Part shown: piece by piece, positions 1 through 64,000 of the stretch | How the letters are laid out: each line of letters begins with the position of its first letter | Position numbering within the stretch: position 1 is the first letter of the stretch | IMG/VR virus record: IMGVR_UViG_3300043468_001158 | DNA: 64,000 nucleotides | Strand: one strand, 5' to 3' | From: a virus | Lineage: Duplodnaviria > Caudoviricetes | The notes under the pieces: model-generated | What the model was told of the DNA's origin: nothing | Databases searched by the model: none | Seen by the model: only the letters and a program-made list of their open reading frames with translations | Position numbers and translations under genes: made by a program

Positions 1-27
1 CACACAGTTGAAGAGAGGTGATTATCC

Positions 28-660
28 ATGTTGACCAGAAGCTCAAAACCAAAAACAGAAAAACAACTTCAAGCTGCAGCTAACAGAAGAGCTAAAGCAG
101 CCGAAACAAGAAGACTGAAAAACGAAGCTCGCCAAGCAGCTTGGGAACAAAAGGTCGCTACATCAAGAACTGAAATTCTTGAAGGCATTACTAATGCAAA
201 AAGAAAATCACTTTTTGTAGAAGGTCTTGAAACTCTAAAAGGTGACCTGTTCAATAACTTCAGATACCAATGGAACACCTATGGTAAATTGACCGAAAAA
301 CAAATTGATGTAATTGTTTCATCTCTTCAACGGGAAAAAGAAATCGATAACATCTATGAAATCTTTGAAGATTATCAACCAGGTCAAGTGTATGACGTTG
401 AACTGAAACTTGAAAAGTTCCAACCTGACCATGTAACTACTTATCCAAACGGAGACCAAGTTTGTCATACAAGATTTGTATTCAAATCAAGCGAAAGACA
501 AATGTTCTATCTTTCAACAAATAACAAAAAGTTGATTGAAAGACTTTCTACACATCTTGAAGTCGACCCTGAAGTAACCCTGAAACTGAGAGTCAAACAC
601 ATCTGTGCTGACAAATCTCGTGTTATAATTGACCCAAGACTTGCACCTAAAATTGTATGA
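28..660 (+). CDS. hypothetical protein with basic N-terminus
   Basis: 210-aa ORF with AGAGGTG RBS upstream; no recognisable motif. Confidence 0.7.
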   Translation: MLTRSSKPKTEKQLQAAANRRAKAAETRRLKNEARQAAWEQKVATSRTEILEGITNAKRKSLFVEGLETLKGDLFNNFRYQWNTYGKLTEKQIDVIVSSLQREKEIDNIYEIFEDYQPGQVYDVELKLEKFQPDHVTTYPNGDQVCHTRFVFKSSERQMFYLSTNNKKLIERLSTHLEVDPEVTLKLRVKHICADKSRVIIDPRLAPKIV

Positions 661-1115
661 AGCCTTCTATTACTAAAGTACATAAGTTGTTTGAACAGTG
701 GTTACGAGGTACTACTTGTAACTATCACAAAAAGAAGCACAAAATCTTGTTCGAAAACAATGAGTGGATTGTCTTCAAACATACTGGTCATAATGAATAT
801 TGCAATCGTGTAGTTGGTGTATTGTATTGTGAAACCTATGCAGTCTTGTATCGTAAAAAAGACATTGACCTCTATGAGTTAGGTCAAGGTAAAGGTGATA
901 CCTATAAGTGGGTTGTTCCGAAAGGTAAAGGTCAAAAATTATCACTTGATGAAATCATTCAGATATGCAAAGACTACTATCATACTGAATTTGATAATGA
1001 CTATGTAAGTGACCAATGGATTGATTATGTTGAACCTCCACTGTCAAAAGCTGCTCAAGAACTTGTTGATGCTGCTAAGCGACTGACTTCAATTGATGGC
1101 AATATCAAAATATGA
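657..1115 (+). CDS. hypothetical protein
   Basis: ATGA-coupled to genes on both sides; no motif recognised. Confidence 0.7.
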   Translation: MKPSITKVHKLFEQWLRGTTCNYHKKKHKILFENNEWIVFKHTGHNEYCNRVVGVLYCETYAVLYRKKDIDLYELGQGKGDTYKWVVPKGKGQKLSLDEIIQICKDYYHTEFDNDYVSDQWIDYVEPPLSKAAQELVDAAKRLTSIDGNIKI

Positions 1116-1579
1116 ACAAACGACTAAACAAATACTACGATTATTATCGTAAGGTTCTTTTAGCAACTACTGAACTTAGTACCTGTACGCGAGTACAGGT
1201 TGGTGCTATCATTGTTCGTGACGGACGTATTCTATCAAGTGGGTATAATGGAAGTATGCCGGGGCAATCGCATTGTTCTGATGTCTTCCCACCTGAACGT
1301 ATTGAGTCAATGACTCCTGAGGAATATTCAGCAGCTCATCGTATCTATTCGCTTCATAATGAAGGTCATGCTGAATTGTCAGCTATTTCTACTGCGGCAA
1401 AGTATGGCATTGCAGTTGGTGGTTGCGATATTGCAGTCACTCATACACCATGTCCAATGTGTGCTAAAAGTATCATCATTGCAGGCATCCAAAAAGTGTT
1501 GTATCTTGAAGTATATGACCGAGAACCAGAAGGATTAGCATTACTTCAGAAATGCGGAATCAAATGCATTCAAATCTAA
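1112..1579 (+). CDS. cd: dCMP deaminase
   Basis: Zn-deaminase motifs HAE and PCPMC; N-terminal STCTRVQVGA..GYNG pattern. Confidence 0.93.
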   Translation: MNKRLNKYYDYYRKVLLATTELSTCTRVQVGAIIVRDGRILSSGYNGSMPGQSHCSDVFPPERIESMTPEEYSAAHRIYSLHNEGHAELSAISTAAKYGIAVGGCDIAVTHTPCPMCAKSIIIAGIQKVLYLEVYDREPEGLALLQKCGIKCIQI

Positions 1580-2103
1580 CCGTTCTAAAGGATAGGCTTC
1601 TTCTTCCAAATGGTATCTCAGTAGTAGAACCAGAGCAAGTACCTGACCTCCTCCTACGAGGCTTGGATGTATCGCAGATACAAGTCACTGAACTGACAAA
1701 AGATGTTCAGCTTTTCAATGAGCGAAGTTCAAGTACATTAGAAGTGTTTGATGAAAATGCGGCATTTGACTTACCACCTAAAGAATGGTTAGTGCCACAA
1801 GAATACCTTGACGGGATTGACCTGAAGGAGTTCTTTGCTCAAAAGCTGAAAGAACTACCTGAAGATATACAAGAACGTGCTGAAGTTCGAATTGCAAATG
1901 AACTTGTAGCAGTTCGCGAATTCCAGTTTGAAGAAGGGCTAAAGACTATCATATATGTGGTAAATGTTCTACGACAAAATCGTCAAGTATGGGGAGTTGG
2001 TCGAGGTTCTTCATGTGCTTCTTATCTGTTGTTCTTAGTAGGCATACATTGTGTTGATTGCTTGAAGTATAACATTCATTGGAGTGAATTCTTCCATTCT
2101 TGA
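1552..2103 (+). CDS. DNA polymerase III alpha (DnaE)-like fragment A, N-terminal palm part
   Basis: WGVGRGSSCASYLLFLVGIHCVDCLKYNIHWSEFF aligns to DnaE [34 protein letters not shown]; ORF stops before the DxD motif. Confidence 0.85.
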   Translation: MRNQMHSNLTVLKDRLLLPNGISVVEPEQVPDLLLRGLDVSQIQVTELTKDVQLFNERSSSTLEVFDENAAFDLPPKEWLVPQEYLDGIDLKEFFAQKLKELPEDIQERAEVRIANELVAVREFQFEEGLKTIIYVVNVLRQNRQVWGVGRGSSCASYLLFLVGIHCVDCLKYNIHWSEFFHS

Positions 2104-2176
2104 CATTGCTAAATAGAATGTGATAAAGTCTTTACCCAAAAACAACATTACCATACCTATAAAGGAGAACTTACTT

Positions 2177-2500
2177 ATGGCAAGAACCGCCCGTTCCGCT
2201 CGCGGACAAGTTGTCGATTTTGATATACTTGCAATCAAGGAGTCGTTAGCATCAGCACCAATTTCAATCAGCACCGAAGAACGTCGAGTGTTTATCGATA
2301 CTAAGAATGGACTAAAACCGAAAAAGAATGTCGCCCCAGCAAACGGTCTCAAAGTTATTGCAACTCCAGAAGTTGTAGCACCTACTTTACCGGATGCATT
2401 GAAAGATGTCATGAGTTCAATCAACGAAGCAAATACTCCAACGCCGGTTCAGCTTACCGATGAACCGGAAATCTTAGCACCTATTTCAACTGCAGAATAA
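2177..2500 (+). CDS. hypothetical protein
   Basis: AAGGAGA RBS before ATG 2177 (ORF track starts upstream at 2120); low-complexity Pro/Ala C-terminus. Confidence 0.65.
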   Translation: MARTARSARGQVVDFDILAIKESLASAPISISTEERRVFIDTKNGLKPKKNVAPANGLKVIATPEVVAPTLPDALKDVMSSINEANTPTPVQLTDEPEILAPISTAE

Positions 2501-2512
2501 ACATACCTATAT

Positions 2513-2839
2513 ATGATAAAGCTTATTCCTCTAAATACGAAGATTTTCTTCAAGTTTGTTGAAGACTTGACTAATACCAGTTTTATGCCAAAGTCTTCAG
2601 GTGGTATCTTTTTGACTGATGTATATGACTTCACTGAAGTTCATCGACCACATTGGGGAAAGATAGAAGTTTGTGGGAAAGATGTTTGCGATGAAATCCG
2701 CAACTCGCTCTACATTCTTATCGAACCAGGCAAATGGACCACTCGTATCAACCTTCCAAATCAAGAACCTTTCTGGCAAACTGAAGAAGCCTTTGTTATG
2801 ATGACATCTGATGATGTCAGTGCGACAGTAAGATACTGA
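2513..2839 (+). CDS. GroES-like co-chaperonin
   Basis: 108 aa; KSSGGIFL mobile-loop-like segment followed by RPHWGKIEVCG, as in phage GroES-like proteins. Confidence 0.65.
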   Translation: MIKLIPLNTKIFFKFVEDLTNTSFMPKSSGGIFLTDVYDFTEVHRPHWGKIEVCGKDVCDEIRNSLYILIEPGKWTTRINLPNQEPFWQTEEAFVMMTSDDVSATVRY

Positions 2840-2862
2840 TAACCAGTTATCACTTTTAGCTA

Positions 2863-2891
2863 TTTACAAATGATGTATCAGTTGATACAAT
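2863..2891 (+). promoter_or_regulatory. sigma70-like early promoter
   Basis: TTTACA-N17-TACAAT in an intergenic gap. Confidence 0.65.
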
Positions 2892-2935
2892 AGATTCAAG
2901 TTCAAGGTTATAGAACTTCAATCTTATGGGGAGAA

Positions 2936-3094
2936 ATGCAGATGTTAGCAAAAATCAAAGAATTGGTACAACATTGGTATGATTTATTTGATGCATATCA
3001 AATGATAGTGTATTGTGACTTAAGACATATCAAAGAAGATGGCTTCATTGAAGCCTTTCATGATGTAGTTGAAATTCATCATTTTGAGGATTAG
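2936..3094 (+). CDS. small hypothetical protein (52 aa, absent from ORF track)
   Basis: ATG CAG ATG TTA...GAT TAG after GGGGAG RBS and the 2863 promoter. Confidence 0.55.
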   Translation: MQMLAKIKELVQHWYDLFDAYQMIVYCDLRHIKEDGFIEAFHDVVEIHHFED

Positions 3095-3097
3095 AAA

Positions 3098-3694
3098 TTG
3101 GCGGCGATCGAGAAAGTTTGTGAGTTCTCAGGTGATTATCCTGGACCTGATATGTATGCATATAAGCGGGCAAGCATTCAAGTTTGTCCGCAATATCGCA
3201 AAGAGTTTAAAGGTCAAAAGCATGTACTCTTTATCTTCAAGCCTGATGAAAAGTATCTTGCTCGTAAAGGTGGTCGTCGTTATAGACAATCATACGATAA
3301 AAACCGTGTAGAAGAAGTCAAGTATTTTCATGATAAGGGTTTATGCATTGACCCCGGCTATGGTAAGTATTGGATTCCAGTAAGAACTATCAAAGAATAC
3401 TATTACCTATTGTATGTGCCTGATTTACCTGGTCAAGTCGATGGTGAATACATCAATTGGTCGTACAACATTGGTACAGTTCGTCGTAAGCTCAAAAGAT
3501 TGTTAGGTTCAAGAACCAATCTGCTTACATATCATTCTCCTTATACTTGGGAAGAATGGTGTGAATTGCCTGATGAAGAACGAGTAGCAATGCTAAAACA
3601 TCACTATGATTGGATGAACTTGTTGAACACAACACTGAACATCAATCATGACTTTACTTACAACTGGGGTAAAATGTTCAATGGAACTATCTAA
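3098..3694 (+). CDS. hypothetical protein
   Basis: 198-aa ORF with genome-typical codon use; start uncertain (TTG). Confidence 0.65.
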   Translation: MAAIEKVCEFSGDYPGPDMYAYKRASIQVCPQYRKEFKGQKHVLFIFKPDEKYLARKGGRRYRQSYDKNRVEEVKYFHDKGLCIDPGYGKYWIPVRTIKEYYYLLYVPDLPGQVDGEYINWSYNIGTVRRKLKRLLGSRTNLLTYHSPYTWEEWCELPDEERVAMLKHHYDWMNLLNTTLNINHDFTYNWGKMFNGTI

Positions 3695-4097
3695 CGAAGA
3701 AACTGAAGTCAAGAATGTGAAGATGGAATATTGTGATTTTTTTCAGATGCACTTGTTCTATGGTTCATTGACAATTGTTGCTGAAGAATACTGCAAAGCT
3801 TTCTATTGGTTCAAAGATGACAAAGAACCTGTTGTTGAATTGATTGATGTAGCATCTAATGGTGATGTGACATTTCGTAGCTGGTTCAATGAGAATGGCG
3901 AGCTTGAGTTCTACACCTTTACCTTGCCAATGAATTACTTTACCGATGAAGAAGTTCGAAATGATTTGCTCAATCAATTGAAGCTTCGTCGTCAAATGGT
4001 AGAACTTGAACTTGCTGAACAAGCTAAAGCTGACCAAGAAAAATATGAACTCAAACAACGAATGTTGTATGAAACGTTGAAAGCTAAATTCGAATAA
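3681..4097 (+). CDS. hypothetical protein with C-terminal coiled coil
   Basis: Probable start ATG 3681 (track start 3648); charged helical C-terminus. Confidence 0.65.
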   Translation: MELSNEETEVKNVKMEYCDFFQMHLFYGSLTIVAEEYCKAFYWFKDDKEPVVELIDVASNGDVTFRSWFNENGELEFYTFTLPMNYFTDEEVRNDLLNQLKLRRQMVELELAEQAKADQEKYELKQRMLYETLKAKFE

Positions 4098-4154
4098 ATA
4101 CAATCGTATAAGATAGACTTATACATTTCAAAACTATACTAGGGGATTCCTATT

Positions 4155-4451
4155 ATGAACACACAAATTACTCGCTACAAAATGGTTCCTTTACTAAAAG
4201 GTGATACTGCTTATGTCACAGAAGAACGATTGAATGATGTCGTAAAGTCTGAATTTGTAATTCAGAAGTTACAATTTAGTGATATCATTATCAATAACCG
4301 AGGTAATGAATTCCTCAAAAATCGGTATCCTATCCAAGACATCATCAACATTTACTTGACGGTCAATTCAATTCCCGGACTACGAAAACTGGTGACCTCA
4401 CTTAGCAAGATGTTCAAAATTGTGTCTCCTTATTTTGGAGAAATCAAATGA
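4155..4451 (+). CDS. hypothetical protein, first gene of NAD cluster
   Basis: AGGGGA RBS; ATGA overlap with the NMNAT-Nudix gene. Confidence 0.65.
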   Translation: MNTQITRYKMVPLLKGDTAYVTEERLNDVVKSEFVIQKLQFSDIIINNRGNEFLKNRYPIQDIINIYLTVNSIPGLRKLVTSLSKMFKIVSPYFGEIK

Positions 4452-5491
4452 GTACTTATCAATACGATTACCTTATTTACATTGGTCGTATGCAACCACC
4501 AACTCGTGCTCATGTATCGACGGTGAAACGAGCTTTAGACATGGCAAGTAATGTCATCGTGCTTTTTGGTTCTAGCTTTCAACCGCGTACTATCAAGAAT
4601 CCTTGGTCATGGATTGAACGTGCTACAATGCTGTCCAATCAGCTTCCGGCTAAAGATACTTCACGACTGATTTGTAAGCCAATCCGCGACTTCAGATATA
4701 ATGATGCTGAATGGGTTCAACAAGTTCAAAAGATTGTCAAGACTATTACTCTTGGTAAAGTGTCAAGAAATCTACGTATTGGTGTCATTGGTCATAAGAA
4801 AGATTCGTCTAGCTTTTACCTTGATATGTTTCCTCAATGGAAGTTTGTTTCGGTTGAACAAATTGATGATGTCAATGCTACTCAAGTTCGTGATGAATAC
4901 TTCTCTAGACAACTTGATAAATGGCATGACAAAGACCTCATTTCGTCTGAACTGAAACAGTACCTCAAAGACTGGAGTAAGTGCGACCAATATGCTAATC
5001 TGTGTGAGGAGTATCGTCACATTCAGGAATACCAGAAGTCTTGGGAATCTGCTCCCCATCCTCCATTCTTTGTGACAGTTGATGCAGTCGTTATTCAATC
5101 AGGACATATACTAATGATTCAACGTCGAGCTGCCCCAGGTAAAGGGCTGTGGGCATTGCCCGGTGGATTTGTTAAGCCTGGTGAATACTTGACTGTTGCT
5201 GCATTACGTGAGCTACGTGAAGAAACCAAACTCAAAGTTCCAACGGCTGTTATGGCCGGTTCAATGAAAGGTTCTCATGTATTTGATAATCCTGATAGGT
5301 CATTGCGTGGCAGAACAATTACTCATGCATATGCATTCTACTTACCTGCTGGCGAACTGTCAAAAGTAAAAGGCAGTGATGATGCTGCTAAAGCTAAATG
5401 GATTCCTATCAACGATGTCTTGGACATGGAAGAACATATCTTTGAAGACCATAAAGATATTATAGATTGGGCACTTTCACTTATTTCATAA
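4448..5491 (+). CDS. nadM: bifunctional NMN adenylyltransferase / ADP-ribose pyrophosphatase (NadM-Nudix)
   Basis: IGRMQPPTRAH (T/HxxH nucleotidyltransferase motif), RTIKNPW, Nudix box GGFVKPGEYLTVAALRELREET, SLRGRTITHA, GSDDA. Confidence 0.93.
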   Translation: MSTYQYDYLIYIGRMQPPTRAHVSTVKRALDMASNVIVLFGSSFQPRTIKNPWSWIERATMLSNQLPAKDTSRLICKPIRDFRYNDAEWVQQVQKIVKTITLGKVSRNLRIGVIGHKKDSSSFYLDMFPQWKFVSVEQIDDVNATQVRDEYFSRQLDKWHDKDLISSELKQYLKDWSKCDQYANLCEEYRHIQEYQKSWESAPHPPFFVTVDAVVIQSGHILMIQRRAAPGKGLWALPGGFVKPGEYLTVAALRELREETKLKVPTAVMAGSMKGSHVFDNPDRSLRGRTITHAYAFYLPAGELSKVKGSDDAAKAKWIPINDVLDMEEHIFEDHKDIIDWALSLIS

Positions 5492-5507
5492 ACATAAAGA
5501 GGAACAT

Positions 5508-6077
5508 ATGAACACTCAACAAGATAGCATTCACGAAGATGGAAAATTCCACTTTTTCTGGAGTGGAGTTTTTAGCCAATGGCATCCATCAGAATTCGTT
5601 ATAGAGTCTGGCAATAAAGTTGGAAACTACGACTATGGTAGCATTACATTCAACTGTGCGGAACAATACATGATGTTCAAGAAAGCTGCATTGTTTGGTG
5701 ATAAGCATGCTGCGTCGCTTATCTTACAAGCGACTGACCCTAAGGTTCAAAAGAAGCTTGGACGTGAAGTTCAAAACTTTGACTTGGCAGTTTGGGAACA
5801 AGAATGCGGCAAGATTGTGTATGATGGCAATTATGCTAAGTTTACACAGAACCCGTCATTGTATTGCGAGCTTATGAACACTGGTAATGCTATTCTCGTT
5901 GAAGCATCTCCGTACGATACTGTTTGGGGTATTGGACTTGATGAAGTAACTGCCAAAGTCACACCAGTCAATGAATGGAAAGGCACAAACTGGTTGGGCG
6001 AAGTATTGACTCAATTGAAGCTAGACTTAGAATGGGAAGAAGAAAAACGTTTACAATCTGTTGGAATTGAGATATAA
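5508..6077 (+). CDS. NADAR (YbiA-like) family protein
   Basis: FSQWHPS, FNCAEQYMMFKKA, KKLGREV, YAKFTQN, LVEASPYDTVWGIG, GTNWLGEVL. Confidence 0.92.
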   Translation: MNTQQDSIHEDGKFHFFWSGVFSQWHPSEFVIESGNKVGNYDYGSITFNCAEQYMMFKKAALFGDKHAASLILQATDPKVQKKLGREVQNFDLAVWEQECGKIVYDGNYAKFTQNPSLYCELMNTGNAILVEASPYDTVWGIGLDEVTAKVTPVNEWKGTNWLGEVLTQLKLDLEWEEEKRLQSVGIEI

Positions 6078-6144
6078 TAGACACATACTTTAGCAATGAT
6101 AGACATTGCTACTTTTCTTACATTACATTTAGGGGATTCCTATT

Positions 6145-7620
6145 ATGCTATCACATCTTTTACCACTAAACCCTGTATTACTCATAGATGGGTACAAGGC
6201 AAATCACTGGCTTGAAATGCCAGTTGACATTGAAAACCAGTATGTCGTCTGTGTTCCTCGAAAACCTTCAAAGTATTCAAAAGAAATTGTTGCAGCAGGT
6301 CATTCTTTACTTGCAAGCTTCTTAGCTTCAGTTCGGATTACCGAAGAACATATTGATGAAGCTGAAGTTGAAATCACTGAACAAGGTTACAACTTCAATC
6401 GTAAAGGTTGGGAATACATTGTTCGTGAGCTTGATGGCAAACTACCACTTGAAATGTTTGGTGTTGAAGAAGGTCGAGTTGTCTTACCACAAACTCCGAT
6501 CGCGGCTTTTGTCAATACTGGCGGTTATGAAACTGCTTGGCTACCAACCTACATTGAAACCTTTGCTCAATCAACACTGTGGAAGATGTCAACTGTAGCA
6601 TCCGTTTGTCGTACCGTTCGTAAGACACTTGAAACGGTGTGCGATGAAGTTGGCACTGATAAAGCATTGGTCAATTACATGCTGCATAACTTTGGCGACC
6701 GTGGAGCCGATAGTCCAAATGAAGCTGCCGTGATGGCTGGTATTGCTCATGCCATGTTGTTCGATGGTTCTGATTGCACACGAGCTAATCGCTACATCAA
6801 AAAGTTGTATGGTACATCTAAAGCAACGACTACTTCAATTGAAGCAACTGAACATTCAGTCATGTGTATGAATTCTAATGCAGAGAAACGCGATGATTGG
6901 GGTGCTGCAGTTATGTTAGTCAATAGACTGTATGCTCGTGTCAAAAGTTTCAAAGAAGATGGGATTGGCATCCCTGTCATCTCCGGTGTTATTGACACTT
7001 ATGATAGCAAACGGTTTGTACGAGATTACTTAGGTGGTGAGGTATTACGTCCATTGATTGAGCAGTCTGGTGGTAAGCTGGTATGTCGTCCTGATAGTGG
7101 TGACCCAGAAGTAGAGCCAGGTGAAATTGGTGACATCTTATTTGAACAATTTAAAAACGGTTATGTCAATTCTGTAGGCTATAAAGTATTGGCACCATGT
7201 GTTGCAGTTATCCAAGGTGATGGCATTCGAGTTGATACTCATGAAGGTGTTGTTAGAGCTTGGGTAAATAAAGGCTTTGCACTTGATAGCTTTTGCTTAG
7301 GTATGGGTTCTGGTGTAACACATGATGGAGCACGAGACGATTTCAGCTTTAGCATGAAAGCTGTAGCTGAAAAGAGAATTGGACATAGTTGGAAAAAAAT
7401 GCTAAAAGAACCTATCACTGATATCGGTAAGAAGTCTTTATCAGGTTTGGTCTTTTGTCAAGAACAAGAAGATGGAACTTTAGAAGTAGTGAATGCACTT
7501 GATACGGGTGAAGTCTTCAAAGTATTTGCAAGTGCTCCAGGATGGAGACGTTGGTATGCTGATGGATATCGTGATTGGCGTCAATCCTTTACTGATGTTC
7601 AACGTCGGGCAAGATCTTAA
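6145..7620 (+). CDS. nadV: nicotinamide phosphoribosyltransferase
   Basis: IDGYKANH, HNFGDRG, GSDC (Asp at the nicotinamide-specificity position), ATEHSVM, IDTYD, RPDSGDP, IQGDGI. Confidence 0.9.
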   Translation: MLSHLLPLNPVLLIDGYKANHWLEMPVDIENQYVVCVPRKPSKYSKEIVAAGHSLLASFLASVRITEEHIDEAEVEITEQGYNFNRKGWEYIVRELDGKLPLEMFGVEEGRVVLPQTPIAAFVNTGGYETAWLPTYIETFAQSTLWKMSTVASVCRTVRKTLETVCDEVGTDKALVNYMLHNFGDRGADSPNEAAVMAGIAHAMLFDGSDCTRANRYIKKLYGTSKATTTSIEATEHSVMCMNSNAEKRDDWGAAVMLVNRLYARVKSFKEDGIGIPVISGVIDTYDSKRFVRDYLGGEVLRPLIEQSGGKLVCRPDSGDPEVEPGEIGDILFEQFKNGYVNSVGYKVLAPCVAVIQGDGIRVDTHEGVVRAWVNKGFALDSFCLGMGSGVTHDGARDDFSFSMKAVAEKRIGHSWKKMLKEPITDIGKKSLSGLVFCQEQEDGTLEVVNALDTGEVFKVFASAPGWRRWYADGYRDWRQSFTDVQRRARS

Positions 7621-7651
7621 TAACACATAACATAGAGAGAAGGTATAACAT

Positions 7652-8107
7652 ATGAACACAAATCCAGAAACCAACATTGCCCCAAATGAAGATGAAGTAA
7701 TCGTTCTTCGGCGAAACCAAGGCGATTATCACACAAAGTTTCGTTACTTACGAAGCAACGATTACTTCCCTGAATGGCAAGGTACAATGAGCAAGTTGTG
7801 CATTTCAATTAGCACTACTCTCATTCCTGAATCCGAAACATTGACATTCTGTGAATGGACAGTGGCTTATAAAGCTCCATCAGACTGCTTCAATAAGGTT
7901 GAAGCTCGAGCAGCTTTGGAAAACAATGCTGGCAATCCGCTCTTATCTGGTTCATTAGCATTAGGTCCTGATTACGATCATAATGAAATCGTTGGCAAAA
8001 TCTTGATGACTTTATTGCTTCAAGATGTGGTTCTGACAAAGCATTACTACTGGTTCATCAGGTCTTTATTACGAAATCACGAAGGCTTTAGCTCTTTCTT
8101 TTCCTAA
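7652..8107 (+). CDS. hypothetical protein
   Basis: 151-aa ORF with GAAGGT RBS. Confidence 0.65.
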   Translation: MNTNPETNIAPNEDEVIVLRRNQGDYHTKFRYLRSNDYFPEWQGTMSKLCISISTTLIPESETLTFCEWTVAYKAPSDCFNKVEARAALENNAGNPLLSGSLALGPDYDHNEIVGKILMTLLLQDVVLTKHYYWFIRSLLRNHEGFSSFFS

Positions 8108-8151
8108 CTACTAAATAGTAGAACTATACACATTATAAAGGTTCTACTAAT

Positions 8152-9273
8152 ATGTTCTTCATTATACTTACACTGCTTTCAGCTCTTTTACTTGAAGGCA
8201 TCGGGACGATAGTATCGGTAATTGGACTTGTGCAACTATTCGGTTATACTGAACTGATAGTTGCACTGGCCATTGCTTTTGACATTGCTAAAGTCACATC
8301 AGTCACCGTTCTTTATCGTGAATGGGGGAAGATGTCAAAGCTGTTACGAACGTATTTGACAGTAGCATCTTTTGTGCTAATGACTATTACGAGTATGGGT
8401 GCTGCATCTTATTTGAGTACAAACTTTCAGAAGAGCTCACTTCCAGTCAAAACACTTGAAGTCAAAGTGAAGTCTATGACTGAAGAAAAAGTCAAGCTTG
8501 AGGCTCGTAAGAAAGAGATAGATGCTCAAATTGCAAACTTACCGTCTGATTATGTAAAGGGCAGAACAAAGTTATTGAACAACTTCAAGACTGAGATTGA
8601 GCGTATCAATAACAGGATTGTACAATTGGATGTAGAAGTTCCAAAAGTTCAAACTGAAATGATTGATGCTACATCTCATGCTGGTCCGATTATGTATCTT
8701 GCTACTGCTTTGAAGTCAACACCTGAAGCAGCAATGGGTTGGTTGATTGGCTTGATGATATTCGTATTTGACCCACTTGCAGTTGCTCTTATTTTGGCAG
8801 GTAACTACTTAGTAGCACAAAGAACGCCTAAAGAAATCAAAGCTCCATTGTTGCCAATACGAGTTAAAGAGCTTATAGAAGATATTCCACTTGATAAGGA
8901 ACTTCCATCTGGGTTTGAACTTGATGATGAGAAAGAAGAAGACTACAATCCCCAATACTTTTGGAATGACTATCCAACAAAAGATGTAAATGAAAGTCAT
9001 CATGATTTAGAACTTGAGCCTCTTGAAGACAGAGATGAAGAATCCATTGAAGCTATACATGAAGAAAATGAAGACCCAGATAAAAACTTCTATCCTTACT
9101 TTTCTCCATCGATGGTTGAACAAGCTAAGTCTGTTGCTAAACTTCCAGAAGTGGAAGAAGAGAAACCTCCAGTTGAACAATCATCTCTCAGCTTTATCAA
9201 TGACAGTCGTGAAGAAGTTTCTTTCTTTGATGGACAAATTCCAAGTTCACATGGCAAGAATTATGGTTTATAA
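8152..9273 (+). CDS. membrane protein with coiled coil and acidic tail
   Basis: Hydrophobic N-terminal helices, central heptad region, further TM segment (WLIGLMIFVFDPLAVALILAG), Glu/Asp/Pro-rich C-terminus. Confidence 0.7.
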   Translation: MFFIILTLLSALLLEGIGTIVSVIGLVQLFGYTELIVALAIAFDIAKVTSVTVLYREWGKMSKLLRTYLTVASFVLMTITSMGAASYLSTNFQKSSLPVKTLEVKVKSMTEEKVKLEARKKEIDAQIANLPSDYVKGRTKLLNNFKTEIERINNRIVQLDVEVPKVQTEMIDATSHAGPIMYLATALKSTPEAAMGWLIGLMIFVFDPLAVALILAGNYLVAQRTPKEIKAPLLPIRVKELIEDIPLDKELPSGFELDDEKEEDYNPQYFWNDYPTKDVNESHHDLELEPLEDRDEESIEAIHEENEDPDKNFYPYFSPSMVEQAKSVAKLPEVEEEKPPVEQSSLSFINDSREEVSFFDGQIPSSHGKNYGL

Positions 9274-9306
9274 TATACACATCTAACAACATAACATCAT
9301 ACATAT

Positions 9307-10272
9307 ATGAAATCATCAAAAAGCGGCATCTCCAAACTTTGGGTAGCAAAATACCGACCAACAACGATTGAAGATATCATCTTTCAGAATGATACACATC
9401 GAACTTTTTTCCATGAAGTATCAAGTGGGAAACGCGAACTACCTAATCTTTTACTAAGTGGTGTTCAGGGTACAGGTAAGACAACTATTTCCTTAGCTCT
9501 AATAAAAGACCTTAACATTGACCCGCTTGATGTAATGTTGGTGAAATGTTCTGATGAAACAGGTGTTGATAACCTTCGTGATAAAGTTGGTCGTTTTGCA
9601 GAAACAATGCCGATGGGTAACATGAAAGTTGTTAGAATGGAAGAAGCTGATTACTTATCGCACAATGCTCAAGCAGTATTACGTCATATAGTTGAAGATA
9701 ACTCTGATTCTTGTCGGTTTATCTTTACTTGTAACTATGTGAATAAGATTATGCCAGCGTTGAAATCAAGGTTACAACGTTACGAGTTCAAAGCACCTAA
9801 TCAAGAAGACGTCATTATCAAAATGGCTGACATGCTTGAACAAGAAGGAGTATCTTTAGAATCAGAAGAATCAATCATTGCACTTGAAAAAATTGTAAGT
9901 GTCTGCTACCCGGATATTCGTGCAACAATTGAAACATTACAACAAAGTGTTTCAAATAAAAAGCTAACATGGTCAAATGCTAATAGCAGTGATGCGAGTA
10001 ATGATTATAAATTCAAGCTGATTGACTATATTGAAATTGGTGATTTCGATTCTGCACGTGATGTTATTTGTCAAAATGCTCAACGTGAAGAATACGAAGA
10101 ACTCTATCAATTCTTATACCAAAACATTGCAAAAGTTCCAAAGTTCAAATCTGATATTCAATCCCAAAAGCTTGCGGTTATCGGAATTGCAGATTATCTT
10201 GATAAGCATTCAAGGTCAGCATTTCCAGATATTACAATGGCAGCACTTATCAATGCTTTGAGCAACATATAA
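9307..10272 (+). CDS. clamp-loader ATPase subunit (RFC / T4 gp44-like)
   Basis: LWVAKYRPTTIEDII, Walker A GVQGTGKT, Walker B EEAD, FIFTCNY, LKSRL. Confidence 0.93.
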   Translation: MKSSKSGISKLWVAKYRPTTIEDIIFQNDTHRTFFHEVSSGKRELPNLLLSGVQGTGKTTISLALIKDLNIDPLDVMLVKCSDETGVDNLRDKVGRFAETMPMGNMKVVRMEEADYLSHNAQAVLRHIVEDNSDSCRFIFTCNYVNKIMPALKSRLQRYEFKAPNQEDVIIKMADMLEQEGVSLESEESIIALEKIVSVCYPDIRATIETLQQSVSNKKLTWSNANSSDASNDYKFKLIDYIEIGDFDSARDVICQNAQREEYEELYQFLYQNIAKVPKFKSDIQSQKLAVIGIADYLDKHSRSAFPDITMAALINALSNI

Positions 10273-10787
10273 TGAGCACTGTTAAGAAACCTGCCATAGT
10301 GGAAAAGAAAGCATTCAAGCTTGACATCTTTTCGATACTCTCAAGGCTGAATAAGTCTGAATTGGACTTGTGGAATACTTTATCAGAAGAAGAGCAAAAG
10401 GGTTTTTCATCGTATGTGATTACTCGTTGGATGTCAGGAACTAAAGATGCTTATCAACTAACTATCATTGACGAATTTGTCAATAATCATTTGTTCAATC
10501 TTGGCACTAAAGATGGGTTTAAGATTGACCATACTGAACTATTCTGCAAGCTCCTTGCTTGCTGCGGATTGAATGACAGTCGTCGTTTTGTATGGAAACC
10601 TGAAAGTAAGAAAAGTGGTAAGATGTCAAGTATGGCACTTGACATTGTCAAAGAGTATTATGACTTTAGCGAACGAGAGGCAAAGCAATCATTGCCGTTA
10701 CTTTCTAGCGAAGATGTGATACAATTAGCTGAAGAGCTTGGTTATCAAGTCGATGAAATCAAAAAACTCAAAAAGGAGTTAGGATAA
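10272..10787 (+). CDS. probable clamp-loader small subunit (gp62-like)
   Basis: Directly after the gp44-like gene; size and FSSYVITRWMS pattern fit gp62-like proteins. Confidence 0.6.
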   Translation: MSTVKKPAIVEKKAFKLDIFSILSRLNKSELDLWNTLSEEEQKGFSSYVITRWMSGTKDAYQLTIIDEFVNNHLFNLGTKDGFKIDHTELFCKLLACCGLNDSRRFVWKPESKKSGKMSSMALDIVKEYYDFSEREAKQSLPLLSSEDVIQLAEELGYQVDEIKKLKKELG

Positions 10788-10973
10788 ATGTGTATTTCTG
10801 CTGGTATAGTAGTTATGTTATTAGTTGTTTTTGTAGTTGGACTAGTCGGAGTTTTGATTTTTGAATCTGACAAAAGTCACATATCTTATGGAGATAGAGA
10901 CATGGCTAAATGTACTCGTCGAGAGTTCATTAAAAAGTCAGGTATCAATCTATCAAAGAAAGATGATATCTGA
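10788..10973 (+). CDS. small membrane-anchored hypothetical protein
   Basis: Hydrophobic N-terminus, AGGA RBS. Confidence 0.45.
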   Translation: MCISAGIVVMLLVVFVVGLVGVLIFESDKSHISYGDRDMAKCTRREFIKKSGINLSKKDDI

Positions 10974-11051
10974 TATCTTTGCACTTTATTTGATTATATC
11001 ATGTATAGTTATTCTATACTCTTGTGCTGAATATTATTTCAAGAATCGAAA

Positions 11052-11660
11052 ATGAACTCACTTCAAAGACGTAAAATTGCAAGACGTTATTTTCAGATAA
11101 CGTCTGAAGAACTGAATGGAAAGTTGTGGGATACTGACATGGACTTGCATGAAGAATCCTCTTGGGCATTCTGTCGTTTCCTATCACGTCGTTTTCAATG
11201 TGTGTATATTCTGTCAATTCATACGGCTGCTCAAGTCTATCATGACAAGATTTTTGATAGAGCTTATGATGATGTCATTGCTCAATCGCGTACTGAAACT
11301 GACCAAGCAGTCGATATCATGGCAAAAGTCAAAGTACGTATGCAAGAGATTGTCGAGTCTGAACCTGCTCCTCTCATTCATGTAGAACTACGTGAAGATA
11401 GAGGACCTAAACATCGTATTGGTCGTAAAGTATTGTTTGCGGTTGTCAGAGAGCAAGTGATTACTGAAGAGCTCATTACTAAAGTCGTATCAAACTTCTT
11501 GGATACTAATGAAGAGCCTTATTGCAAAGTGCTGCCGATAGAATTTGATAAGCAAACCATGATACAATATCTAGACCCATTCAAACTTACTAGAGAAAGT
11601 GACAATCAACATGAGTCTTCAAATAATGGATGCAAATGCCCTAAAGAACAAAGCTGCTAA
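11052..11660 (+). CDS. hypothetical protein
   Basis: 202-aa ORF in the replication cluster. Confidence 0.65.
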   Translation: MNSLQRRKIARRYFQITSEELNGKLWDTDMDLHEESSWAFCRFLSRRFQCVYILSIHTAAQVYHDKIFDRAYDDVIAQSRTETDQAVDIMAKVKVRMQEIVESEPAPLIHVELREDRGPKHRIGRKVLFAVVREQVITEELITKVVSNFLDTNEEPYCKVLPIEFDKQTMIQYLDPFKLTRESDNQHESSNNGCKCPKEQSC

Positions 11661-12369
11661 TAGACGAGCAGCTTCAAGTGCGAACTCAACCCCTAAATTA
11701 GCAGGATGGAAATGTAACTATTGCGGACACGTATATGCTCGTGAGAAATCATTCTTGTCTCATGTATGTAAAGGTAAAAGACGATTAGAGACAATGAAGA
11801 CTGTCATCGGTCAATCTGCGTTTGCAAGTTACAATATGTGGATGAAGCTACGAAGACATTCAGTTCAATCGCCCGATACGTTTATGTCCTCTCGCTTCTT
11901 TATCAACTTTGTAAAGTTTGCAGAATTATGTTCAAAAATTGAACTTGATGCAAACCAGTTTCTTACATTCATTGTCAAGAACCATCCTGATATTGGACCT
12001 GCATTATTTTGTAGTGATGCAGTGTATGCGTTATGGCTAAAGAACTATGATGCCCAACTTGACCCATGGGAGCAGTTAGCTCAATCACAGGAATATCTTG
12101 AACGATTAGCTGAAACACTAGAATGTCCATTTACTGAGGTGTTATCTCGCTTAGGATTTCCCACAGTGCTTGAAGCATTTAGAAAGAAAAAGTTATCTCC
12201 TTGGTTTCTATATGTGAGTAACATTGGTAGAGAGTTTCTTAATAATATTGACAAAGATGATTATTCATTATTTGAACAGGTTATCAATCATGCAGTTTGG
12301 GCTGAAAGATTTGCACAAAATCGCGAGTTACTCGCTGAAATGGATAAAGTAATCAATGTCGGAAACTAA
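11599..12369 (+). CDS. zinc-finger protein (C2H2-like) in the replication cluster
   Basis: CNYCGHVYAREKSFLSHVC; real start may be ATG 11626. Confidence 0.7.
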   Translation: MTINMSLQIMDANALKNKAANRRAASSANSTPKLAGWKCNYCGHVYAREKSFLSHVCKGKRRLETMKTVIGQSAFASYNMWMKLRRHSVQSPDTFMSSRFFINFVKFAELCSKIELDANQFLTFIVKNHPDIGPALFCSDAVYALWLKNYDAQLDPWEQLAQSQEYLERLAETLECPFTEVLSRLGFPTVLEAFRKKKLSPWFLYVSNIGREFLNNIDKDDYSLFEQVINHAVWAERFAQNRELLAEMDKVINVGN

Positions 12370-12955
12370 TGTTTCTTATTTTGGTGATGTTGATATTGAC
12401 TTCCCAACAAAGTTCAAACCACTCAACTTATTCCCAAATTGGATACCAGCTAGTATTGTTCAGAATGAAAAACTTAGACCGCATCCTTGTGGCATCTATC
12501 CACAAAACATTCCAATTGACCCGCTAACAAAACTGGCCGCAATTCCATATGAAGAAGCTGATGAATATGGATATTTCAAGTTAGACTTTCTTCATCTTTC
12601 AGTTTACGATAAGTTTGAATCTCGTGAAGAAATCGAAGAACTGCTAACTATTGAACCTGATTGGAACTTGTTATTGATTCCATCAAATTGGTCTAAGCTT
12701 TTTCAAATGAGCAGACATGGTGAGTTATTACAACGATTACGACCTCGCTCGATAGAAGATGTTGCCGATGCTATAGCGTTGATTAGACCCGGGAAAATTG
12801 AACTACTTCCATTGTATCTTAATGATAAAGCCAAAGGTCGAGCGGCTCTTTATAAACAAGATGCATCTGGTTTTTCATTCAAAAAGAGCCATGCTATTGG
12901 ATATGCTCTTGTCATAGTTTTGCAACTACATTTACTTTCGCTCGAACTGTTATAG
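12356..12955 (+). CDS. DnaE-like fragment B, catalytic palm plus fingers remnant
   Basis: GDVDIDF (DnaE PDFDVDF), HPCGIY (HAGGVV), FKLDFL (KFDFL), FKKSHAIGY (FNKSHSAAY). Confidence 0.87.
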   Translation: MSETNVSYFGDVDIDFPTKFKPLNLFPNWIPASIVQNEKLRPHPCGIYPQNIPIDPLTKLAAIPYEEADEYGYFKLDFLHLSVYDKFESREEIEELLTIEPDWNLLLIPSNWSKLFQMSRHGELLQRLRPRSIEDVADAIALIRPGKIELLPLYLNDKAKGRAALYKQDASGFSFKKSHAIGYALVIVLQLHLLSLELL

Positions 12956-12982
12956 ACTTCACATTTTCAAGTAAGCTGACTA

Positions 12983-13010
12983 TTTACATTGATTTTTATT
13001 GATGTATAAT
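12983..13010 (+). promoter_or_regulatory. sigma70-like early promoter
   Basis: TTTACA-N16-TATAAT with TG before the -10. Confidence 0.65.
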
Positions 13011-13046
13011 AGAACTATATTCAAACAATAGCGTGGAGAACTCCAG

Positions 13047-13355
13047 ATGGACATTTCAGAATGCATCACAAGAAACTTGGTTCGTGAATTCAATTATGTT
13101 GGTGTTCATATTGGTGAAAGCGATGAAAATTTATTAGCCATTTATGTCGATGAAATCCCTTATGGTGGTGATGCATTGATTATGACTGAAATTGCTAAAG
13201 TCATTGCTCAATGCGTTGGTCATAAAGATTTGTTGAACATGTCAGTTCAAGTCGCACCATTTACTGAAACTGTCAATGCTATTTTTACTGTACATTACGA
13301 TTTCTTCAAAGAGGAAGAAGTTGTTGTTGATTTTTACGATGATGAAGAGGAGTAA
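13047..13355 (+). CDS. acidic hypothetical protein
   Basis: GGAGA RBS, follows a promoter. Confidence 0.65.
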   Translation: MDISECITRNLVREFNYVGVHIGESDENLLAIYVDEIPYGGDALIMTEIAKVIAQCVGHKDLLNMSVQVAPFTETVNAIFTVHYDFFKEEEVVVDFYDDEEE

Positions 13356-13727
13356 GTGAATATGCTAATTGGTGCCAATGAAGAAAGATATGTAAATCCT
13401 GTTTGTACAGCAACAGTTCTAAAAGCATTATTGCTTGGACACGAAATTACGATTGAAGCTGGTACGTTTCGTTATTTTCGTAAAGGTGAAGTTGTCGATT
13501 TGACTGAAGATACTGTTGGCGAAGTGGCTGAAGAAGGTATCTTCAAAAAATGCGAAGTTGTTCATTATCGTCGCCCGCTCAATAAACATCTTGATGAAGC
13601 TGAAACATCTCATACATGGTTACTATGGTTGAGTACTCTTGCCAGCTTCGTATCTTGGACTGAAACTATTACTCCGGCAGAAATGGCCGTCATTACAGCA
13701 AATCTGGTTATCAATCAAAAATTATGA
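13356..13727 (+). CDS. hypothetical protein
   Basis: GGAG RBS; coupled to the next gene. Confidence 0.6.
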   Translation: MNMLIGANEERYVNPVCTATVLKALLLGHEITIEAGTFRYFRKGEVVDLTEDTVGEVAEEGIFKKCEVVHYRRPLNKHLDEAETSHTWLLWLSTLASFVSWTETITPAEMAVITANLVINQKL

Positions 13728-14743
13728 GTGAAACTAATCTAATCAAATTCCGTTTCGGTTCTGCACTATATGGAACCGATGATGAATCGTCCGATATCGA
13801 TTCCAAGATGGTTTACTTGCCAGATTACGGCAAGTTATTGCTTGGACACAAAATCAAAAACCGGGTTGTACGTGATGTAAAGCCTAACGAAAAGATGAAT
13901 GCCGGTGAAGAAGAAATCGAATTTATTCCTCTTCAACGATTGGCGTTCGACTTTTTCGAAGGTCAAAGCTATGCGTATGAACTTGTCTTTGCATTCAAAA
14001 GTGGTGCTCATAACTATCGGTTTCAGTATGATAGTTCGGCACATTGGTTGAATGCATACTTTACTGCGTTGTTCAGTGAATTCATCAATGAACTCAGCAC
14101 TAAGTTTTTGACATCTGACATTTCCAAAATGGTCGGCTATGCAGCTCATCAAGCTCAAGTATATGGTGTCAAAGGTGAGCGACTGAATGCAGTTGAGCGA
14201 TTGATTGAAGAACTTGAAAAAGTTGAAAATCCACAAGAAACTCGTATCAAAGACGTAGAGCTTCCATTGACTGTGCTCAATGGTTACGTTCATTATTCGT
14301 ACATCAAAGGTTCTAATGAAGAATACAAAGATACGTTAGCTCTTCAAGTCAATGACCGATACTATCACCAAACTGAACGGGTGTCTAATGTCATTGGAGC
14401 TTTGAAGAAACTTGTTGAAAAGTACGGTCATCGTGCTAAGAAAGCTCAAGAACAAGAAGTTGATTGGAAAGCTCTATCTCATGCTATTCGTATTGCCTAT
14501 CAAGCAACTGAAATCTTGGGTGCTCAAGAACTAAGGTTTCCTCTTGAGATTGCCGACTACTTGCTTGCAGTCAAAAGAGGTCGTGTCGAATTTGAAGATG
14601 CTGTGCATAGTTTTGAAATGCTAAATACTACAATGGATAAATTGTTGGAAACAACTAAACTTCCATCTAAAACGCCAGAACTAAAAGAAGAATTTGAAGT
14701 CTGGCTTATCACGTATTTAAAATCATTCTATGCACAAATCTAA
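13724..14743 (+). CDS. pol-beta superfamily nucleotidyltransferase (RlaP/YcgL-like)
   Basis: FGSALYGTDDESSDID (GS..YG.....SDxD); helical C-terminus with DWKALSHAIR. Confidence 0.8.
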   Translation: MSETNLIKFRFGSALYGTDDESSDIDSKMVYLPDYGKLLLGHKIKNRVVRDVKPNEKMNAGEEEIEFIPLQRLAFDFFEGQSYAYELVFAFKSGAHNYRFQYDSSAHWLNAYFTALFSEFINELSTKFLTSDISKMVGYAAHQAQVYGVKGERLNAVERLIEELEKVENPQETRIKDVELPLTVLNGYVHYSYIKGSNEEYKDTLALQVNDRYYHQTERVSNVIGALKKLVEKYGHRAKKAQEQEVDWKALSHAIRIAYQATEILGAQELRFPLEIADYLLAVKRGRVEFEDAVHSFEMLNTTMDKLLETTKLPSKTPELKEEFEVWLITYLKSFYAQI

Positions 14744-14760
14744 TAAGGAGAAACACAAAA

Positions 14761-14958
14761 ATGCTATACGATTATGGTTGCCCATCTTGCGGTCATGAAC
14801 AGGAAATCAATCACAAACATGATGACAAAACTCAACATCATTGCCCAAAGTGTGATACAATAATGTCTAAAATTATACGTGCTTCTGCATTCAACTTACG
14901 TGGTGCGGGTTGGCATTCCGGCGGTTTCAAAGCAAAATCAAAAACACTATCATCATGA
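14761..14958 (+). CDS. FmdB-like zinc-ribbon protein
   Basis: MLYDYGCPSC...CPKC...FNLRGAGWH. Confidence 0.8.
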   Translation: MLYDYGCPSCGHEQEINHKHDDKTQHHCPKCDTIMSKIIRASAFNLRGAGWHSGGFKAKSKTLSS

Positions 14959-15140
14959 ACTTGAACTTAGACATTGGCACGATAAGTGCTGTTATTTTTT
15001 GCTATTCGGTTTTCTTTCTTGGAATGGCTATCATCGTTCCTCTTGGAGCTATTGCATTGACAATAGCTCTTAGGGACCCTCGACCGGTTGCAAAGTTTCT
15101 GTATGACTCATTCTATCCACGTGATTTTCTAAAGTCCTAA
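14955..15140 (+). CDS. small membrane protein
   Basis: ATGA overlap with previous gene; long hydrophobic stretch. Confidence 0.55.
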   Translation: MNLNLDIGTISAVIFCYSVFFLGMAIIVPLGAIALTIALRDPRPVAKFLYDSFYPRDFLKS

Positions 15141-15141
15141 T

Positions 15142-15321
15142 ATGTTTTTTGCTATTCTAGATTTTATCTTAGAAGCAATAGCAGTCATTGTTGGTGGAGC
15201 TTTGTTGGTTTGCTTTCTGGCAATTCTTGCATTTGGATTTGTATTACATGATGTCTATCGTTTGATATGTCATCGACTTTTTCAAACTTATTATCATGTC
15301 AGGTATAAACTATATGATTGA
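15142..15321 (+). CDS. small membrane protein (59 aa, absent from ORF track)
   Basis: MFFAILDFILEAIAVIVGGALLVCFLAILAFGFVLHD...; starts 1 nt after the previous stop. Confidence 0.5.
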   Translation: MFFAILDFILEAIAVIVGGALLVCFLAILAFGFVLHDVYRLICHRLFQTYYHVRYKLYD

Positions 15322-15428
15322 CCTTATCGATTCTTTTGTATTATGGGTCGCAATGGCAATATTGCCTAGTGCTGATTTTTTTGCTGTTGCTTATCACTTA
15401 CAATCAATTGAGTTCTATGACACCGACA

Positions 15429-16496
15429 ATGAATACTAATACTTCACATCATCGTCGATTCATCTTCGACTTTGATGATACTATTTCTCACACATTTAAC
15501 CGTGACTGGGATAATGCAGAACCTGACCAAGTAGTCATTGACAAAATCAATGAGCTGTTTGAAAACGGGTTTGAAATCTGGATTTGTACTGCCAGGGGAA
15601 TGCTTTCTTGTAATGGTGACTTAGCTCTTCGTGAAAAGACTTATAGAACAAGCATTGAAACTTGGCTAAGAAACCATAATGTTCATTATCATGTCTTGTC
15701 ATTTGAAAAAGTATTAGGCGCATATTATGTCGATGATAAAGCGATACACGTCAATGATTTCAAGAAGATGTCATTCAAAATCCTCCACGGTCTTTCGGGC
15801 ACTGACGTCTTTATTACTGACGAAAAGTTTGTCAGTAAGACATGTGAGAATGCACTTCAGGTTGCAGCATGGCACGAACGAGCACGTGACCTCCAAATCC
15901 GCGTACCTAAAGTCCATTCAGTTATTGGCAAAACTCTAAACATGGATTACATCAAAGGTGAAAGGTATAAACCTGGAACCTTTATCCATAAGTTGCGACT
16001 TCAAATTGACGACTTTAGAAACTATCGTCCAATGCATCATGCGGATTTTGCTACTTATATTGAACGCATTCAAGCTCACTTAGATGAATCTGAATTGTCT
16101 AGTGTAGCAAAAGAATTGATGATTGAAAAACTTGAGTCAATCGAACACCATATGAACAAAGAAAAGAGCTTTTGTCATGGTGACTATTCGATTGATAATG
16201 TTATCATTACCTCTCACGGTTGGTATTTGATTGACCCTAATCCAACTGATTATTCAAGCTGGTTATTAGACTTGTCTAAGTTGAAGATGTCATTGTATCG
16301 CTTTGGTTATGATGATGATTATGAAACACTGTCAGACAAGATACTTGGACACTATGGAATGGCTCATAATGATGCAATTTTTACATTAGAGCTTTCGCAT
16401 TGGGTTAGAATACTCAAGTATGTTAGACATTTGCCAAACCAACAATCACTTTACAATAAAGCCTTTGTTACAATAGAACATGGAGTTCATGTATGA
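15429..16496 (+). CDS. HAD phosphatase fused to an APH/choline-kinase-fold kinase
   Basis: N-domain FIFDFDDTI ... YYVDDKA; C-domain FCHGDYSIDN ... YLIDPN; start ATG 15429 preferred over the track's TTG 15318. Confidence 0.8.
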   Translation: MNTNTSHHRRFIFDFDDTISHTFNRDWDNAEPDQVVIDKINELFENGFEIWICTARGMLSCNGDLALREKTYRTSIETWLRNHNVHYHVLSFEKVLGAYYVDDKAIHVNDFKKMSFKILHGLSGTDVFITDEKFVSKTCENALQVAAWHERARDLQIRVPKVHSVIGKTLNMDYIKGERYKPGTFIHKLRLQIDDFRNYRPMHHADFATYIERIQAHLDESELSSVAKELMIEKLESIEHHMNKEKSFCHGDYSIDNVIITSHGWYLIDPNPTDYSSWLLDLSKLKMSLYRFGYDDDYETLSDKILGHYGMAHNDAIFTLELSHWVRILKYVRHLPNQQSLYNKAFVTIEHGVHV

Positions 16497-16996
16497 CATC
16501 AATCAAACCTCTTGAAATCATTGAACGCGAACGTAAAGCTGGTCGTAAGATTGGAATGACGTTCAGCACATTTGACGTTTTGCATGCAGGTCATGTAGCA
16601 ATGTTAGCTGAATGTAAAGCTCATTGCGATTTTTTAGTCGTTGGTTTGCTATCTGACCCGACTATTGATAGACCGACATCTAAGAACAAACCAGTGCAAT
16701 CTCTCTTTGAACGTTGGGTACAAGCTCAGGCGATTTCATACATTGATTTACTATTTCCATTTGAGTCCGAACAAGACTTGACTGATAGCTTATTGCTAAT
16801 AAGACCTGACATTCGATTTGCTGGTGAAGAATATGAGTATGTTGAATATACTGCAAAAAAATTGAATGAAGAATTGGGAATAGAAATGTTCTTCAATAGA
16901 CGAGCTCATTCTTTCTCTACATCAGAACTTAGGCAACGAATTGCTGATGCAGCACTTGCTAAACAACAATTATCTGGTACTCTATATCAATTATGA
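16493..16996 (+). CDS. cytidylyltransferase-like nucleotidyltransferase (TagD / RfaE-II fold)
   Basis: FSTFDVLHAGH (HxGH), LVVGL.SD, HSFSTSELR. Confidence 0.88.
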   Translation: MTSIKPLEIIERERKAGRKIGMTFSTFDVLHAGHVAMLAECKAHCDFLVVGLLSDPTIDRPTSKNKPVQSLFERWVQAQAISYIDLLFPFESEQDLTDSLLLIRPDIRFAGEEYEYVEYTAKKLNEELGIEMFFNRRAHSFSTSELRQRIADAALAKQQLSGTLYQL

Positions 16997-17487
16997 ACAA
17001 ACCAACTATCTTTCTTGATATGGATGGGGTTCTTAGTGACTTTGAAAAAGCAGTCATTGAGCTTCATGGTCCTAATTATAAAGACTTACATCCTGTTACG
17101 TTTTGGAAACCAATCACAAAACAAATTGACAACTTCTTCTATACATTAGACCCAAAGCATGATGCATTAGAACTAGTTGAATATGTCAAAGAAATTGATG
17201 GATATGACATCAAAGTATTGACAGCTCTTCCACGACCTACTGATAAAGCTGTCACTGCGGGTCAAGACAAAACTAACTGGATTCATAAACACATTGACAG
17301 TACGTTAGAAGTCATTACAGTTATTGGCGGAAAAAACAAAGCTAAATACTGTAAGTCATCTGAAGATATTTTGATTGATGACTTACCGCGAAACATTGAT
17401 GCATGGAAAGAAACAGGTGGAATTGGAGTACTTCATACTTCAACATTAGAAACAATTCAACAATTAGAAAAAATCATATATGTATAA
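16993..17487 (+). CDS. HAD 5'(3')-deoxyribonucleotidase-like
   Basis: IFLDMDGVLSDF, VLTA, K..W, ILIDD...NIDAW. Confidence 0.85.
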   Translation: MNKPTIFLDMDGVLSDFEKAVIELHGPNYKDLHPVTFWKPITKQIDNFFYTLDPKHDALELVEYVKEIDGYDIKVLTALPRPTDKAVTAGQDKTNWIHKHIDSTLEVITVIGGKNKAKYCKSSEDILIDDLPRNIDAWKETGGIGVLHTSTLETIQQLEKIIYV

Positions 17488-18706
17488 AATCGGTTTTACT
17501 CATTTAGGAAAGTCTAAGAAATTTGAACGTGACATTTCTTCAGTCGATAATGACTTTCAGACTCTTATTATCAACATAGCAAGAAATAATCCTGACGATA
17601 TGTTCTATGCGTTACAGTGTAGAGGGGATGCATCTAACAAACGGTTGTTTCCAAATCAAAATGTTACGTTTATTCCGTCATCAAAGAATGATGATAACTT
17701 TATTGATAATGACCCTGGTTTGGATTTACTTATTCTCTATACTGGTATTTCGGCTCCTGGTGTCAATATCAACAATATGACTGTTGATAAGAATGACCCG
17801 ACTAAAAGACAGCAGGTCAAGTTTCAAATGGTTGCAAGATATTGCTCGCCATTATTGAAATGGATAAATCATTCTAAAGTCAAATACATTGCTTTTTCTA
17901 ATGACCCACGAAATTGTGAGTTACGTGTTTTAGATTTACATCATAGACCAATGAGACACTTTTCTCAATCTACTTGGGAAGTTGAATTGCCAAAAATGAT
18001 TTCATATGATGATAGAACTAAAATACTTTTTACAAGTAAGGTTGAGTATTGGCCAATTGAGCAAATCAAACTTTGTGACATAAAAACAGACCATCGAGAT
18101 TCTTTAGAAAAAACAACTTTATTTGGATTGATTTGTAATGAAGGTTCTGAAGAATACGAAAGACAGGGTGTCAATCAACGTTGGCCTATTCTAAAAGATT
18201 GGATTCTTAATTCTTCTAATCAAGATATTGAAATCTATGGTAAGTGGAATCAGAAGTATTTAGACCAAGATTCCCGAATGAAAGGAAGCATTCCTTTTCT
18301 AGAACTACAAGAAAGAATCAAACATTGGAAGTATTCGGTTTGTATTCCAATCAAAGATGGCTGGGTTACAGGTAAATACTGCGAGTTGATTCAACATAAG
18401 ATTGTTCCGTTTCTTTATCCTGGATATGATTCACAACGTTTAGTCAATTTCCCTGAAATACTTCGTCTCGAAAAACCAGAAGATTTATGGGAACGAATTG
18501 AGTTCTTTGAAGAATTCCCTGAAGAATACGATATCTTATGGAAAGAACTTGATGAGCTAGTTTTGAATGACGATGTTATCACTGGTAAAAATATCAATGA
18601 ATTTGTTTATTCATTTCTTACCGATGATTATGTGTTCAAATATACTCCGCCCAAATACTACAATTGGACGGATTACTTTGATTCGCATGTATTAAGGTTT
18701 GATTAA
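17480..18706 (+). CDS. GT-B glycosyltransferase resembling T4 DNA beta-glucosyltransferase
   Basis: Segments recall T4 BGT as remembered: YIAFSNDPRN ~ YYLFTDIRL, EYWPIEQIKL ~ EYFPIEQYKI, PFLYPGYDSQRLV ~ MLIDEEFDTKHRI, KPEDLWERIEFF ~ NRAELIDRVNEL. Confidence 0.65.
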   Translation: MYKIGFTHLGKSKKFERDISSVDNDFQTLIINIARNNPDDMFYALQCRGDASNKRLFPNQNVTFIPSSKNDDNFIDNDPGLDLLILYTGISAPGVNINNMTVDKNDPTKRQQVKFQMVARYCSPLLKWINHSKVKYIAFSNDPRNCELRVLDLHHRPMRHFSQSTWEVELPKMISYDDRTKILFTSKVEYWPIEQIKLCDIKTDHRDSLEKTTLFGLICNEGSEEYERQGVNQRWPILKDWILNSSNQDIEIYGKWNQKYLDQDSRMKGSIPFLELQERIKHWKYSVCIPIKDGWVTGKYCELIQHKIVPFLYPGYDSQRLVNFPEILRLEKPEDLWERIEFFEEFPEEYDILWKELDELVLNDDVITGKNINEFVYSFLTDDYVFKYTPPKYYNWTDYFDSHVLRFD

Positions 18707-19137
18707 GAAATTCGTTTTAGATGAATCTCAATACCTTCTGATATCGGTAAGACTCGTTTTCTTTTTACTTTAGTTTTATGATGGTCGGGATAATAAAAAA
18801 CTCGACCAACGACTCGAGCTATATTATTGATTGAGAATGTTTTATAGAAGGGGATTGCAACATTTGATAATCCCCTTTTAGCTAATTGCATACTAAACTG
18901 ATATTTTGCAGAAGCATCATAATACCAAAAGATAGCTTCAGAAACTAACTCTTGTGGCGAGATTCCCTGTTGAGGTATATTATTATCTAATACGAATGCT
19001 TTAACTTCAGTGTTAGTAATGTTATCGATTATGCAAGTAAATTCTTGTCGATTATATTCAACCATTGATAATAAATGTAGATTATCAAGAGTTTCAAGAT
19101 GGTCTATTATTAGAGGAGGAATTCGTTTCTTAGACAT
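18703..19137 (-). CDS. hypothetical protein
   Basis: Only minus-strand gene in the left half; AGGAAAT RBS on the minus strand; no competing + ORF. Confidence 0.7.
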   Translation of the reverse strand: MSKKRIPPLIIDHLETLDNLHLLSMVEYNRQEFTCIIDNITNTEVKAFVLDNNIPQQGISPQELVSEAIFWYYDASAKYQFSMQLAKRGLSNVAIPFYKTFSINNIARVVGRVFYYPDHHKTKVKRKRVLPISEGIEIHLKRIS

Positions 19138-19187
19138 ATATTAGTATTTCCTTATTTCAAAATTGTGAAGTAGTTACTGATAACCTA

Positions 19188-19216
19188 TTTACATTAGTTA
19201 GAAAATAATGTATAAT
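19188..19216 (+). promoter_or_regulatory. sigma70-like early promoter
   Basis: TTTACA-N17-TATAAT with TG before the -10. Confidence 0.7.
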
Positions 19217-19256
19217 TTATAATCTAAATAGGTTATTCTTAACTTCAAAAGGAAAC

Positions 19257-19730
19257 GTGTGTATGAGCGATACAAAAATCATGGAAAGCCCATCTTATGG
19301 TGAAGCAGTTTGGAGAAAGCTTGGTGTCATGAGTGTTATGACATTTGATGCCGGTAATAAAGAAGAATTTGATGCATGGGAAGAGGCTCATCCTAAACAT
19401 AACTTCGATTCAATGCAAGTCGTTAGAACAGATATCAATGGCATCTTTGAAGTATGGGTTCCATTGAAACGTGATAATAAAGAATGGGAATATAAAGGAA
19501 GAACTGTCTTATATCAAAGTATCAAGAAGGGCGATTATCCGGGTTCAGTATCAGATGCTCAACTTATCAAATGGTTCAAAAAAGCTGAACAATTTATGAT
19601 TGAAGTGAACGATGACATCATTGATGCAGCTTACGATGAAGTAGAAAAACAACAACATATCAAAGAAGCATCAAAATCTTCAAAACCTATTACTACTAAA
19701 CAATACCCTGCTAAGAAAGGATCAAAATAA
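19257..19730 (+). CDS. hypothetical protein
   Basis: AAGGAA RBS; likely start 19263. Confidence 0.65.
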   Translation: MCMSDTKIMESPSYGEAVWRKLGVMSVMTFDAGNKEEFDAWEEAHPKHNFDSMQVVRTDINGIFEVWVPLKRDNKEWEYKGRTVLYQSIKKGDYPGSVSDAQLIKWFKKAEQFMIEVNDDIIDAAYDEVEKQQHIKEASKSSKPITTKQYPAKKGSK

Positions 19731-20207
19731 ATGGCTATCATCTATTCTCTTGACATCAATTCGCTAAAACTATTACACTTTACTTCAACTGACCTTGATG
19801 ATTTAGACCACCCAAAAATGAAAGTATCTCATTGTGCTTCTTTATCTAAGTTCCAATTAGATGAACTTGCCAAAGACTATCCATTCAGTGATACCTATCA
19901 TACTAAAGGTCATGAAATCTATTCTGACATTCATCGTCATGATGATAAAGAAGCAAGACTTATCATCAAAGGAGAGTGTATGTTCTACATACCAGTAGAA
20001 CACGAGCTGATTGTCATCTTAGCTTTCGCTGGTGATTTGATAAAGATCGAGCCAAACGTCGACCATTGGTTTGCGACTGAAGGTGAATTGATGGCAGTTC
20101 GTTTCTTTTCTGATGAGCATGGGCATGTAGCGTTGAAGCCAAGTGTAAACAGAGCTGCAGTAAAAGCTCATCATCATTTTGAAAAAGGTTTTAACATTTC
20201 TTTTTGA
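19731..20207 (+). CDS. acireductone dioxygenase (ARD/MtnD)-like cupin
   Basis: HRHDDKEAR (HxHxxxE), G..MFY, GDLIKIEPNVDHWF, AVRFF. Confidence 0.75.
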   Translation: MAIIYSLDINSLKLLHFTSTDLDDLDHPKMKVSHCASLSKFQLDELAKDYPFSDTYHTKGHEIYSDIHRHDDKEARLIIKGECMFYIPVEHELIVILAFAGDLIKIEPNVDHWFATEGELMAVRFFSDEHGHVALKPSVNRAAVKAHHHFEKGFNISF

Positions 20208-20250
20208 TTGTGTTATAATAGACCTATAATCTAATAAAGAGGAACTAAAG

Positions 20251-22143
20251 ATGGAAAGTTATGAAATGTTGATTGGCCATAAAGAAGACTTGGACGAAGT
20301 ACGTCTTATTCAAGTTCTTCTAGAACTGGATGATGCATACTTCAACGGTGAAGAGCTTGTTGATGATGACAAGTACGACGAACTGAAACGTTATGCTGAA
20401 ATCACTTTTCCTGATAATGGGTACTTCAAAGCAGTTGGTTCTACAGTACGTGGAGCTGAAATCAAACATGCTAATCCTGTTGGTGGTTTGAACCAAATCC
20501 ACGAAGGCGAACTTCAAAAATCCTGGTTAACTAAACATCGTAAAAAACAACATGTAGTATCTGAAAAACTCGATGGTGCATCGGCTACACTTACATATGT
20601 TGGAGGTAAATTACGTTGTGCTGCTACTCGTGGTGATGGTGTCTATGGTAAAGACATCACCCGTCATGTATTGAACATTCCTAACATTCCAAAAGAAATC
20701 AGTTCAAATGACGTATTTGACATTCGTGGCGAGCTTATCATTCGTAAACTGAACTTTGAAGCAATCAAATTTGTACTGCTCAAAACAAAAGGTCGTGAAT
20801 ACAAAAATCTTCGCAATACTGTCAATGGTTTGTTGAATGCTAAAGATATCCCTGACCAAGCATACTGCTTCATCGAGTTTGTCGCATACGATATTTCCGG
20901 TTCTAAAACAGACAAAACTGCTCAGTTTGATAGACTTGATGAATTTGGTTTCCAAACACCAAAATACATGTATACGACGACTATTGTCGAAGAAATACTA
21001 ACTAACATTCTAAATCGCTTTCGTGAAGTTAGCTACTTTGAAATTGATGGTGTTGTTGGTGAACTTGATGCGTACGAAGACCGCAAAGACTTGTTCCCAA
21101 CGTTATCAGACCCAAATCCAAATTATGCATTCAAATGGAAAGTTGGTGCTGATGATAACTTAGCAATTGGACATGTCACTGGAGTCGAATGGAATATCTC
21201 TAAGCATGACCTGGCAAAACCTGTCGTATTGATTGAACCTGTTGATATCAATGGTATCACTGTGAAACGTTTGTCTGGCTTCAATGCAGCATTCATCTTC
21301 AATTCAGGTATTGGCCCGGGTGCTCAGGTCAAATTCACTCGCTCTGGTGATGTGATTCCTCACATCCTTGAAACGGTTGTCAGAGTAGAACCTCAAATGC
21401 CAGACATGGAGTGGGAATGGAACGAAACTGAAGTAGATGCGATTGTCATTGCTTCAACACCTGAAGCTCATCTACGTCGATTGACATACTTCTTTGCGAC
21501 ATTGAAAGTAGACAACTTGAAAGAAGCTTCATTGTCAAAGTTCATTGAAGCTGGTATCACTGACATCCAAGACATCATTGACACTCCGATTGAAGCTTGG
21601 GTTGAACTGCTTGGAAAGAACGGCGAGAAAGCATATAACAGTTTACATTCACGGTTGAATAGTGTAGAATTAGCTACATTGATGGGTGCATGGCCCTACT
21701 TTGGTAGAGGTTTTGGAACTCGCAAATCAAGAGCATTATTGTTAGGTGTTGTTGATTGGGCCGTTTGCACGATTGAAGAAATTGTCTTAGTAGAAGGTTT
21801 TAGTGTTAAGACTGCAGTGGTGTTCTTGAAAGGTCGTGAAAAGTTCAAATCTTTCAAAGAGTGGTTATTAGCTGCTCTGAATATTGATGTTATCATGCCA
21901 TCAACCACTCAAATTGAAGGACGATTGACCGGTCAAAGTTTCGCTTTTACTGGGGTTCGATTGAAAGATGCAGAAGCTCAACTGGAAAAGTTGGGTGCTA
22001 TCATTCATGATGGTGTCAAAAAAGGTACAACGTATTTAGTTGCAAAAGACCCTAATGCTTCAAGCAACAAGTTAGAAAAAGCTAGAAGTCAAGGAACAAA
22101 AGTTATTGGAATTGATGAACTACAACAAATTATTGAGGAGTAA
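20251..22143 (+). CDS. ligA: NAD-dependent DNA ligase
   Basis: Domain Ia (DDAYFN...DDKYDEL), EKLDG adenylation motif, TRGDG, EIDGVV, AFKW, RSGDVIP, BRCT (FAFTG); no obvious Cys4 zinc finger. Confidence 0.95.
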   Translation: MESYEMLIGHKEDLDEVRLIQVLLELDDAYFNGEELVDDDKYDELKRYAEITFPDNGYFKAVGSTVRGAEIKHANPVGGLNQIHEGELQKSWLTKHRKKQHVVSEKLDGASATLTYVGGKLRCAATRGDGVYGKDITRHVLNIPNIPKEISSNDVFDIRGELIIRKLNFEAIKFVLLKTKGREYKNLRNTVNGLLNAKDIPDQAYCFIEFVAYDISGSKTDKTAQFDRLDEFGFQTPKYMYTTTIVEEILTNILNRFREVSYFEIDGVVGELDAYEDRKDLFPTLSDPNPNYAFKWKVGADDNLAIGHVTGVEWNISKHDLAKPVVLIEPVDINGITVKRLSGFNAAFIFNSGIGPGAQVKFTRSGDVIPHILETVVRVEPQMPDMEWEWNETEVDAIVIASTPEAHLRRLTYFFATLKVDNLKEASLSKFIEAGITDIQDIIDTPIEAWVELLGKNGEKAYNSLHSRLNSVELATLMGAWPYFGRGFGTRKSRALLLGVVDWAVCTIEEIVLVEGFSVKTAVVFLKGREKFKSFKEWLLAALNIDVIMPSTTQIEGRLTGQSFAFTGVRLKDAEAQLEKLGAIIHDGVKKGTTYLVAKDPNASSNKLEKARSQGTKVIGIDELQQIIEE

Positions 22144-22148
22144 GAAAG

Positions 22149-22589
22149 ATGAGATTTTATGCACTGACCAATATGTACCTGTCCAGTATTCAAAACGGTA
22201 TTCAACCATTGCATGTTCTTGGCGAAATGTTTACTAAGTACACTGTAGAAAGTCCGCAAAAATCAGCTCTGTTTGATTGGGCAGAAAATCACAAGACTGT
22301 CATTGTACTGAATGGTGGTACTACTGACGATTTGATGTATGCTGGTGAAATCATTGCTCAAAGTGGAATGCCTTATGCTTCGTTCTATGAACCTGGAATT
22401 AGCAATGCTTTGACAAGTATTGGTGTTATTGTTCCCGAATTGTGTTATAATAACAAAGTAGACGATGTATCAATTCCAATTCAATCTATCTTTGACTACA
22501 TCGCCAGAAAATCTATCATTGAAAACGAATTTACCGAAGAAGAACTTGCACTGATGGAACTTCTTCAATCTTTGCCACTTGCTAAATAG
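22149..22589 (+). CDS. PTH2-like peptidyl-tRNA hydrolase fold protein
   Basis: YALTNMYLSSIQNGIQPLH, WAENHKTVIVLNGG, FYEP..SNALTSIG fit the phage PTH2-like pattern. Confidence 0.5.
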   Translation: MRFYALTNMYLSSIQNGIQPLHVLGEMFTKYTVESPQKSALFDWAENHKTVIVLNGGTTDDLMYAGEIIAQSGMPYASFYEPGISNALTSIGVIVPELCYNNKVDDVSIPIQSIFDYIARKSIIENEFTEEELALMELLQSLPLAK

Positions 22590-22602
22590 GAAGTAACATA
22601 AG

Positions 22603-22806
22603 ATGATTGAACAAATGACCGAAGAAGCAAACAACATATACAATAGCTTAGTTATTGATGTATTCAAAAAGCTAAAAGTATTACCTATTGAACAGCAAGC
22701 TTTAGTGCTCCAAACACTTTTCAATAAAGTTGAAAAAGAATTTAGGGTTGCGGCTGAAGGTGCTTACCAAACACTGGAGAGAGTTTCAAAAAATGAAAAT
22801 CAATAA
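22603..22806 (+). CDS. small hypothetical protein
   Basis: AGGAAG RBS. Confidence 0.55.
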   Translation: MIEQMTEEANNIYNSLVIDVFKKLKVLPIEQQALVLQTLFNKVEKEFRVAAEGAYQTLERVSKNENQ

Positions 22807-23653
22807 AACTATTACTCATTTTCGACTGATGTCTGATTTGCATGTCGAATTTACTGAGTATCTTGATGTTGTAGAACTGAATGAAGACCATACTTCCCTG
22901 CTGATTTTGGCCGGTGATTTTCATGTCGGTTCGAAAGGTGTCATTTATCTTGAACAACTTGCAAAACAGTTTAGTCATATCATTTATGTTCTAGGAAACC
23001 ACGAGCATTACAAACAAAACATTGAATATACTCAATCAAAAATAGAAGATGAATTGAAAACCATCTTCTTTGGACGTGAATGCAATATCACTGTTGTCGG
23101 CGATATCCCTGAACTAATCGAGTTTGATAACTTGCGAGTATTGGCTGGAACATTATGGACTGATATGAATGGTTCTGACCCGCTAACAAAAATGCAAGTA
23201 GCAGACTATTTGAATGATTATCATATCATCAGAAATGGCACACGCAAGCTCATTCCAGATGATACAATAGCTACATTCCATCAAACAGTTGAAAAGTTTG
23301 GTCAGTGGTTATCAGTACCATTTGAACAAGGTCCTACCGTAGTTGTAACGCATCACTTACCATCTCAAGGTGCAGTTGACCCAAGATATCAATCTGAAGA
23401 TAATTACAGATTGAATGGTGGGTATCGTTCAGACTTGGATGACTTCATTCATAGACATCAACCAAACTATTGGTGTTTTGGACATTCTCATTCAACTACT
23501 GATAAATTACTTGGTGAATCAAGATTGATTAGTAATCCGCGTGGATATCCTAGTCGTAATAAAACGAAATTCAAAATGACTGATGAATTGATTGATACTG
23601 AAGATTTTGAAAACCCAACTTTTGACCCGTTATTTCGTATAGCGGTTGTTTGA
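22793..23653 (+). CDS. calcineurin-like metallophosphoesterase
   Basis: SDLH, AGDF, GNHEH, THHLP, FGHSH; start ATG 22793 after GGAGAG. Confidence 0.9.
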   Translation: MKINKTITHFRLMSDLHVEFTEYLDVVELNEDHTSLLILAGDFHVGSKGVIYLEQLAKQFSHIIYVLGNHEHYKQNIEYTQSKIEDELKTIFFGRECNITVVGDIPELIEFDNLRVLAGTLWTDMNGSDPLTKMQVADYLNDYHIIRNGTRKLIPDDTIATFHQTVEKFGQWLSVPFEQGPTVVVTHHLPSQGAVDPRYQSEDNYRLNGGYRSDLDDFIHRHQPNYWCFGHSHSTTDKLLGESRLISNPRGYPSRNKTKFKMTDELIDTEDFENPTFDPLFRIAVV

Positions 23654-23724
23654 AGTATGCAATAAAAACAGCTGAATAACGCTGATACATAAACCCTAAA
23701 ATTATATCTTACGGAGAAGTAAAG

Positions 23725-23988
23725 ATGAGTGAAAATTACGAACAATCTTTTTATGCAGTTTTGAACCAAGACACTGGTGAATACTTTGCTGGATTCAATC
23801 CTGAAGCAGGTAAAGCCGAAACTTCAACATCACCAATGGGTGCTAAACTGTTTAGCAACAAACATGATGTGAAACTGCGTCCAAATGAATCTTTGGTGGA
23901 AGTGACAGTATCGTTGAATAAAGACAATACTCAAATTTCTGAACCATTCCGCCCAAGACGTCGCGAAAAGAAAGTTATAACGAAATAA
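23725..23988 (+). CDS. hypothetical protein
   Basis: GGAGA RBS. Confidence 0.65.
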   Translation: MSENYEQSFYAVLNQDTGEYFAGFNPEAGKAETSTSPMGAKLFSNKHDVKLRPNESLVEVTVSLNKDNTQISEPFRPRRREKKVITK

Positions 23989-24020
23989 ATGCTTCAAAGC
24001 TAGTTCCATAGATAATAGTA

Positions 24021-24047
24021 TGGAGAGGGGATTATTCTCCCTCTCCA
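24021..24047. terminator. intergenic hairpin, possible terminator
   Basis: TGGAGAGGG / CCCTCTCCA 9-bp stem; no clear U-tract. Confidence 0.4.
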
Positions 24048-24083
24048 TTACTAATATGAACTTTATATGGAGATTGTACTGTT

Positions 24084-24278
24084 ATGGTTTTTGAACGTAT
24101 TGAAGCTAATACCCTTTATGATTTATCTGTCAAAATAGATGATTACCTTCGCCAATACGACCCGCGATTGTTTGATACAGATATTGCCGAACTAAAACAA
24201 GACAAACGAACTAATGAATGGTTCACAACAATTACACGACATGGAGAGTTACTAAATGAAGCTAAACGAATTGTTTGA
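24084..24278 (+). CDS. small hypothetical protein
   Basis: GGAGA RBS. Confidence 0.55.
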   Translation: MVFERIEANTLYDLSVKIDDYLRQYDPRLFDTDIAELKQDKRTNEWFTTITRHGELLNEAKRIV

Positions 24279-24597
24279 TGTTAGTGGTAAATCACTAACA
24301 CTAAAAGATGTCAAAAATACTGAAGGTTTAGCAAAAAAACTTCATACCTCAGTAGAAGAACTCAAGAAATATTCTAATCAAGAATTGCTAACAATATTGC
24401 AAAATATTGGTTATCATGATTTTGAAGATAATAATCAATTTGATAAGAAAGAGCTTGAACTTGGTATAAAAATAGAACGAGAGCATACTAATAGTGATTT
24501 AGTTGCGCGACTTATTGCACTTGATCACCTTTCAGAAATGCCCGATTACTATACTCACTTAGAAAAGATGGAGAAAGATGCAACTTCAAAAAGGTGA
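24256..24597 (+). CDS. DUF5661-like protein
   Basis: ELELGIKIEREHT...IALDHLSEMPDYYTHL. Confidence 0.65.
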   Translation: MKLNELFDVSGKSLTLKDVKNTEGLAKKLHTSVEELKKYSNQELLTILQNIGYHDFEDNNQFDKKELELGIKIEREHTNSDLVARLIALDHLSEMPDYYTHLEKMEKDATSKR

Positions 24598-24811
24598 TAC
24601 CGTATATGCTAAAGAAGAAATCATTATGCCAGCTGATAATGATGCTGGACATCCTGCATTTGTTCTTGCAAGAAAAGATGAAGAATTGATTGTAGTCGAA
24701 ATAAAACAAATGCCAGAAATAAGCGAATGGCCGTATAGAGTATTGAATACTCTAAATGAAACTTTTTGGACCAATAAATCTGAGGTAGAAAAACGTGGTG
24801 AAAATCAATAA
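24578..24811 (+). CDS. hypothetical protein
   Basis: GGAGA RBS. Confidence 0.55.
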   Translation: MQLQKGDTVYAKEEIIMPADNDAGHPAFVLARKDEELIVVEIKQMPEISEWPYRVLNTLNETFWTNKSEVEKRGENQ

Positions 24812-25142
24812 GAAAGATATTCTAATGAAAAATGTTTATGCATATCATAATGGTCCGATGTTATTTTCTGCTACATACAAAGGTCATGATTATTTGCTGC
24901 TTCCATTAGACCCAATGGTTTCTGAAGGTCGTTATCTTGTGTGTTACAACGAAATGTTTTCTGTTGATACTATTCATGACAGTTCTGAAGAAGCTGTTCA
25001 TATGTTCATAAAGACGAGTTCTTTATGGATTACTGAATACGATGAAAGTAATAAAGTCAAAGCATATCCTGTCAAATTTGAAGACCTTCCATCTGATTGT
25101 CTTCCACTATGGCCATTCATCACTGGTGTCAAAACCCAATGA
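24795..25142 (+). CDS. hypothetical protein
   Basis: ATGA-coupled to the next gene. Confidence 0.6.
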   Translation: MVKINKKDILMKNVYAYHNGPMLFSATYKGHDYLLLPLDPMVSEGRYLVCYNEMFSVDTIHDSSEEAVHMFIKTSSLWITEYDESNKVKAYPVKFEDLPSDCLPLWPFITGVKTQ

Positions 25143-25813
25143 GCAATTCAACACCTCCTCCATCAGACAAAATTGTCAATTTAGAAGAGTTCAGAGCAAT
25201 TGCTCACGCTGAAGAAGTTTCAGGTCTAAGTCGTAATACTTCACTATTCATTCAAGCAATGATTGAAGCATTTGCTCAATCAGCAGTTATTCATAATGGC
25301 TTTGTTGTAAAATCCGGTGAAAGAGCTCTAAAAGGTTTAGAGCCGCATCCGTGTTTCAATGCGGTTTGCTCTTCACATAGCACTGAACCAACACGTCATA
25401 ACTTCTGTAAGCAACAGTCTAATTGTTGGGGATGTTCATTTCAAATGACTTCACCTCCACCATCTGAACTGAACTATGATGAGTATATGCCAAATCATCA
25501 AGAAGCTTTAGACTTACTTGAAGCTAACGGTTTGCTCAATGGCCCAATACAAGAGTCAATTGATGCTGCTCAAAAGTATTATCTTGACAAACCTAAAAAC
25601 TTCAATGAACGAATGGAAACTGAAGTCAATGGATTGCCGATGTGGAAAATTGAACGTTGTATAAAGAATGCTTTTGACGAAATCATCACTGATGAACATG
25701 TCGAAGAAAAGCAACGTGAAATCCTCTACTATTGGGATACTATCATTTCCCGTATCGCTCTAACAGAAATTGAAAAAGCTTTAGGTATTTTTCCAAATAT
25801 CAAACTCCGCTAA
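25139..25813 (+). CDS. hypothetical protein with a Cys/His-rich segment
   Basis: Likely start ATG 25139; HPCFNAVC...HNFC...CWGC. Confidence 0.6.
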   Translation: MSNSTPPPSDKIVNLEEFRAIAHAEEVSGLSRNTSLFIQAMIEAFAQSAVIHNGFVVKSGERALKGLEPHPCFNAVCSSHSTEPTRHNFCKQQSNCWGCSFQMTSPPPSELNYDEYMPNHQEALDLLEANGLLNGPIQESIDAAQKYYLDKPKNFNERMETEVNGLPMWKIERCIKNAFDEIITDEHVEEKQREILYYWDTIISRIALTEIEKALGIFPNIKLR

Positions 25814-25888
25814 CTTTGTAATAATATTGTAACATTGACCTGATATAGTAATCCTTTCTAACTTTACTGTAAAAGAGGATTACTATAC

Positions 25889-27361
25889 ATGAAATCTTTA
25901 TCAATTGCTACTTCTTTAGTAGCAGCTTTATCTATTGCCTCCGCCAACCAATGTTATGCTTTAGAACTTTATGTTGATAAAGCAACTCAACAAATCTATG
26001 CTGAACCTGGTCCTAATCGTGAAAAGCTCGGTTCTTTCGAAAAAACTGAAGATGTATCTAAAGATGTTGCATCAATCAAACAAGACCTTGAACTAAAAGC
26101 TAATGAACTAAAAGCTCTTGAAGAACATGTCGTTGCGACTCGTGAAGACAAAGCTAAGAATGATGAAAAGTGGTTCAACAAAATCAATATTAGGGGTTAT
26201 ACGCAAATGCGATATAATCAACCACTCAATAGCAATCATCCAACAGATGATGATCCTAAAAACGGTGGAGAAGCGTCTGAAGTAAAGTCTCCAGGCGATA
26301 GTTCTATTGGAGATAATTCCAGCTTTTCTTTGAGACGTGCGCGTCTTGTCTTTTCTGGAGATATTACTGAATATGTCTCTATGTATCTTCAAACTGATTT
26401 TGCTTCATCAAATGGTGATTTACATTTTGCTCAATTACGTGATGCTTATTTTGACTTGCATTTTGATAAAGCTCATGAATATCGAGTTCGCGCTGGTCAA
26501 TCTAAAGTACCATTTGGTTGGGAAAATCTACAATCATCTCAAAATCGTTTAGCACTTGACCGTGATGATGCATTGAATAGCGCAGTGCCAAGCGAACGTG
26601 ATTTAGGATTATTTGCATATTGGACTCCATCCGATGTTCAAGCTCTTTGGAAAGGGTTGAGTAAAAAAGGTTTGAAAACTTCTGGTGATTATGGTGTGTT
26701 AGGATTTGGTGTTTATAATGGCCAAGGAACAAATAAAGCAGAAGCTAATGACAATCTTCATATGGTATTACATTCAACCTATCCATTCAAGTTAGGTTTC
26801 ATAGGTATGCCAGAGCAAGTTGTTGAGGTTGGTGTTGATGCTATGACTGGTCGTTATAACAAAAAGCCTGAAGAATACATGTATGAAGGCAAAAAGAAAA
26901 CTCCAAAAGCAGATAAAGGTTCTAAAAATGACAATGCTGAAGATAGGGTAGCTGTTCATGCTGTATTATTTCCACAACCATTCGGATTACAAACTGAATG
27001 GACTTGGGGAGCAGGTTCAACGCTAAATCCTGAAACTAACACAATGGGCCGTGAAGGATTGAACGGTGGATATGTTCAAGCAATGTACAAGTTTGATAAA
27101 TTGATTTTGCCTAATGACTCAATGATGCCGTATATCAAATGGCAAACATATGAAGGTGCATGGAAAGCTGCTACTAATGCTCCAAAAGAAAGCGTCAATG
27201 AAATTGAAGCTGGTGTCGAATATCAATTCAATAAAGCGGTTGAACTAACAGTTGCATACGCTCATATGGACAGAACCAACATAGCAAAAGCTACAAGTTC
27301 TGACTTCTTGAAGCAGGCTACTGGAGATATGATAAGAACTCAACTTCAAGTAAATTATTGA
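25889..27361 (+). CDS. phosphate-selective porin O/P family outer-membrane protein
   Basis: Signal peptide (..ANQCYA|LELY), periplasmic coiled coil, IRGYTQMRY, FSLRRARLVFSG, LRDAYFD, GQSKVPFGWENLQSS, C-terminal QVNY aromatic. Confidence 0.82.
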   Translation: MKSLSIATSLVAALSIASANQCYALELYVDKATQQIYAEPGPNREKLGSFEKTEDVSKDVASIKQDLELKANELKALEEHVVATREDKAKNDEKWFNKINIRGYTQMRYNQPLNSNHPTDDDPKNGGEASEVKSPGDSSIGDNSSFSLRRARLVFSGDITEYVSMYLQTDFASSNGDLHFAQLRDAYFDLHFDKAHEYRVRAGQSKVPFGWENLQSSQNRLALDRDDALNSAVPSERDLGLFAYWTPSDVQALWKGLSKKGLKTSGDYGVLGFGVYNGQGTNKAEANDNLHMVLHSTYPFKLGFIGMPEQVVEVGVDAMTGRYNKKPEEYMYEGKKKTPKADKGSKNDNAEDRVAVHAVLFPQPFGLQTEWTWGAGSTLNPETNTMGREGLNGGYVQAMYKFDKLILPNDSMMPYIKWQTYEGAWKAATNAPKESVNEIEAGVEYQFNKAVELTVAYAHMDRTNIAKATSSDFLKQATGDMIRTQLQVNY

Positions 27362-27390
27362 TTTACATTTGCTACAGCCTGTGGTATAAT
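27362..27390 (+). promoter_or_regulatory. sigma70-like early promoter
   Basis: TTTACA-N17-TATAAT. Confidence 0.7.
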
Positions 27391-27547
27391 TGTTCAAAGT
27401 TTAGGGAACTAGATTGATATTACGCGTAGGTGGCTCGGTCATTTATTGCTTTCATGTGGTTTGCTAGCAACTACTGTATCAATGACATCATATGTTATGA
27501 TACGTTCCATCTAAACTTTCATAATTCTAGAGAGGAGATATTACACG

Positions 27548-28069
27548 ATGCCACTAATCATTCAACACATTGACAAAATCGCTCGCGATAAAGGCCGTGA
27601 TGTATTAATGCTTTACTTTACTCACGTGTTATTAACGATTGAAAACGTCAAAAAATACAAGGAAGCTTACAGAAGACACTTTCAAAGGTACTATGGGTTT
27701 ACTGATCAATATGGCAACAAACTTGGTCGGTCTTATTACTTTGAAGCTATTGAAGATTATCATGATAATCCTTCACGGCAAACTGTTATTGATTGGTTAG
27801 ATGCCAATCATATCTATTGGTGCCCATGTGGTGAAGTAGCATCTGAAAATGGATGGAACTCTTATGCTGGTCAAATCTACATTGATATTCCATTCGATGT
27901 CAACAATACACAATACCAAAAACTTGCTGAGTTTATTCAAGAAGACGAACATGGATTTAGTCAAAAGTTTGATATAGTTCAGTTTTGTTATTTGCCATTA
28001 GAAAAAGCAATGGAAAATGCTCATCATGATGAACCTGGATTTTGGGAGCGTTGGGCAGAGAACTTTTGA
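27548..28069 (+). CDS. hypothetical protein
   Basis: GAGGAG RBS. Confidence 0.7.
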   Translation: MPLIIQHIDKIARDKGRDVLMLYFTHVLLTIENVKKYKEAYRRHFQRYYGFTDQYGNKLGRSYYFEAIEDYHDNPSRQTVIDWLDANHIYWCPCGEVASENGWNSYAGQIYIDIPFDVNNTQYQKLAEFIQEDEHGFSQKFDIVQFCYLPLEKAMENAHHDEPGFWERWAENF

Positions 28070-28112
28070 TAAATAGACATATTAGCCAACCCTCATTATT
28101 CAAAATTATAAT

Positions 28113-28601
28113 ATGTCTATACTACAAGAACTTTTAGAAACCAGAGAACAAGAAGTGTTGCTCGAACGAGTTGACCATATGTTAGACGGTTTGAGAACTC
28201 ATTTTTCAAATGAAAACAATTCAGACCCTGTCAAAGTGTTTAGCTCGTCTGACTTAGAAGAAACTGCTTTTCAATTAGCAGGATTGAACTTCATCTTAGA
28301 CCAGAAAAAAGACATAGGTAATAAGATACCTGAATTTGGGGATTTCAATAAGCTTCATAAGTTTTTGAATGAGCTTGATGAACCACGTGAAAGAAAGTTG
28401 TTCAATGATAGAACACAAACTGCCGGTGAGTTCTTGACATTCATAGGTCATAAGTATGAGAGTTCTACAGGTAAAAGTTTGTTGAAGACTTTATCTGCAT
28501 TGAAGAAACGCGAAGGTATTGCATCTAACAGTCATACCATTGCTTCATTTGTTGGTAAGCTTGAAAGAAAACTTGCGGATTTTATGAAATCTGTTAGGTA
28601 G
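28113..28601 (+). CDS. hypothetical late protein, paralog of 34494..35117
   Basis: LLERVDHML...FQLAGLNFI vs LVERVDKLL...TQLAGLQLL; GATAAATA late-promoter variant at 28068-28075. Confidence 0.7.
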   Translation: MSILQELLETREQEVLLERVDHMLDGLRTHFSNENNSDPVKVFSSSDLEETAFQLAGLNFILDQKKDIGNKIPEFGDFNKLHKFLNELDEPRERKLFNDRTQTAGEFLTFIGHKYESSTGKSLLKTLSALKKREGIASNSHTIASFVGKLERKLADFMKSVR

Positions 28602-28616
28602 TTATCAAAACAATAG

Positions 28617-28645
28617 TTTACATTTGATGTAGACTGTGATATGAT
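28617..28645 (+). promoter_or_regulatory. sigma70-like promoter
   Basis: TTTACA-N17-TATGAT. Confidence 0.55.
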
Positions 28646-28673
28646 ATATCCATATTATAAAGAGGAGGTTCTT

Positions 28674-29024
28674 ATGTTGATAGTCAATAAAAGTGCATTG
28701 CTGCTTACAGAAAATGCAATAAAGTTATTTGTAAAGATTGATCCTTATGATGCATTTGAGGATTGGTGTTATGATAGTGGCGGAATTTACCAATTACCGT
28801 CACATGGGTCTAATTTTGCAAATAAGTTTGGTGTGAATATAAACGATATTCATCGAATGCATCGGTTTGATATTGCATATCAATTGAAGCGGTTTAGTGA
28901 TTGGTTACTAAGATTTCAAGTTCCGTTTTTAGCATTGTTTGCAAAACAAATTTTGGTAGTTCAATCATTAGCAACTGAGTTCAAATATCGAAATGTAGAT
29001 TTGAACGAAGATTTAGAGTTATAG
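28674..29024 (+). CDS. hypothetical protein
   Basis: GAGGAGG RBS before ATG 28674 (track start 28641 overlaps the -10). Confidence 0.65.
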   Translation: MLIVNKSALLLTENAIKLFVKIDPYDAFEDWCYDSGGIYQLPSHGSNFANKFGVNINDIHRMHRFDIAYQLKRFSDWLLRFQVPFLALFAKQILVVQSLATEFKYRNVDLNEDLEL

Positions 29025-29065
29025 GAATTCACTGACATAATGTCAGTAAAGCATTGATTAGGAAA

Positions 29066-29097
29066 GGTATTGCGGACACGGGTTCAATTCCTGCCTC
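29066..29097 (+). other. degenerate T-arm / tmRNA acceptor-piece relic
   Basis: GGTATTGCG-GAC-ACGGG-TTCAATT-CCTGC-CTC resembles the copy at 29908-29942 but has no acceptor strand or CCA. Confidence 0.55.
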
Positions 29098-29102
29098 TTG
29101 AC

Positions 29103-29159
29103 TATTTTGTACCCAAATCTATAAATAGATTAAGTTCTATTTTTAGATGGTACAAAATA
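29103..29159 (+). promoter_or_regulatory. T4-type late promoter inside a hairpin abutting the endonuclease start
   Basis: TATAAATA 29120-29127 within the inverted repeat TATTTTGTACC (29103-29113) / GGTACAAAATA (29149-29159); ATG at 29161. Confidence 0.7.
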
Positions 29160-29160
29160 A

Positions 29161-29895
29161 ATGAGAAAGCCAAAGAAATATCATTACATATACAAAACAA
29201 CTAATATAATAAAAAATTATTTTTATATAGGGATGCATTCTACTAATAATTTAGAAGATGGATATTTAGGTAGTGGAAAAAGAATAAGATATTCCATAAA
29301 CAAATATGGAAAAGAAAATCACAAAATAGAAATATTAGAATTTCTTCCTTCTCGAGAAGAATTAATAATAAGAGAGAAAGAAATAGTAAATGAAGAATTG
29401 TTAGCCAATTCTCAATGTATTAATTTATGCATTGGGGGTGAAGGTGGAAATGGAACTAGAAATTGGACCGAAGAAACTTATAAAAAAGTAAATAAAACTT
29501 CTTGGGGGAATTTATACTTGAATGGATTTAATCCTGACAATTGGTCAAAATTATCTCCGGAAGAATATGAAGTTAGACGTCAAAAACACTCAAGTGCTGC
29601 ATCCGGAGAAAAAAATGGAATGTTTGGTACAAATGTATTCATTGACCAGAATTATAAAGGAAGTATTCCAAATAGTAACATTTTAAATTCATGGAAATTT
29701 AAAAATGGGTATCAACCTGAAGGTTGGATTTTATTGAGTGAATGGCGAAATAACAAAAAGAATAAAAAAAATCAAGCGTATGGAAAACATTGGTATAATG
29801 ACGGTACTAATAATTATTTTTTATTAGCTTCTGATGAAAAAACAAATTCATTGTTGAAGGGACGAATAGGAAAGCTTTTTAAGAATTCTGTTTGA
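29161..29895 (+). mobile_element. free-standing GIY-YIG (Seg-like) homing endonuclease
   Basis: HYIYKTTN...FYIGMHST...GYLGSG...E..N; visibly more AT-rich than the flanks and has five TTAA sites. Confidence 0.85.
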
Positions 29896-30175
29896 AGCCG
29901 ATATAACGGTATGTGAGACGCGGTGTGGTGACCGCCACCTCCACCAAAAGAATTTTATCAAAATTAGAATTCTTTTTAATGGGGGTGCTTAATCCTTTCG
30001 ATCATGTGCAAAAATATTAGGTTAGGAATCGACACGTGATAGTCGTAAAAAGACAAAAACAAGTATTTGTCAATGACGAAACTTATGCAGTTCGCGCAGT
30101 AGCGTAAGGACTGACGGGGTTTGATTTAGCCCGGCTTATCAACTAACATCCGGTATGGGGAGCTATATGTTCCCC
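29896..30175 (+). ncRNA. ssrA: circularly permuted (two-piece) tmRNA
   Basis: Acceptor piece GAC-GCGGT/ACCGC T-arm, CACCTCC-A-CCA ending at 29946; hairpin spacer; coding piece begins GGGGGTG at 29981 (7-bp stem with G3:U70); tag frame VNDETYAVRAVA* at 30069-30107; terminal hairpin 30157-30175. Confidence 0.85.
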
Positions 30176-30212
30176 TATCGTCATTTTAGAAATGAGAGGA
30201 GTATAATACTAT

Positions 30213-30464
30213 ATGAATCGATTTTTTAGTTTCTTTGAAAATAAAATGAGAACTAAAATTTACGATGATATCACTAACGATGATAATAATTGTTTTCCTG
30301 AACTTTGGTTTGAGGATTCAGATATTGATTTTGACCTTGAAACTGATGAAATTTTGAAACAGCTTTTAGTTACCAATCAACTTGCATCAGCTCATGACTT
30401 AGAGCACATTTTTACTGACGACTTCTGGGAAATTGTAAATGAAGATATACAATTCAATAAGTAA
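30213..30464 (+). CDS. acidic hypothetical protein
   Basis: GAGGAG RBS. Confidence 0.6.
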   Translation: MNRFFSFFENKMRTKIYDDITNDDNNCFPELWFEDSDIDFDLETDEILKQLLVTNQLASAHDLEHIFTDDFWEIVNEDIQFNK

Positions 30465-30481
30465 AGATCATTGCGAGAGAA

Positions 30482-30489
30482 TATAAATA
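30482..30489 (+). promoter_or_regulatory. T4-type late promoter
   Basis: TATAAATA 33 nt before ATG 30522. Confidence 0.6.
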
Positions 30490-30682
30490 GCTATAGACTC
30501 TAACTACTCTCTAGCTCTTTTATGTCAATATTCAGTTTCATTACCGATTTATTCAAATCACCGCCAAAACCAGTACCAACTAAAGTTCTCTGTTTGACAA
30601 ACAGAGAACACTTCCACATTATGACCAAGTTGGTCGTACTGTATCAACAGGACTCAAAAACTCTGCAGCTTTTGTTGTAAGC

Positions 30683-31618
30683 ATGCTCAATACTCATTGC
30701 AGTGAAATTGCAACGGCAAAACTTGCAGAAGTTGTTGATAACAATTGCATTGACCGTGAAGTCACTCTGTTCAAGCCGGACATTGTTATCATTGAAGCTC
30801 TTTGGGTTGTACCTGATAAGTTTGATGTCTTATGTCGAATACATCCAAAAGTCCAATGGATTATTCGTCTTCATTCAGATACACCATTTCTTGCAAACGA
30901 AGGTATAGCAATTGAATGGATTCGTCGTTATGCATTCCATCCAAAAGTTCGAATTGCTGCAAATAGCGAACGTATCTACGCTGAGCTTCAGCCTATCATC
31001 GGTAAGAACAATCTTGTCTTGCTTCCGAACTACTATCCGGTTCCTCTGACTATTCCACCTTTCAAAAAGCATTCTCCTAAAGGTGAAATCAACATTGGTT
31101 GCTTTGGAGCTATTAGACCAATGAAGAACCATCTTATTCAAGCTTTATCTGCAATTCGTTTTGCAGAAGAGAAAAAGCTAAAGTTGAACTTTCATATCAA
31201 TGGCAATAGGACTGAAGAACGAGGAGACCCAGTACTCAAGAACATTCGTTCATTGTTCTACAATAGCAAACATGAATTGATTGAGCATCCTTGGAAAGAC
31301 CATGAAGAGTTCCTAAAGAATGTAGAATTGATGGACATTAGCATGCAAGTAAGCTTGAGCGAGACATACAATATTGTAATCGCAGACTCAGTTGTTCATA
31401 ACATTCCAGTTGTCGTATCGCCTGAAATCAAGTGGGTCAATTCATTGTTCCAAGCTTCTGCTACAAGTAGTTATGACATTGTCAAAACACTTCATAGAGC
31501 TTGGTCTGGACGTAAGCTACGACTTCAACAACTGAACTTATGGGGTCTAAACGAATACAATGAATGGGCCAAATGGCAATGGAAGACAATGATACGAAGT
31601 TCCAAAACTGATAGGTAG
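30683..31618 (+). CDS. GT-B (GT4-like) glycosyltransferase; N-terminus probably in another frame from 30522
   Basis: INIGCFGAIRPMKN, QVSLSETYNIVIAD...IPVVVS; frame open back to 30584. Confidence 0.8.
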   Translation: MLNTHCSEIATAKLAEVVDNNCIDREVTLFKPDIVIIEALWVVPDKFDVLCRIHPKVQWIIRLHSDTPFLANEGIAIEWIRRYAFHPKVRIAANSERIYAELQPIIGKNNLVLLPNYYPVPLTIPPFKKHSPKGEINIGCFGAIRPMKNHLIQALSAIRFAEEKKLKLNFHINGNRTEERGDPVLKNIRSLFYNSKHELIEHPWKDHEEFLKNVELMDISMQVSLSETYNIVIADSVVHNIPVVVSPEIKWVNSLFQASATSSYDIVKTLHRAWSGRKLRLQQLNLWGLNEYNEWAKWQWKTMIRSSKTDR

Positions 31619-31642
31619 TTATCAATTTATCACATTGGACTA

Positions 31643-31670
31643 TTTACATTCTAGTCCAATGTGATAATAT
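31643..31670 (+). promoter_or_regulatory. sigma70-like promoter flanked by a 12-bp inverted repeat
   Basis: TTTACA-N16-TAATAT; CACATTGGACTA (31631-31642) / TAGTCCAATGTG (31652-31663). Confidence 0.5.
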
Positions 31671-31732
31671 AGACCCGTACCAAAAAGAAAGTAATCAATC
31701 AGATGAAAATTCCTAAAGTGGAGAATGATTAT

Positions 31733-34012
31733 ATGAAAACTCAAAATTCAAAGGTTCTTGCAGCCACAATTGCAATGTTAGTTTCCTCAACCAGTTTTGC
31801 GACTGAAGTTCCAAGAAGTTCAGTGCAACACATCGTTGATGGTAAAGTCGTCCAAACTTGGAAAGTTGCAGATGCTATCGGAGAAGCAGTAACTGCAGTC
31901 AACAAAACCACATCCTCAAAATCAGTTACAACTGAATATCTAAGTGGTCAAGATGCAATAGACCGCTTCAGCCCTGAACAGTTCAAAGCATTGGCTGATA
32001 GTCAAAACTTTGACGAAGAATTCCTGAAAGACCAAATGTTGAACGACGATGACCTGAAAGTCGATAGTGAAGGTCGTCTGTTGTATATGGACAAAGGTCC
32101 ATCAAAAGATGAACTTGCAGACCTTGCAAAAATTCCATTAATGCCAGCTATGGATGCTCCTACAGGCACTGACCTTTACAAACTGCATTCAAGACCTGGT
32201 GCTTCAAAAGTTCTTTATTTGGACTTCACTGGTCCATATATCCCAGCGGGTACTGCTTGGTTAGGTGGTATGCCAATTCAAGCTGTTCCTTATACTCAAA
32301 ACATTTATGCCATCTGGAAAGGTGTCATGGATGATTATGCTCCATTCGATGTTGATGTTACAACTGAACAACCTTCTGCTGAAGCAATGGAAAGAACTGA
32401 TTTCTACGACAAAAATTTTGGTTTCAAAGTTGTTATTTCTGGTTCAACTGATATGGGTATCTGCCGTGGCATGTGTGGTGGTGTTTCATACGTCAATGTG
32501 TTTGCTTCAGTCAATAACAAAAATGTCCAACCTTCATGGGTATTTTCTGAAATGTATCCGGTCAATAATAGAGAAAGATACATTGCAACAGTTATTTCTC
32601 ACGAATCCGGTCATTCATTAGGATTGATGCATAAAGGTATTGGACCTCATGAAGGTTTTCAAAAGACCGATGCGTACTATGATGGTCGTTATCACGAACC
32701 TTCAGTAATTCATGGTGCATTACGGACACATACCCCAATCATGGGTAGAGGTTACTATTCAGTCATTCCTCAATGGTCAGATGGTAGCTATAGTATGTGG
32801 TCCAATAACAAACAAGATGATTTGGCATACATTGCAGAATCAATTCCTCGTATCCCTGCAGATACTACCAATACTAAAGAAACTGCTTCACCATTTCAAA
32901 CTGCTAATGTAAGCAATGTCAATGGTGTTCGGACATACATCACAAAAACTGTAGGTCTAATCGAAGTAGCTGAAGATGTCGATTACTACACATTCGATGT
33001 TCAAAATGCGGCAAGTGATGTTGATTTCTTGATATCAAATTGCCAAGTTTGTGAAGCTACTGAAGTAATCAACATGGATTTTGGTAACTTGCATATCTTT
33101 GCAACCTTATACGATGAAGCTGGAAACGTAGTAAAAGAGTTCAAAGAAAAGTCGCCAAGTGTTAGAATCAATATGACTCTAAACCCAGGTAAATACTACA
33201 TTGCAATAACGTCAGGTTCTTATGCAAGAAAAATAAACCCAAATACTTACGACGAATATAGCTTCTTCGCAAATGGTGACCATGAAGGCTATACAAACCA
33301 TGGAAGCTTGGGTTACTATTCAATCACTGGTTACTACTCTTCAGGTCTGACTCCAACTGCTCCAAGTGCGATAATTGATGTAAACAAATCATCTGGAACT
33401 ACTCCTCTGACAGTAAACTTTAGCTCAGCAAGAACAGGTGGTGGTAATAGCACAATCACTTCTTATGACTGGGACTTCGGTAATGGTGAAACCTCAACAA
33501 TTGCAAATCCAACAACTACATTCACACAACACGGTGAGTACAATGTCTTCTTGACTGTCACAAACAAAGCTGGCTTTTCAAATACTACATTCATCCAAAT
33601 CAAAGTAACAACACCTCCTCCTCCAGTGTATTCAGGTGAATCCGTATCAGTAAAAGCAATCACTATCAATACTGCAAAAGCTGCTGGCTCAACTACTAAA
33701 GTAACTGCTTCAATCGCTCTGAAAAATAAATCCGGTAATCCAGAAATAACAACCTTAGTCACAGGAACATTCAGTGGTAACTTGACAACTGGTACAGGCA
33801 AAAAACTGAAAGTGGTATCAATCTTGAATAATACATTCAAAGCAAAACTGAACAAAAGAACACAAACATTAGACATAGCTTATCCAAAAGCACTGCCTAA
33901 AGGAGTGAAAGGAACACTGACCTTCAACATCTCAAGTATCACTCCAACATCAGATACAATCAAATATCAACCAGAGAAAAACATAACAACAAGTGCATTG
34001 AAAACCTTCTAA
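31733..34012 (+). CDS. secreted metzincin-type zinc metalloprotease with PPC-like and PKD domains
   Basis: Signal peptide (..VSSTSFA|TE), LHSRPGASKVLYLDFTG, HESGHSLGLMH, Met-turn PIMG, PKD SYDWDFGNG...GEYNVFLTVTN; start 31733 after GGAGA. Confidence 0.85.
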   Translation: MKTQNSKVLAATIAMLVSSTSFATEVPRSSVQHIVDGKVVQTWKVADAIGEAVTAVNKTTSSKSVTTEYLSGQDAIDRFSPEQFKALADSQNFDEEFLKDQMLNDDDLKVDSEGRLLYMDKGPSKDELADLAKIPLMPAMDAPTGTDLYKLHSRPGASKVLYLDFTGPYIPAGTAWLGGMPIQAVPYTQNIYAIWKGVMDDYAPFDVDVTTEQPSAEAMERTDFYDKNFGFKVVISGSTDMGICRGMCGGVSYVNVFASVNNKNVQPSWVFSEMYPVNNRERYIATVISHESGHSLGLMHKGIGPHEGFQKTDAYYDGRYHEPSVIHGALRTHTPIMGRGYYSVIPQWSDGSYSMWSNNKQDDLAYIAESIPRIPADTTNTKETASPFQTANVSNVNGVRTYITKTVGLIEVAEDVDYYTFDVQNAASDVDFLISNCQVCEATEVINMDFGNLHIFATLYDEAGNVVKEFKEKSPSVRINMTLNPGKYYIAITSGSYARKINPNTYDEYSFFANGDHEGYTNHGSLGYYSITGYYSSGLTPTAPSAIIDVNKSSGTTPLTVNFSSARTGGGNSTITSYDWDFGNGETSTIANPTTTFTQHGEYNVFLTVTNKAGFSNTTFIQIKVTTPPPPVYSGESVSVKAITINTAKAAGSTTKVTASIALKNKSGNPEITTLVTGTFSGNLTTGTGKKLKVVSILNNTFKAKLNKRTQTLDIAYPKALPKGVKGTLTFNISSITPTSDTIKYQPEKNITTSALKTF

Positions 34013-34031
34013 TCAAAAAGTGAAGTAAAAG

Positions 34032-34064
34032 AAAGGAGATGAATGTAAAGTTCATCTCCTTTTT
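34032..34064 (+). terminator. rho-independent terminator
   Basis: AAAGGAGATGAA / TTCATCTCCTTT stem followed by T run. Confidence 0.8.
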
Positions 34065-34123
34065 GCTATGTGATGAAATGACTAGAATATGAAGAGTAGA
34101 GAGGGAGAAACTGAATATAATAT

Positions 34124-34355
34124 ATACCCTTAGTCTGTCAGTTTTTCGGGTAATAAAATCAACTGCTTAGACATGAGCGAAATCAATTATATAGTCTGTC
34201 AGTTTTTCAAATGCTTTTCTTCAAAAACCTCATTTTTCTTCAAAAAGTACTGCCAGTTTAGTCATGAAAAAATAAGCATTTGAAAAATAGTATATAAATC
34301 AATAAGTTACGAATATAATGATAAATATTTTTAGTAATAAAATCAACTGCTTAGA
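34124..34355. repeat. intergenic repeat element, left copy, with three IHF-consensus sites
   Basis: 22-bp direct repeat 34150-34171 / 34334-34355; WATCAANNNNTTR at 34157, 34297, 34341; 23-mer at 34124-34146 has an inverted copy at 62937-62959. Confidence 0.75.
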
Positions 34356-34416
34356 AAAAGATAAACTTCTGGTTTTACGATTTCTGCTAAACCTTTAGTG
34401 ATATATTAGACAGACA

Positions 34417-34424
34417 TATAAATA
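34417..34424 (+). promoter_or_regulatory. T4-type late promoter
   Basis: TATAAATA upstream of 34494. Confidence 0.65.
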
Positions 34425-34493
34425 CATTAGAGCATAAGCAATTTATTCCAAACCTCTTTCCACATAACGAACATACACACGGAGAATACTAAA

Positions 34494-35117
34494 ATGGCAT
34501 TCGAACTACTAAACGAATTGCAAACATTGATGCAAGAAGACAAATCAAAAAAACAACAAGAGTTCTTATTAGTAGAACGAGTTGATAAGTTGTTAGGTCA
34601 TCTACATGCGATGTTAGCAAACAAAGAAAACCCTCTTGAAGACGTAGACGTTGAAGAACTTTCTACTCAATTGGCTGGATTACAACTTCTTGGCAAGAAA
34701 GACCATCGTGATGCAATGGATGATTTCTCTAAACTTGACCAAGCAGGTGTGTCTAAAAACTTCTACAAATTTCTTGACCAAATTGATGACCCACGTCAAA
34801 CTCCAGACTTCAACGACAAACGTTCAGCTGATGACTTGTTGAAATACATTGCTACAACTCACGCACCTTCTGTGGTCAGTGATTGGAAGAATGCTATTGA
34901 AGCGGCACAAAATGGAGATGTGAAATCATTGGCAAAAATCAAAGATGCGGTCAATAAGATGTATACTTTCTATCAAGCACAATTCAACAAGTTACATTCG
35001 CACTTCAAAGTTGGCGGTTCATTTGATGACTTAGTGCCAGGTGCCGTTCCAGGTGCTTCAACTACTGGACCAGTGCCAGGAACCGTTCCTATGGACGCAA
35101 TGAAACAAGCTGCGTAA
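34494..35117 (+). CDS. hypothetical late protein, paralog of 28113..28601
   Basis: GGAGA RBS; shared ERVD..L...QLAGL core. Confidence 0.75.
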   Translation: MAFELLNELQTLMQEDKSKKQQEFLLVERVDKLLGHLHAMLANKENPLEDVDVEELSTQLAGLQLLGKKDHRDAMDDFSKLDQAGVSKNFYKFLDQIDDPRQTPDFNDKRSADDLLKYIATTHAPSVVSDWKNAIEAAQNGDVKSLAKIKDAVNKMYTFYQAQFNKLHSHFKVGGSFDDLVPGAVPGASTTGPVPGTVPMDAMKQAA

Positions 35118-35133
35118 TAAACCTCTTCACTCC

Positions 35134-35173
35134 AATTTCAGAGACAGTTGACTTTTTATCTGTCTCTGAAATT
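35134..35173. terminator. 14-bp hairpin, probable terminator
   Basis: AATTTCAGAGACAG / CTGTCTCTGAAATT. Confidence 0.55.
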
Positions 35174-35178
35174 ATCCG

Positions 35179-35207
35179 TTTACATATGTCACATTCTGTG
35201 ATAGAAT
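35179..35207 (+). promoter_or_regulatory. sigma70-like promoter for the ncRNA-Ro60 unit
   Basis: TTTACA-N17-TAGAAT. Confidence 0.65.
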
Positions 35208-35223
35208 ATAATCTCAAACTTGA

Positions 35224-35526
35224 ACAGTACGTATAAAGATGCGGTCTTCTTTCACTACCGATTAGTGATGATTATCTTAACTGACGTAGTTTCAGTTCTT
35301 GATTGAACTGACGTTTGCTGGTGGATGAGGCTAATCAGATCGTTGTTAGACCGAATGCTAACTATGAGACAGGATGAATTCTCCTGTGTAGGACGTATAG
35401 CTCTGAATAGTTATACTAGATTGTTGAAAAGAATACTCTCAAACGGGTTTCATTAGTATTTCTTCAATTGAAATCTTCGTTACTAGAATTTTGTAGTAAA
35501 AGAAGACCTATCTTTATACGTACTGT
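35224..35526 (+). ncRNA. Y-RNA-like structured RNA upstream of Ro60
   Basis: 35224-35258 pairs with 35493-35526 (33 pairs, one C bulge at 35242, one C/A mismatch); internal hairpins 35292-35311 and 35369-35387; no long ORF. Confidence 0.7.
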
Positions 35527-35571
35527 GTCAAAACTTTTTGCTTTCTATTCTAAACAGGAGCCGTGATTCAT

Positions 35572-37203
35572 ATGTCAAATGCAACTAACCTCTACAAATC
35601 AGTAGTTCCAACTAAAGATTCTACTACTCCTCAAACTAAAGTAATTCCAGGTCGTGAAACCGAAATGGTTTCCAATCATGCTGGTGGTGTAGTCTTTGCA
35701 GTATCAGATATGATGTATCTTGACAGGTTCTTGATACTTGGTTCTGAACAACCAAGCTTCTATGCATCAGCTCAAAAGCTAACACAAGAAGCTGCGTCTA
35801 ATGTTATCAAGTTGATTGCTAAAGACCCAGTGTCAGTGGTCAATCGTGTGGTTGAAATCTCTAATGCTGGACGTGCTCCTAAAAACGACAGTGCTATCTT
35901 TGTATTGGCTCTTGTTGCAGTATCACCTAATAACGAAGCTCGTCAATTAGCTTTTGATGCACTTCCAAAAGTATGCAGAACTGGTACTCATTTGTTCCAA
36001 TTCGTTGACCTTATCAATTCAATGGGTAAATGGAATGCAGTGACTAAACGTGGTATTGCAAACTGGTATAACAGCAAAGATGTATCTCGTCTTGCATTTC
36101 AACTGTTGAAGTATCAACAACGTAATGGCTGGTCTCATCGTGATGTATTGCGATTGGCTCATGTAAAACCTGATAGCAACACTCGCTCTTCATTGTATCG
36201 TTGGGTAGCTGCAAAAGATAGCGAAGCAAAACGAATCGCTGCATATGAAGCTCCAAGAATTGTTGAGTTTCATTCAGCATTACATAAAGAGCCATCTAAA
36301 TCGTTGGCACTTGAATGTATCGAAGAGTTCGATATGACTTGGGAAATGTTGCCAACTGAACTTTTGAAAGATGTTGATATCTGGGCTGCTTTGATTCGTA
36401 ACATGGGTTATACTGCATTGCTTCGCAACTTGGGTCGCTTCTCTTCATTGGGAATGACTAAAGGTTTGTCTTCTACTTTGAAGGACATAGTAGCTGGTCT
36501 TAGCAATGTTGAAGCTTTGAAACGTGGAAGAGTTCATCCTATCACAATTTTGAATGCATTGAAAACTTATAGCCAAGGTCATGGTGACAAAGGCTCAATG
36601 AGCTGGGATGTTTCAACTCATGTGAAAGGTATATTGAACGATGTTTTCTATGAAGCATTCAACTTCATAGAACCAACTGGTAAAAACTTCTTCATTGGGG
36701 TTGATTGTTCTGGTTCAATGTTTGGAGCTAATGTTGTAGGATTACCAAACTTGACTGCTGCAGAAGTAGCAGGTGTGATGGCATTAGCAATCGCAAAACG
36801 TGAACCAAACTATTGGATTGGTGGCTTCAATACTAAGATGTCTGAACTGAAGATACATCCACAAATGCAATTGCCTGAAGTGCTGAAGGTCATCAGAAGC
36901 TTTTCATGGGGTGGTACAGATTGTGCATTGCCAATGATTCATGCAACTCAACATAAGATGGATGTCGATTGCTTTGTAACTATTACAGATAATGAAACTT
37001 GGGCTGGTCGTGTTCATCCAACTGAAGCACTTCGTGATTATCGTAAAGTGATGAACAAACCAAATGCTTGTAATATGGTACTTGGTACTTCAACTACTCG
37101 CTTTACTGTAGCTGACCCTAAAGACCCACGTCAATTGGACATCGTTGGATTCGATTCATCAGTACCTCAACTTGTATCGGAGTTTGCACAAGGCAACATA
37201 TGA
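35572..37203 (+). CDS. Ro60 / Rsr (TROVE plus vWA) RNA-binding protein
   Basis: NHAGG..F, LDRFLILGS, RTGTHLFQF, KYQQRNGWSHRDVLRLAH, ALLRNLGR, MIDAS DCSGSM, TDNETW; ATG 35572 after AGGAG. Confidence 0.95.
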   Translation: MSNATNLYKSVVPTKDSTTPQTKVIPGRETEMVSNHAGGVVFAVSDMMYLDRFLILGSEQPSFYASAQKLTQEAASNVIKLIAKDPVSVVNRVVEISNAGRAPKNDSAIFVLALVAVSPNNEARQLAFDALPKVCRTGTHLFQFVDLINSMGKWNAVTKRGIANWYNSKDVSRLAFQLLKYQQRNGWSHRDVLRLAHVKPDSNTRSSLYRWVAAKDSEAKRIAAYEAPRIVEFHSALHKEPSKSLALECIEEFDMTWEMLPTELLKDVDIWAALIRNMGYTALLRNLGRFSSLGMTKGLSSTLKDIVAGLSNVEALKRGRVHPITILNALKTYSQGHGDKGSMSWDVSTHVKGILNDVFYEAFNFIEPTGKNFFIGVDCSGSMFGANVVGLPNLTAAEVAGVMALAIAKREPNYWIGGFNTKMSELKIHPQMQLPEVLKVIRSFSWGGTDCALPMIHATQHKMDVDCFVTITDNETWAGRVHPTEALRDYRKVMNKPNACNMVLGTSTTRFTVADPKDPRQLDIVGFDSSVPQLVSEFAQGNI

Positions 37204-37868
37204 AAATCGTAAGTCCGTTCAAAGACTACTATGATTATCTTGTAGGAGTATACGGCATAGATGAGTCTATTGTCTATGTTCGTAATACTCTTGCAAAAGG
37301 TTATGTTACGACTGAGAAAAAAGTATTTGACTTTCACCCATTTGCTATACCACCTGGTTATAAGACTAAGTATGTAGTAGTGAATGGGCGAAAGTATTTG
37401 TTTGTATGTCCTTCAAATTCTTATCTTGTAAAACCAAGATGGGAATTGTATGATTTCGATAAACATCATGGTCATGAGTTCATATCTCAACGATACTTTA
37501 GAAGGAAAGACCTTGAAGAACAACAAAAAGATTACATTGGTGGAACATCTCAAGCTCTAATTGACCTTTCAAAAGAAGTTGGAACTCCAGTGTTCAGTGT
37601 CACTGGATTTTCATGGATTGAGCGAAGCAAAAAGACTAATCGAAAATATGAATATGCGTTGGATAATGAAGTACCAATGCTGTCTGAACATGGCTTTCCG
37701 AATATCATCCCAGCAAATCAATTGTACCAAGAACTTGAACATTATTTGTGTAATGTATTACGGGATTCTCCTGATACAAAACCGCCAGTAACTATCAGCG
37801 ATAAAGATATGATTGAAAGCAAGGGCTTTGATAAAAAGATAAGCTTCCGTCATAGGAAGAATAAATAG
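37200..37868 (+). CDS. hypothetical protein coupled to Ro60
   Basis: ATGA overlap with the Ro60 stop; MKIVSPFKDYYDY N-terminus, DMIESKGFDKKISFRHRK C-terminus. Confidence 0.7.
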   Translation: MKIVSPFKDYYDYLVGVYGIDESIVYVRNTLAKGYVTTEKKVFDFHPFAIPPGYKTKYVVVNGRKYLFVCPSNSYLVKPRWELYDFDKHHGHEFISQRYFRRKDLEEQQKDYIGGTSQALIDLSKEVGTPVFSVTGFSWIERSKKTNRKYEYALDNEVPMLSEHGFPNIIPANQLYQELEHYLCNVLRDSPDTKPPVTISDKDMIESKGFDKKISFRHRKNK

Positions 37869-37896
37869 AATATTGAAACTCCCTTTATAGGAATAA

Positions 37897-38433
37897 ATGA
37901 AACTCAATGTCATAGTAGCACACGATACTAATCGTGTGATAGGTAATAGTAAATCAAACTCTTTGCCTTGGTACCTTCCTCCAGACCTAAAACATTTCAA
38001 GAAACTAACATTAGGTCATCCAGTGATTATGGGTAAGAATACTTATCTATCATTACCAAATCAAAAACCATTACCAGATAGAACGAATATTGTTATTTGC
38101 AGTAATCCTGACGAATTTGAATTCCCATATAATGAATATGAAAATCAAAAGGATTCACCAGTACTAGGTTTCTCTGATTTAACCCGAGCTATTATCTTCT
38201 GCGAAACCTGGTTACAAGCTAAAGAAGCTTTTGTGATTGGTGGAGCAAGAATGTATAATGAAGTATTGAAGAAGCATCAAGTAGATGTTGTATATCGAAC
38301 CTTGATTGATGGAACTTTTGAAGGGGATGTAAAGTTTCCAGAATTGAAAGGGGAGCAATGGGTGTTGAAACCCGGAGACCCCCTTGAATATGAAGGGCTG
38401 ACTTATTACTTTGACGAGCTTGTTAGGGAATAA
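37897..38433 (+). CDS. folA: dihydrofolate reductase
   Basis: IVAHD.NRVIG, LPWYLPPDLKHFKKLT, VIMGKNTY.SLP.KPLPDRTNIV, VIGGARMY, GDVKFP. Confidence 0.95.
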   Translation: MKLNVIVAHDTNRVIGNSKSNSLPWYLPPDLKHFKKLTLGHPVIMGKNTYLSLPNQKPLPDRTNIVICSNPDEFEFPYNEYENQKDSPVLGFSDLTRAIIFCETWLQAKEAFVIGGARMYNEVLKKHQVDVVYRTLIDGTFEGDVKFPELKGEQWVLKPGDPLEYEGLTYYFDELVRE

Positions 38434-39406
38434 CAAAAGTTTGAAGATTGTCAGATACATAATTGAAATTATGGGTTACTCCATTTACAATTATTCTAAT
38501 CAAACCATGTTGGTTTCGATTTCTAACTCCTAATGGATTACTTCTACTATATGTCGCAATGGTCAAAAGGTCCGTAATGTTATTGGTTCTAACAAAGTTA
38601 GAACCGCCACCTCCACCGTAACCTGTGGCATCTCCACCACCTCCACCACCTCCACCATAACCACCTCCACCACCTCCGGCAGAAGCATCTTCATCATTAT
38701 CATTTGAAATATCCCCACCGTTTCCGCCATAACCACCAAGACTATAACCCCATCCACGAGCGTGAGCGGAATTAGCTGCTGCCGCGTTACCACCTTTACC
38801 AGGAGTTGTTGGGTCTGTGTAAGAATCCCCTGAAGCTCCACTGCGTCTTATTCCTACACCACCGGCACCACCGGCACCATTTGCTCCAGCACCGCGACCA
38901 CTTGCATCAGCACCAGTTCCAGCATAACTTCCAGTTCCATCACCATTTAGACCAGCGCCATTTGCTCCTCCACCACCATCTCCACCTGCTCTATCGTTGC
39001 CGCTATAACCACCACCTTGTCCTCCACCACCACCTGCAATAGCAAGTAGAGTACCAGAAGAAGTTGTGATAGCTGAAGCACCACCACCTCCAGCACCATG
39101 ACCAAAAGTATTACCAACGTCTGGGTGTTCACCTCTACTAGCAACCCAAAGATTGAGTGACGTTCCACGTAGCATTTGTCCAGTTATTTGAACTGAACCG
39201 CCACGACCACCTACAGCAACACCACCACCTGGTGCTCCAAAAATTTGAAGGTCTATCGTTGCCCAATTCGGAAATACTTGTTCCCACACTCCGTTATGCT
39301 TTACGAAAACTTTTTGACTGTCTCTCCACACACCATTATGCTTTACCCAAATATGAGTTGGTTCTTTCCAAACTCCATTATGTTTTACTCTTGTAACAGA
39401 AGGCAT
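38423..39406 (-). CDS. glycine-rich tail-fibre tip / adhesin-like protein
   Basis: Repeated VKHNGVW N-terminal motif, long Gly-rich loops. Confidence 0.7.
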   Translation of the reverse strand: MPSVTRVKHNGVWKEPTHIWVKHNGVWRDSQKVFVKHNGVWEQVFPNWATIDLQIFGAPGGGVAVGGRGGSVQITGQMLRGTSLNLWVASRGEHPDVGNTFGHGAGGGGASAITTSSGTLLAIAGGGGGQGGGYSGNDRAGGDGGGGANGAGLNGDGTGSYAGTGADASGRGAGANGAGGAGGVGIRRSGASGDSYTDPTTPGKGGNAAAANSAHARGWGYSLGGYGGNGGDISNDNDEDASAGGGGGGYGGGGGGGGDATGYGGGGGSNFVRTNNITDLLTIATYSRSNPLGVRNRNQHGLIRIIVNGVTHNFNYVSDNLQTFVIP

Positions 39407-39426
39407 ATAAGCTATTTCCTATTCTT

Positions 39427-41331
39427 TTAGTACTGATACCAAATGTCGCCATCAATTCCGCCAAAAGGTGCTGATGTTGATACATAACGAGTTCCAACTG
39501 CATTGGTTCCTATAACATTTCCAGCACTTACAGAAAGTGGGCCATTCAATATTCCGCCAGCAACAGTTAGTGCTTTAGCGCCATTGACATATAAGTCTTT
39601 GTTTGGCATAACATAACGGGTACCATCATACACAAGTTTTGCTTCACCTGTATTACCTAACATCAAAGTACCTGAAGTTGTTCCAAGTTCTGTATAATGA
39701 ACCGTAACTTGAACGGAATCAAGTGCTACAGTTGCTACACCAACTTCCCAATCATAAGTTTCGGCATATATTCTAATGCCAATACCTTGAGGTCCATTGA
39801 CTGAAGAAGGACTTAGGTTATAACCCCATGTTGAATTGACTCCACCAAAAGTAATTATCCCACCAGGAGCAGCAATAAACTGCTGTTGATAATACTGATT
39901 AGAAGTTGCACTTGGAATAACCATTGATGCAATAAGAAACACATCAACTGAACCACCGGTTACATAATTAGTAATATTGACGGTTACACCAGTAATAGTC
40001 GCATCAGTTGGAATAGCAAATGCGCTAGTATGAAGTTCAATTGACGGTGTTTGATATAAAGCTGAAAGATTGTTTGATGCAACGGGTCCATTTGGACCGC
40101 CAAGAGCATTCGCAGCATTCGCCCAATCACCGGCATCGATAACTTGTGTCATGAACTGAGATGCAGTTTGTGGTGTCCCCAGACCATTGCCTAATATAGT
40201 CAAGGTATCTGACATCGTATCACCATCTTTTCGAACATAATCAGACGGGTCATAAGCAGCTAAAGCAGTTTGTACGAAAGCGGTAGTTGCAACTTTTGTA
40301 GAATTATCACCCGCAGTTGGAGTAATCGTAAATGCTCCACCTGCTAAGTTAGTATTACCTGAAATGTAGTTTTCGCCACTTGAACCAATAATCATTTCAC
40401 CATAAGGAGCACCCCATAAAGAAGGTTCAGCACGGAAACGTAAGTATTGAGCTCCATATAAAGCATGAGCAGTTCCGACTGATACCATACCTTGGTTGTT
40501 ATCAAGAAGTAAGGTATGAGCATCTCTCCCATAGTTTATCAAGCCTGGACCAGTTGGGTGTTCTGGTGAAGTAGCAATGACAAACATTCCAACATCAGTA
40601 GAATCAACCGTTACTCTTAACCCCTCAGTGCTCCAACCAACATAAACTTTATTAGTTGATTGATTAATACCACCACCTTGTTGAACAGGTGTGAATCCTA
40701 ATGAAGAAGTAATGTCACCTGCTGATAGAACTACATTACCAGTATGTCCATTGACGGAAAGTACTTCATTTGCAGAACCATCAAGTCTATCCCAAGCAGT
40801 ACCATTGTAAATTGCTGTATCACCAACATACCATTGATTGATACCTGATAAAGATGTGGTTCCTTGAACTGATACTACCCAGTACTGACCTTTAGTAGGT
40901 GAAGCAGAGGGAGCACTTCCAGAAGTAGCATTCCAAGTTCCTTGATAAACGACTGCACCTACAACTGAAGTAGGAAGAAGTGAAGCAGGAATTCGACCAG
41001 AACCATCAAGCCATGGCATATCAGGCAAATCGAAGTGGTCAATAACCACAACACCTGTCTTTCCATTGACTGATACTACATCTGAACCAACTGCATTTTC
41101 TTCACGAGATACTACGTCTATCTTATCACCAAGAACTGATGGAGTATAAAGAGTAAGCGTTGAACCATTAGGTGCAGAATACTGAGATGGTAATAAACGA
41201 TACCCATTCTGGTAGATTTCTACATTAGCCGGGTCGTAGTTCAATCCAGTAAAGACAGTTTGACCGGCAGTTGCAGTTTGAACATTTTGAGTCTTTAGGA
41301 AGTCGGGATAAGTTGTAACTCCGATATACAT
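39427..41331 (-). CDS. tail fibre protein
   Basis: TATAGQTVF module, VVSVNGKTG/SVNGHTG repeats, YQGTWNA module, DNSTKVATTAFV, C-terminal DGDIWYQY. Confidence 0.8.
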   Translation of the reverse strand: MYIGVTTYPDFLKTQNVQTATAGQTVFTGLNYDPANVEIYQNGYRLLPSQYSAPNGSTLTLYTPSVLGDKIDVVSREENAVGSDVVSVNGKTGVVVIDHFDLPDMPWLDGSGRIPASLLPTSVVGAVVYQGTWNATSGSAPSASPTKGQYWVVSVQGTTSLSGINQWYVGDTAIYNGTAWDRLDGSANEVLSVNGHTGNVVLSAGDITSSLGFTPVQQGGGINQSTNKVYVGWSTEGLRVTVDSTDVGMFVIATSPEHPTGPGLINYGRDAHTLLLDNNQGMVSVGTAHALYGAQYLRFRAEPSLWGAPYGEMIIGSSGENYISGNTNLAGGAFTITPTAGDNSTKVATTAFVQTALAAYDPSDYVRKDGDTMSDTLTILGNGLGTPQTASQFMTQVIDAGDWANAANALGGPNGPVASNNLSALYQTPSIELHTSAFAIPTDATITGVTVNITNYVTGGSVDVFLIASMVIPSATSNQYYQQQFIAAPGGIITFGGVNSTWGYNLSPSSVNGPQGIGIRIYAETYDWEVGVATVALDSVQVTVHYTELGTTSGTLMLGNTGEAKLVYDGTRYVMPNKDLYVNGAKALTVAGGILNGPLSVSAGNVIGTNAVGTRYVSTSAPFGGIDGDIWYQY

Positions 41332-41380
41332 ATGATAAGGTTCCTGTTATAAGAAAATTGGTATTAACACTATTTATCTT

Positions 41381-41917
41381 TTATGGTGTTGGAGGTAAAA
41401 AAGATTCATATGTCGGAAGTGAAGCAATAAAATCATCCGGCTTTGGAAAGATTCCATTTTGGTCAAATGTTGCTAATGCAGTAAAAGCCGTTTCCCATAC
41501 TGAGTCACGCCACGCATTGAAAGCAACACTTTCAATTTGGAACTTTGTAACTGTAGAAGCAGTATATGAGCAAGCTGAAAGTAGATTATCATAACCATAT
41601 TCTTTTGCTTTACTTTCCATAAATGTTGATATTCCAGGAATATAATCATCTATAGTTATTGCAACATTTGCTAATGTAACGAAGTTATTAGATTCATCTA
41701 ATACTTGAATACCAGTTCCAATGGCTCTTTCACACATTTTTTTGTTGAAATCATCTGGAACTATAAAGCTAGAAATACTATCACTAATATCATCATGTCC
41801 GTTCCAATTTATTGTTCCGGTGAATATATCCGGAACAATTGAATAAGTAGTTTGGACATATTCTAAAAAAGAGTTTATGATTGAAACGTCTTTAGTTCTT
41901 ATTACTATATTTTTCAT
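41381..41917 (-). CDS. tail-fibre assembly-like protein
   Basis: KAKEYGYDNLLSACSY...AWRDSVW pattern; lies between fibre genes. Confidence 0.6.
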   Translation of the reverse strand: MKNIVIRTKDVSIINSFLEYVQTTYSIVPDIFTGTINWNGHDDISDSISSFIVPDDFNKKMCERAIGTGIQVLDESNNFVTLANVAITIDDYIPGISTFMESKAKEYGYDNLLSACSYTASTVTKFQIESVAFNAWRDSVWETAFTALATFDQNGIFPKPDDFIASLPTYESFLPPTP

Positions 41918-41922
41918 TTACA

Positions 41923-44880
41923 TTATCCCCATACAGATACAATTGGTTTTCCTTCATATTCTTGAATAGAATATGAAAAAAACGATTCATCATCAATGTC
42001 ATTAGACGCTGGACTCTTCAGATTCAAATAAAGTTCTTCGTTAGCTTGGTCATAATAGAACCAAGCTGCACCGTTATACGCCCAAGAATCACTTGTAGTA
42101 CCAGTATAAACGGGCCAATTTGTACCATCACTATGTTCGCACATATAAACACCAGCATCATATTTCAACACTGTTCCTGTAGAGTTTTTGTACGCTAATT
42201 GAATGTAAAGTTTCTTATGAATTGTTCTTGTAGAAGTAACGTCGGCATTTTCCCAATACCCTACAACTTGAACTTCAATAACTTTGGTATAAACAGTATT
42301 TGCAGCATTGGGTATTAAAATGCTAGTTGAAATAACAGTATTATTTGCAACTCCAGTTAGAACAACACGGCCTTCAGCAATAGTCTTTTTGATATTTGAA
42401 CCTGTCATTTTCCACAATGTTGCATTAGTAGGATTGAATGACAAACCAGATGGAGAAAGCTTGAAGTTTTCCTGATTGTTATACGTTCCTCTAATACCGA
42501 ATGAAGAATCCGGAAGTAATCCCATTCTTGCAGTATTTCCACCACCAGCATCAACTTGAACATATGAAGAAGCTGAAAGTGTTCCAGCAGTAATCTTTTG
42601 TGCAGACAAGTTTCCAATGTATGCATCACCAATAGCGGCTGCCGCAATATAAGTTGAGACATTACCTGCAGTGATTTGACCAGTAATGTTAGTACCAAAA
42701 GCAGCACCAACTGTTGCACCATCTTGAGGACGGCCAGCACCGAAGATTTTTGACCAATCTAAAGCAGCACCACCTGAAGCATCAAGTATGATGTTACCAG
42801 CTGGGTCTCGAATTGTCAATCCATTCGTATTGACTTTTGCTGCGTTTACCGAACCTGTAACAAGTAAGTTACCGTCAATGACTTGGCCTGGAGCAACCCA
42901 TGCACCTCCATTCCAATACTTGACCATTGCAAATGTTGAACCATCGCTAATCGTTACTTCGTCATTTACAACTACACCCGTTGGAAATCTTGCAAGAACC
43001 GTAGCATTAGCAGTAGCATCACTCCACGCACCACCTGATGCATAGAATGAAGATGAACCGCGCGTTCCCGGTTGTCCTGATGGACCTGATGGTCCATCAT
43101 TACCTTGGATTTTTGACCAAGTGTAATCAGCTGGATTAGTACTTTCAACTGATGTCAATTTATTTGCAGCAAGGCCAAGATATGTTTGATTTGTCCATGC
43201 ACCAGTAGTAAACCCAACTGTTCCTGTTGAATTGTTTGCGTATGCAAACCAAGTGTACGTAGGAGCACCGTCAGCTCCAGGAGTTCCTGGTACTCCAGCA
43301 TCACCTTGGATTTTTGACCAAGTATAAAGAGCAGGATTAGTGCTTTCAGTTGAACTTGTTTGATTGTTTGCGATACCAATATATGCTTGACCAGTATTAG
43401 CACCAGTAGTAAACCCAACAGTTCCAGTAGAGTTATCTGCATATGCAATCCATGTATACATTGAATTGCCTTGAGCACCAGCAGCACCAGTTGGACCAGT
43501 AGCTCCTTGAGCTCCAGTAGGTCCTTGGATTTTAGACCAAATGTAATCAGCTGGATTAGTGCTTTCAACTGAAGTTAGTTTGTTTGTTGCTAATCCCAAA
43601 TATGTTTGGTTAGTCCAAGCACCAGTAGTAAATCCTGATGTTCCATCTGCCGAGTTAGCATATGCAAACCAAGTGTAGGTTGTTTGCCCATTGGCTCCTG
43701 GAGTTCCAGGCACACCAGCATCTCCTTGAATTTTCGACCAAGTATAATCGACAGGATTAGTGCTTTCAGTAGAAGAAGTCTTGTTATTTGCTAAACCAAT
43801 GTATGTATGACCAGAAGAAGCACCTGTCGTAAAGTTCAATGTCCCGTCAGCCGAATTCGCATAAGCAATCCAAGTATACATCGAGTTACCTTGAGGACCT
43901 GCAGCACCTGTTGGTCCAGTTGCGCCTTGGTCACCTTGCATTTTAGACCAAGTGTAATCGGCTGGATTTTGACTTTCTGTTGCAGTCAGCTTATTGACTG
44001 CTAAACCTAAGTATGTCTGATTGGTCCATGCACCGGTAGTAAAACCAACAGTTCCTGTTGCGTTATTAGCATATGCAAACCAAGTATAAGTTGTTTCACC
44101 GTTGATACCTGGAGTTCCTGGAACTCCATCTTCACCTTGGATTTTAGACCAAACGTATTGAGTTGGATTAGTGCTTTCAACTGCAGACGTTTTGTTGTTT
44201 GCAATACCAATGTAAGTATGTCCCGAAGAAGCACCTGTCGTAAAGTTCAGTGTTCCGTCTGCTGAATTCGCATAAGCAATCCATGTAAACATCGAATCGC
44301 CTTGAGGACCCGCTGCCCCAGCAGAACCTGTAGTACCTTGAGCACCAGGAGGTCCTTGCATTTTTGACCAAGTGTAATCAGCAGGGTTAGTGCTTTCAGT
44401 TGGGGTTGTCTTATTGACAGCTATTCCCAAATAGGTCTGATTAGTCCATGCACCATTTGTGAAATTCACAGTTCCTGTTGCATTATCCGCATAAGCAAAC
44501 CAAGTGTATAGTGTTTGACCTGCAGGACCAGGACCACCTGTTTGACCCATCGGACCAGCAGGCCCAGTAGGTCCTTGAGGTCCCTCAACAACTTCGTTGA
44601 TACCACCATCAATACGGTCCCATGTAGAACCGTTGTATGATATAATGTCACCTAAGTTCCAGAAATCAATACCACCAATGTTGAATGTTCCTTGAACGGC
44701 AACTTTGTAGTAATGTCCTTTAGTTCCAGTTCCATTAGCGAGTGTTGGAGTATTCGTTGCTGCGTTCCAAGTTCCCTGATAGTTCAATGCACCTGTCACT
44801 GAATCAGGAATCAATCCAACCGGAAGTTTCCCAGTATTATCAACTGCTATTGTGTTTGTAAGAGCTGTAAGTAATGCCAT
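41923..44880 (-). CDS. tail fibre with collagen-like linkers and seven ~72-aa repeats
   Basis: Gly-X-Y runs separating seven (Y/F)TW(F/I)AYA...TY(L/I)G...ESTNP..Y.WSK(I/M)QG units. Confidence 0.85.
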   Translation of the reverse strand: MALLTALTNTIAVDNTGKLPVGLIPDSVTGALNYQGTWNAATNTPTLANGTGTKGHYYKVAVQGTFNIGGIDFWNLGDIISYNGSTWDRIDGGINEVVEGPQGPTGPAGPMGQTGGPGPAGQTLYTWFAYADNATGTVNFTNGAWTNQTYLGIAVNKTTPTESTNPADYTWSKMQGPPGAQGTTGSAGAAGPQGDSMFTWIAYANSADGTLNFTTGASSGHTYIGIANNKTSAVESTNPTQYVWSKIQGEDGVPGTPGINGETTYTWFAYANNATGTVGFTTGAWTNQTYLGLAVNKLTATESQNPADYTWSKMQGDQGATGPTGAAGPQGNSMYTWIAYANSADGTLNFTTGASSGHTYIGLANNKTSSTESTNPVDYTWSKIQGDAGVPGTPGANGQTTYTWFAYANSADGTSGFTTGAWTNQTYLGLATNKLTSVESTNPADYIWSKIQGPTGAQGATGPTGAAGAQGNSMYTWIAYADNSTGTVGFTTGANTGQAYIGIANNQTSSTESTNPALYTWSKIQGDAGVPGTPGADGAPTYTWFAYANNSTGTVGFTTGAWTNQTYLGLAANKLTSVESTNPADYTWSKIQGNDGPSGPSGQPGTRGSSSFYASGGAWSDATANATVLARFPTGVVVNDEVTISDGSTFAMVKYWNGGAWVAPGQVIDGNLLVTGSVNAAKVNTNGLTIRDPAGNIILDASGGAALDWSKIFGAGRPQDGATVGAAFGTNITGQITAGNVSTYIAAAAIGDAYIGNLSAQKITAGTLSASSYVQVDAGGGNTARMGLLPDSSFGIRGTYNNQENFKLSPSGLSFNPTNATLWKMTGSNIKKTIAEGRVVLTGVANNTVISTSILIPNAANTVYTKVIEVQVVGYWENADVTSTRTIHKKLYIQLAYKNSTGTVLKYDAGVYMCEHSDGTNWPVYTGTTSDSWAYNGAAWFYYDQANEELYLNLKSPASNDIDDESFFSYSIQEYEGKPIVSVWG

Positions 44881-44899
44881 GTTGTTATAGTTCCCTTAT

Positions 44900-45421
44900 T
44901 TAGATTAGCCACCAACCACGAGTATCATCAATATAGATCAATGTCGTAGCAGAGTTCAAAACGTCAATAGTAACATCTTGTGCTAAACCTTGAATGTTCT
45001 TACCGTTACGAGCAATTGTGCCGGTAGTAGTTCCTGATGCATTGATAATTCGAACAGTCCAATTAGGAAGAGGATTTGACGGAAGTGTAAGAACGCAAGA
45101 AGCAGTCATGACATATGTTTGTCCGTTTGTCAATTCGCCATTCGCTGCAATAAGAAGTGGTGCATTAGAAAATACTGCATATTTCAAATCAGCTTTATAA
45201 CCAATAACTTCTATCTTATCATTCAATGCAGCTGGAGTAGAAAGAACAACTGACATACCCGTGTTTGCAGTATATTGAGACGGGTTTAGATGAACCCCAT
45301 TCTTATACACATCAAGTGCAGTTGGATTGTATTGACAAGTGAAAGTTGTTTGACCGGCTGTTGCAGTAAAGACATTATGTGTTCTATACACATCATGAGC
45401 TTGTTGTCCAAGGAGTGCCAT
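44900..45421 (-). CDS. tail-fibre/baseplate-associated protein
   Basis: FTATAGQTTF module shared with 39427..41331; TLPSNP...DDTRGWW C-terminus. Confidence 0.7.
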   Translation of the reverse strand: MALLGQQAHDVYRTHNVFTATAGQTTFTCQYNPTALDVYKNGVHLNPSQYTANTGMSVVLSTPAALNDKIEVIGYKADLKYAVFSNAPLLIAANGELTNGQTYVMTASCVLTLPSNPLPNWTVRIINASGTTTGTIARNGKNIQGLAQDVTIDVLNSATTLIYIDDTRGWWLI

Positions 45422-45436
45422 AAGTTATGTCCTTAT

Positions 45437-45772
45437 TTATGCAGGAAGTGCTTGTTCAGCTGTTGCCAAGAAGCTAATAACTGCGTCACATGTTGCAGCA
45501 GATGACTTGATACTAATGACATCAGTTTCACGTAAAGTAATCGGCTTGTCAAAAATCAATGATGTGCCTGCAGGAATTGTCAAGTTCTTGCCAACATAAC
45601 GTGACCCGAATCCACCTTTGTTCAATGTAACCTGAATATCAACTGTGATAGTATTGATTGCATCAGTATTAGCAATATACAATGAATGGATAACACATTC
45701 ATAGTCAGCTGGACATGTATATAGCGGTGTTAGTGTAGTTCCAACAGCAATGGCTGCGTTTCTGAATGCCAT
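45437..45772 (-). CDS. small virion-associated beta protein
   Basis: LYTCPA...IHSLYIAN pattern; late promoter at 45821-45828 (minus strand). Confidence 0.65.
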   Translation of the reverse strand: MAFRNAAIAVGTTLTPLYTCPADYECVIHSLYIANTDAINTITVDIQVTLNKGGFGSRYVGKNLTIPAGTSLIFDKPITLRETDVISIKSSAATCDAVISFLATAEQALPA

Positions 45773-45820
45773 AAGATAGGTACTCCGTACTTATTTGTTT
45801 GTTATTAAGAGATGATAAAC

Positions 45821-45828
45821 TATTTATA
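45821..45828 (-). promoter_or_regulatory. T4-type late promoter
   Basis: TATTTATA on + strand = TATAAATA on - strand. Confidence 0.6.
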
Positions 45829-45840
45829 GTTTTAGACTAT

Positions 45841-46617
45841 TTACCAAATAATGCGAACCATACCATCATTACCTGGACCACCTGCATAGTTTCCACCATT
45901 ATTGCCTGTAGTAGCACCACCTCCACCTCCAGCGCCAGGTCCAACACCTGCGGCACCGGAACCAGTTCCACCTACTCCACCGGTCGAATATCCAGGAACA
46001 TATCCACCAGCGCCACCATTTTGAGCAGATGAAGAAGCTGTGACAAAACCGCCACTAGTACCATTCACGCTATTTGTGCCAGAAGTCCCTCTGCCAGGTC
46101 TCCACCAAGTCCCACCACTAGTTGTAGGTTTTCCGCCATTAGCTGCAACTACAGTAGTTGTATTAATAGTTGAACTACCAGGTGTAGAACCTCCTGATTG
46201 GTTAAACGCTGGCCAAGCAGAACCCCCAGCACCAACTACACATGATAATACTTGACCAGGCGAAACATTTAGTGTTCCCGTCATAAGTGCTCCGGCACCA
46301 CCTCCACCTCCACCTGAACAATACGGGTCTTTTTCAGAACCACCACCACCACCAGCTCCACCACCAATAACTACATAAGATATTATGTAAATCCCAGATG
46401 GAACGGTAAAATTATACGTACCAGCAACTGATTGAGTCCAAGTTCCAGTTGAAAATGGTGGCTTTCCATAGAAATTACTTAGCGCGATGGTTCCCGAAGG
46501 AACCTCGGCTAAAGTACGAAGAGCACTTTCATTTAGACTAGATGTTGCATAAGTCCCTCTTCCAAGTTGAGTATTGATATTGCTAATTGATATTGTACCA
46601 GATGTTTGCAAAGCCAT
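45841..46617 (-). CDS. glycine-rich tail adhesin-like protein
   Basis: MALQTSGTISISNIN..LG...GTIALSNFYGK N-module, GTYNFTVPSG, GGGAGGGG loops, GMVRIIW end. Confidence 0.8.
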   Translation of the reverse strand: MALQTSGTISISNINTQLGRGTYATSSLNESALRTLAEVPSGTIALSNFYGKPPFSTGTWTQSVAGTYNFTVPSGIYIISYVVIGGGAGGGGGSEKDPYCSGGGGGGAGALMTGTLNVSPGQVLSCVVGAGGSAWPAFNQSGGSTPGSSTINTTTVVAANGGKPTTSGGTWWRPGRGTSGTNSVNGTSGGFVTASSSAQNGGAGGYVPGYSTGGVGGTGSGAAGVGPGAGGGGGATTGNNGGNYAGGPGNDGMVRIIW

Positions 46618-46661
46618 ATCTAATTCCCTTTATATGTAAGTTTTACTTTATGTACGCTGTA

Positions 46662-47333
46662 TTAAGGTGCTGGTTGAATTGAGGCAGCGGCAGCGGCAGC
46701 ATCAGCAGCAACGGTTTCAGCTTCAGTAGCTGCAGTTTGAGCGCTATTTGAATCAGACAATGCTTGTGCTGATGCATTTGATGAAGTAACTTGACCTAAT
46801 GCTATAGATGCTGCAGCTCGTGCAACATTAGCTGCATTTTGAGCGGCTTGAGCTGCGGCTAATGCAGCAACTGGGTCATTTGCTGATATAGCAGCATTTA
46901 CGTCTGCTAAAGCTGCTTCTGCAGCCACTTTAGCAGCAAGTACATCAGCAAGTGACGATGCAACAATAGATTCAACTGCGGCTATAGCAGCCTGTCTTGC
47001 AGCTTCAAGAGCAGCTAAGTCAGTATCACGTTTGATTGCTAAATGCAAGTACAATGAACGAATAGCAGTATAGATTTCGCCATAAGTCATAGTGTTTGCA
47101 GTATTATCACCAGTGTCTGGGTCAATTAGAGTAACTACAGTATCTTTGTTTGCCGGAGTAAAAGTTCCAAAAACATTTCCTAAATCACGGTGAGCTGCAC
47201 CATCAGGTAATACTACGACAAGTTCTTCATTGAACATGATTTCTGGATTTTGTCCATAAACATTCGAAATCGTAGCACTTTTAGCACGTTGATATGAAGT
47301 TGAATTGACATTAGATTCGTTATAGTTAGGCAT
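46662..47333 (-). CDS. tail-associated protein with an Ala-rich helical C-terminus
   Basis: Lies inside the fibre block; Ala-rich coiled coil. Confidence 0.65.
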   Translation of the reverse strand: MPNYNESNVNSTSYQRAKSATISNVYGQNPEIMFNEELVVVLPDGAAHRDLGNVFGTFTPANKDTVVTLIDPDTGDNTANTMTYGEIYTAIRSLYLHLAIKRDTDLAALEAARQAAIAAVESIVASSLADVLAAKVAAEAALADVNAAISANDPVAALAAAQAAQNAANVARAAASIALGQVTSSNASAQALSDSNSAQTAATEAETVAADAAAAAASIQPAP

Positions 47334-47345
47334 AAGTTTTTCCTT

Positions 47346-47990
47346 TTAGTTTGGATTAGTGTTTAGCGTTAGTGTATTTACGGTTTCTGGTGGCTTTTCT
47401 AATAGATTAGCCAATTGTCTTTCACCAGTCAATAAAAAGTTTTCTTCAAATCCACGAATGTTTTGAATATCCTGATGCATATTCATCAAGCTTTCACGAG
47501 CCCCATCTGCACCAGCTAATTGACGTTGTAGTCGTTGTTCAAAATGAATACTTTCTTCGTTTTCAAACTCTTCACGTGAATACTTAGGAAGAGCTTTGAA
47601 GTGTTCATATAATTGATTAAGTTCAACAACTGCATCATTGATAAGTTTGTTACTATAAGTTAAACCCTCCGTCTTCTGTTGAATTTCTAACTCAGCTCTT
47701 CTTCTATCAAACTTATTCGTTTCTGGATTTGCAATCTTTTCTTGAAGTTCTTCAATATCAATGTCCATTCGAAGACGGGAATACTTTGCTTCACGTAAAG
47801 CTTCAAGTTTGGACATCATTCTTAAACCTATTGAACGATAAGCTCTTGCTGGAGTTATTGAACCTCCAATCACAAAATTTTCCGTTTGAAATTGTGAGTT
47901 TTCAAACGGAATATTGTAAAAAGCTTCATTTAGCTCAGCAATAATATCATTGACATTTTCAGTATTGATCGTTGTTGTTATAGAGTTCAT
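47346..47990 (-). CDS. coiled-coil protein paired with the propeller protein
   Basis: Start ATG 47990 follows the late promoter at 48019-48026; the track's upstream extension overlaps the next gene. Confidence 0.7.
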   Translation of the reverse strand: MNSITTTINTENVNDIIAELNEAFYNIPFENSQFQTENFVIGGSITPARAYRSIGLRMMSKLEALREAKYSRLRMDIDIEELQEKIANPETNKFDRRRAELEIQQKTEGLTYSNKLINDAVVELNQLYEHFKALPKYSREEFENEESIHFEQRLQRQLAGADGARESLMNMHQDIQNIRGFEENFLLTGERQLANLLEKPPETVNTLTLNTNPN

Positions 47991-48021
47991 ATTATGTTTA
48001 TTAAGATTGTTAAAATTATAT

Positions 48022-50817
48022 TTATATAGCAGAAAGTGCTGCCGCTCTTGATTTAGGCACAGATAAAACTGCATCTCTAACTAAACATGTATTTGTTGAA
48101 TACAATAATTTATCAATCATTTTATATGAAACGGTATTTCCGAAATTAGAGCCACCTGCAATGTATCCTGATATTTCAGTTCCAAATCCTCGTCCAGCTT
48201 GTCTTGCTTGAGACATAGCAGCAATAGAAGTTCCATTCCAAGTATCAGTTGAAAATGTAAATTCATAAATCGCAGTAGTTGTTGAAGCTGAAGTTGTTCC
48301 GCCATAATAATATCCCTTCGTTGAGGAATTTGTTGCCCCAGCATTAGCTCGTGAAGTTGGGACAATGTTTCCTAATGAAGTTATTGTAGTATCTGTGCCA
48401 AATAACATTTTATCAGTTCTATTGAAATATGATGGAGTTGTATTCATTCCGCCATTCCAATATCCAGCACTTGACGAATTAAATGCTGCAACGGCATATC
48501 TTCCGGCTGATAAAGTGGCAGCTGTAGCATAATAGGCTTCTGTTGCAAATGTCCAACCGTCACATTTTGTATATGATGTTGTAGAAGCAGCATTACGACC
48601 ACCAGCCCAATAACCTTTTGATGCACTATTAACACCATCAAGATTTGCTCTCGCACCATCTGCTAAAACTTGAGCCGTATCAGAATATGCTTTAGATGAA
48701 TAAGAAAATTTGAAGATTTTGTTAGTAGTTGTGGTGCCGGCTACTAAGTCACCACCAGCAAAATAACCAGTAGTTACTGATGAAACTGCGCCTTGACATC
48801 TACTTGCTGGTGATATTGATGTTGATGATAAATAACATGCTTCAGATGAAAAATCATATACTTCAATACCACTTTGCATTACATTAGTATCATCCTTATA
48901 TCCTCCAAACAAATACCCACTTAAGTTATAGTTATTGAATAATGTAGCAGCTCCTACGGATGCTAAATCAGTTGTGGTAAAAGATAATGATAATGAAGTT
49001 GCTGACATTGCGCTTGAACTAAAATTTATAGCTTCAGTGCTGCTAAATCTAGTAGTTCCATTATAGCCACCAGAAATGTACCCATTTGTTAGGGATGAAC
49101 TTCCAGCAGCATCATATCGAGCAGTAGCTAATACTGAGCCATAAGTTCCAGTTGTCAATGATGAAGTTGATGTAGATAAGTGTGTAAATCCATTAACAGT
49201 TGTCACTGCTGAAGATGTCCAACCACCACAATAGAATGCAATAGAATATGAAGTCGACCCAACAGCTGTAGCACTATACCGTGATGTAGCAAAAGTTGCA
49301 GTTGCAGTAGTTGAAGTTTCACTTCCTAAATGGGTTCCTGATATGATAGATGATGTAGACCCGCCAACAGTTGAACCACCCATCATCCAACCATATGTAC
49401 TATTTGGCGCAGAAAAACCTGTCCCATAATAAAGCGGTGAAGGTATTGCATTACTAACTGCAACTCGAGATTCGGTATCAAACACAAAACCTTCAATTAA
49501 CCCAGTTACTGAAACACCTTGCCAACCTCCACATGAATATCCACGTGCATAACTTTGAAATGTAGACATAGCATATCGTGCAGTTGATAATGTCATCGAC
49601 GTTGTTTTTTGAACTTCGGTGCTATAATGAATACCATCAATTAGCGTCCGTGCAGTGCCATTAGTTCCTCCCAGAAAGTATCCAATTCTTGCTGATGAAA
49701 TACCACGAAGCGCGGTTCGTGCAAGTGAAAGATTAGAACCTGCAAAACGAGTAGAACCTAATGTTGCATAATCAATACATTCTATAAGCGTTGAGTATAC
49801 ACCAGATGAAGTATTTCCACCAGCAACATATGAACGACCTGTCATATTATGGAATACTCGGGTCCAAACACCAGCACCCATTGATTGACCAATACTTAGT
49901 GTGCTTGAAACATTTGTGGTTGCATGTGATAAGAATCCAATCTTTTTGATAGAAGATAAGATACTTGCTGCAGTATTTTCTCCACCTAACAAATAACCTG
50001 CTTGTGTAGAATTGACCCCTTGAGCATAAGTTGTTGCACTAGTAAAAACAGCAGAAACCGAAAAAGTTGTAGTTGATATGATATTGAAACCAGAAACATT
50101 CGTTTGACCACCTGATGAAGCCGCAGTACTTGAACCACTGGCACAAAAACCAACTGTTGTATTGTCTAATCCTGCTGCAGCCGTTCTAGCACTTCCTAAA
50201 ACTGCTGAAGGATTTAGTGATGTTATCGTACTAAATGTCAATCCATCAATTTCAGTTGAGACTGAACCTGAAACTCCGCCAATACCAAATCCTGTATCTG
50301 TTCCAGAAACCCCTGCAGGATATCCTCGAGCAACAGCTGCTCTAGTAGCATATACCCCAGATGAATAGGTTGAATAGTTTACGCTAGTAGTTGATTGAGA
50401 TTCGGTACCAATTGAACCGCCATTTGTTCCATAATATCCACTCCATAAAAAACCTGATGTCGGTCCATTCAAAGAGCCTGCATTGGTAATAGCTGAACCA
50501 AGAACTGCAGTTATTGCTAACATTGATTCTGTAGTGAAATTGATACCATCGATATCATTTACTCTTGTACCGGTATCAGAGTTATACCCCCCGCAAATTA
50601 GTCCAACAGTAGGACTTGATAATCCAGTACATTGTCTTCTTATGTTTGTGATAAACAATGCAGGAGTAAAAGTCGTTTCTGTTGCGTAATCAATAGCAGT
50701 AAACACATTCGTACTTGCTGCTGCCGGAGTTTTACCACCTACTGAATAACCAACACCTTGAAGTAAGCTAGGGTCAACTGTCGTAATATCAATATTTACT
50801 TTATAGAAGAAAGCCAT
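48022..50817 (-). CDS. Kelch-like multi-blade beta-propeller protein
   Basis: Many ~45-aa repeats GY..GG........I....F.T....L...R. Confidence 0.8.
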   Translation of the reverse strand: MAFFYKVNIDITTVDPSLLQGVGYSVGGKTPAAASTNVFTAIDYATETTFTPALFITNIRRQCTGLSSPTVGLICGGYNSDTGTRVNDIDGINFTTESMLAITAVLGSAITNAGSLNGPTSGFLWSGYYGTNGGSIGTESQSTTSVNYSTYSSGVYATRAAVARGYPAGVSGTDTGFGIGGVSGSVSTEIDGLTFSTITSLNPSAVLGSARTAAAGLDNTTVGFCASGSSTAASSGGQTNVSGFNIISTTTFSVSAVFTSATTYAQGVNSTQAGYLLGGENTAASILSSIKKIGFLSHATTNVSSTLSIGQSMGAGVWTRVFHNMTGRSYVAGGNTSSGVYSTLIECIDYATLGSTRFAGSNLSLARTALRGISSARIGYFLGGTNGTARTLIDGIHYSTEVQKTTSMTLSTARYAMSTFQSYARGYSCGGWQGVSVTGLIEGFVFDTESRVAVSNAIPSPLYYGTGFSAPNSTYGWMMGGSTVGGSTSSIISGTHLGSETSTTATATFATSRYSATAVGSTSYSIAFYCGGWTSSAVTTVNGFTHLSTSTSSLTTGTYGSVLATARYDAAGSSSLTNGYISGGYNGTTRFSSTEAINFSSSAMSATSLSLSFTTTDLASVGAATLFNNYNLSGYLFGGYKDDTNVMQSGIEVYDFSSEACYLSSTSISPASRCQGAVSSVTTGYFAGGDLVAGTTTTNKIFKFSYSSKAYSDTAQVLADGARANLDGVNSASKGYWAGGRNAASTTSYTKCDGWTFATEAYYATAATLSAGRYAVAAFNSSSAGYWNGGMNTTPSYFNRTDKMLFGTDTTITSLGNIVPTSRANAGATNSSTKGYYYGGTTSASTTTAIYEFTFSTDTWNGTSIAAMSQARQAGRGFGTEISGYIAGGSNFGNTVSYKMIDKLLYSTNTCLVRDAVLSVPKSRAAALSAI

Positions 50818-50833
50818 GATTCATTCTCCTATA

Positions 50834-51496
50834 TTAAGCAACCCAAAGAGTATCAAAATCAATAGCTCGTAATTGTGCAAGAGTAGTTGAATTGTTGATA
50901 GCTTCCGCAATAGATTTCTCTTTATTGAAACAAGATTGAACATGAGTAATCACAGCAGAAGCAAGAGCACTAATTGCAGATGCATCTAATGATACCCATG
51001 AACCATCACTTGCTTTCCAATTGATAGTAATTGACGGATTGATAAGTGATGCAGTATAAGCTCCATTCAAAGTTGCTTGGGATTCTCTGTCAGTTTTGAT
51101 AGCGCTTCCATTGACATCAATACTGGCTACTTCTTTGTCATAACGATAGTTTGCTAATTGATTGAGCATTTGAACTTTACCTTCAGTTAGAATACTTGCT
51201 ACTTGTTGAGCAACAGTAGTAGTGACTCCATTTTCAGTGCTATCAGATAAAGTATCTTCGATAGGGGTGGTGACATAGGTTTGTTTCCATACTCCATTGT
51301 CAAGCGCTGGGGCTTGACGAACGGATTCTGTAAAACGTGGAGCATCATAAGGAAAAGCCGCTATTTCTAGCGGTTCAAATCCAATTGAGCTAAGGTGTGC
51401 AATATCAATGATTTGTGGAAAACAAATGTGTTCAAAGCGACGTTTGATTTCTTCGTATGATACTGGTTGTAATGTTGCGACTTCTAAAAATTGCAT
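50834..51496 (-). CDS. DUF4376-like tail-fibre assembly protein
   Basis: LANYRYDKEV..I.V.G..IKTDRESQA.L...WKA.DGSWV.LDA...V.SCF..E. Confidence 0.75.
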   Translation of the reverse strand: MQFLEVATLQPVSYEEIKRRFEHICFPQIIDIAHLSSIGFEPLEIAAFPYDAPRFTESVRQAPALDNGVWKQTYVTTPIEDTLSDSTENGVTTTVAQQVASILTEGKVQMLNQLANYRYDKEVASIDVNGSAIKTDRESQATLNGAYTASLINPSITINWKASDGSWVSLDASAISALASAVITHVQSCFNKEKSIAEAINNSTTLAQLRAIDFDTLWVA

Positions 51497-51541
51497 AATG
51501 GTTTATCTCCGAGTGAATGTTAGTATATGATGTATTTAGTA

Positions 51542-54500
51542 TTAGCGACTATCTTTAGATACCATTACACCTCTCCAAGTAGTACCACCGTCTCTTGTAT
51601 AGAATGTTAGAATGTCAGTACCTGATGCAGTAAGAGTTGGAGCAGCACCACTTGACCATTTAGTACCAGATGGCCATGTAACTGTATAAGCACCACCATT
51701 AGTTAGTTCAAGTGTGAATGATGCCGCATTACCTGATGCTGGAGCACCAGAAAATGTATAAGTAGTTGCACCGTTCAATGTCATAGAAACCATTGAGCCA
51801 TTTAGAACATTGATATTTTGAGCACCTGATACTGCTCCGTAGTTGTTAGCAACTTCAACATAGCTATGAGCCAGGAATGACTTATTGTTATAAGTTCTAA
51901 CATAAGCAGAATCAGACATGTAGATACCACCGCCATATGATTCATTATACCAGCCTTGAGCACCAGAACTTCTAAACCAACCACCAGTGTATATTTGTCC
52001 ATTTGCTGTGAAATTGCCAGTAACTGTACCTCCGCCAATTGGCAAAGCATAAGACCCAACATTTACACTATCAACAATAACTTTCCATGCTCCCCATGAA
52101 TTAGATGATAATTCACGAAGATAAAAGTTATCATCCCAGTATCCTTTAGACATTTGCCATCCATATCTATCACCTGCATAATGACCCATTGCAGTCATCC
52201 ATGTAATATGTGAAGCAACAGGAGCATTTGCTGGAGGACCATTATACAAGTAAAAACCACTTTTTTGCGTTGTGACATTATTCATATCTGAGATAGTATC
52301 AGTAGCTGCAGCGCCATTCGTTCCAGAACAAATATTAGCTAAGGAAATTCCGCCTACAGCGCTTGAATCATCAGCGACACGAGCACTATCTACACGAACA
52401 CCATAAGTTTGAGAACCATTCCATCCCATCAATGTAGGGAAAGAAGCTGTCCAAGCTTGTGTAGAATTTGTGCTATTGACTGCAGTTCCATCTGGCGAAG
52501 TACCGGCAGAAGCATCAAAGATTGAATGACCATTACCATAGTTCTTCCATGCCAACTGTCCAACTACTGCAGAAATAGTACCATTTGTGCTCCAAGTAGA
52601 ACGAGTAGTAGATAAATTTACTGCGGTTCCTAAAATATTAAACCACATTGGCATTGATGATATACAATTAGACCCATCAAATCCAAAATACTTAGTACCA
52701 GTATTACCAAAGTAAATGTAACCTGTTGTTGGAGTAGCAGCTCGTGACGAAGTAATGTCGCTGCTTGATAAGGTTCCGCCAATCCAAACTGCTCCACCTT
52801 CATTAATACGCATTCTTTCTAAATTATTTGTCATAAAGACTATTGGAGTATTTGTTCCTGTTCTTAGTTCAGATTGGGCTCCATTTGAAGTCAAGGCAAT
52901 AGTAGAAGAACCATTCGCTACCGTCAATCCAGTATAAGAACCATCAGTACTTGTTATTGCGATAGAAGAACCACTATTGTCAATATCTTGAACAGTTAAA
53001 AACCCACGAATAGTTCCAGAACCATAAACATCAAGTTTTGAATATGCAGTAGAACCACCAATTGCAACATTACCAGCATTGTCAATACGCATTCTTTCTG
53101 TGCCAGCAACATTGAATGTAAAATTAGGAGTGCTAGAACCACTTGCGTTTAAGGTTACTATCCCATTAGTTTCATCAAATATTTGTTCTAAATATGGATT
53201 TTTCGTTTGACCTAAAATACCTGTACGTTGGAGAACATTAGAACCAGTAGCATTTTTTCTTACCTCTAATGAAACTGTAGGAGCTGATATTCCAATACCT
53301 ACGTTGCCTTGAGAAAGTCTCATTCGTTGAACGCCTTCAGTAGCAAACGAAATGTCTCCATTATTTGTATGAATAGATAATCCATTTGTATTGATTGCTT
53401 CGAGAGCACAACCATTGGCGTTGTTCATACCAGAGTTATAGGTCATGGTTCCGGCAGTTGTTTTTCCGTAATAAGTTATATTGACAGAAGACCATGAAGA
53501 AGCATAAAAATCATGAGCACCTGCAAGAAGTGTTGCCGCATCAGTTGTGTGTTGTGATTGAGCACAAATATTACTATTGACTACAAAATTATGTAAAGAT
53601 GGATTTGTAGCTCCATTGACACCGACATTGACACGTCCAGTATAACTAATACGCATTCTTTCTGTTGGAGCCGCAGCGTTAGATGTATGGAAAGTCAAAT
53701 CAATTTGATTGCTACCATTATTGATTGCTCGAATTTGAGCATCACGTACTGACACCCCATTATTGCCAGGGTCCAAGCTAAGCGCGACTGCAGAATTTGC
53801 AGTCGCAGAAGTATTGACAAAACGAGCAACTCCAATAGCCGCTCCAGCTGATGTGCCAAAAGCTTGTAATGTTCCTTGTGACGCTGTAGCAGTTCCACCG
53901 ATACCAACGTTACCAGTAGTGTTTAACGTTGCAAGTGATAACAACCCACTTGATGGATTGTATGTAAGACCTGAGTCTGTCGCTAATGTAACACCCGTAC
54001 CTTGTGAAGTTGCAAACGTTGGAAAGTAAGATGCATTGGTTTGATTATCAGATGCAGACACTGAACCACCTGCAACTGTTGTCCATGATGGTGCAGCAGA
54101 AGGACCACCTGATGTTAGTACCTGACCGGCAGTACCATAGTTAGCTCCGCCAATACCCCATTGTCCAGAAGCACCTATACGAAAACGTTCTGTTGCGTTA
54201 GTATGGAAAGATAATGGGAATGATTGATAGTTACCAAAATTTACGGTGGTTCCATTACTGCTTAATAAAACGTCCGTTTCAAAGGTTGCACCATCATACA
54301 TTGACCATTTTTGAGCATATGAATTTATTGCTCTATCATTCGACATAGCAAGTTTTGCACCAAGGCCAGTAGGATTAACTCCAATACCAACATTACCAGC
54401 AGTATCAATACGCAAACGTTCTGCGCCACTTGTTTGAAAAACAATAGGAAGAAATGAACCAGTACCAATTTTATCAGCCCAAATGTTTGCTTGTATTGAT

Positions 54501-54760
54501 GTAATATTGATACCAGCTCTAGCACTATTAAACATATCTGAAGAACCATAAACTACAAACTGAGATGATGTAGCAGTTCCATTTGGAATAGCAGATATAG
54601 TAGTATTAGTATTAGCAGTACTAGTTTGAAATGCAACGCGATTAGAATGTGTTGCATTATCAAAATCACCTTGAATACGAGCTCCTGTAGAATCAAATAT
54701 CAGATTAGCTCCGACATTGACTCCGTTTTTTACTTTGAAATTTGAATTGTTGATTGCCAT
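51542..54760 (-). CDS. long tail fibre (distal-type)
   Basis: Repeated ERMRI...GNVGIG units, GWFRS.G..GWY motif, C-terminal TWP..TKWSSG.APTLT..GTDIL.FYT. Confidence 0.85.
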   Translation of the reverse strand: MAINNSNFKVKNGVNVGANLIFDSTGARIQGDFDNATHSNRVAFQTSTANTNTTISAIPNGTATSSQFVVYGSSDMFNSARAGINITSIQANIWADKIGTGSFLPIVFQTSGAERLRIDTAGNVGIGVNPTGLGAKLAMSNDRAINSYAQKWSMYDGATFETDVLLSSNGTTVNFGNYQSFPLSFHTNATERFRIGASGQWGIGGANYGTAGQVLTSGGPSAAPSWTTVAGGSVSASDNQTNASYFPTFATSQGTGVTLATDSGLTYNPSSGLLSLATLNTTGNVGIGGTATASQGTLQAFGTSAGAAIGVARFVNTSATANSAVALSLDPGNNGVSVRDAQIRAINNGSNQIDLTFHTSNAAAPTERMRISYTGRVNVGVNGATNPSLHNFVVNSNICAQSQHTTDAATLLAGAHDFYASSWSSVNITYYGKTTAGTMTYNSGMNNANGCALEAINTNGLSIHTNNGDISFATEGVQRMRLSQGNVGIGISAPTVSLEVRKNATGSNVLQRTGILGQTKNPYLEQIFDETNGIVTLNASGSSTPNFTFNVAGTERMRIDNAGNVAIGGSTAYSKLDVYGSGTIRGFLTVQDIDNSGSSIAITSTDGSYTGLTVANGSSTIALTSNGAQSELRTGTNTPIVFMTNNLERMRINEGGAVWIGGTLSSSDITSSRAATPTTGYIYFGNTGTKYFGFDGSNCISSMPMWFNILGTAVNLSTTRSTWSTNGTISAVVGQLAWKNYGNGHSIFDASAGTSPDGTAVNSTNSTQAWTASFPTLMGWNGSQTYGVRVDSARVADDSSAVGGISLANICSGTNGAAATDTISDMNNVTTQKSGFYLYNGPPANAPVASHITWMTAMGHYAGDRYGWQMSKGYWDDNFYLRELSSNSWGAWKVIVDSVNVGSYALPIGGGTVTGNFTANGQIYTGGWFRSSGAQGWYNESYGGGIYMSDSAYVRTYNNKSFLAHSYVEVANNYGAVSGAQNINVLNGSMVSMTLNGATTYTFSGAPASGNAASFTLELTNGGAYTVTWPSGTKWSSGAAPTLTASGTDILTFYTRDGGTTWRGVMVSKDSR

Positions 54761-54774
54761 GTTTGTGTTGCTCC

Positions 54775-57612
54775 TTATTTAGATTCTAATACTTTGATAC
54801 GAGCTTCAAGTTCTTTGATAGCTTCAAGTAATACTGGAATGAGTTTGTCATATGCTACAGTTCTATAACTTTCACCTTCAATTTCAGTTGAAGTCATTAC
54901 TATTTCTGGCATGACTGCTTGAACTTGGTCGGCTAAAATACCATAATCTTTCTTACCAGCTTTGCCTTTTGTATGCTCAATTCCTTCTTTCCATGTAAAG
55001 GTTCCACCATCAATTGCATTGACAATATCAAGAGGGTTTTGAATGACTTGGAAGTTCTCTTTTAGACGAGGGTCAGAATATGCAGTAACGTTGCCAGCTG
55101 CAGTAATATCGCCCATACAATAAAAGTTGCTAGTTCCGTAATCTACACGATTTGCCCAACCACCAACGCTATTTAGCATACCAATACCAGCACCGTCTGC
55201 ATAGAAATATCCACGAGTTGTTCCGGCTGGTGCCATTTGAATTGAACCGGACATTGTACCGCCAGTCAAAGGCAATGCATAAGAGCTAAAGTTGCTTGAA
55301 TGCAAGAACCTTACCCAAGAACCCCATGTGCCATTTTGAACATTACGTGAATAAAGCTCAGTAGCATTATCTTCCCAACCCCATGCATTTTGTCTTCCCC
55401 AATAACCACCAGCATTAGAATGACGCATGTTTTCGATAAACCACCAAGTACCTGTTGGGCCACCAACAGATGATTCAGTCCATGAACGACGTGCTGCAGT
55501 TGTTTCAGTAAAGTAAGTATTCCAGTTGCCAGTTGTTCCAAAATTCATTCCCTGATATGTAGCAACTGTAGAAGTTGCCGAGTTTCCTGAACAAGACGAT
55601 GATGTACCTGAAGTAGTAGCGTAGCTGACACTAAAATTTGATGGATTATAGACGTAGATGTTAGAACCATCATTACTTCCCCATAACCATGAAGGTTGTC
55701 CTCCTTGACCTGACCAATTGAATGTCATTGCTGTTCCATTGCCACCACTTTGAGATAAAGTAGAAGCTTTAGTTGCAAGAGTCGCAGTTGCAGCATTTCC
55801 TGTACAAGAAGCTGAACTTCCTAAAATATTGAAATACATTGGCATTGATGTTACAAAGTTAGAACCATCAAAACCGCAATACTTAGTACCAGTATTACCA
55901 AAGTAAATGTAACCTGTAGTTGCAGCAGCAGAACGATAAGCAGTAATGTCACCGGTTGTTAATGAACCAGCAGCAACAAGATTGTTACCGTTCAGTTCTA
56001 CATAATTAGTTCCATTGCTAAAGATACGAATAATACCATTACTATCAAGTGCTTGAATACCGCATCTAAAAGTACCACCTGACGTACCTGAAAGTAACCA
56101 AGTAGCAGAAGCAGCGGTTCCCATCGTTGTATTGAATGCACCAGTTGTTTGGCCATTAGTTGTGCCCCAACCTGTAGAAAAACCTGATGCACGTACATTA
56201 TGAGGCGTATAGATACCGTTTGTATCAATGAGAGCTCTTTCTGTTCCCCATGCACCAGTATAAGCTCCAGTTCTAAAGCTTATTCCACCTGCATCAGTTA
56301 CCGCAATACCTGCATATGATGGAGTTCCACCATTATAGTTCTTGAATGTAAGAGCAGGGTCGTCAGTACCACCAGTCGTTTCCAGTTGAAGAACTGAACC
56401 GTATGTTGCATTACCAGGATGCTTCATTTGAATACTTGTGCCATCACCAATACGAATACGTTCGACTGAAGAAGTAGCAATTGAAATAGGACCAGTATTA
56501 GTATGAATTGAAATACCGGCCGAATTGATAGCTTCAATAGCACAAGCATTTGCATTGTTCATACTTGGATTGTACGTCATAGTACCAGCGGTGGTTTTAC
56601 CCATATATGACATATTGATACTTGACCAAGAACTATTGTAATAGTCATGAGCAACTGCTTGAATAGATGAACGAGCTGTTGTGCTTTGAGCTTGAGAAGA
56701 AATATAGCCTGTTGATACTAACAGAGCATTAGCATCAGGAGCAGTTGCAGCATTTACACCTACCGTTACTTGACCTGCAGCATTGATACTCATTCTTTCA
56801 ACACCACCACCGGAAACACCATCAGCTTTAGTGCCAAAGCTGATAACCGCACCTTTGTTATTGGCAGTTGAACCAGTTGTACCGGAAGAGATGTATGCAT
56901 TTCTGAGAGAACTTGATGAAGTATTACCTACATCATACCATTCAATGTTACCGTTGTTTCCTGAACCTGCGACCGAGTTTGCAAGTTGTAATGAACCTTG
57001 GTCACCAGAACCCATAATAGTCAAATAACGTCTATTGCTGGCTGGAGCTAATTGGGTAGAAGTTCCAATAAGAACATTACCGGTGAAGTAAGAACCCAAA
57101 GTTGAATGAATAGAAAGTGAATTCCCCCATGTTACTGCTGCCCCTGGAACACCAATTACTGAAGTTCCTAGAAATAATGAACCGTCAACTGCATCTGTAG
57201 CAATTGAAATAACTCCAGCCCCACCATTACTATCACTTACTCCTTTAGCATACAATGCACCAGTAGCACTTTGATAATGTCCAGAACGAATGTTGAAGTT
57301 TCCACCACCATCATTCCATGAAATACGTTTATGAGCACCATCATCTAATAGAATTGCACCACCACCTCCACTTAGCCATAATGCTCCATCAGTAAGAGAT
57401 TGAGTTGTTGTATTTGTCGATTTTATCATCAACGCAGTAGTATTACCATTGGTGACTACGGTGTCCAATGTTTGACTACCACCCGCATTAGCAAGTACAT
57501 ATGCACGAGTCGCTGCATCTGACGCATTAACTGGGTCAGCTACATTAGTGATGGTTTTTGAGTTGTTATCAAGGCCATTTTTGACCAAGAAGCGATTGTT
57601 GTTGATTGCCAT
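54775..57612 (-). CDS. long tail fibre with C-terminal intramolecular chaperone (peptidase S74-like)
   Basis: GDITAAGNVTAYSDPRLKENF...YGILADQVQAVMPEIV...VAYDKLIPVLLEAIKEL. Confidence 0.88.
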   Translation of the reverse strand: MAINNNRFLVKNGLDNNSKTITNVADPVNASDAATRAYVLANAGGSQTLDTVVTNGNTTALMIKSTNTTTQSLTDGALWLSGGGGAILLDDGAHKRISWNDGGGNFNIRSGHYQSATGALYAKGVSDSNGGAGVISIATDAVDGSLFLGTSVIGVPGAAVTWGNSLSIHSTLGSYFTGNVLIGTSTQLAPASNRRYLTIMGSGDQGSLQLANSVAGSGNNGNIEWYDVGNTSSSSLRNAYISSGTTGSTANNKGAVISFGTKADGVSGGGVERMSINAAGQVTVGVNAATAPDANALLVSTGYISSQAQSTTARSSIQAVAHDYYNSSWSSINMSYMGKTTAGTMTYNPSMNNANACAIEAINSAGISIHTNTGPISIATSSVERIRIGDGTSIQMKHPGNATYGSVLQLETTGGTDDPALTFKNYNGGTPSYAGIAVTDAGGISFRTGAYTGAWGTERALIDTNGIYTPHNVRASGFSTGWGTTNGQTTGAFNTTMGTAASATWLLSGTSGGTFRCGIQALDSNGIIRIFSNGTNYVELNGNNLVAAGSLTTGDITAYRSAAATTGYIYFGNTGTKYCGFDGSNFVTSMPMYFNILGSSASCTGNAATATLATKASTLSQSGGNGTAMTFNWSGQGGQPSWLWGSNDGSNIYVYNPSNFSVSYATTSGTSSSCSGNSATSTVATYQGMNFGTTGNWNTYFTETTAARRSWTESSVGGPTGTWWFIENMRHSNAGGYWGRQNAWGWEDNATELYSRNVQNGTWGSWVRFLHSSNFSSYALPLTGGTMSGSIQMAPAGTTRGYFYADGAGIGMLNSVGGWANRVDYGTSNFYCMGDITAAGNVTAYSDPRLKENFQVIQNPLDIVNAIDGGTFTWKEGIEHTKGKAGKKDYGILADQVQAVMPEIVMTSTEIEGESYRTVAYDKLIPVLLEAIKELEARIKVLESK

Positions 57613-57650
57613 AATTCCCTATCCTTATGAACTATTTTAGAAATAGTATA

Positions 57651-57678
57651 ATGGAGAGAGCTCTATGGCTCTCTCCAT
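57651..57678. terminator. 11-bp hairpin between fibre genes
   Basis: ATGGAGAGAGC / GCTCTCTCCAT. Confidence 0.5.
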
Positions 57679-57688
57679 GATTTGCTTA

Positions 57689-60600
57689 TTAAGCTGCTAT
57701 TGTTGTTGCCACCACTTTGAATACTGTTACAGCATTAGCTACAGTTGCAGCAATCAAACGAATTTGACCGCCACTAATATCAACCGCAAAAGTTGCTAAT
57801 GAAGAACCTGTAAACATTGTTCCATATTCATTGACCCAAGTATCAGTGCCGTTATGAATGACATGGATTTTAGTAGTATGATACGAAGTTCCAGAAGTTG
57901 CTTGTATCAAGTATTCAACAGTTCTATACGATGCTGAAGCTAGTTGCATAATCACTTGGTTTGCATCAGTCGTAGAAGTGGTAAGTGATGTTGAAGAAGT
58001 ATTGCCGCATGCAGTACCAAACTGAGTAGCAGTGACTGTTCCACTTGCTGATACATTAGTTGTGCTAAAAGTACCAGTTCCACTAAAAGTATATGTATAA
58101 TGTGTTGCTACAGAATCTAACGTTCCCGCAGTTGAAGCTACAAATAACTGAGCACCTGATGCACCACTATTTCTTAGCACATAACCATAAGTATTAGTGC
58201 CAAGATGTTTCCAACCAGCATTCCAATACATCCCATTACTAATGTAAGAACCCTCAGTAGAACCAGATGAATACAAATAGCTTGGTATTACGTTAGCTGG
58301 TAATGAACCACTTGTTACATTAGATGCATTTAGATTGGTAAGATTCGCACCAGATACCGCACCAAAAGAACCTGACCAAGTACCAGAAGTAATAGTACCA
58401 ACAGATGTCAAGCTTGAAGAAACTATTGAAGAACCTAAAGTAGTCGCATTCAATACATCAACATTGTTGATTTTGAATGCTTTACCAGTTGCTAAGTTCC
58501 AGTTTTCAGAAGAAGTCCAGTTAGCATTAGCATTATCCCAAAGAATAGTTTTGTCAGTAGCACCTTTCAATGTAATACCACCACCATCAGCAGTGACGTT
58601 TGTTGGAGTTGTAACTGAGCCAAGTTCTATGTTCTTATCATCAACAGTAAGAGTTGTTGAATTGACAGTGGTTGTTGTACCATTGATAGTAAGATTTCCA
58701 GTAACGACTAAGTTAGTAGAAAAAGTTGCATTAGTTGCATCAAATGTTACATATGTAGTAGCAGCATTACCAAATGCATGAGTTCCTAAACTCGGGTCAC
58801 GTTCCCACCAGGTTTTACTATCAGTTCCTGGAGTACCAAAAGAAACATCAATAGCAACACCTTGATGAAGTTTTACATTGTCCCATCCAGCACCAACACT
58901 TTTTCTAACTAAGTAGCTAATATCTTTTACTGTATTTCCGTCAGCTGATGCATTTTGAATAACGATTGCAACATTATTTCCGACAGAAGCACCGATGTTA
59001 GTAGTATTAGTAACATTGATAGTTCCAACTTTTCCGATATTGGCAGCTGTTCCTAATGTCAATCCGCCAGAATTGAATGTTGCAAATACAGTACCACCAT
59101 CTTGACTTCGAATATATGTTGTAGATGCATCAAGATAAGCAGCTCCACCCCATAACTCAAAATTAGAACCACCGTTATTCTCTGAACGAAGAACTAAGGC
59201 ACCACCTACTGCAGTATTAGTAATGTTCAAAATACCTGTTTGATTGACAATAGCAGAATTAGTACCATCATGAACCATGTACAAGTCATTTCCTGTACCA
59301 ACATAAATGGCATTATTATCTTCGACTTTTACATGACCACCAAATATGGCTGAAGCAGATGATAATGATAATTCTGACGTTCCACCAATATAGAAGTTAT
59401 AACTATTAGCTGTTCTGTCATATGCAATGTAATCTGTGCTATCAAACACAACTATCGGATTTGCGCCGGATGCGCCCATATAAAAGTTACTAGTAATAGA
59501 ACTAGGATAGAATGATGTAGAACCACTAGCTTCTACAGCCATACGTTTTGTAAGCGTAGTGCCTAATTGAGTTAAAAACTCAATGTTGCCATTGTCAGTA
59601 ACTCCATCAAAAGTCGAACCAGCGACGAAGTGAATTCTAGCAACATCATCAGATCCTGAGCCGTTCCAACCCCAACCGGCGACACTGCCAAGAATATCAC
59701 CTGATTGAACTACAGCTGGAGCCGCAGAAGAACCGCGAGCTGATTGAAGTTCAATAGCTGGAAATCCACCAGCAAATCCGCTGTTATAATTTAGTATTGC
59801 GATACCTGGCCATTGAGCGACAGTTGAACTAGTGTTTTGTACTATCAATCTTGTAGAAGCATCAGCAGCTGAAATTAAAGGAGCAGTACTAAAAGTTTTG
59901 AAACCAGTAATAGTTTCAGTTCCTGCTAAATGAACAACGTTACTATCAGTTGCTAATGTTGCAGTATCTAAAGTCCAAGTATCAGCAGCAGTCTTTTTCA
60001 AATAACCTGAAGTACCAGCAAGTGCAGCAATAGCAGTTAAGTCTGCATCAAGAGCTTGCTTATTATTCAATTGAGTTTGAATAGCAGATGTTACACCTGA
60101 TAAGTAATTGACTTCAGCAGAAGTAGCAGTGATTGCATCAATCCAAGTATTTTGAGCAGATGTCAAATGAATGGTTTCATCAGTAGTATGTGATAACGGA
60201 GCCGCATCAGTAATACCATAACCTGCAAGTGTAGTTGCTCTGCCAGTAACATCAGCCCAAGCTAAGTAAGCATCGATTGTGCCTTTAGTACCAACTACTA
60301 TGTCACCGACAGATGACGTAACTTCTGGAACAAATGTGAATTTACCGGTACTTTTATCATATCCAAAGAAACCTTCTTTCTCATTAGTGCCATTATGCCA
60401 TTTAAATTTCCATCCTCTATCGTATGCATTGTTAGCTTGGCCGCCTAAAGAAGCTATCAAAGGAATGTATTGACGAGTATAGAAGCTAGAACATGTAACA
60501 GTACCTTGACAGTTCATATTTGTTGAAGTACCTAAACTTCCAGTAATATCACATCCGGCGGCATTGAAATAAGCAATCGTTGTTCCACCTTGTGTTCTAA

Positions 60601-62764
60601 TAGATGTTGCGGCAGAATCGATAAATAAACTGCCATTCAATAGTTCTATATTACTACCAGCTCCAGAATAGCAATTCAAGTAAATTGCTTGAGCTCCATT
60701 TACTGTCAAGTTACCAGTGCTATTAGTAATGGTGGCATGTGCACCGGAATGCGTCAATCCTAAATCGTTATCAGTACCTAAGTAGAAGTTACTTGCATCT
60801 GGAAGTTTGATACCTGCACTGAAGGTTTTCAAACCAGTAGCAGTTTCAGCTCCAGCCAAATGCATCGCTAAACTGTCAGTTGCATAAGTAGTAGTATCTA
60901 ATGTCCATGTATCAACAGCAGTTTTCTTCAAGAAACCTGAAGTTCCAGCCAGTGCAGCAATAGCAGTCAAATCTGCGTCAAGAGCTTGAGCATCGGTAAT
61001 TCCATAACCTGCAAGTGTGGTAGGATTGCTACCAGCAGTGACACGTCCAAAGTCATCAGTAGTGACTGATTTGTATGTACCTGCAGTACCAACTTTGACA
61101 AGTGATAATTGAGCATTGGTCAATGTGCTTGAAGTAGTACCATCAACTGTAGTCATCAATCCGCCAGTCGCATATACATCAACACCGACTTCATCAGTTG
61201 GCAATTGAGCAATACCTGCACCAAGATTGACATCAAGTGTGTTACCTGATTTGACTAAACCAACACCAGCAGTAATACCTGAAGCTCCATTGAACTGAGT
61301 AAATGCAATAGCATCTGTTTCTAAAGTTGATACATTATTGACTTGTGTCCAACCTGTATCAGCAAAAGTAGTACCACCTTCAACAAATACTGCAGCACTA
61401 TTCACTTCGTTGATTGGAGTAGTTGCATCCATATCTGTTGAACGAGTCCAAGCACCAGCAGCCACGACATAGATACCGTTAGCAGAAGCAGTTGTTTGAT
61501 TTTTCACAAGAACTCGATTACCAGCAACAAGTGCAACACCATCAACTGTTTGAGCACCTGATAAAGTGATGTTTCCATTAGTTGCAGCTTTTACTGAATT
61601 CTTCCATGTCAAGCCCGCTAAGTTGCCATCAACATAGTTCTTATTCACTGCATCAGTACCAACTGAAGGAGCATCAGTCAATGTGATATGTTGTCCTGTT
61701 GGAATGACAATACTTCCTGTCATTGAACCACCAGCTTTAGGAAGAGCTGCAGAAGCGACATCATAAGCAGATTTCACAGCAGTAGAAGTAGCAGCTAATA
61801 CTGAAGAAGTAGTTGAAGTACTATCTGAAAGTTGAGCAACACCAGCTTGAGATGTAGAAGCTGATTGAATTGCAACTGATTGAATACCAGTAACATGACC
61901 ATTAGCATCAAATGTCAAATCCTGAACATATGTCAATCCTGAGTTATTCGCAGATGTTGCACCTGATACTGATGGATGAGCAGTCAAGTAAGTGTTAGTA
62001 TCTAATGCCCATGTATTAGCACCAGTTTTTGTAAGAATACCTGAAGTACCCGCAAGTCCAGCAATTGATGATAAGTCTCCATCAAGCGGTTGTGCATCAG
62101 TAATACCATAACCACCAAGTGTAGTTGGCTTGCCAGTTAGTGATGCAAATGTTGGTGTTGCAGCTGATATTGCTGAATTGACTTCTGCTTTAGTATAAGT
62201 TTCAGTTTTAGTATATGCATCAGTGATACCATAACCTGCAAGAGTATCTGGTTCTCCTTCAATTGCGTCCCAAGAAACGAGAGCTGGTTGAACCTCTACC
62301 CAAATAGCATCATAGTCATCCCAATAATAAAAGCCTTTTGAAGCACCACCGATAGGTGTAGTAGCATAAAACATTTGAAAATTTTCTGGAGTACTTGGCC
62401 ATTCGTCACCAACCATCAATTTGCCAGGAGCTCCAGCAACTGCATTCAATCCAGATTGTGTTGCATATTGAGTAGTATCTAAACTCCAAGTATTTGCTGC
62501 AGTCTTTTTCAATAAACCAGTATTACCAACTAATGAAGCGATTGCGACTAAATCTGGGTCCATTTCAGCGGAAGCAATCTTTATCCAAATGGTTGTTGGC
62601 GAAACTTGCGAACAGTAGTGAAGTCCAACATCGCCAGATGTCAAGTAAAAAAGCTCACCAATGTCAGGTGGGTTTGCTGGGCCGGTAGGAAAAGAAGTCC
62701 CATGAGCGACTACTGGGTTAGTAATCTGAGAGCCTTCAAGAAGTGTTAATCCATCTATCTTCAT
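57689..62764 (-). CDS. large proximal tail fibre protein (1691 aa)
   Basis: Repeated PTTLAGYGITDA and DLTAIAALAG.SG.LKKTA.DTWTLDT blocks, DAVNKNYVD, LSGAQTVDGV...RVLVKNQ, GNLTINGTTTTVNSTTLTVDDKNIELG. Confidence 0.88.
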   Translation of the reverse strand: MKIDGLTLLEGSQITNPVVAHGTSFPTGPANPPDIGELFYLTSGDVGLHYCSQVSPTTIWIKIASAEMDPDLVAIASLVGNTGLLKKTAANTWSLDTTQYATQSGLNAVAGAPGKLMVGDEWPSTPENFQMFYATTPIGGASKGFYYWDDYDAIWVEVQPALVSWDAIEGEPDTLAGYGITDAYTKTETYTKAEVNSAISAATPTFASLTGKPTTLGGYGITDAQPLDGDLSSIAGLAGTSGILTKTGANTWALDTNTYLTAHPSVSGATSANNSGLTYVQDLTFDANGHVTGIQSVAIQSASTSQAGVAQLSDSTSTTSSVLAATSTAVKSAYDVASAALPKAGGSMTGSIVIPTGQHITLTDAPSVGTDAVNKNYVDGNLAGLTWKNSVKAATNGNITLSGAQTVDGVALVAGNRVLVKNQTTASANGIYVVAAGAWTRSTDMDATTPINEVNSAAVFVEGGTTFADTGWTQVNNVSTLETDAIAFTQFNGASGITAGVGLVKSGNTLDVNLGAGIAQLPTDEVGVDVYATGGLMTTVDGTTSSTLTNAQLSLVKVGTAGTYKSVTTDDFGRVTAGSNPTTLAGYGITDAQALDADLTAIAALAGTSGFLKKTAVDTWTLDTTTYATDSLAMHLAGAETATGLKTFSAGIKLPDASNFYLGTDNDLGLTHSGAHATITNSTGNLTVNGAQAIYLNCYSGAGSNIELLNGSLFIDSAATSIRTQGGTTIAYFNAAGCDITGSLGTSTNMNCQGTVTCSSFYTRQYIPLIASLGGQANNAYDRGWKFKWHNGTNEKEGFFGYDKSTGKFTFVPEVTSSVGDIVVGTKGTIDAYLAWADVTGRATTLAGYGITDAAPLSHTTDETIHLTSAQNTWIDAITATSAEVNYLSGVTSAIQTQLNNKQALDADLTAIAALAGTSGYLKKTAADTWTLDTATLATDSNVVHLAGTETITGFKTFSTAPLISAADASTRLIVQNTSSTVAQWPGIAILNYNSGFAGGFPAIELQSARGSSAAPAVVQSGDILGSVAGWGWNGSGSDDVARIHFVAGSTFDGVTDNGNIEFLTQLGTTLTKRMAVEASGSTSFYPSSITSNFYMGASGANPIVVFDSTDYIAYDRTANSYNFYIGGTSELSLSSASAIFGGHVKVEDNNAIYVGTGNDLYMVHDGTNSAIVNQTGILNITNTAVGGALVLRSENNGGSNFELWGGAAYLDASTTYIRSQDGGTVFATFNSGGLTLGTAANIGKVGTINVTNTTNIGASVGNNVAIVIQNASADGNTVKDISYLVRKSVGAGWDNVKLHQGVAIDVSFGTPGTDSKTWWERDPSLGTHAFGNAATTYVTFDATNATFSTNLVVTGNLTINGTTTTVNSTTLTVDDKNIELGSVTTPTNVTADGGGITLKGATDKTILWDNANANWTSSENWNLATGKAFKINNVDVLNATTLGSSIVSSSLTSVGTITSGTWSGSFGAVSGANLTNLNASNVTSGSLPANVIPSYLYSSGSTEGSYISNGMYWNAGWKHLGTNTYGYVLRNSGASGAQLFVASTAGTLDSVATHYTYTFSGTGTFSTTNVSASGTVTATQFGTACGNTSSTSLTTSTTDANQVIMQLASASYRTVEYLIQATSGTSYHTTKIHVIHNGTDTWVNEYGTMFTGSSLATFAVDISGGQIRLIAATVANAVTVFKVVATTIAA

Positions 62765-62825
62765 GTGATTGGTCCTTTATGTGTAATAGAGAATGAGAGT
62801 ATTATTTGAACTTGCGAACTACTGC

Positions 62826-62833
62826 TATTTATA
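62826..62833 (-). promoter_or_regulatory. T4-type late promoter for the fibre block
   Basis: TATTTATA on + strand, 62 nt upstream of the start at 62764. Confidence 0.65.
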
Positions 62834-62883
62834 AGATAATATGATTTATGTATCGGTTTAGAAACAATTGAACAATGTTTTTC

Positions 62884-63105
62884 TTATGTGGAAGAAACAC
62901 TAAAATATGTCATTTTTATGTCATTTATGTGGAAGAAAAAACTGACAGACTAAGGGTATTATATTATGTTTAGAATGTCCTCCTTGTAGATGATAGTCTT
63001 CTTTTATGTAGTTTCATGTTTATTTCTAGTCTTCTTTTTATAACTTATTGATTTTATTACACTTTTATTTTATCATTGTCTTCGTAACTTATTGATTTTA
63101 TTACA
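62884..63105. repeat. intergenic repeat element, right copy, inverted relative to 34124-34355
   Basis: 14-mer repeat at 62884/62925; 23-mer at 62937-62959; 21-bp direct repeat 63041-63061 / 63085-63105, each with reverse-strand IHF consensus AATCAATAAGTTA. Confidence 0.75.
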
Positions 63106-63223
63106 ACTTTTTCAAACATATTGATTTTATTGCTTGTTAGCCATAACATTTTTGCACTTTTTCTCAAAAATGTGATATAATGAACATTATTCACGGTAAA
63201 AGTCTAAGGAGAAGGTATTCACA

Positions 63224-63907
63224 ATGATTTGCACAACATTAACAGTATTCAATATCAGAAACTTATTTGTTGAATTGTTTCAACGAGGACAATTTGTAAT
63301 TGATAAATCAGGTGTCAAAACAGTTGAACTTATCAATGCAAGTTTTATTGCTGATGAAGATTCTATTTTTGGAACCCCATCTTCTGATTGGCATGAACGA
63401 GAACTTCAATGGTATTTGTCTCAATCAAGAAATGTAAATGATATTCCATCACCTATTCCAAAGATATGGGGAGAAATAGCAGATCATAGTGGTTTTATCA
63501 ATAGTAATTACGGATGGTGCATATTCTCATATGACAATGGAAATCAATTCAATGAATGTTTCAATGCATTGAATAAAAATCCTGATACTCGTCAGGCGAT
63601 TATGATTTATAATCGTCCATCAATGCATGAAGATTCAAAAGAATTTGGACGTAATGATTTTATGTGTTGTCAAAATGTGCAATATTTTATTCGAGATAAT
63701 CAATTGATAGCTATCGCAAACTGGAGAAGTAGCGATGCGGTATTTGGATATAAAGGGGATTTGTTTTGGAACAGATATGTGTTGGATAAATTACATAGTC
63801 AATTGCTAATAAAATATCCAACACTTCAAAAAGGTCCAATCATTTGGAACGCGGCATCACTTCACGTTTATGAACGCCACTTCCGCTTGATTGAGAAACT
63901 TATCTAA
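63224..63907 (+). CDS. 42: dCMP hydroxymethyltransferase (T4 gp42-like)
   Basis: Close to T4 gp42 as remembered: FVIDKSGVKTVE, ERELQWY, PKIW, INSNYGW, NPDTRQAIMIYNRPSM, DFMC; FGYKGD has the Asp of dCMP-specific enzymes; SLHVYERHF. Confidence 0.88.
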   Translation: MICTTLTVFNIRNLFVELFQRGQFVIDKSGVKTVELINASFIADEDSIFGTPSSDWHERELQWYLSQSRNVNDIPSPIPKIWGEIADHSGFINSNYGWCIFSYDNGNQFNECFNALNKNPDTRQAIMIYNRPSMHEDSKEFGRNDFMCCQNVQYFIRDNQLIAIANWRSSDAVFGYKGDLFWNRYVLDKLHSQLLIKYPTLQKGPIIWNAASLHVYERHFRLIEKLI

Positions 63908-64000
63908 TTGTTCAAAGAATACAGTTGAATTGAATGAAGATTGAATCCCAGCAAGTTTGCATTGTTGTTCAATAAGAATAGCTCTGTCTAAATCTTCTAA
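63857..64000 (-). CDS. partial ORF entering from beyond the window
   Basis: Open frame LEDLDRAILIEQQC...NVK* on the minus strand, overlapping the gp42-like 3' end by 51 nt. Confidence 0.35.
   Translation of the reverse strand, partial: LEDLDRAILIEQQCKLAGIQSSFNSTVFFEQLDKFLNQAEVAFINVK

Follow-up and report, generated by a model that had tools for sequence, protein, structure and literature searches.

The window, a 64,000-nt stretch of viral DNA (IMG/VR record IMGVR_UViG_3300043468_001158), carries what is almost certainly a genuine circularly permuted tmRNA gene, tmRNA being the RNA that rescues stalled ribosomes. A free-standing GIY-YIG homing endonuclease gene lies directly upstream and shares its final 11 nt with the beginning of the tmRNA gene. 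A truncated second copy of the acceptor piece, with a canonical T-arm, precedes the endonuclease gene (Table 1). Between the two, a long hairpin (approximately 29102–29160) abuts the endonuclease start codon. We searched the whole 64-kb window against 4227 Rfam families and obtained a full-length match to the permuted tmRNA model RF04321 at 29885–30183 on the plus strand (64 bits, gathering score 47, E value of 4.9e-10), in agreement with the original prediction of a permuted tmRNA gene in a phage. The coordinates given in that prediction were all correct, but the extent it proposed (29896–30175) was slightly too short: the gene runs from the AUUCU strand to the terminal hairpin, at about 29885–30183. 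The acceptor piece comes first, followed by a hairpin spacer and the coding piece.

Table 1. Features of the tmRNA locus and of related endonuclease genes. Positions refer to the window unless another contig is named.
Feature	Position	Strand	Sequence or basis
Truncated second acceptor-piece copy	29024–29094	+	canonical T-arm ACGGG-UUCAAUU-CCUGC; sequence, alignment
Free-standing GIY-YIG homing endonuclease, 244 aa	29161–29895	+	PHROG 314, E 4.8e-32; Pfam GIY-YIG
Modular homing endonuclease family	29161–29895; L263:4518–5273; L126:894–1523; L069:3046–3732 (minus strand)		each gene ends <70 nt before a permuted tmRNA gene
Acceptor piece	29885–29946	+	RF04321 alignment, sequence, pair check, consensus fold
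5' outer-helix strand	start of acceptor piece (29885)	+	AUUCU; conserved gene start
Helix-2a 5' strand	29909–29916	+	GTATGTGA (RNA form GUAUGUGA)
T-arm	29920–29935	+	GCGGU-GUGGUG-ACCGC; sequence
Acceptor 3' strand	29936–29942	+	CACCUCC; sequence
Discriminator	29943	+	A; sequence
Encoded CCA	29944–29946	+	sequence
Intervening sequence (spacer), 34 nt	29947–29980	+	hairpin; fold
Coding piece	29981–30183	+	RF04321; end-to-end RF01850 alignment; pair checks
Acceptor 5' strand	29981–29987	+	GGGGGUG; sequence
D-loop analogue	29988–30002	+	CUUAAUCCUUUCGAU, CC at 29994–29995; RF04321, pair checks
Helix-2a 3' strand	30002–30009	+	TCATGTGC (RNA form UCAUGUGC)
Outer-helix strand	30025–30029	+	GGAAU; RF04321, pair checks
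Pre-tag hairpin	30030–30045	+	RNAalifold consensus
Tag frame	30069–30107	+	GUC...UAA = VNDETYAVRAVA*; sequence, position homology with L121, L126 and L263
Stop-codon hairpin (helix 5)	30097–30113	+	CAGU/ACUG; kept with different sequences in relatives
3' domain, H-type pseudoknot and terminal hairpin	30115–30179	+	aligns to RF01850 3' domain; fold
Terminal hairpin	30152–30179	+	fold; kept with different sequences

The structural details of the original prediction withstood pair checking and folding. The acceptor stem forms 7/7 pairs including G3:U70 and is followed by discriminator A, so that the alanine identity elements (G3:U70, A73) and an encoded CCA are all present. The two helix-2a strands pair across the pieces at 8/8 positions, the 34-nt spacer folds into a 12-bp hairpin (-8.1 kcal/mol, z -2.9) and the tag frame reads as proposed from GTC to TAA, with the UAA (30105–30107) placed in the loop of the CAGU/ACUG hairpin. 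The 3' pseudoknot consists of S1 (CGGG/CCCG) and S2 (GAUUUAG/CUAA(C)AUC), and the terminal hairpin is likely to be the 3' end of the RNA or a terminator. No convincing sigma-70 promoter was detected immediately before 29885. Contigs assembled from three metatranscriptome runs and one DNA run span the endonuclease gene, the tmRNA gene and the next gene unbroken; being assemblies, they are mute on transcription, ends and processing.

The betaproteobacterial tmRNA model RF01850 also aligned end to end, over 29840–30183. As this alignment reached 58.4 bits and not the gathering score of 84, the gene is best described as a diverged beta-type permuted tmRNA. The betaproteobacterial two-piece tmRNA (Sharkady and Williams 2004, cited in PMC9004378) has the same gene order as that of the window. 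Also in common are an NDE-type tag start, a 3' pseudoknot of the betaproteobacterial type with a CCUU/ACCAA-like loop, and the terminal hairpin. In contrast to its betaproteobacterial counterpart, the window gene has non-canonical T- and D-loops, is AT-rich and belongs to a type seen in viral or metagenomic DNA only.

Phage tmRNAs had been taken to be one-piece in the original prediction, which does not hold. Buchholz 2022 described a two-piece tmRNA in Melnitz, an OM43 (Methylophilales) phage, and counted 53 such structures in public phage genomes, 50 of them aquatic (PMC9004378), and tmRNAs along with SmpB were reported in huge phages by Al-Shayeb 2020 (PMC7162821). When we scanned IMG/VR for a pattern of this acceptor stem with permuted gene order, at least 120 contigs matched; approximately 107 real tmRNAs, 90 of them unique, were among the matches listed. 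A blastn search of the tmRNA locus against 50,697 GenBank phages gave no match.

What sets the window gene apart is its elbow. The T-loop (29925–29930, plus strand) is GUGGUG, with 6 nt and a G at loop position 3, where a canonical loop has 7 nt and a C at that position (the C56 equivalent). Among the 90 unique viral permuted tmRNAs in the matches listed, the loop has 7 nt in 79 and C at position 3 in 82. As originally suspected, the 6-nt loop is atypical: it is absent from 87 other unique viral permuted tmRNAs. The D-loop analogue keeps the UUCGA element, but in place of the canonical G(G) found 2–3 nt before UCGA the window reads AAUCCUUUCGAU. It thus carries CC where most viral permuted tmRNAs have GG, and C at a position occupied by G in 82/92 unique viral genes.

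We searched for this combination with pattern scans that fixed only one feature, either the T-loop or the D-loop, and 7 further contigs had both (L121, the metagenomic L126, L179, L202, L221, L267 and L263; L numbers denote contigs). Together with the window they form a subtype of four lineages whose tRNA-like cores are 71–86% identical; the sequences from L179 and L202 are the same, and the GUGGUG loop is invariant (8/8 contigs). RF04321 scored 71.8 bits in L121 and 77.4 bits in L126, and the latter reached 57.2 bits with RF01850. The third nucleotide before UCGA and the third of the T-loop are G and C in 78/92 unique genes, and C and G only in the subtype. G19-C56 is the known elbow pair of tRNA-like domains. 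By analogy with that pair, the G/C combination of 78/92 genes and the C/G combination of the subtype indicate that the contact is probably kept as C-G, although the swap represents one evolutionary event. Both loops nevertheless depart from the consensus normally seen by SmpB and the ribosome.

In the scans run, the subtype was seen only in viral or metagenomic DNA. No bacterial genome in a 185,579-species collection contained the pattern in a scan that demanded this exact acceptor stem; a genome-scan hit in Streptomyces (L127) proved to be a chance match in coding sequence, as did four GC-rich hits (L122–L125) to the T-loop pattern with a relaxed acceptor. Separately, one subtype contig (L121:2634–2778, minus strand) also carries a match to the Polynucleobacter-1 RNA (RF01718, 61.7 bits). 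Of the checks originally proposed, the covariance model exceeded its cut-off, and ARAGORN reported no tmRNA in the whole window. ARAGORN found 0/8 subtype contigs compared with 79 of about 107 other viral permuted genes among the matches listed, and its silence is therefore a limit of the detector, not evidence against the gene. Overall, while phage two-piece tmRNAs themselves were already known, this is a phage-only, ARAGORN-blind subtype with a rebuilt elbow.

The subtype RNAs vary in a manner that preserves their structure. An RNAalifold consensus of 7 sequences contained 38 pairs, 14 of them with changes on both sides, and recovered the T-stem, acceptor stem, helix 2a, spacer hairpin and pre-tag hairpin. 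In relatives, compensatory changes are seen in the T-stem (GCGGU/ACCGC in the window). A manual check showed that the stop-codon hairpin CAGU/ACUG of the window has the counterpart GCUG/CAGC in L121 and L126, and pseudoknot stem S2 is CAAGUAU/AUACUUG in L121 and GAUUAUA/UAUAGUC in L128, a relative described below. The terminal hairpin, also checked manually, persists in L121 and L128 despite their differing sequences. All subtype members keep the basal spacer hairpin with unrelated sequences and lengths of 31–95 nt. The spacer appears expandable, with insertions atop the conserved basal hairpin in L179 (63 nt, L179:1760–1822) and L263 (95 nt, L263:5360–5454). Across the four lineages, these compensatory changes demonstrate long-term selection on the RNA.

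A different impression is given by the closest syntenic relative, L128 (IMGVR_UViG_3300013129_001879), which matches the window at 70–85% nucleotide identity through the porin gene, flanking open reading frames, truncated acceptor copy, endonuclease gene and downstream genes. L128 lacks the equivalent of window positions 29871–30085 (215 nt), which hold the acceptor piece, spacer, 5' acceptor strand, D-loop and resume codon. As a result its GIY-YIG frame continues without a shift into the six final codons of the tag (...GRIGLLF-AVRAAA*, L128:3340–3560), and the tmRNA pseudoknot and terminal hairpin are retained behind the endonuclease stop codon. The 25.8-kb contig carries no other permuted tmRNA, and deletion of the core in L128 implies that the tmRNA is dispensable. 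This loss is one argument for the main rival explanation, in which the window gene is a decaying passenger that keeps a tmRNA shape but no longer takes part in trans-translation and persists only as flanking cargo of the homing endonuclease. Relaxed constraint could also account for the Val resume codon and AVA tag end unique to the window, an end that differs from the AVRAAA of L128 by one transition. On the other hand, every helix in the window is intact (7/7, 5/5, 8/8, 8/8 and 4/4 pairs), all subtype-invariant loop residues are present, the tag frame is open with its stop in a hairpin loop, and the compensatory changes described above speak for long-term selection. We therefore regard decay as unlikely. 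The preferred reading, which we hold to be probable, is that the two-piece tmRNA gene is intact, comes from an uncultured freshwater jumbo-type phage and is functional in ribosome rescue there.

The surrounding genome fits such a phage. The best protein matches of the window are to 350-kb jumbo phages, and about 18 sequencing runs of lake or freshwater origin contain this DNA. The window carries NAD salvage and other NAD-related genes (nicotinamide phosphoribosyltransferase, an NMN adenylyltransferase-Nudix protein, NADAR and an NAD-dependent ligase), as well as genes for dCMP deaminase, DHFR, thymidylate synthase, Ro60/TROVE and a long tail/fibre block. Two separate short open reading frames (1552–2103 and 12356–12955) match different pieces of DNA polymerase III alpha (NTPase and finger domains), so this gene may be split or fragmented. 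SmpB was not found among about 39 open reading frames of the window; since the window covers the genome only in part, absence from the phage does not follow. A search with the 127-aa upstream open reading frame returned no relatives. The downstream glycosyltransferase-like gene is shared by 16 loci, L128 among them, that contain tRNA arrays and no tmRNA. Homologues of this gene (window 30683–31618) lie in large tRNA arrays on the jumbo-phage contigs L131, L134, L135 and L137, as many as 17 tRNAs being packed into 9 kb of L135, whereas the window has no tRNA at all.

A complete OprO/P porin gene (25889–27361) offers a hint at the host. Proteins on other metagenomic contigs match the porin at 91% identity, and its nearest named homologues are from Methylococcales (Methylomonas, Methylobacter and Methylosoma, 60–68% identity), which suggests a methanotroph host. 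One-piece tmRNAs of this order have the tags ANDENYSVALAA, in a Methylomonas genome, and ANDDNYALAA, in a standard tmRNA beside a tRNA-Leu. We found no permuted tmRNA in 81 genomes of the order; the sole above-cut-off RF04321 match was the tRNA-Leu next to the standard tmRNA.

The tag, (A)VNDETYAVRAVA with the charged alanine included, follows an A-rich leader and opens with a G-initial resume codon, GUC at 30069, preceded by UA at -5/-4 as in the Rfam consensus; in L121, L126 and L263 the homologous position is occupied by a GCA resume codon. The original prediction called the tag unusual and singled out the Val codon and an internal Arg as atypical. The Val start and the AVA end are indeed unique among 52 + 6 compared tags. 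Of the 52 other viral tags read by ARAGORN, 48 open with Ala, 3 with Gly, 1 with Asp and none with Val, and all (52/52) end in xAA; the tag of the window instead ends in AVA rather than a hydrophobic residue followed by Ala-Ala. Set against these tags, the Val start and AVA end are outliers. The Arg, however, is ordinary, since 10/52 of the other viral tags have Arg at -4 (...RLAA, ...RIAA or ...RMAA). Judged from its sequence, the NDExY adaptor-like motif of the tag (NDETY core) seems to resemble the adaptor-binding portion of gamma- and betaproteobacterial tags, and the tags of the candidate host order (ANDENY.., ANDDNY..). Rescue is probably kept, and targeting to ClpXP may be weakened by AVA in place of xAA.

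Tags within the subtype are very variable, with 12–29 residues and ends of AVA, LAV, FAV, MAA or IAA, in contrast to the invariant tRNA-like core. The other members encode ANDENYTMAMAA, ANDSKFDFYTVDGIFDAIAA, one 25-residue tag ending in AMAA and three 29-residue tags ending in LAV or FAV. Such variability over an invariant core would be expected if the RNA served rescue, or titration of host SmpB, with a non-degradation tag (ending in AVNDETYAVRAVA) that spares host ClpXP or blunts host tmRNA-dependent responses, and a TLD-only tmRNA of phage DS6A that inhibits the host tmRNA is on record (PMC4131195, PMC11915505). Yet the NDExY motif and the Ala/Val-rich hydrophobic C-terminus are still degron-like, and most subtype members have xAA or xAV ends, making a non-degradation tag quite improbable.

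We then considered the arrangement of the endonuclease and the truncated copy. The latter begins with the same GAAUUC and contains a homologous helix strand, without the acceptor 3' strand and without CCA. In L128 it is 86% identical, compared with approximately 76% for the flanks, with a perfect T-stem and a compensatory change in the 5' hairpin (window CUGAC/GUCAG, L128 CUGUA/UACAG); given this conservation and covariation, the copy may still be constrained. The order of remnant, endonuclease and complete GUGGUG-type gene is common to the window, L263 and L126, with equivalent canonical remnants upstream of the endonuclease genes in the latter two, and L128 has the same layout with the core of the complete gene lost. 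The enzymes themselves differ: GIY-YIG in the window, in L128 (82% identical to that of the window) and in L263 (36%), and HNH in L126 and in L069, where the gene is directly upstream of another permuted tmRNA. All five nevertheless share a C-terminal module (...PEGWI..SEW...AYGKHWYNDG.NY...) behind different nuclease heads. Endonuclease genes stand beside the tmRNA in most distinct subtype lineages, and the members without one (L121 and the L179 group) have no remnant.

Duplicated fragments are also left behind by integration, for which tmRNA genes are common sites (PMC4131195, PMC9004378), and the partial duplicate 800 nt upstream could recall a host-derived fragment at a prophage attachment site or, alternatively, an assembly chimera. 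This origin is extremely improbable. The tmRNA gene is complete, the duplicate comprises the 5' part and T-arm rather than the 3' end duplicated by integrases, and the DNA in between is a 0.8-kb endonuclease gene without an integrase. Independent assemblies bridge the locus, which argues against a chimera, and a host source is disfavored by the 0/81 genomes of the candidate host order and by the absence of the pattern from bacterial genomes scanned with the exact acceptor stem.

The arrangement of remnant, endonuclease and complete gene is consistent with intron-less homing into the T-arm, where a replacement resistant to the nuclease is installed. Tentatively, and with somewhat less than even confidence, we propose a homing cassette. 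A GIY-YIG or HNH endonuclease with the shared DNA-binding tail would cleave permuted tmRNA genes of phages in the DNA of their canonical T-arm and insert there along with a replacement acceptor-piece segment whose T-loop resists cutting. The old T-arm would stay upstream as a remnant serving as homology arm, and the change from GG to CC in the D-loop, either co-converted or compensatory, would preserve a working tRNA elbow. Phage tmRNAs that share the 5' end and general layout of the window gene but have a canonical loop do exist (L034, L085 and L116); a search for an intact naive allele matching the remnant T-arm returned only unrelated one-piece and permuted genes. A precedent for mobile elements at this position is found in tmRNA genes whose T-loop is split by group I introns that carry homing endonucleases (Williams group, PMC11915505), where the T-loop region is likewise the residence of a mobile endonuclease element. 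In contrast to these, the window has no intron, its endonuclease is free-standing and of a family with GIY-YIG or HNH rather than LAGLIDADG heads, and a second complete acceptor piece, whose T-loop differs, keeps the gene whole while the old T-arm is a truncated remnant.

Among phage tmRNAs, those of Melnitz and the pelagimyophages (PMC9004378) are the closest parallel. They are likewise permuted, occur in large aquatic myophage-like genomes, are of a type foreign to the tmRNA of the host (here the candidate host) and have a proposed role in keeping translation running during infection. The Melnitz tmRNA differs in being of alphaproteobacterial type, detected by ARAGORN and located behind a glutamine riboswitch, while that of the window is best matched by the beta model, combines GUGGUG with CC, is missed by ARAGORN and lies behind a homing endonuclease. 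For maturation the experimental model is the two-piece tmRNA of Caulobacter crescentus (Keiler, Shapiro and Williams 2000, as cited in PMC9004378), in which a permuted precursor yields acceptor and coding pieces held by base pairing; it is chromosomal and alphaproteobacterial and has a canonical elbow and the tag AANDNFAEEFAVAA.

By analogy with Caulobacter, the window gene would be expressed as one precursor, perhaps by read-through from the endonuclease gene. RNase P would cut before G29981, the 3' end would be trimmed to the CCA at 29946 and the spacer hairpin would be removed and discarded, leaving two RNAs paired via the acceptor stem and helix 2a. Host AlaRS would charge the RNA. During infection, host SmpB and EF-Tu would deliver it to ribosomes that have stalled on broken mRNAs. 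Translation would then resume at GUC and A-VNDETYAVRAVA would be appended.

The tRNA elbow is normally the most conserved part of a tmRNA. The subtype indicates that it can be rebuilt, with GUGGUG and CC, and yet be maintained by selection in several phage lineages, and it offers a natural test case for the elbow requirements of SmpB, EF-Tu and the ribosome. Phage two-piece tmRNAs are an accepted class with roles that have so far only been proposed, and the Val start and AVA end bear on the question of whether rescue coupled to proteolysis, or rescue by itself, suits a phage. Surveys of phage tmRNAs that are based on ARAGORN (for example PMC7162821 and PMC9004378) would systematically miss the subtype. 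Finally, the recurrence of remnant, endonuclease and complete gene side by side suggests intron-less targeting of tmRNA genes by homing endonucleases, which would link the conflict with selfish elements to the evolution of RNA structure. If the homing cassette is true, a selfish nuclease drove the remodelling of a conserved tertiary contact within a stable RNA.

What the first reader, a model, noticed from the sequence alone, without database searches (positions are those of the whole stretch)
35179..37868. Ro60 operon led by a ~300-nt RNA closed by a long bulged stem: possible new Y-RNA class
A clear promoter (35179-35207) is followed by a region whose ends pair: ACAGTACGTATAAAGATG(C)GGTCTTCTTT-C-ACTAC with GTAGT-A-AAAGAAGACC-TATCTTTATACGTACTGT, giving 33 pairs with a single bulged C next to a GGUC/GACC helix. 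Ro60 starts 46 nt later, and a coupled unknown gene follows. Established: Ro60 binds Y RNAs through a bulged-C helix formed by the 5' and 3' ends, and bacterial Y RNA genes lie next to Ro. Differences here: the RNA is about two to three times the usual length, the bulge lies 5' of GGUC rather than 3', and I see several internal hairpins but no tRNA-like T-arm as in YrlA. It could tether a different partner, such as the 222-aa protein, a nuclease or a defence protein.
Basis: partly seen in the sequence, partly recalled or inferred. Interest (0 to 1): 0.85.

Follow-up and report, generated by a model that had tools for sequence, protein, structure and literature searches.

The report
Large processed phage Y RNA
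A lake-water giant phage makes an abundant 274-base structured RNA just upstream of its Ro60 gene; it is an unusually large member of the Y RNA kind (partner RNAs of the Ro60 ring protein), belongs to an undescribed family found in about 25 related phage contigs, and may be joined into a circle.

Summary
In detail: window 35224-35526 closes into a 33-pair stem (fold z -7.6), between a sigma-70-type promoter and a true Ro60 gene. It is not a one-off. Relatives of this Ro60 in about 25 phage contigs, several of 330-360 kb, carry the same kind of RNA upstream: a short RNA of 55-157 nt, a long one of 220-372 nt, or both. All share one handle: a helix ending in C:G, a bulged C, G, a second helix, then UUAUC, with UUU-G on the 3' strand. 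Both helices covary. A mycobacteriophage locus with known YrlA has the same 5' handle.

The 205-nt body is not a YrlA tRNA mimic: Rfam gives no match, while a control phage does. A covariance model of the family's body core, built without this window, finds only 35333-35394 (E 3.6e-5).

Lake metatranscriptomes hold a separate contig covering 35239-35512 at 24-42 times the depth of its flanks. In two runs of one sample it closes on itself (35512 joined to 35239). So this is a discrete, processed RNA that may be circular; a reverse-transcription artefact is not excluded.

Verdict: a new, large variant of Y RNA. Ro60 binding is inferred. The scan has noted other phage Ro60-like/RNA pairs on other DNA, with a different handle.

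The parts
35179..35207 (+). Sigma-70-type promoter (TTTACA, 17 nt, TAGAAT, extended -10 TG) for the RNA-Ro60 unit
   Evidence: Promoter scan, 10 of 12 matches. A similar GTTTACA-N17-TAtAAT precedes the RNAs in L001, L006, L013, L016, L051 and L053.
35220..35238 (+). 5' leader and outer 5' strand of the precursor stem; removed from the mature RNA
   Evidence: It pairs with 35513-35531 in the fold. The upstream RNA contig stops at 35230 and the abundant contig starts at 35239.
35239..35512 (+). Mature 274-nt Y-type RNA, seen as a head-to-tail (circular) contig in two RNA runs
   Evidence: A separate contig with depth 416 (X16) and 748 (X17), against 15-31 in the flanks, and a joint 35512->35239. 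In X18 a contig also starts at 35239, depth 60 against 13. RNA runs of two studies hold it.
35242..35242 (+).
   Evidence: Sequence. No counterpart in L051 or L053.
35254..35258 (+). P1, 5' strand (ACUAC); pairs with 35493-35497
   Evidence: Family alignment anchored on the handle. Positions 1-5 are paired in 91-100% of 35 RNAs with up to 5 pair types.
35259..35260 (+). Family-invariant bulged C and following G: the inferred Ro60 contact
   Evidence: C-C-G is present in 35 of 35 family RNAs and in the three Y RNAs of mycobacteriophage ET08.
35263..35271 (+). P2, 5' strand (UAGUGAUGA); pairs with 35477-35485
   Evidence: Nine pairs here. Family positions 1-5 are 97-100% paired, with 46 G.U pairs against 7 A.C.
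35272..35276 (+). Conserved UUAUC directly after P2
   Evidence: UUA(U/C)C is at this place in almost all family RNAs (UUAAC in L026) and in ET08.
35345..35362 (+). Hairpin GUUAG/CUAAC with the 8-nt loop ACCGAAUG (T-arm position, CGAA-type loop)
   Evidence: Model R1, built without the window, aligns it. The stem covaries across loci.
35369..35392 (+). Hairpin ACAGGA/UCCUGU followed by the conserved GUGUAGG
   Evidence: R1 hit at 35333-35394, 30.4 bits, E 3.6e-5, the only significant hit in 64 kb. The stem is fully different yet still paired in L051 and L053.
35395..35416 (+). Hairpin with a CUGAA loop, followed by UAG
   Evidence: Fold. L051 and L053 have a different stem with the same loop motif.
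35469..35476 (+). Conserved UGAAAUCU just before the 3' strand of P2
   Evidence: (C/U)(U/C)GAAAUnU is at this place in most long family RNAs.
35477..35485 (+). P2, 3' strand (UCGUUACUA)
35490..35497 (+). UUU then G-started 3' strand of P1 (GUAGU)
   Evidence: UUU(U/C)-G is found throughout the family.
35513..35530 (+). Outer 3' strand of the precursor stem; lies between the RNA's 3' end and the mRNA's 5' end and is not in any RNA contig
35531..35534 (+). 5' end of the processed Ro60 mRNA
   Evidence: The downstream RNA contigs begin at 35531 (X16) and 35534 (X17), directly after Illumina adapter sequence (table 7).
35540..35563 (+). UUGCU...GGAGCCG element overlapping the Ro60 ribosome-binding site (AGGAG 35556-35560)
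   Evidence: Most family loci have a UUGCUGC-loop-GCAGCCG hairpin 25-45 nt before Ro60. L049, L051 and L053 have the variant seen in this window.
35572..37203 (+). Ro60 gene (543 aa from the ATG)
   Evidence: Pfam TROVE and vWA_Ro60. PDB matches: D. radiodurans Rsr E 2e-111, Ro60 entries 9nen and 1yvp E 1e-100 and 3e-99.
37200..37868 (+). 222-aa protein, translationally coupled to Ro60; phrog_4243, weak ATP-grasp-like fold. An accessory gene of this subclade, not a family-wide partner

Best explanation
Window 35239-35512 (+) is the mature form of a Y-type non-coding RNA, the partner RNA of the phage Ro60 encoded 60 nt downstream. Shown or directly read: it is transcribed with Ro60 from the promoter at 35179-35207, no terminator lies between them, and the RNA accumulates separately at about 24-42 times the contig depth of its flanks. 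Its ends lie opposite each other inside the long terminal duplex (A35239 pairs with U35511, leaving a 1-nt 3' overhang at C35512). Inferred from family conservation: Ro60 binds the invariant handle, which is helix P1 ending in C35258:G35493, bulged C35259, G35260, helix P2 (35263-71 with 35477-85) and UUAUC. Inferred by analogy with the Rsr/Y RNA/PNPase complex and the Thermus phage phiLo Ro60-Yrl-PNPase complex: the 205-nt body is a scaffold that brings another factor, most likely a host exoribonuclease, to the ring or gates access to it. The body holds a CGAA-loop hairpin, a hairpin followed by GUGUAGG, and further hairpins. The extra-long outer duplex serves as the processing stem that releases the RNA from the Ro60 leader. 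The enzyme is unknown: either a double-strand-specific cut, or an endonuclease cut followed by 3' trimming up to the duplex.
For: The neighbouring gene is Ro60. The terminal stem is real. About 25 related Ro60 loci have a 300-570 nt ORF-free gap upstream holding RNAs with the same handle. Covariation over 35 RNAs: P1 positions 1-5 are 91-100% paired and P2 positions 1-5 are 97-100% paired. The paired fraction is 0.82 and 0.84, against 0.52 and 0.65 when partners are shuffled, and no shuffle of 1000 reaches the observed value. P2 has 46 G.U pairs against 7 A.C, which fixes the + strand. A descriptor of the handle hits the window once, at 35258, against 0.05 expected. Model R1 of the body core, built from 15 other loci, finds only 35333-35394 (30.4 bits, E 3.6e-5). 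The 5' handle CCG-N10-GGUUAYC recurs three times in the mycobacteriophage ET08 locus, where Rfam YrlA hits the middle RNA. Expression and processing: with breadth. Nearest homologues L051 and L053 keep the architecture with 41-43 bp stems of largely different sequence. Analogy: Chen et al. 2014 (PMC4201824) and phiLo Ro60 (PMC12135203).
Against: There is no binding data. The RNA is 2-3 times the 80-130 nt of characterised Y RNAs. No Rfam Y_RNA or YrlA match was found. The expression data are assembled contigs, not reads, so strand, exact 3' end and relative levels are approximate, and all full-length RNA holders come from two studies. The 1-nt overhang is not the 2-nt overhang of RNase III. 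The partner of the body is unknown.
Confidence: 0.8

Rival explanations
1. The structure is only a cis-acting leader of the Ro60 mRNA: a processing or stabilising stem, or an operator on which Ro60 regulates its own translation. The excised piece has no function of its own.
For: It is co-transcribed with Ro60 and no terminator follows it. The mRNA gains a defined 5' end at 35531/35534. A conserved hairpin overlapping the ribosome-binding site follows it.
Against: The excised RNA accumulates 24-42 fold over the mRNA. In L012 and L015 the RNA lies 270-370 nt from Ro60 with an ORF between. The 205-nt body has conserved, covarying elements that processing does not need. Most loci carry two such RNAs in tandem.
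Confidence: 0.1
2. It is a diverged YrlA, that is, a tRNA-mimicking Y RNA whose T, acceptor-like and D arms have drifted beyond recognition.
For: The order of elements matches YrlA: handle, UUAUC (the YUAY of YrlA), a hairpin with a UCGAA/CCGAA loop, a second hairpin, then an invariant UAG, as in U8-A9-G10 of tRNA.
Against: Rfam YrlA finds nothing in the window at E <= 10 or in 9 related loci at E <= 5, yet scores 37 bits on the ET08 control. ARAGORN finds no tRNA-like gene. The loop has 8 nt on a 4-bp stem and often starts with C where T54 would be. Five to seven nucleotides separate the two hairpins, where T and acceptor stems should stack. No D arm is present.
Confidence: 0.06
3. The inverted repeat acts as DNA (a cruciform, recombination site or protein-binding palindrome) rather than as RNA.
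For: It is a long, near-perfect inverted repeat.
Against: G.U pairs are tolerated while A.C is avoided in P2 (46 against 7), which is specific to one RNA strand. The arms change sequence between relatives but stay paired. A discrete abundant RNA exists.
Confidence: 0.02

Closest known systems
Bacterial and phage Y RNAs YrlA/YrlB (Chen et al. 2014, PMC4201824; Rfam RF02553), e.g. the three tandem RNAs upstream of Ro60 in mycobacteriophage ET08
   Same: Encoded just upstream of Ro60 on the same strand and processed from a common precursor. Often two or more in tandem. Closed by a stem formed from the 5' and 3' ends. Same 5' handle, CCG-N10-GGUUAYC.
   Different: No T arm, D arm or acceptor-like stem that the YrlA model can detect. 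The body is 160-300 nt of other conserved hairpins. The 3' strand of the handle is conserved (UUU-G), whereas Chen et al. say only the 5' strand is recognisable in the Salmonella and M. smegmatis RNAs. Total length is 220-372 nt against about 100-150.
Metazoan Y RNAs and D. radiodurans Yrn1/Yrn2
   Same: A bulged-C helix in which both strands are kept: the helix ends in C:G, then a bulged C, then G(A) opposite U-rich residues. Compare GGUCCGA as quoted in PMC4201824. A second helix follows, then the loop. The protein's best solved match is D. radiodurans Rsr.
   Different: The size. Rfam Y_RNA gives no match. The loop region is a large multi-hairpin domain. My comparison with individual human Y RNA sequences is from memory, not tested.
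Thermus phage phiLo Ro60 with Yrl1/Yrl2 (PMC12135203)
   Same: A phage Ro60 with Y-like RNAs encoded upstream. That study reports binding and a complex with host PNPase, the model used here for function.
   Different: phiLo Ro60 is only distantly similar (E 7e-07). Its RNAs were picked by a CGAA motif and are described as having canonical Y RNA-like features.
Processing stems cut by RNase III (rRNA precursors, T7 early mRNAs)
   Same: A duplex of 33-43 bp flanking a stable RNA, with cuts on both strands opposite each other.
   Different: The overhang seen is 1 nt, not 2. The enzyme is unknown.

Membership tests
Y RNA (Ro60-associated ncRNA, broad sense) | Encoded within a few kb of Ro60 on the same strand (the criterion of Chen et al. 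2014) | tested here: met
   The RNA ends 60 nt before the Ro60 ATG on the same strand.
Y RNA (Ro60-associated ncRNA, broad sense) | 5' and 3' ends pair into a stem that holds the Ro60 site (bulged helix; 5' strand like GGUCCGA or GNCGAA) | tested here: met
   P1, bulged C35259, G and P2 are invariant or covarying in 35 RNAs. The motif reads ACCGAU here and (A/G)CCG(A/C/G/U) in the family.
Y RNA (Ro60-associated ncRNA, broad sense) | A discrete, stable small RNA | tested here: met
   A separate contig at 24-42 times the flank depth in metatranscriptomes of two studies. This is contig-level evidence only.
Y RNA (Ro60-associated ncRNA, broad sense) | Physically bound by Ro60 | not testable with these tools
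   Needs RIP, CLIP or EMSA.
Y RNA (Ro60-associated ncRNA, broad sense) | Length 80-130 nt | tested here: not met
   274 nt for the mature RNA; family long RNAs are 220-372 nt.
YrlA (Rfam RF02553) | tRNA-like domain with near-invariant T and D arms around an acceptor-like stem | tested here: not met
   No YrlA match at E <= 10 in 35100-35650 or at E <= 5 in 9 related loci. The control ET08 scores 37.4 bits. ARAGORN finds nothing.
YrlA (Rfam RF02553) | 5' motif followed by YUAY | tested here: met
   CCGAUUAGUGAUGA-UUAUC at 35258-35276, compared with the ET08 RNAs.
Metazoan Y_RNA (Rfam RF00019) | Match to the covariance model | tested here: not met
   No match at E <= 10. The short family RNAs in L003 and L004 also give none at E <= 5.
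RNase III-processed stable RNA | A duplex of 20 bp or more cut on both strands with a 2-nt 3' overhang | tested here: inconclusive
   The duplex has 33 pairs. The ends at 35239 and 35512 give a 1-nt overhang. Trimming after the cut cannot be excluded.
Covalently circular RNA | Head-to-tail junction in cDNA, with nothing added at the joint | tested here: met
   Contigs of 304 letters = 274 + 30 (k-1), with the joint 35512->35239, no shared letters and none inserted, in X16 and X17, which come from the same sample.
Covalently circular RNA | Junction frequent in raw reads; resistance to RNase R; no free ends | not testable with these tools
   Only contigs are held. In X18 the contig starts at 35239 without a joint, so linear molecules probably exist.

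The most novel reading that the evidence does not exclude
The mature Y RNA is covalently circularised in vivo. After excision from the long processing duplex, its two ends, held side by side, are sealed by an RNA ligase. Relatives of this phage all encode T4 Rnl1-type and Rnl2-type ligases and no RtcB. This would give an exonuclease-proof Y RNA, useful for an RNA whose known role is to dock Ro60 onto a 3'-5' exoribonuclease. I found no paper describing a circular Y RNA.
Probability: 0.3. Interest if true: 0.85.

Novelty: new variant of a known kind. Interest (0 to 1): 0.66.

Why it matters
Characterised Y RNAs are about 80-150 nt, and the bacterial and phage ones best understood mimic tRNA. 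Here a bona fide Ro60, closest to the Deinococcus and animal proteins, is paired with a conserved 220-372 nt RNA. That RNA keeps the animal-like two-stranded bulged-C handle but carries a different, modular body, in giant freshwater phages. This widens the definition of Y RNA and gives a family with enough covariation to model. It also shows that current Rfam models miss this branch. Finally, it offers a natural case, with expression evidence from lakes, for asking what a virus uses Ro60 for. If the head-to-tail junction reflects real circles, it would link RNA ligases to Y RNA biogenesis directly.

Tried and rejected
1. DNA search of 35100-37900 against the phage collection found no match. 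BLASTN of the RNA against related loci found nothing significant. The family is visible only through motifs and structure.

2. Rfam at gathering threshold gave no Y-type hit on the window or on 16 loci.

3. No whole genome is held for this window, so RNA ligase genes could be sought only in relatives and by tblastn in the 64-kb window, which gave no hit. This says nothing about the rest of the phage.

4. The idea that the 222-aa protein is the tethered partner or an RNA ligase. It is missing from most family loci, and one homologue sits beside DHFR without Ro60. Its fold matches are all ATP-grasp enzymes, but weak (Foldseek E 0.016; VIA-align Z 5.3), and that fold ligates carboxylates to amines, not RNA ends.

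5. Model R1 did not pick up L051, L053, L049 or L056 at E <= 1, although L051 and L053 are clearly homologous by eye and by alignment. The model is narrow.

6. An exact look-up of the 43-aa ORF inside the RNA, meant to find more 304-letter contigs, returned nothing on record.

7. A pseudoknot between GUGUAGG and an upstream CCUAC, seen in some loci, has no counterpart in the window. Dropped.

8. The review PMC10870794 is not held.

Full report
**What is in the sequence.** A promoter-like site lies at 35179-35207: TTTACA, 17 nt, TAGAAT, with a TG before the second hexamer. It is followed by about 350 nt without any ORF of 60 aa or more. The ends of that stretch pair: 35224-35258 with 35493-35526, giving 33 pairs, one bulged C (35242) and one C/A mismatch. 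The fold of 35220-35535 has -104.9 kcal/mol against -68.8 +/- 4.8 for shuffles (z -7.6). The ORF starting at ATG 35572 is a genuine Ro60. It matches Pfam TROVE and vWA_Ro60. Its best solved relatives are D. radiodurans Rsr (E 2e-111) and the Ro60 entries 9nen and 1yvp (E 1e-100 and 3e-99). Neither Rfam nor ARAGORN recognises anything in the RNA region.

**It is one member of a family.** DNA searches found nothing similar. Searching public contigs for relatives of the Ro60 protein gave 21 viral loci and 18 metagenome loci at 48-64% identity; some are the same contig held in both collections. Several lie on phage contigs of 330-360 kb with terminal repeats. Nearly all have a 300-570 nt ORF-free gap upstream of Ro60.

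Reading those gaps showed recurring motifs, which I located by pattern and helix search:
- 5' side: a helix whose last pair is C:G, one unpaired C, then G, two to four nucleotides, a second helix, and UUAUC.
- 3' side: (C/U)UGAAAUnU, the partner strand of the second helix, five to eight nucleotides ending in UUU(U/C), then G starting the partner strand of the first helix.

Most loci carry two such RNAs in tandem: a short one (55-157 nt) and a long one (220-372 nt). The window has only the long type.

Over 35 distinct RNAs, the first five pairs of each helix are formed in 91-100% of cases, with up to five or six pair types. Dealing the 3' partners out among the sequences lowers the paired fraction from 0.82 to 0.52 for P1 and from 0.84 to 0.65 for P2, and no shuffle of 1000 reaches the observed value. 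P2 holds 46 G.U pairs against 7 A.C, so selection acts on the + strand RNA. A descriptor of the handle matches the 64-kb window once on either strand, at 35258, against 0.05 matches expected in simulated sequence.

**Which bulge matters.** In the window the family handle reads ACUAC (35254-58), C35259, GAU, UAGUGAUGA (35263-71), UUAUC (35272-76). On the 3' side it reads UGAAAUCU (35469-76), UCGUUACUA (35477-85), GAAUUUU, GUAGU (35493-97). The invariant bulged C is therefore 35259, with G.U and A-U pairs above it. This is the arrangement of the animal GGUC-C-GA helix as summarised in Chen et al. 2014.

It has no counterpart in the closest homologues L051 and L053 and turns out to be 3 pairs from the processed end. 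The same 5' handle (CCG, about ten nucleotides, GGUUAYC) occurs three times in the mycobacteriophage ET08 Ro60 locus, one of the phages used by Chen et al. There Rfam YrlA hits the tRNA-like core of the middle RNA at 37.4 bits. So the handle ties this family to established Y RNAs.

**The body is not a tRNA mimic, but it is conserved.** Rfam YrlA and Y_RNA give nothing at E <= 10 in the window or at E <= 5 in nine related loci. Most long RNAs nevertheless share a core:
- CGUUG;
- a 4-bp stem with an 8-nt loop containing CGAA, or CGUA in a few loci;
- AU-purine-purine-GUUAC;
- a second hairpin;
- GUGUAGG.

RNAalifold finds compensatory changes in 9 of 11 pairs. A covariance model built from 15 loci without the window has one significant hit in the window, 35333-35394, at 30.4 bits and E 3.6e-5. 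The order of elements recalls YrlA's T arm, acceptor-like stem and U8-A9-G10: handle, UUAUC, CGAA-loop hairpin, hairpin, UAG. However, loop size, stem length, spacing and the absence of a D arm all fail the test. Some relatives repeat the module: two tandem hits in L009 and three CGAA hairpins in L021. That suggests a multivalent platform. I note, as speculation only, that the loop (GACCGAAUG in the window) resembles the Ro60 5'-strand motif itself.

**Nearer relatives.** Homologues of the downstream 222-aa protein led to loci with the window's own gene order: protease, 205-aa ORF, RNA, Ro60, this protein, DHFR. L051 and L053 carry clear homologues of the window's RNA. They have the same promoter type, the same handle with compensatory changes in P2, and the same GUUAG...CUAAC hairpin. 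Their second hairpin has an entirely different but still paired stem, and their terminal duplexes have 41-43 pairs. A long processing-type duplex is thus a conserved trait of this subclade, while its sequence is free to change. L049 instead has a tRNA-Met followed by a minimal 65-nt RNA with the handle.

**Expression and processing.** The stretch occurs in many lake metagenomes and in lake metatranscriptomes. Laying the contigs of four RNA runs on 34400-38000 showed that the region is not assembled as one piece.
- An upstream contig stops at 35230.
- A separate contig covers exactly 35239-35512, at depth 416 (X16) and 748 (X17), against 15-31 for the flanks.
- A downstream contig begins at 35531 (X16) or 35534 (X17), immediately after Illumina adapter sequence, which marks a frequent fragment end.
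- In a run from another study (X18) a contig also starts at 35239, at depth 60 against 13.

Contaminating DNA would not break at these places. The ends sit opposite each other in the duplex: A35239 pairs with U35511, and C35512 overhangs by one nucleotide. So the RNA is cut out of the Ro60 leader and is much more stable than the mRNA. The 18 nt between 35513 and 35530 are absent from the RNA contigs. RNA runs of four samples of one study hold all sampled words of the 274-nt RNA, and a run of a second study holds 76% of them.

**The circle.** In X16 and X17 the abundant contig is 304 letters long: the 274-nt unit plus a 30-letter overlap, with 35512 joined to 35239, no shared letters at the joint and none inserted. 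With 31-letter words this is what an assembler writes for a closed cycle, so junction-spanning cDNA exists.

Two readings remain. One is ligation of the two juxtaposed ends in the cell. The other is reverse-transcriptase template switching from the 5' end to a 3' end of this very abundant RNA. A linear RNA with no branch at its ends would be closed into a cycle by even a few such chimeras. X16 and X17 are one sample, and in X18 the contig starts at 35239 without a joint. I therefore put real circularisation at about 0.3.

In its favour are the clean junction and the gene content of the relatives. The three essentially complete related genomes and a fourth partial one all encode Rnl2-type and T4 Rnl1-type RNA ligases and no RtcB. 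None lies in this 64-kb window, and the rest of this phage is not available. I found no paper on circular Y RNAs.

**The 222-aa protein.** It belongs to phrog_4243, of unknown function. It is absent from most family loci, where DHFR follows Ro60 directly, and one homologue sits beside DHFR without Ro60. A confident model (pLDDT 82) gives only weak matches, but all of them are ATP-grasp enzymes (E 0.016; Z 5.3). It is a subclade accessory gene, not the conserved partner of the RNA.

**Mechanism and standing.** Shown or read directly: the structure, the family, the covariation, the handle shared with known phage Y RNAs, and a discrete abundant processed RNA. Inferred:
- Ro60 binds the handle at C35259-G35260.
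- The body recruits or gates another factor, with a host 3'-5' exoribonuclease as the best precedent (Rsr/Y RNA/PNPase in PMC4201824; phiLo Ro60-Yrl-PNPase in PMC12135203).
- The outer duplex is a processing stem.

Compared with what is known, this is a Y RNA by position, handle and behaviour. It is not a YrlA, and it lies outside the size range and models of known Y RNAs. I rate it a new variant of a known kind. Earlier notes of this scan describe other phage Ro60-like proteins with partner RNAs on other DNA. Those have a different handle (ACAGCAAA) and more distant proteins, so they are context, not support.

Noticed in passing
window 29885-30107 (+): Rfam tmRNA_permuted (RF04321) match at 64 bits, E 4.9e-10: a two-piece, circularly permuted tmRNA gene in a phage. 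ARAGORN did not call it.
   Followed up: no
window 35540-35563; L001 2959-2976, L008 2918-2936 and most other loci: A conserved hairpin UUGCUGC-loop-GCAGCCG lies 25-45 nt before the Ro60 start in most family loci. In the window, L049, L051 and L053 it reads UUGCUU...GGAGCCG, so its 3' strand contains the ribosome-binding site. It could be a translational operator or a stabiliser of the mRNA 5' end.
   Followed up: partly
window 37200-37868: The 222-aa protein (phrog_4243) models confidently, and its best fold matches are all ATP-grasp ligases, but weak (Z 5.3). The invariant residues cluster at the N terminus (K8, D9, Y11, D12, G19, D21, R28) and the C terminus (G209-F210-D211, S215-F216-R217).
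   Followed up: partly
L049 2143-2216 and about 2233-2296: In a related phage the Ro60 upstream region holds a tRNA-Met(CAU), whose acceptor stem is extended by an 11-bp flanking helix, followed by a minimal 65-nt RNA with the same handle.
   Followed up: partly
L009 2009-2151; L021 about 2700-2800: The body module (CGAA-loop hairpin plus hairpin-GUGUAGG) is duplicated in tandem in L009. L021 has three consecutive hairpins with CGAA-type loops.
   Followed up: no
G001-G004 (contigs of L003, L005, L012, L002): All four related giant-phage records encode one T4 Rnl1-type and one to three Rnl2-type RNA ligases, and no RtcB.
   Followed up: partly
window 35279-35287 and 35306-35314: A direct repeat AACUGACGU flanks UCAGUU(C), which can pair with either copy. 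This gives two mutually exclusive hairpins in the 5' part of the RNA body. It is not conserved in L051 or L053.
   Followed up: no
window 35134-35173: A 14-bp hairpin lies directly after the stop codon of the 207-aa ORF, just upstream of the RNA promoter. The U tract after it is poor, and the RNA contig runs through it.
   Followed up: no
L014 1239-1823 and equivalents: In many family loci two ORFs of about 190 aa precede the RNAs. One of them is an HNH endonuclease (phrog_16726, E 6e-26). The window has an unrelated 207-aa ORF instead.
   Followed up: no
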